From Methanothermococcus sp. SCGC AD-155-E23 (lineage in GTDB: Archaea; AGJL01; Methanococci; Methanococcales; Methanococcaceae), in contig JAHEQA010000050.1 of NCBI GenBank assembly GCA_019561615.1, positions 45-10,499 on the forward strand: a stretch of 10,455 nt of DNA, written 5' to 3'. The notes under the pieces are model-generated. The model was not told the origin of the DNA. It was given only the letters and a program-made list of their open reading frames with translations, and made no database searches. This document shows, one piece after another, positions 1-10,455 of the stretch. Every line of letters begins with the position of its first letter. The first letter of the stretch is position 1. Position numbers and translations under genes: made by a program.

Positions 1-110
1 CTAATAATCCTTCTTATTATAGCCCTTAGAGTCCAGGAGGTAAACGGTGTTCTAATTGTCGCCCTCCTTTTCAGTTATCTTTTTAGAGGAATAAGTTCCT
101 ACCTAGTGGC
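1..110 (+). repeat. 110-bp perfect inverted copy of 3874-3983 (internal fragment of FecCD permease gene), in frame with priL
   Basis: The reverse complement of 1-110 is identical to 3874-3983 when compared base by base. Frame +1 reads LIILLIIALRVQEVNGVLIVALLFSYLFRGISSYLVA, the same peptide found in the 3333-4463 permease. The copy runs to the window edge, so it may be longer. Confidence 0.97.
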
Positions 111-981
111 CAACACCAGATACTACAACCTCTACATTAAAAACTACGTAGAGAGGTACTTTAAAAAGATTGAGAAAACTCTTGATGAGCTCCCAAACAA
201 GGTATCTGTCTGGGAGTTTATAAAGGTTAGTGCCCACTCAAGAAACAACGACTTAAAACTTGAGAGACTAGATGTAGATAGAGGTCTAGTAAATATAGCC
301 CCTGTAAAAAGAACCTACTACATGGAATTGATAAGGGTAAAACTTAGGGAGATGGTGGAGAGGATCAGGGCAGACAGTGATAGAGATGTCCTGAAGAGGG
401 AGCATATCCAGGAGATAGTGAAGTTCATAGAGGGAATGGTCAAACCCCAGGATATAGGAGGTATAAAGGCTGTGAACTTCCAGGGCGAGATCCCCCTGGA
501 GTGGCACCCTCCCTGTATAAGGAAGATACTGGAGGACCTCCTCAGTGGAGGCTCCCCCTCACACTACGCAAGGAGGAGCTTTGTAGTCTACTGGTTCTGT
601 GCAAAGTTCAATCCAAACCTTAGACCTCTCAACAAGGAGGGGGAGTTAGTGAACATCAGCGCCCTGGATATTGCAAAGAGTGAGGAGGCCATAGAGAACT
701 TCATAGAGGAGATGCTGAAGTTATTCAGTAACGTGGAGGACTTCAACCCTGAAAAGACCAGGTACTACATATGTCACAACATAGGCTACAAGGTTGCAGA
801 TCACCTTACCCACTGTGAGTACTGTAAGAACTGGAGGGAGGATGGAGGTAAAGGTCTAAGGTACTACTGCAACCCAGATGAGATCTGTAGGATGAGGAAG
901 AGGGGAAAACCCCTTGTGATACACCCCCTGGACTACCTCTGTTACAACATCAATAGACATATGAAGAGAAAGAAGAAATAA
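106..981 (+). CDS. priL: DNA primase large subunit PriL, 5'-truncated (C-terminal Fe-S domain intact)
   Basis: The motifs HPPCIRKIL..LLSG....HYARR, HCEYC...YYC....IC...HPLDY match the archaeal/eukaryotic PriL C-terminal [4Fe-4S] domain. The GTG at 106 lies in the duplicated permease fragment and has no RBS, and the frame is open back to base 1, so the native N-terminus is missing. Confidence 0.85.
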   Translation: MANTRYYNLYIKNYVERYFKKIEKTLDELPNKVSVWEFIKVSAHSRNNDLKLERLDVDRGLVNIAPVKRTYYMELIRVKLREMVERIRADSDRDVLKREHIQEIVKFIEGMVKPQDIGGIKAVNFQGEIPLEWHPPCIRKILEDLLSGGSPSHYARRSFVVYWFCAKFNPNLRPLNKEGELVNISALDIAKSEEAIENFIEEMLKLFSNVEDFNPEKTRYYICHNIGYKVADHLTHCEYCKNWREDGGKGLRYYCNPDEICRMRKRGKPLVIHPLDYLCYNINRHMKRKKK

Positions 982-982
982 T

Positions 983-1480
983 TTACTCTATACCGTACTC
1001 GAGACGTAGTATCTCTGCAAGCTTATCCAGGGTTTTAGATACACCGCTCTCAGATCTCTCAAGGAGGTTCTCCCCAGTGAGTACATTTCCATGTACATCC
1101 GTGGTAAAGAGGTATTTACCCCTATCTGTAAGGATGCATATACCTCCTCTTCCTACACCTGCAGTGGTCCCTATGGCTATGTTGCACCCTAACTTATCCT
1201 TCAACCCTTTGGCCATGAGATAGGCCACCTGGAGATCCTTTTCCTCACTGTACACCTTTGCATACCTATAGGGGTAATCTGGTGGGGGCAACTTCACACC
1301 TAGAATATCTTTTATCACCTCCCTCAGGGGTAGAAACATGGAGGCCATAACATATATACGCCCGTGGAAGAGGGGGTAGTGGGGATGCCCCCTAACATCC
1401 TCATATCCCATGGCCATCTTATGTAGGAGTACCCCTATTTTCCCATGGGTAAAACACTCAGCTGTTGCCACGGAGAGCAT
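983..1480 (-). CDS. hcgF: HcgF / UPF0254 family protein, FeGP cofactor ([Fe]-hydrogenase) biosynthesis thioesterase
   Basis: N-terminal VATAECFTHG.IG..HK..GY with Cys9, and YAKVYSEEKDL.VA.LMA.GLK..L..NI.IG.TAGVGRG.ICILTD, closely match the M. jannaschii HcgF as I recall it. A GGGGGAG RBS precedes the ATG. Confidence 0.9.
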   Translation of the reverse strand: MLSVATAECFTHGKIGVLLHKMAMGYEDVRGHPHYPLFHGRIYVMASMFLPLREVIKDILGVKLPPPDYPYRYAKVYSEEKDLQVAYLMAKGLKDKLGCNIAIGTTAGVGRGGICILTDRGKYLFTTDVHGNVLTGENLLERSESGVSKTLDKLAEILRLEYGIE

Positions 1481-1550
1481 ACTCCCCCTAATACAAAAAA
1501 TTAAATACCTGTTTTTAGAGGATTAATAATAAAAAGCTTTAGGTGTGATT

Positions 1551-1730
1551 ATGGACAAGGAGATGATAATAGATCTGATAGAAACCTTGGAGAAGAGGAA
1601 GGTAGGTATCCAGTTATCTGTTGGAGGGGAGAAAGCCCTGGAGATCAGTGTAAAGGATAGAAAAATAGATATTAATATTGTAGATCCCTCAAAGATAGGA
1701 CTGTTAATAAAGGAGATAGGCTTAAAGTAA
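1551..1730 (+). CDS. Small hypothetical protein (59 aa), probably co-transcribed with asnB
   Basis: AGGTG RBS at 1541-1545 precedes ATG 1551. Codon usage resembles the neighbouring genes. It fills the gap between hcgF and asnB, ending 33 bp before asnB. Confidence 0.65.
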   Translation: MDKEMIIDLIETLEKRKVGIQLSVGGEKALEISVKDRKIDINIVDPSKIGLLIKEIGLK

Positions 1731-1763
1731 ACTTTTTTAAAATATCTAACACCAGGAGTGTAT

Positions 1764-3332
1764 ATGTGCTCTATAAGTGGAATTGTTCTCAAGGATGACG
1801 GGGATTCCACTCTCAGGAGGAGGTTAAAGGAACACCTTATAAACGTTATGAGGATTTTAAAGCACAGGGGGCCAGATAGCTCTGGGGCCATGTTCGACGA
1901 TGAAGTTATATACTTCAGGGATTTTGAGGACGTCCTCAACTCCAACATTGGTAGATCCTGTAGACTTGGACTGGGACATAACAGGTTGGCCATCGTAGGT
2001 AATGCAAGTCAGCCAATACCTAACGAAGATGAAAGTGTATGGGTCATCTGTAACGGGGAGATATACAACTACTACGAGCTTATGGAGGATCTAGAGGACA
2101 GGCATAACTTCTACAGTGACACTGACAGTGAGGTTATAGTACACTGCTACGAGGAGGGTATACTTGAGGAGTTAGATGGGGAGTACGCCTACTGTATATA
2201 CGACAAGGAGGAGAATAAACTACTACTGGCCAGGGATGTCTTTGGGGTAAAACCACTGTTTTACATAGATACTGAAAAGTACTTTGCCTTTGCCTCAGAG
2301 AGAAAGGGTCTCTGGTACCTCTTGAAAAGTATAGACAACCTCTCTTTTAGGGAGATATACAGCTACCCTGTGGCCTCACTGGATCCAAACAGTCATTTGG
2401 TATACGACCTAGATGATAATAGACACTACATAGTGAAAAATATCCAGAGGGTAAGGGTGGATTACTTTAACAAGTACAATAATAACTACGAGGTTTGTAA
2501 GAGGGAGGTGGAGAGGGCCCTCTGGGAGGGTGTGATAAAAAGGGTTAGAGGGTTGGAGAAGGTAGGGGTTATATTCTCTGGAGGGCTGGACAGTAGCCTT
2601 GTGGCCAGGATGGCGTCAGAGTACTGTAATGTAATACTCTACACTGCGGGTTTAGAGGGTAGTGAGGATGTGGAGTATGCAGAGAGGGTAGCTGAGGATC
2701 TAGGGTTAAAACTTAGAAAGAAGGTTATAGACAGTGAGGAGTACGAGGAGTACCTTCTAAAGGTGGCCTATGCAATAGACGAGATAGATCTTATGAAACT
2801 CTCTGTGGGGGTACCTATCTACGTGGCGTCGGAGATGGCTAGGAGGGATGGGATAAAGGTGGTACTCTCTGGCCAGGGAGCAGATGAACTCTTTGCAGGG
2901 TATAAGAGATACCAGAGGATACTTATTACAAAGGGGGAGGAGGAGTTAAAGAGGGTACTTTACAGGGATGTTATGAACATCCACAAGATGAACCTTGAGA
3001 GGGACGACCACTGTACAATGGCAAACAGTGTGGAGTTGAGGGTACCCTTCCTGGATAAGAATCTAGTTGAGGTGGCCCTCTCCCTCCCTCTAAAGTACAA
3101 GGTAAATGAGAGAGAGAGGAAGATAATCCTAAGGGATATAGCCAGGAAGTACCTCCCAGAGTATGTGGCCTACAGGCCTAAGAAGGCTGCCCAGTACGGT
3201 AGTGGCAGTGAGAAGATGATATACGCAGTAGGTAGAAGTTACGGATACTCCAAGAGGAAGATAGATAACTTCTTGGGAGAGGTACTCTTAAAGAAGATGG
3301 AGGAGGTATACGAAAATAGACTAGTGGTGTAG
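1764..3332 (+). CDS. asnB: Asparagine synthetase (glutamine-hydrolysing), AsnB family
   Basis: Ntn amidotransferase start M-C-S-I-S-G places the true start at ATG 1764 (catalytic Cys2; RBS AGGAGTG at 1754-1760). Also HRGPD, GHNRLAI, NGEIYNY, SDTDSEVI, RD.FGVKPLFY, PP-loop SGGLDSS, SGQGADELFAGY and ELRVPFLD. Confidence 0.93.
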   Translation: MCSISGIVLKDDGDSTLRRRLKEHLINVMRILKHRGPDSSGAMFDDEVIYFRDFEDVLNSNIGRSCRLGLGHNRLAIVGNASQPIPNEDESVWVICNGEIYNYYELMEDLEDRHNFYSDTDSEVIVHCYEEGILEELDGEYAYCIYDKEENKLLLARDVFGVKPLFYIDTEKYFAFASERKGLWYLLKSIDNLSFREIYSYPVASLDPNSHLVYDLDDNRHYIVKNIQRVRVDYFNKYNNNYEVCKREVERALWEGVIKRVRGLEKVGVIFSGGLDSSLVARMASEYCNVILYTAGLEGSEDVEYAERVAEDLGLKLRKKVIDSEEYEEYLLKVAYAIDEIDLMKLSVGVPIYVASEMARRDGIKVVLSGQGADELFAGYKRYQRILITKGEEELKRVLYRDVMNIHKMNLERDDHCTMANSVELRVPFLDKNLVEVALSLPLKYKVNERERKIILRDIARKYLPEYVAYRPKKAAQYGSGSEKMIYAVGRSYGYSKRKIDNFLGEVLLKKMEEVYENRLVV

Positions 3333-4463
3333 CTACTGTATCCTTATACTCTTCTCCCCCTTGTATACCAGGTATATTACCAACAGCCCCCCAATTATCT
3401 CCAAGATAGAACCTACAGGTAACACCTGGGCAGGACGGTTTATGCCGTAGAGGTAATTGATAGGTACCCAGTACTTTAAAGATATCAGATGGGCAACTAG
3501 CATCAAGATTATCCCAAGGAGCATAGTTGTAGGTAGTAACCACCTGTGGTCAGAGGTCTTTATCACAACCCTTGCCATGTAGGGAGCAGCTATCCCCACA
3601 AAGGCCATAAGTCCAAGATAGGGCACTATGGCTCCAACTACAAAGGATGTTAAAAGTAGTATCAGAATTCTAACCTTTTTCACATCTAGTCCAAAACTTC
3701 TGGCGTAGGATTCACCGAAGAGTAAGGCGTTTAAGGGTTTTATCAGAAATATACAACCTGTTAAAAAGATAAGGGTAACGACAGTGAGAGGTAGGAGGTT
3801 ATGTATATTGACTCTATTTAAATTTCCGATCATAAACATGTAGTACTCTATAATGGAGAGTTCCTCTCCATTTGCCACTAGGTAGGAACTTATTCCTCTA
3901 AAAAGATAACTGAAAAGGAGGGCGACAATTAGAACACCGTTTACCTCCTGGACTCTAAGGGCTATAATAAGAAGGATTATTAGGGAGAGTATACCTCCAC
4001 ACCAGCCTGCCACTATCTTCTCATCTATGGGAAAGAGGGAGAAGAGTTGTGCAACACTCTCTATAAATATTACCAAGGTTACTGCAAAGAGCACACCACT
4101 GGATATACCTGTGGTATAGGGAGAGGCCAGTAAATTCCTAAAGAGTGTCTGTAGCATTAAACCACAGGCAGATAGTGTTATTCCCACAATAATAGCTCCA
4201 AAAATGGGAGGAAATCGTACCTCCCTTAGAAGGACATACTTAAATTTCTTCTCCTCACTTAGAGGAGGGATATAGAAAAGATCCTCTCCTGTGATTTGGC
4301 GATATATATTGTTTATTAAAGTCTTGGTTTCATATAGAACAAATTCAGTGGTATCTTCCAAGGTGATGGATCTGGCATTACCTCCGTAGTACATAGATAG
4401 TACGGTTAATAATAGGGCAAGAATAGTTAAGGTGACAATTACAAAGTACCTGTAGTACTGCAT
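3333..4463 (-). CDS. FecCD/BtuC-family ABC transporter permease (divergent subunit), 376 aa
   Basis: Multiple TM helices, with VRFPPIFGAIIVG..LS.CGL.LQTLFRNLLASPY..GISSG, an EAA-like loop LFGESYARSFGLDV, and G.MAFVG..AP. ATG at 4463 overlaps the upstream TAA (TAATG coupling), so the ORF-track start at 4535 is unlikely. Confidence 0.9.
   Translation of the reverse strand: MQYYRYFVIVTLTILALLLTVLSMYYGGNARSITLEDTTEFVLYETKTLINNIYRQITGEDLFYIPPLSEEKKFKYVLLREVRFPPIFGAIIVGITLSACGLMLQTLFRNLLASPYTTGISSGVLFAVTLVIFIESVAQLFSLFPIDEKIVAGWCGGILSLIILLIIALRVQEVNGVLIVALLFSYLFRGISSYLVANGEELSIIEYYMFMIGNLNRVNIHNLLPLTVVTLIFLTGCIFLIKPLNALLFGESYARSFGLDVKKVRILILLLTSFVVGAIVPYLGLMAFVGIAAPYMARVVIKTSDHRWLLPTTMLLGIILMLVAHLISLKYWVPINYLYGINRPAQVLPVGSILEIIGGLLVIYLVYKGEKSIRIQ
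3874..3983 (-). repeat. Source copy of the 110-bp inverted repeat matching 1-110
   Basis: Exact reverse complement of 1-110, lying within the intact permease CDS. Confidence 0.97.
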
Positions 4464-5521
4464 TATATCCCCATGCGTCTTATTTTTAGGTATATTATGA
4501 TGGCTATAGGAGCACCTACTATGGAAAGGGGGCATAAAAGAGGTAAGTTATTGGAAGTAGGAGGTATCAAAACTCCAGGTCTCGTAAGTATATCTGCAAG
4601 TAGTACAAATATGGAGCCTAGGATTGCCGTTGTAGGTATTACATAGAGGTGCTTTGAAGTCCCCACCACCATCCTACTTATTATAGGACATACCATACCT
4701 ACGAAGGCTATAGGACCTGTAAATGCCACCACCGTTGCAGTTAATATACAGGAGAGTACTATCAACCATCTCCTTAAATTCTTTATATCCACTCCAACAC
4801 TCTGGGCGTACATCTCACCTAGGAGGTTAGCATCAAGTTTTTTTGAAAGTAGTACATAGGACAGAACAACTACAGGGAGGATTATTAAAGTCATAAGTTT
4901 TATCTGGTCCCAGGTTAGATTACATAGGGAACCCATACCCCACATGAGATAGCTAGAGAGTTCAGATCTCTCCTCTCCAATAAAGTCTGCAGTATATACC
5001 ACAATGGTTGTAAACCCAGAGGCTATGGCACCTATCATGATCCCAGTGATTAGTAAAGTTGCAGTCTGTCTAACAACCCTTGCAATATTGATAACTACAA
5101 ACATGGTTATCAGAGAGCCTAGATAGGCGGCAAGGATAAAGCCATAGAGGGAACGGGGAAATCCCAGATTAAATAAAAGGGAGGTGAAGATATAGAGTAC
5201 CACACCTAGGGAGGCTCCACTTGCCACACCCATTAGGTAAGGATCTGCCAAGGGGTTCCTAAAGTATCCCTGCATAAGTATACCTGCAACTGCAATACCC
5301 ATTCCAACAACAACTGCACCAACTGTCCGTGGCAACCTTAACTTTCCTATAATCTTGTCAATAATAGGATTTCCAGAGGTGCCCTCAAAAAAGAACTTTT
5401 TCAGATGCTCATCTTTTATAGGGATGGTACCCTCTTTAACACTGAGATAAGATAAAAAAGCAAGGATAATAAGGGAGACAAAGAGTACAGTTAAAAACCT
5501 CCTATATCTCAAAGTTTTCAC
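4463..5521 (-). CDS. FecCD/BtuC-family ABC transporter permease, 352 aa
   Basis: Canonical [51 protein letters not shown] (EAA loop), and [16 protein letters not shown] start with AAGGTAG upstream. Confidence 0.93.
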
Positions 5522-5543
5522 CTACCTTTTTTAGAATTAAAGT

Positions 5544-6155
5544 TTAACCCCCAAATATCTTTCTCAAGAAACTCCATATAACCTCTATTATCCATGAGAG
5601 TATGTTGTTATTTTTCTTTTTTCCCTTTTCTTCTACTTCTGGAGGTATGCCTCTCTCTCCTCTTTCCTCCTCACTCTTCCTGATATCTCCTATCACCAAA
5701 TTATAGGTTATAGGAGATAACTTATTGGCATTACCCTTTTCATCTGATACTGTCGCCTCAAATCTTATGGGTATGATTCCTTCTTTCAACGCCTTCCCCT
5801 TTACCCTAAGGAGATGAAAGGTGGAATTTAAAGGTTTATCAAAGAGGGCGAAGGTAAGGAACAGTGAATTGTTCTCCAACTCCAATATATAGAATTCCCC
5901 AGCTCTTTCCTTTATTTCCCTGTTTTCAGTGACATTTATAAACTTAATATGATTTACACCATATACAGGAGTATGGATTTTGCACTCCAAACCACTGATA
6001 TTCCCTTTTAGTCTTACATAGACGTCTATTGTAAAGTCCTCACCTACCTCTACTTTTTTTGGCATTTTTATCTCGAGACTAACATTCTCTGATGCCAGAA
6101 CCTCTTCTACTGATAGTACAACAAGTAGGGCTAACAGCCAGTATATCTTCTTCAT
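5544..6155 (-). CDS. Secreted single cohesin-domain protein with charged linker and C-terminal amphipathic helix
   Basis: Signal peptide MKKIYWLLALLVVLSVEEVLA. The beta-sandwich has a cohesin-like pattern (V.VGE.FT.DV.V...NISG....I...L.FINV...L.....KAL.EG...I......SD..G). It is followed by a K/E-rich linker and ends ILSWIIEVIWSFLRKIFGG. N-X-S/T sequons present. RBS AGGGTG. Confidence 0.7.
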   Translation of the reverse strand: MKKIYWLLALLVVLSVEEVLASENVSLEIKMPKKVEVGEDFTIDVYVRLKGNISGLECKIHTPVYGVNHIKFINVTENREIKERAGEFYILELENNSLFLTFALFDKPLNSTFHLLRVKGKALKEGIIPIRFEATVSDEKGNANKLSPITYNLVIGDIRKSEEERGERGIPPEVEEKGKKKNNNILSWIIEVIWSFLRKIFGG

Positions 6156-6167
6156 AGTAGCACCCTG

Positions 6168-6254
6168 TTAATAAAGTTAACTTTACTTTTATTAAAAAAA
6201 TTCGTAATATATAAATAATATCTTTCCCTCACTTTTATTAAAAAATAGCTTTTT
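6168..6254. promoter_or_regulatory. Divergent promoter region: central TATA box (6208-6215), 14-bp palindrome (6172-6185), 15-bp direct repeats (6185-6199, 6231-6245)
   Basis: TATATAAA at 6208-6215 reads TTTATATA on the minus strand. TAAAGTTAACTTTA is a perfect palindrome. ACTTTTATTAAAAAA occurs twice. Confidence 0.6.
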
Positions 6255-6266
6255 AAGGTGATATGT

Positions 6267-7610
6267 ATGTTAAAGAAGGCGTTAATAGGTGTAATACTCC
6301 TACTCTCCATAGCTCCTGTGATTGCAGAAGGTAACTACAACTACAGGTTGGGAGATGTGAACTGGGATGGAAATATAAACATTGGGGACGTAGTCTATCT
6401 CTTTAAAAATAGGGACCTACCTCTTGAAGAGGGGGATCTAAACTGTGACGGTGACGTGGATATTGGAGATGTGGTATATCTCTTTAAAAATTACAGGAAG
6501 TTAAAGGAACCTATAAAGCATGCCCAAAACATGAATTTAACGTACTATGACGAAAGAGGTAACGTTGTAAACCCCTACGAGGGGGAAAGTTGGACCTATA
6601 AGATCTTTGTAGACGCTACAGGACAAAGATTCCTCCTTAAGAACAAGTCAAAACCAGTACCTAAGTGGGCTAAAGGGATGTACGACATAGTTATAGATGT
6701 ACCACTGGAGAGAGTTGTTGTCATGAGTTCTACACATATAGCACTTATGAAACCCTTAGACGACGATGGATCTGTTATCTCTTCTATAAAGGGAATAATG
6801 TGGGGGAAAAGATATAAGTGGCATTTCAAGGATATAGATAGGGGTCTCAAAAATGGATCGATAATAGACGTTGGTCCAACCTCCAATCCAAACTGGGATC
6901 TCATAATAAATATTTCACCACAGGTAATATTCGTATATCCAGGGTACAGTGGAGATATTATAATTGAGAAGTGTAAGGAGTTAGGTATAACCTATGTTGC
7001 AAATGCAGAGTACTTAGAACCAACATATCTTGCACGATGTGAATGGGTAAAGATGTTCGCAGCATTCTACAACAAGGAGGACGCTGCCAAGAGATACTTC
7101 AGTAGAGTTGAAAAGAGATCCTTCAACGTTAAGAGGAAAACCTATCACTGTGATCCTAACGTATTAGTCGCCTGGGGTAAGAACTATCCAAAGTGGGGAG
7201 GTGTCTTTGTACCTAGAGCTCAGTCCTACGTTGCCAAGGGGATAGTAGATTTCTGTCATGCATCCTATGTATTTGCCGACTACCCAGGTACAGGGAGTGC
7301 AAAGATAGACTACGAGACCTTTGCAGAGAGGGTAAAGAATGCAGATATATGGATAATGCCATCGACAACAGAGTGGTTAACAACCTTCAAGGAGGATCAC
7401 CCTGGATATAAGGAGTTTAAACCTGTAAAGAACGGTAAGTTGTTCTGTATAAGTGACGATTACTGGCAGCTTGGACTGATGAACACAGATCAAGTTCTCA
7501 TGGATCTAGGTACGGTGATACACCCTGAGGCATTCAAGGGGAGAACAACACACTTCTTCCTGAGGTACTATCCAGACAACAATACTGCAGTACCTTATAC
7601 TGCAGGTTAA
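6267..7610 (+). CDS. Dockerin-fused Fe/B12-type (TroA-like helical backbone) ABC substrate-binding protein
   Basis: RBS AGGTGA at 6256-6261 then ATG 6267. Signal peptide MLKKALIGVILLLSIAPVIA has no lipobox Cys. Two GDxNxDGxxxIGDVVYLFKN repeats follow. The SBP motifs are VPLERVVVMSSTHI, P.WDLII...PQVIF, AEYLEP..LAR.EWVK.FAAFYNKE..A, DYE.F......AD.WI and P.K.GK.F...VL.DL..VIHPE. Confidence 0.88.
   Translation: MLKKALIGVILLLSIAPVIAEGNYNYRLGDVNWDGNINIGDVVYLFKNRDLPLEEGDLNCDGDVDIGDVVYLFKNYRKLKEPIKHAQNMNLTYYDERGNVVNPYEGESWTYKIFVDATGQRFLLKNKSKPVPKWAKGMYDIVIDVPLERVVVMSSTHIALMKPLDDDGSVISSIKGIMWGKRYKWHFKDIDRGLKNGSIIDVGPTSNPNWDLIINISPQVIFVYPGYSGDIIIEKCKELGITYVANAEYLEPTYLARCEWVKMFAAFYNKEDAAKRYFSRVEKRSFNVKRKTYHCDPNVLVAWGKNYPKWGGVFVPRAQSYVAKGIVDFCHASYVFADYPGTGSAKIDYETFAERVKNADIWIMPSTTEWLTTFKEDHPGYKEFKPVKNGKLFCISDDYWQLGLMNTDQVLMDLGTVIHPEAFKGRTTHFFLRYYPDNNTAVPYTAG
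6351..6491 (+). repeat. Dockerin module: two 20-aa Ca2+-loop/helix repeats (6351-6410, 6432-6491)
   Basis: GDVNWDGNINIGDVVYLFKN and GDLNCDGDVDIGDVVYLFKN have D/N at loop positions 1, 3, 5, 9 and 12, as in dockerin F-hand motifs. The last 30 nt of each repeat are 26/30 identical, with all differences synonymous. Confidence 0.85.
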
Positions 7611-7636
7611 TCTAAAAAATTATGAGGTGATAGGAG

Positions 7637-9187
7637 ATGAAATGGAAGTCATTACTTATCCTGTTATTAACATCCTTAATAGGAGTATGTTTATGTTATG
7701 GAGAGGGTATTACAGTAGAACTTATACCACATAGTATAGAGGTGGAGGTGGGAGATACCTTTAACCTAGACTTGATGGTAAAAAATGTATCTGTGGAAGG
7801 GAGATGTGGAGGTTTTGATACCGGAGTATGCTACAATTCCTCTATCCTAAAGTTAACTAATATTAAACTAAGTGATATTGGAGAAAATGCCAATCTAAAA
7901 AATATAGATGTATCCTCAGGTCGTATATCCCTGAGATGGTCCTCCTCTCCACCCTATGGGGACTTCAAATTAGCTACCCTGTCCTTTAAAGTGTTAAATC
8001 CTGGAGAGACTGAGGTAGTTTTAAAAAGAGTATTAGTCTTCAATGAAGATGGGCACAGTTATGAAAACATTGTAACCTCTCCAGCAACGGTGAAAGCTAT
8101 AGTTAAGCCTAACCTCTTGATAACTTACCTCTCTATGGATAAGCCTCTCTATAGGTTAAAAACTCCTATAGGTGTAACTGTAGCCAATGGGGGTCAGAAG
8201 GATATTGATGTATCCTTTTCTGTGGATCTGTATGCAGATGCCGATAAAGTAGGCTCTATACCTGTACATGGATTAAAAGCAGGAGAGAAGAGAACTCTAA
8301 CTTTTAAATGGGTGCCTGAGAAAGTTAAAAAATACACCTTAGTGGTGTTGGTAGATCCAGAGAATAAAGTGGATGAATGGAATGAGAAGGACAATAAAGT
8401 TGTAAGGGAGGTTGAGGTACAACCAATAACTACCTATGTTAAAATATACAGGGTCCTCCAAGACAGTGGTACTGTAAAGGCAGTGATAAACGTTTCCAAT
8501 ATACCTGAGGAAAGACCTGTTGGAGGATACGACTTACATATAATGTTAAAAAATCTTTCAGTAACAGATGTGGATTCAATAGGAAAATACAGTTGGTATC
8601 TATCTGACGGTAATCTCTTCATAACAGGTTTCAACATCTCTAAATCTGGAGAGTTCTCAGTAGCCAATATTTCCCTCTATACAACCTATCCAACTTACTC
8701 AGCCATATTATATAAAGCGATTCTTTCAGATATCGATGGTTACACCTTCCAAAAAGTAATTTTGGAGAACGATGTTCCAATAGCAAAGAATATTAAATCA
8801 GAGAAGATAAGAAACTTCGTATCCAGGGCAAAAATCATAGTAGGATCAGAGATAGACGCCACTCTCTCAGCAGAGAATTTAAATTCCTTTATACTGGCAA
8901 ATACACCTCTCGAAATAAATGAGGACTGTATCCTCATAGGAGGTCCAGTTGCAAATCCAACTGTAAAAAAATACCTAGGGCATTTCCCAATGGGAGTAAC
9001 CAACGAATATCCAGGGAAGAATAGAGGGGTTATACAGGTAACGAAGATAAACGGCCACACAGTAGTACTCCTGGCAGGTTCTGATAGATGGGGTACAAAG
9101 GCTGCAGTGGAGTACTTCAAGACCTTGGATGACCTCCCTCAAATACCAATCTTTGTAAAGTGGGAAAATAAGAGAACTGGAAAATAG
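7637..9187 (+). CDS. Secreted multidomain scaffoldin-like protein: cohesin - CARDB - cohesin-like - S-layer C-terminal-type domain
   Basis: RBS GAGGTGA and a signal peptide. aa ~25-155 are cohesin-like (VEVGDTFNLDL.VKNV....GGFD..V.YNSSILKL...GDFKLATLSFKVL.PG). aa ~157-262 are CARDB (PNL.I...VTVAN.G...GLKAGE.RTLTFKW.P....YTL.V.VDPENKVDE.NE.DN). aa ~265-378 are a second cohesin-like unit (VSNIP...VGGYD...SGEF.VA...LSD.DG). aa ~385-512 contain ILIGGPVAN...LAGSDRWGTKAAV, typical of the Methanococcales/Thermococcales S-layer C-terminal domain. Confidence 0.8.
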   Translation: MKWKSLLILLLTSLIGVCLCYGEGITVELIPHSIEVEVGDTFNLDLMVKNVSVEGRCGGFDTGVCYNSSILKLTNIKLSDIGENANLKNIDVSSGRISLRWSSSPPYGDFKLATLSFKVLNPGETEVVLKRVLVFNEDGHSYENIVTSPATVKAIVKPNLLITYLSMDKPLYRLKTPIGVTVANGGQKDIDVSFSVDLYADADKVGSIPVHGLKAGEKRTLTFKWVPEKVKKYTLVVLVDPENKVDEWNEKDNKVVREVEVQPITTYVKIYRVLQDSGTVKAVINVSNIPEERPVGGYDLHIMLKNLSVTDVDSIGKYSWYLSDGNLFITGFNISKSGEFSVANISLYTTYPTYSAILYKAILSDIDGYTFQKVILENDVPIAKNIKSEKIRNFVSRAKIIVGSEIDATLSAENLNSFILANTPLEINEDCILIGGPVANPTVKKYLGHFPMGVTNEYPGKNRGVIQVTKINGHTVVLLAGSDRWGTKAAVEYFKTLDDLPQIPIFVKWENKRTGK

Positions 9188-9210
9188 AGGGACCTTAACC
9201 TCCAAAAGTC

Positions 9211-9248
9211 TTTATCTTTTTTTTTTACATAGATAAAAAAATAAAAAA
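9211..9248. terminator. Bidirectional oligo-T terminator region between convergent genes
   Basis: T10 at 9217-9226 lies on the + strand after the 7637-9187 gene. A-tracts at 9235-9241 and 9243-9248 are T-tracts on the - strand after hsp20. Archaeal intrinsic terminators are oligo-U. Confidence 0.6.
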
Positions 9249-9257
9249 GTAATTATT

Positions 9258-9713
9258 TTATTCAATGTTAATACCTCTTCTTATGGAGGTTTCAGTCTTT
9301 GGTAGGTTTACAACTAAGAGACCATTTTCAAATTTAGCACTGGCAGCATCCTCCCTTACAGTTACAGGTAACTTTATTACCCTGTATACCTCCTCTTCCT
9401 CAGGTATCTCGGAGTAGATGATTCTCTCAGATTCAGTTACCATGAGAGGTGTTCTCTTTGCCCTGATCTCCAAGGTGTCCCCAATGGCGTTTAGTGCAAT
9501 ATCCTCCTTGTTTACCCCAGGGAGCATTGCAATAACTTTTATATTCTCATCCCCCTCTATTATAGCAATGGGCATGAACCCCTTACCAGAGATCTCTATA
9601 CCTGTGGAGACCATAGGTCTTCTACCTGGTACAGATACACCCATCATAGGGGTGGTCATGAACATCTCTGCCATCAGTCTCTCTATCTCTGAGAATGGGT
9701 CCCTTCCGAACAT
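9258..9713 (-). CDS. hsp20: Small heat-shock protein (Hsp20/alpha-crystallin family, Hsp16.5-like)
   Basis: MFGRDPF...[41 protein letters not shown]...A.AKFENG.L...LPK, with a C-terminal I-x-I motif (GINIE). Nearly collinear with M. jannaschii Hsp16.5 as I recall it. RBS GAGGTGA at 9720-9726. Confidence 0.96.
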
Positions 9714-9763
9714 CCCTTATCACCTCTTTTTCTCTTTTCGTATTATTTGTTCCTCAGCAGTTC

Positions 9764-9780
9764 TATATAAATCTTTCGGT
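9764..9780 (-). promoter_or_regulatory. BRE-TATA promoter for hsp20
   Basis: The minus strand reads ACCGAAAGA-TTTATATA, a near-consensus archaeal BRE plus TATA box, about 50 bp upstream of the hsp20 ATG. Confidence 0.75.
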
Positions 9781-9814
9781 GTAGTGCCAATAAAATCACA
9801 ACTAAGGTGATAGA

Positions 9815-10455
9815 ATTAAAAAGTATATAACACATCCTGTTTTTATAGTGATCTTAGGGCATCTGGCTATATTCCTCCTAGCCATTCCTTACTATCCCTC
9901 CCTTGGCTACATATCTTTAATAAAGATTCTTTTGCTGATCTCCCTCTTTATCCTCTTCTACTCCCTACCCTTTTTTATAGATGGGAGATGGATGTCCAAC
10001 ACCTCCTTGAGGACGTTCCTTCCCATTATATACGGCTTAGCACTGTTTTTACTTATATCCTATGGGGTTTTCACCGTTACAAAATCCTACATCCTATCCA
10101 TACTCTATCCCCTTTTAGTGTTGGCAGTCTCAAACCTCTTTGTTCTCCACAGGTTACTAGAGGATTTAAAAAATCCACCTCCTCCACTTAAAATACTTAG
10201 ATACATGGATGACATAATATTTATAGTGGGCATCCTCTCCTTTCTAGCCCTCACTGCAAAATACGGCACTATACCAATACTGGACTATAAAATAAGGATG
10301 GCCATTTCAAAGGATCCCTTAAGACTTATCTCCACGGGAGCCCTGGTATATGGAGGGATGTGCAACATCTTCTACTTTCTAGTGGCCTTTATACTCCTCC
10401 TACTTTTAGGGTATAAGGCAGGTATCCTCATACTCTTTACCTCCTTCCTCCTCTA
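9815..10455 (+). CDS. Polytopic membrane protein, 3'-partial; probably archaeal oligosaccharide repeat-unit polymerase (Wzy-like) family
   Basis: Absent from the ORF track because it runs off the window. A stop-free frame from 9806 to the end reads IKKYITHPVFIVILGHLAIFLLAIPY...YGTIPILDYKIRMAISKDPLRLIS.GALVYGG...LLLLGYKAGILILF. It has several hydrophobic segments, and G.IP..D...R and LLGYK are reminiscent of that family. Start uncertain (ATT 9815 or GTG 9848). Confidence 0.65.
   Translation, partial: MKKYITHPVFIVILGHLAIFLLAIPYYPSLGYISLIKILLLISLFILFYSLPFFIDGRWMSNTSLRTFLPIIYGLALFLLISYGVFTVTKSYILSILYPLLVLAVSNLFVLHRLLEDLKNPPPPLKILRYMDDIIFIVGILSFLALTAKYGTIPILDYKIRMAISKDPLRLISTGALVYGGMCNIFYFLVAFILLLLLGYKAGILILFTSFLL

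Follow-up and report, generated by a model that had tools for sequence, protein, structure and literature searches.

A dockerin may stand in for the lipid anchor of a substrate-binding protein beside FecCD-type permeases in Methanothermococcus

Archaeal substrate-binding proteins (SBPs) are held at the cell by a lipobox, a C-terminal transmembrane (TM) helix, an archaeosortase or the class III signal of the Sulfolobus bindosome (PMC3387779), and that review names no dockerin route among the anchoring modes, the word itself being absent. What, then, holds an SBP that begins with a dockerin and is encoded between two genes for secreted cohesin proteins? We addressed this in a 10,455-nt stretch of Methanothermococcus DNA (the window; all coordinates are positions in it), where five ORFs span 3333..9187, all lying where they had initially been annotated:

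3333..4463, minus strand: permease B, FecCD/BtuC-type, 376 aa (PF01032, E 5e-53)
4463..5521, minus strand: permease A, FecCD/BtuC-type, 352 aa (PF01032, E 6e-66)
5544..6155, minus strand: small secreted cohesin, 203 aa (model and fold searches, HHalign)
6156..6266, no strand: divergent intergenic region (read by eye)
6267..7610, plus strand: dockerin-SBP, 447 aa from the ATG (Pfam, motif reading, start of the database protein)
6351..6497, plus strand: dockerin module, two tandem Ca-binding loop-helix repeats (direct repeat, loop residues, PDB match)
7637..9187, plus strand: short scaffoldin, 516 aa (Pfam, our own HMM, 521-aa orthologue in genome G031)

Both genes initially described as FecCD permeases were confirmed by PF01032. 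Permease B is best taken to start at 4463, its ATG there overlapping the stop codon of permease A in the sequence; this protein matched no NCBIfam equivalog at its cut-off, and the best NCBIfam matches of permease A were two BtuC models, below cut-off. The small cohesin is the first gene of the permease operon, and the adjoining intergenic region is A/T-rich with a TATA-like element (~6203–6217), similar by eye in most of 17 intergenic regions. Because contigs from other runs bridge both the permease-cohesin junction (X3, 5446–5943; X6, 5412–5667) and the SBP-scaffoldin junction (X3, 7501–8530), an assembly artefact was ruled out as the source of the five-gene layout. The locus had been taken to be built on an ABC importer, which holds for the components found but not for the ATPase: its gene is absent from the window locus, and the cognate orthologue, intact and sharing 75% identity with the ATPase at the locus of genome G037, lies on contig C4 (81151–82308). 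With it, the type II (FecCD/BtuCD) importer set of Peripla_BP_2 SBP, FecCD permeases and ATPase is complete. The window cluster is a reduced version of a larger cluster in relatives.

Sequence matches and gene neighbourhood modestly favor a corrinoid (B12 and precursors) as the cargo of this importer. Three locus ATPases had their best match in the long corrinoid model PRK09536 (over 354–358 residues, below cut-off), and neighbor genes in 40 fetched loci included cobN-type (12), cbiZ (5) and CbiR-like (6) genes. Since no NCBIfam transporter model was reached at its cut-off, the importer might instead take up some other metal chelate; a literature search on methanococcal corrinoid salvage returned nothing relevant.

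The SBP ORF opens with a GTG at 6258, and the ATG at 6267 is the start of database protein P0012. Its product comprises an SPase I-type signal peptide, a dockerin and then a Peripla_BP_2 body (Pfam, E 2e-17). Dockerin_1 scored 22.5 bits in Pfam against a cut-off of 22.9, and 26 bits with both repeats summed. The module has the two tandem repeats of a dockerin, each a 12-residue Ca loop followed by a helix, with canonical residues at loop positions 1, 3, 5, 9 and 12 (D-N-D-N-D and D-N-D-D-D); the loop D/N/D and the D at position 12 were invariant in 35/35 rows. A 61-nt direct repeat occurs within the gene (6350–6410 and 6431–6491), and the sole PDB sequence match was to 5lxv_B, a dockerin chain (E 0.007). 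For the SBP body the PDB sequence search gave no related solved structure, and the ESM Atlas returned generic Peripla_BP_2 clusters without a clue to cargo. Taking the lipobox motif as given in PMC12462473, we found no lipobox in the window SBP, which has no Cys between hydrophobic core and dockerin, and no TM tail, as no hydrophobic segment follows the signal peptide (maximum KD19 1.23). These results bear out the initial annotation of an N-terminal dockerin on an SBP with neither anchor.

A secreted cohesin-like protein had likewise been proposed in the permease operon, with the caveat that its beta-sandwich might prove not to be a cohesin. This 203-aa protein comprises a signal peptide, a cohesin (residues 22–158, ~5682–6092), a charged linker and a C-terminal amphipathic helix (~5547–5603). 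Pfam gave no match in the window protein, and two of six scanned orthologues passed the Cohesin cut-off (37.3 and 30.7 bits). Its AlphaFold2 model, built from a 9-row alignment, had a mean pLDDT of 75, with 10-residue blocks at 83–95 over residues 21–150. In Foldseek the top matches of this model were cohesins (E 4e-9), and in VIA-align ranks 1–13 were all cohesins (Z 14.6–12.3, rmsd 2.6–5.3, 127–140 residues aligned); the first non-cohesin match had Z 12.2, and the margin over other beta-sandwiches is therefore ~2 Z at the top. HHalign against the scaffoldin cohesins gave 98.7%. The cohesin fold predicted by the model was thus confirmed by these searches. Because the tail is amphipathic and not a TM helix (hydrophobic moment 0.73; KD19 1.25), membrane attachment of the window protein is something we infer; the tail is a TM helix in 7/19 orthologues, and the remaining 12, like the window protein, have an amphipathic helix.

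Modeling gave weak support for binding of the small cohesin to the dockerin. With 2 Ca, the predicted complex scored 0.37 against 0.00 for the best of three controls, with contact agreement between runs of at least 98% and partner pLDDT of at least 84. The score mark was reached by 116/157 solved complexes and 2/215 mismatches, and among these just 18 solved complexes and both of the mismatches scored no higher than 0.60; because cohesin-dockerin complexes have already been solved, the pass may come from likeness. The check initially suggested, a structure model of the dockerin with the cohesins, accordingly yielded a weak pass for the small cohesin.

The scaffoldin had been annotated as a second secreted protein with one or two cohesin-like domains and an S-layer-type domain, and we found one clear and one degenerate cohesin: a signal peptide is followed by a cohesin (~7703–8104), a CARDB domain (~8105–8401), a degenerate cohesin-like domain (~8471–8776) and an S_layer_C-type tail (~8790–9166). 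The first domain passed the Pfam Cohesin cut-off (35 bits vs 24.1), and CARDB and S_layer_C were also matched by Pfam. Residues 279–380 were weakly cohesin-like by our own HMM only (23.9 bits; E 2.5e-5 against the genome translated in six frames; no Pfam match), and a single-sequence AlphaFold2 model (mean pLDDT 33.5) was too low for fold assignment. The 521-aa orthologue in G031 has the same build. Scaffoldins of most relatives are 900–1350 aa long, with 3–5 cohesin-like domains spaced by CARDB (three Pfam cohesin stretches in the G027 orthologue). Most relatives also carry two more TM-tailed cohesin proteins, of ~280 and ~690 aa (hydrophobic C-tail in 14/14 of the latter), and two SBP paralogues; the ~280- and ~690-aa genes are absent at the locus in the window and in G025.

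The label 'cellulosome-like' thus suits the larger relatives and fits the window, with its one clear cohesin, less well. The logic is that of the clostridial cellulosome (dockerin cargo, multi-cohesin scaffold, surface anchor), whose cargo is enzymes and not, as here, a transport receptor. A true cellulosome was rejected, since there is no enzyme cargo and all three dockerin matches of G000, the genome of the window, are SBP genes or an SBP copy. As initially noted, no glycoside hydrolase was found among 11 window proteins scanned with Pfam, and no CBM or SLH match was found in the proteins scanned; here the anchoring would be by TM or amphipathic tails and by an archaeal S_layer_C-type domain.

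We then compared 40 genomes obtained from a class-level search (a phylum-level search gave the same 40). Among 30 near-complete Methanococci genomes, dockerin and cohesin were both found in 21, neither in eight and dockerin only in one; across all 40 the counts were 26 with both, 11 with neither, one with dockerin only (G018) and two with cohesin only (G030 and G031, 81% and 64% complete, with the SBP cut by a contig end), the positives being partly by construction because our own cohesin and dockerin models were built from the same genomes searched. An xx[GAS]C box was present in 12/12 dockerin-less SBP homologues of the fetched loci and missing from 41/42 dockerin-bearing ones, the lone exception having a loose 'ISC' match upstream of an ordinary cleavage site. 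Among database homologues the box was present in 17/18 dockerin-less proteins (the other is a 5′ fragment) and absent from 36/37 dockerin-bearing ones. The 12 lipobox homologues come from seven genomes, in which no cohesin was found by PF00963 or two models of our own (four were also empty at E ≤ 1); these seven make up one genus (g5), and the contrast therefore represents few independent events. The phylogenomic pattern initially predicted, dockerin with cohesin and lipobox without, was thus observed.

This contrast may reflect one loss of the cohesin cluster plus two anchor swaps, kin not being independent. The swap was seen in both SBP paralogue families, and in the second family monophyly of the dockerin forms was rejected (AU p 5.6e-6). 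For the window SBP family two trees differ on the apparent direction of the swap: lipobox forms were nested among dockerin forms in a quick 66-row tree, and dockerin forms made one clade (100/100) with lipobox forms basal in a careful 25-row tree.

Gene adjacency, named at the outset as a point on which the proposal could fail, was also conserved: the small cohesin was divergent from the SBP in 18/20 loci, and the scaffoldin lay directly behind the SBP in 18/20. In G022–G024 the operon of the small cohesin is separated from the SBP genes, and in G025 a stop interrupts the small cohesin gene. Two candidate counter-examples were rejected. G018 has an intact-looking dockerin-SBP without any cohesin, and no cognate permease was found there (best identity 33% vs 53–91% for orthologues); in G028 the permease A match starts only at residue 95, in an assembly of 90 contigs.

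Could the SBP instead be a free receptor trapped under the S-layer, with the cohesin/CARDB proteins acting as adhesins or envelope proteins and the dockerin as a Ca stabilizer or a binder of something else? The cohesin-free G018 and the weak score of the complex model would suit such an arrangement. It is nevertheless improbable in our judgment, as it leaves unexplained why, in two paralogue families, the lipobox appears precisely in those cases that lack dockerin and cohesins, and why a small cohesin heads the permease operon when no other dockerin carrier was found. Every dockerin match coincided with an SBP-family site, and thus no other dockerin cargo was seen.

We consider it likely that the dockerin clips the SBP to the cell surface in place of a lipid anchor, as initially proposed; the cohesin fold, the conserved adjacency and the co-occurrence of dockerin and cohesin versus lipobox all support this anchor role. 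In such a scheme, the SBP, small cohesin and scaffoldin would be exported and their signal peptides cut, as their sequences predict. The SBP, which by its sequence lacks an anchor of its own, would bind Ca2+ in the two loops of its dockerin and dock on a cohesin, as expected from family knowledge and weakly backed by the model. The small cohesin would attach to the membrane through its C-terminal helix, keeping the SBP near the permease heterodimer much like a lipoprotein tether. In the least supported step, the scaffoldin would give further docking sites and would probably be linked to the S-layer through its S_layer_C-type tail. The ATPase encoded on C4, for which orthology is shown, would drive uptake.

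The clip could also be more than an anchor, with long scaffoldins arraying many SBPs at or beyond the S-layer, where scarce corrinoid would be captured and then handed on to SBPs that are docked further in, on membrane cohesins. The multi-cohesin scaffoldins, ~280/~690-aa cohesin proteins and two SBPs of relatives far exceed the needs of one anchor. Moreover, paralogue dockerins were homogenized within genomes (0.85 within vs 0.75 across; 0/100,000 permutations), whereas SBP bodies were not (0.344 vs 0.345), and the first cohesins of the scaffoldin and the ~690-aa protein were also homogenized (0.63 vs 0.47). However, G006 (98% complete) keeps the transporter and two dockerin-SBPs with the small cohesin as its sole cohesin, the window and G025 do without the ~280/~690-aa genes at the locus, and the homogenization is gene conversion (142–143/144 nt identical in 3/12 genomes) that may have arisen neutrally from DNA similarity. 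To our knowledge no relay step exists in this importer family, which also counts against such an antenna, and we think it rather improbable. Somewhat less far-fetched, if still doubtful, is a cellulosome-like import machine in which S-layer and membrane cohesin scaffolds would array interchangeable receptors, with plugs kept alike by gene conversion and an outer-to-inner relay to the permease. Such a machine would be another general means of anchoring archaeal transport receptors, exchangeable in evolution for a lipid anchor, and would give archaeal cohesin-dockerin pairs their first defined physiological role. Within-genome dockerin identity in G000 was unremarkable (0.77, tied with four others).

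The system might also be real in relatives and decaying in this genome, making the window a remnant. In G000 (86% complete) a search turned up neither the ~280- nor the ~690-aa gene, the scaffoldin is only half as large as usual, and a frameshift splits a second dockerin-SBP on contig C17. Yet none of the five window ORFs is disrupted, the Ca loops have canonical residues, the window SBP branch is of ordinary length, the cognate ATPase is intact, and G031 and G025 share short forms; decay is thus a highly improbable reading.

With the dockerin taken as a likely anchor, how does the window SBP compare with known systems? Chadwick et al. 2022 (PMC9012536) described, for ANME archaea and Methanosarcina acetivorans, multi-cohesin proteins as well as SBPs of the NikA/OppA and TroA types that carry a dockerin. 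MA_RS09650 of M. acetivorans (dockerin 42–89, PF01497 119–366) has the same dockerin-SBP architecture in a different order of archaea, and the S4 Data tables list PF01497 in 66 rows (PMC9012536). The initial proposal needs one qualification here, as an archaeal dockerin-TroA/BtuF-type SBP fusion is already published; no functional test of it was found. Scaffoldin-like multi-cohesin proteins and outer-cell-layer attachment have also been proposed there. ANME-2c pairs the S-layer domain with a dockerin, and the window pairs it with cohesins. We found in PMC9012536 no statement of dockerin replacing a lipid anchor, of lipobox/dockerin exclusion, of a conserved permease operon or of a functional test. 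A literature search returned no statement of an anchor swap and no Methanococcales case, although a survey of non-cellulosomal cohesins may list Methanococcales proteins.

The Archaeoglobus fulgidus cohesin (PDB 2xdh) shares the predicted fold of the small cohesin (Z 13.2, rmsd 4.2, 133 aligned, 12% identity), and its pair is non-cellulosomal and has no assigned function. Specific binding is reported for archaeal cohesin-dockerin pairs (as cited in PMC9012536), and non-cellulosomal cohesins and dockerins have been called functionally unexplained (PMC5244752). Like the arrangement proposed here, the Sulfolobus bindosome is a proposed multi-SBP surface assembly that keeps the SBP at the membrane. 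If the anchor role is true, a non-covalent mode would be added to archaeal SBP anchors, archaeal cohesin-dockerin pairs would have a testable function, and pairs from thermophiles would be supplied.

MJ0878 of Methanocaldococcus jannaschii, an orthologue in the 90% cluster of the lipobox homologue P0038 (itself 65% identical to the window SBP), carries a lipobox plus short linker in place of the dockerin of the window SBP, and thus provides a natural control; we found no mention of it in the literature searched. The system itself occurs in the named cultured species Methanothermococcus thermolithotrophicus, M. okinawensis, Methanococcus voltae, M. vannielii and M. aeolicus. With a small system, cultured species and a lipobox control, the question is therefore directly testable. 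The richest archaeal cohesin-dockerin sets are those of uncultured ANME.

The window contains two divergent operons separated by a 111-bp gap, and every component that the initial annotation assigned to this locus was found: two FecCD permeases, a secreted cohesin, a dockerin-bearing substrate-binding protein (SBP) and a second secreted protein. The leftward operon reads from the 203-aa protein into the two permeases, and the rightward operon from the SBP into the 516-aa protein:

3333-4463, minus strand, permease B (FecCD)
4463-5521, minus strand, permease A (FecCD)
5544-6155, minus strand, 203-aa secreted protein (small cohesin)
6267-7610, plus strand, 447-aa dockerin-SBP
7637-9187, plus strand, 516-aa secreted protein (scaffoldin)

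Contigs from other sequencing runs span two of the gene junctions, ruling out an assembly artefact as the source of this five-gene layout. The importer's ATPase orthologue lies outside the window, on contig C4 of the source genome (G000; 1.04 Mb, 86% complete; the window is its contig C50). Permease B and an asparagine-synthase-type gene converge at 3332/3333 with zero bases between their stop codons. Window positions 1-113 are a 99% inverted copy of permease B (3871-3983), fused in frame to a primase large subunit ORF; since contigs from three other runs differ before position 104, chimerism at the contig end is the most likely explanation.

The SBP, whose nearest named homologues are from Methanothermococcus and Methanofervidicoccus (78-83% identity), has a signal peptide of the cleavable type, a dockerin whose two Ca loops are canonical, and a Peripla_BP_2 body. 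As had been proposed, inspection of its sequence revealed neither a lipobox nor a TM tail. Of the two partners claimed as cohesins, the 203-aa protein had no match in Pfam; when its model was compared with 48,161 chains using VIA-align, the best 13 matches were all cohesins, including one from Archaeoglobus, and its family aligned to the scaffoldin cohesins with 98.7% probability. We conclude from the model that it is predicted to fold as a cohesin. Its C-terminal end is an amphipathic helix, and orthologue tails carry either a TM helix (7/19) or an amphipathic helix (12/19), suggesting that both forms may keep the protein on the membrane. In the 516-aa protein, said to have one or two cohesin-like domains and an S-layer-type domain, Pfam supported a cohesin, and a CARDB domain and an S_layer_C-type tail were present; the second cohesin-like domain was weak. 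The tail (window ~8790-9166) recurs in an unrelated 604-aa secreted repeat protein (G000 C37:38093-39907; 73% protein identity, and 90% DNA identity over 222 bp) and weakly resembles the main S-layer-like protein on contig C22, a pattern suggestive of a portable module for surface sorting.

We searched 40 Methanococci-class genomes and fetched 40 loci. The predicted conservation of gene adjacency held: among 20 loci centred on a dockerin-bearing SBP orthologue, the small cohesin was divergent from the SBP in 18 (one split gene counted) and a scaffoldin lay downstream in 18. Behind the small cohesin, 15/20 loci encode further cohesin proteins of ~280 and ~690 aa, the latter with a hydrophobic C-tail (14/14 examined), and most scaffoldins are 900-1350 aa long, their cohesin and CARDB domains occurring in several copies. 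The full cluster is larger than the window's form: the ~280- and ~690-aa genes are gone from the locus in the window and in G025, G031 has a similarly short scaffoldin, and G006 keeps the small cohesin alone of the cohesin proteins. Separately, G022 carries a three-gene membrane-cohesin operon (L121:5716-9697) apart from both of its dockerin-SBP loci.

Many genomes encode a second dockerin-SBP paralogue. In G000 it is broken by a frameshift near 54816-54834 (C17:53884-55145); its 3' part recurs at 96% identity at the end of C27, and its dockerin as 149 identical bp at the end of C43, for which a pseudogene or an amplification error are both possible. Decay of the whole system to a remnant in G000, where this paralogue is split and the window's SBP has both Ca loops, is highly improbable. 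Paralogues in longer frames with an extra C-terminal part (549 aa, G036 L127:10322-11908; 631 aa, G011:C138) are possibly rearranged remnants.

Seven genomes of one genus encode the same SBP families without a dockerin. Dockerin SBPs had been expected to co-occur with cohesins and lipobox SBPs not to, and this is the pattern observed: in the fetched loci, a lipobox-like xx[GAS]C motif was present in 12/12 dockerin-less SBP genes and absent from 41/42 dockerin-bearing ones, and the seven genomes (99% complete in five, 86% in two) gave no match to PF00963 or to two cohesin models built here. MJ0878 is a named protein of the lipobox group. Across the 40 genomes, 26 had dockerin and cohesin, 11 neither, 1 dockerin only and 2 cohesin only (for those at least 90% complete, n = 30: 21, 8, 1 and 0), with models derived from the positive genomes themselves. 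Both cohesin-only genomes are incomplete, and in each the SBP runs off the end of a contig. The dockerin-only SBP (G018) has an intact-looking dockerin and reads as a relic, since no cognate permease was found in that genome and the SBP sits on a long branch. Because the lipobox genomes are kin, their pattern may reflect one loss of the cohesin cluster and one swap in each of two paralogues. In a subset picked to spread over groups, lipobox forms of the second paralogue nested among dockerin forms (24 rows, LG+G4; AU p 5.6e-6), and two trees of the window's paralogue, one of them on a similarly picked subset (25 rows), disagreed on the root. These comparisons point to a conserved Methanococcales system with a dockerin in place of the sister species' lipid anchor. 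Both anchor types appear to coexist in G000, as it also encodes a second FecCD-type importer, in which an SBP with an ordinary lipobox is accompanied by a single permease and a short ATPase (C36:59553-62588). A nifH-like gene (PRK13230) adjoins lipobox SBP genes in loci L051, L052, L053 and L069.

The proposal that the dockerin replaces the SBP anchor thus withstood the runnable checks (cohesin fold, adjacency, exclusion pattern), with export, binding and attachment to membrane and S-layer predicted. Probably, the SBP, once exported, would use its dockerin, loaded with Ca, to clip onto the small cohesin at the membrane, near enough to hand cargo to the permeases, and the scaffoldin, putatively attached to the S-layer, would offer an additional docking site. 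A capture array on the outside that relays cargo inward, to which the multi-cohesin scaffoldins of relatives could be suited, is unlikely; we give equally little weight to a free receptor beneath the S-layer with cohesins serving adhesion, a reading harder to fit to the exclusion pattern.

Dockerins of the two paralogues were more alike within a genome than across genomes (0.85 vs 0.75; 13 genomes), while SBP bodies were not (0.344 vs 0.345; 12 genomes), and first cohesins of the scaffoldin and ~690-aa protein behaved like the dockerins (0.63 vs 0.47; 14 genomes); G000 lacks this dockerin likeness. Dockerin DNA was identical at 142-143/144 positions in 3/12 genomes, third positions included, showing gene conversion. 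The likeness fits a shared plug-and-socket code and could be neutral. Modelled as a complex with 2 Ca, the small cohesin and the dockerin scored 0.37 (best of 3 controls, 0.00; contact agreement at least 98%, partner pLDDT at least 84); as passes that low comprised 18/157 solved complexes and both mismatches that passed (2/215), and like complexes are already solved, this weak support shows likeness rather than binding.

Dockerin-SBP fusions are already published for other archaea, and the architecture is not new: in the parts consulted, NikA/OppA- and TroA-type SBPs are common ANME dockerin proteins, ANME multi-cohesin scaffoldins are described with suggested surface attachment (PMC9012536), and Methanosarcina acetivorans MA_RS09650 is tabulated with a dockerin and PF01497 (PMC9012536, S4 Data). 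Cohesin/dockerin function outside cellulosomes is called unknown in the sections consulted of PMC5244752, and the list of archaeal SBP anchors in those of PMC3387779 has no dockerin route. Our literature search, which most subscription journals lie outside, returned no report of the Methanococcales case or of the anchor swap, which as far as it reaches is not in print. This old question gains a clean natural control in the lipobox orthologues, along with hosts that are in culture.

For cargo, no transporter model reached its cut-off for the importer proteins; the best below it were BtuC, for permease A, and PRK09536, the model of the long corrinoid ATPase, for three locus ATPases. Another tetrapyrrole or a metal chelate is possible, and we lean towards corrinoid salvage; cobN-type genes occur in 12 of the 40 fetched loci, a CbiR-like gene in 6 and cbiZ in 5.
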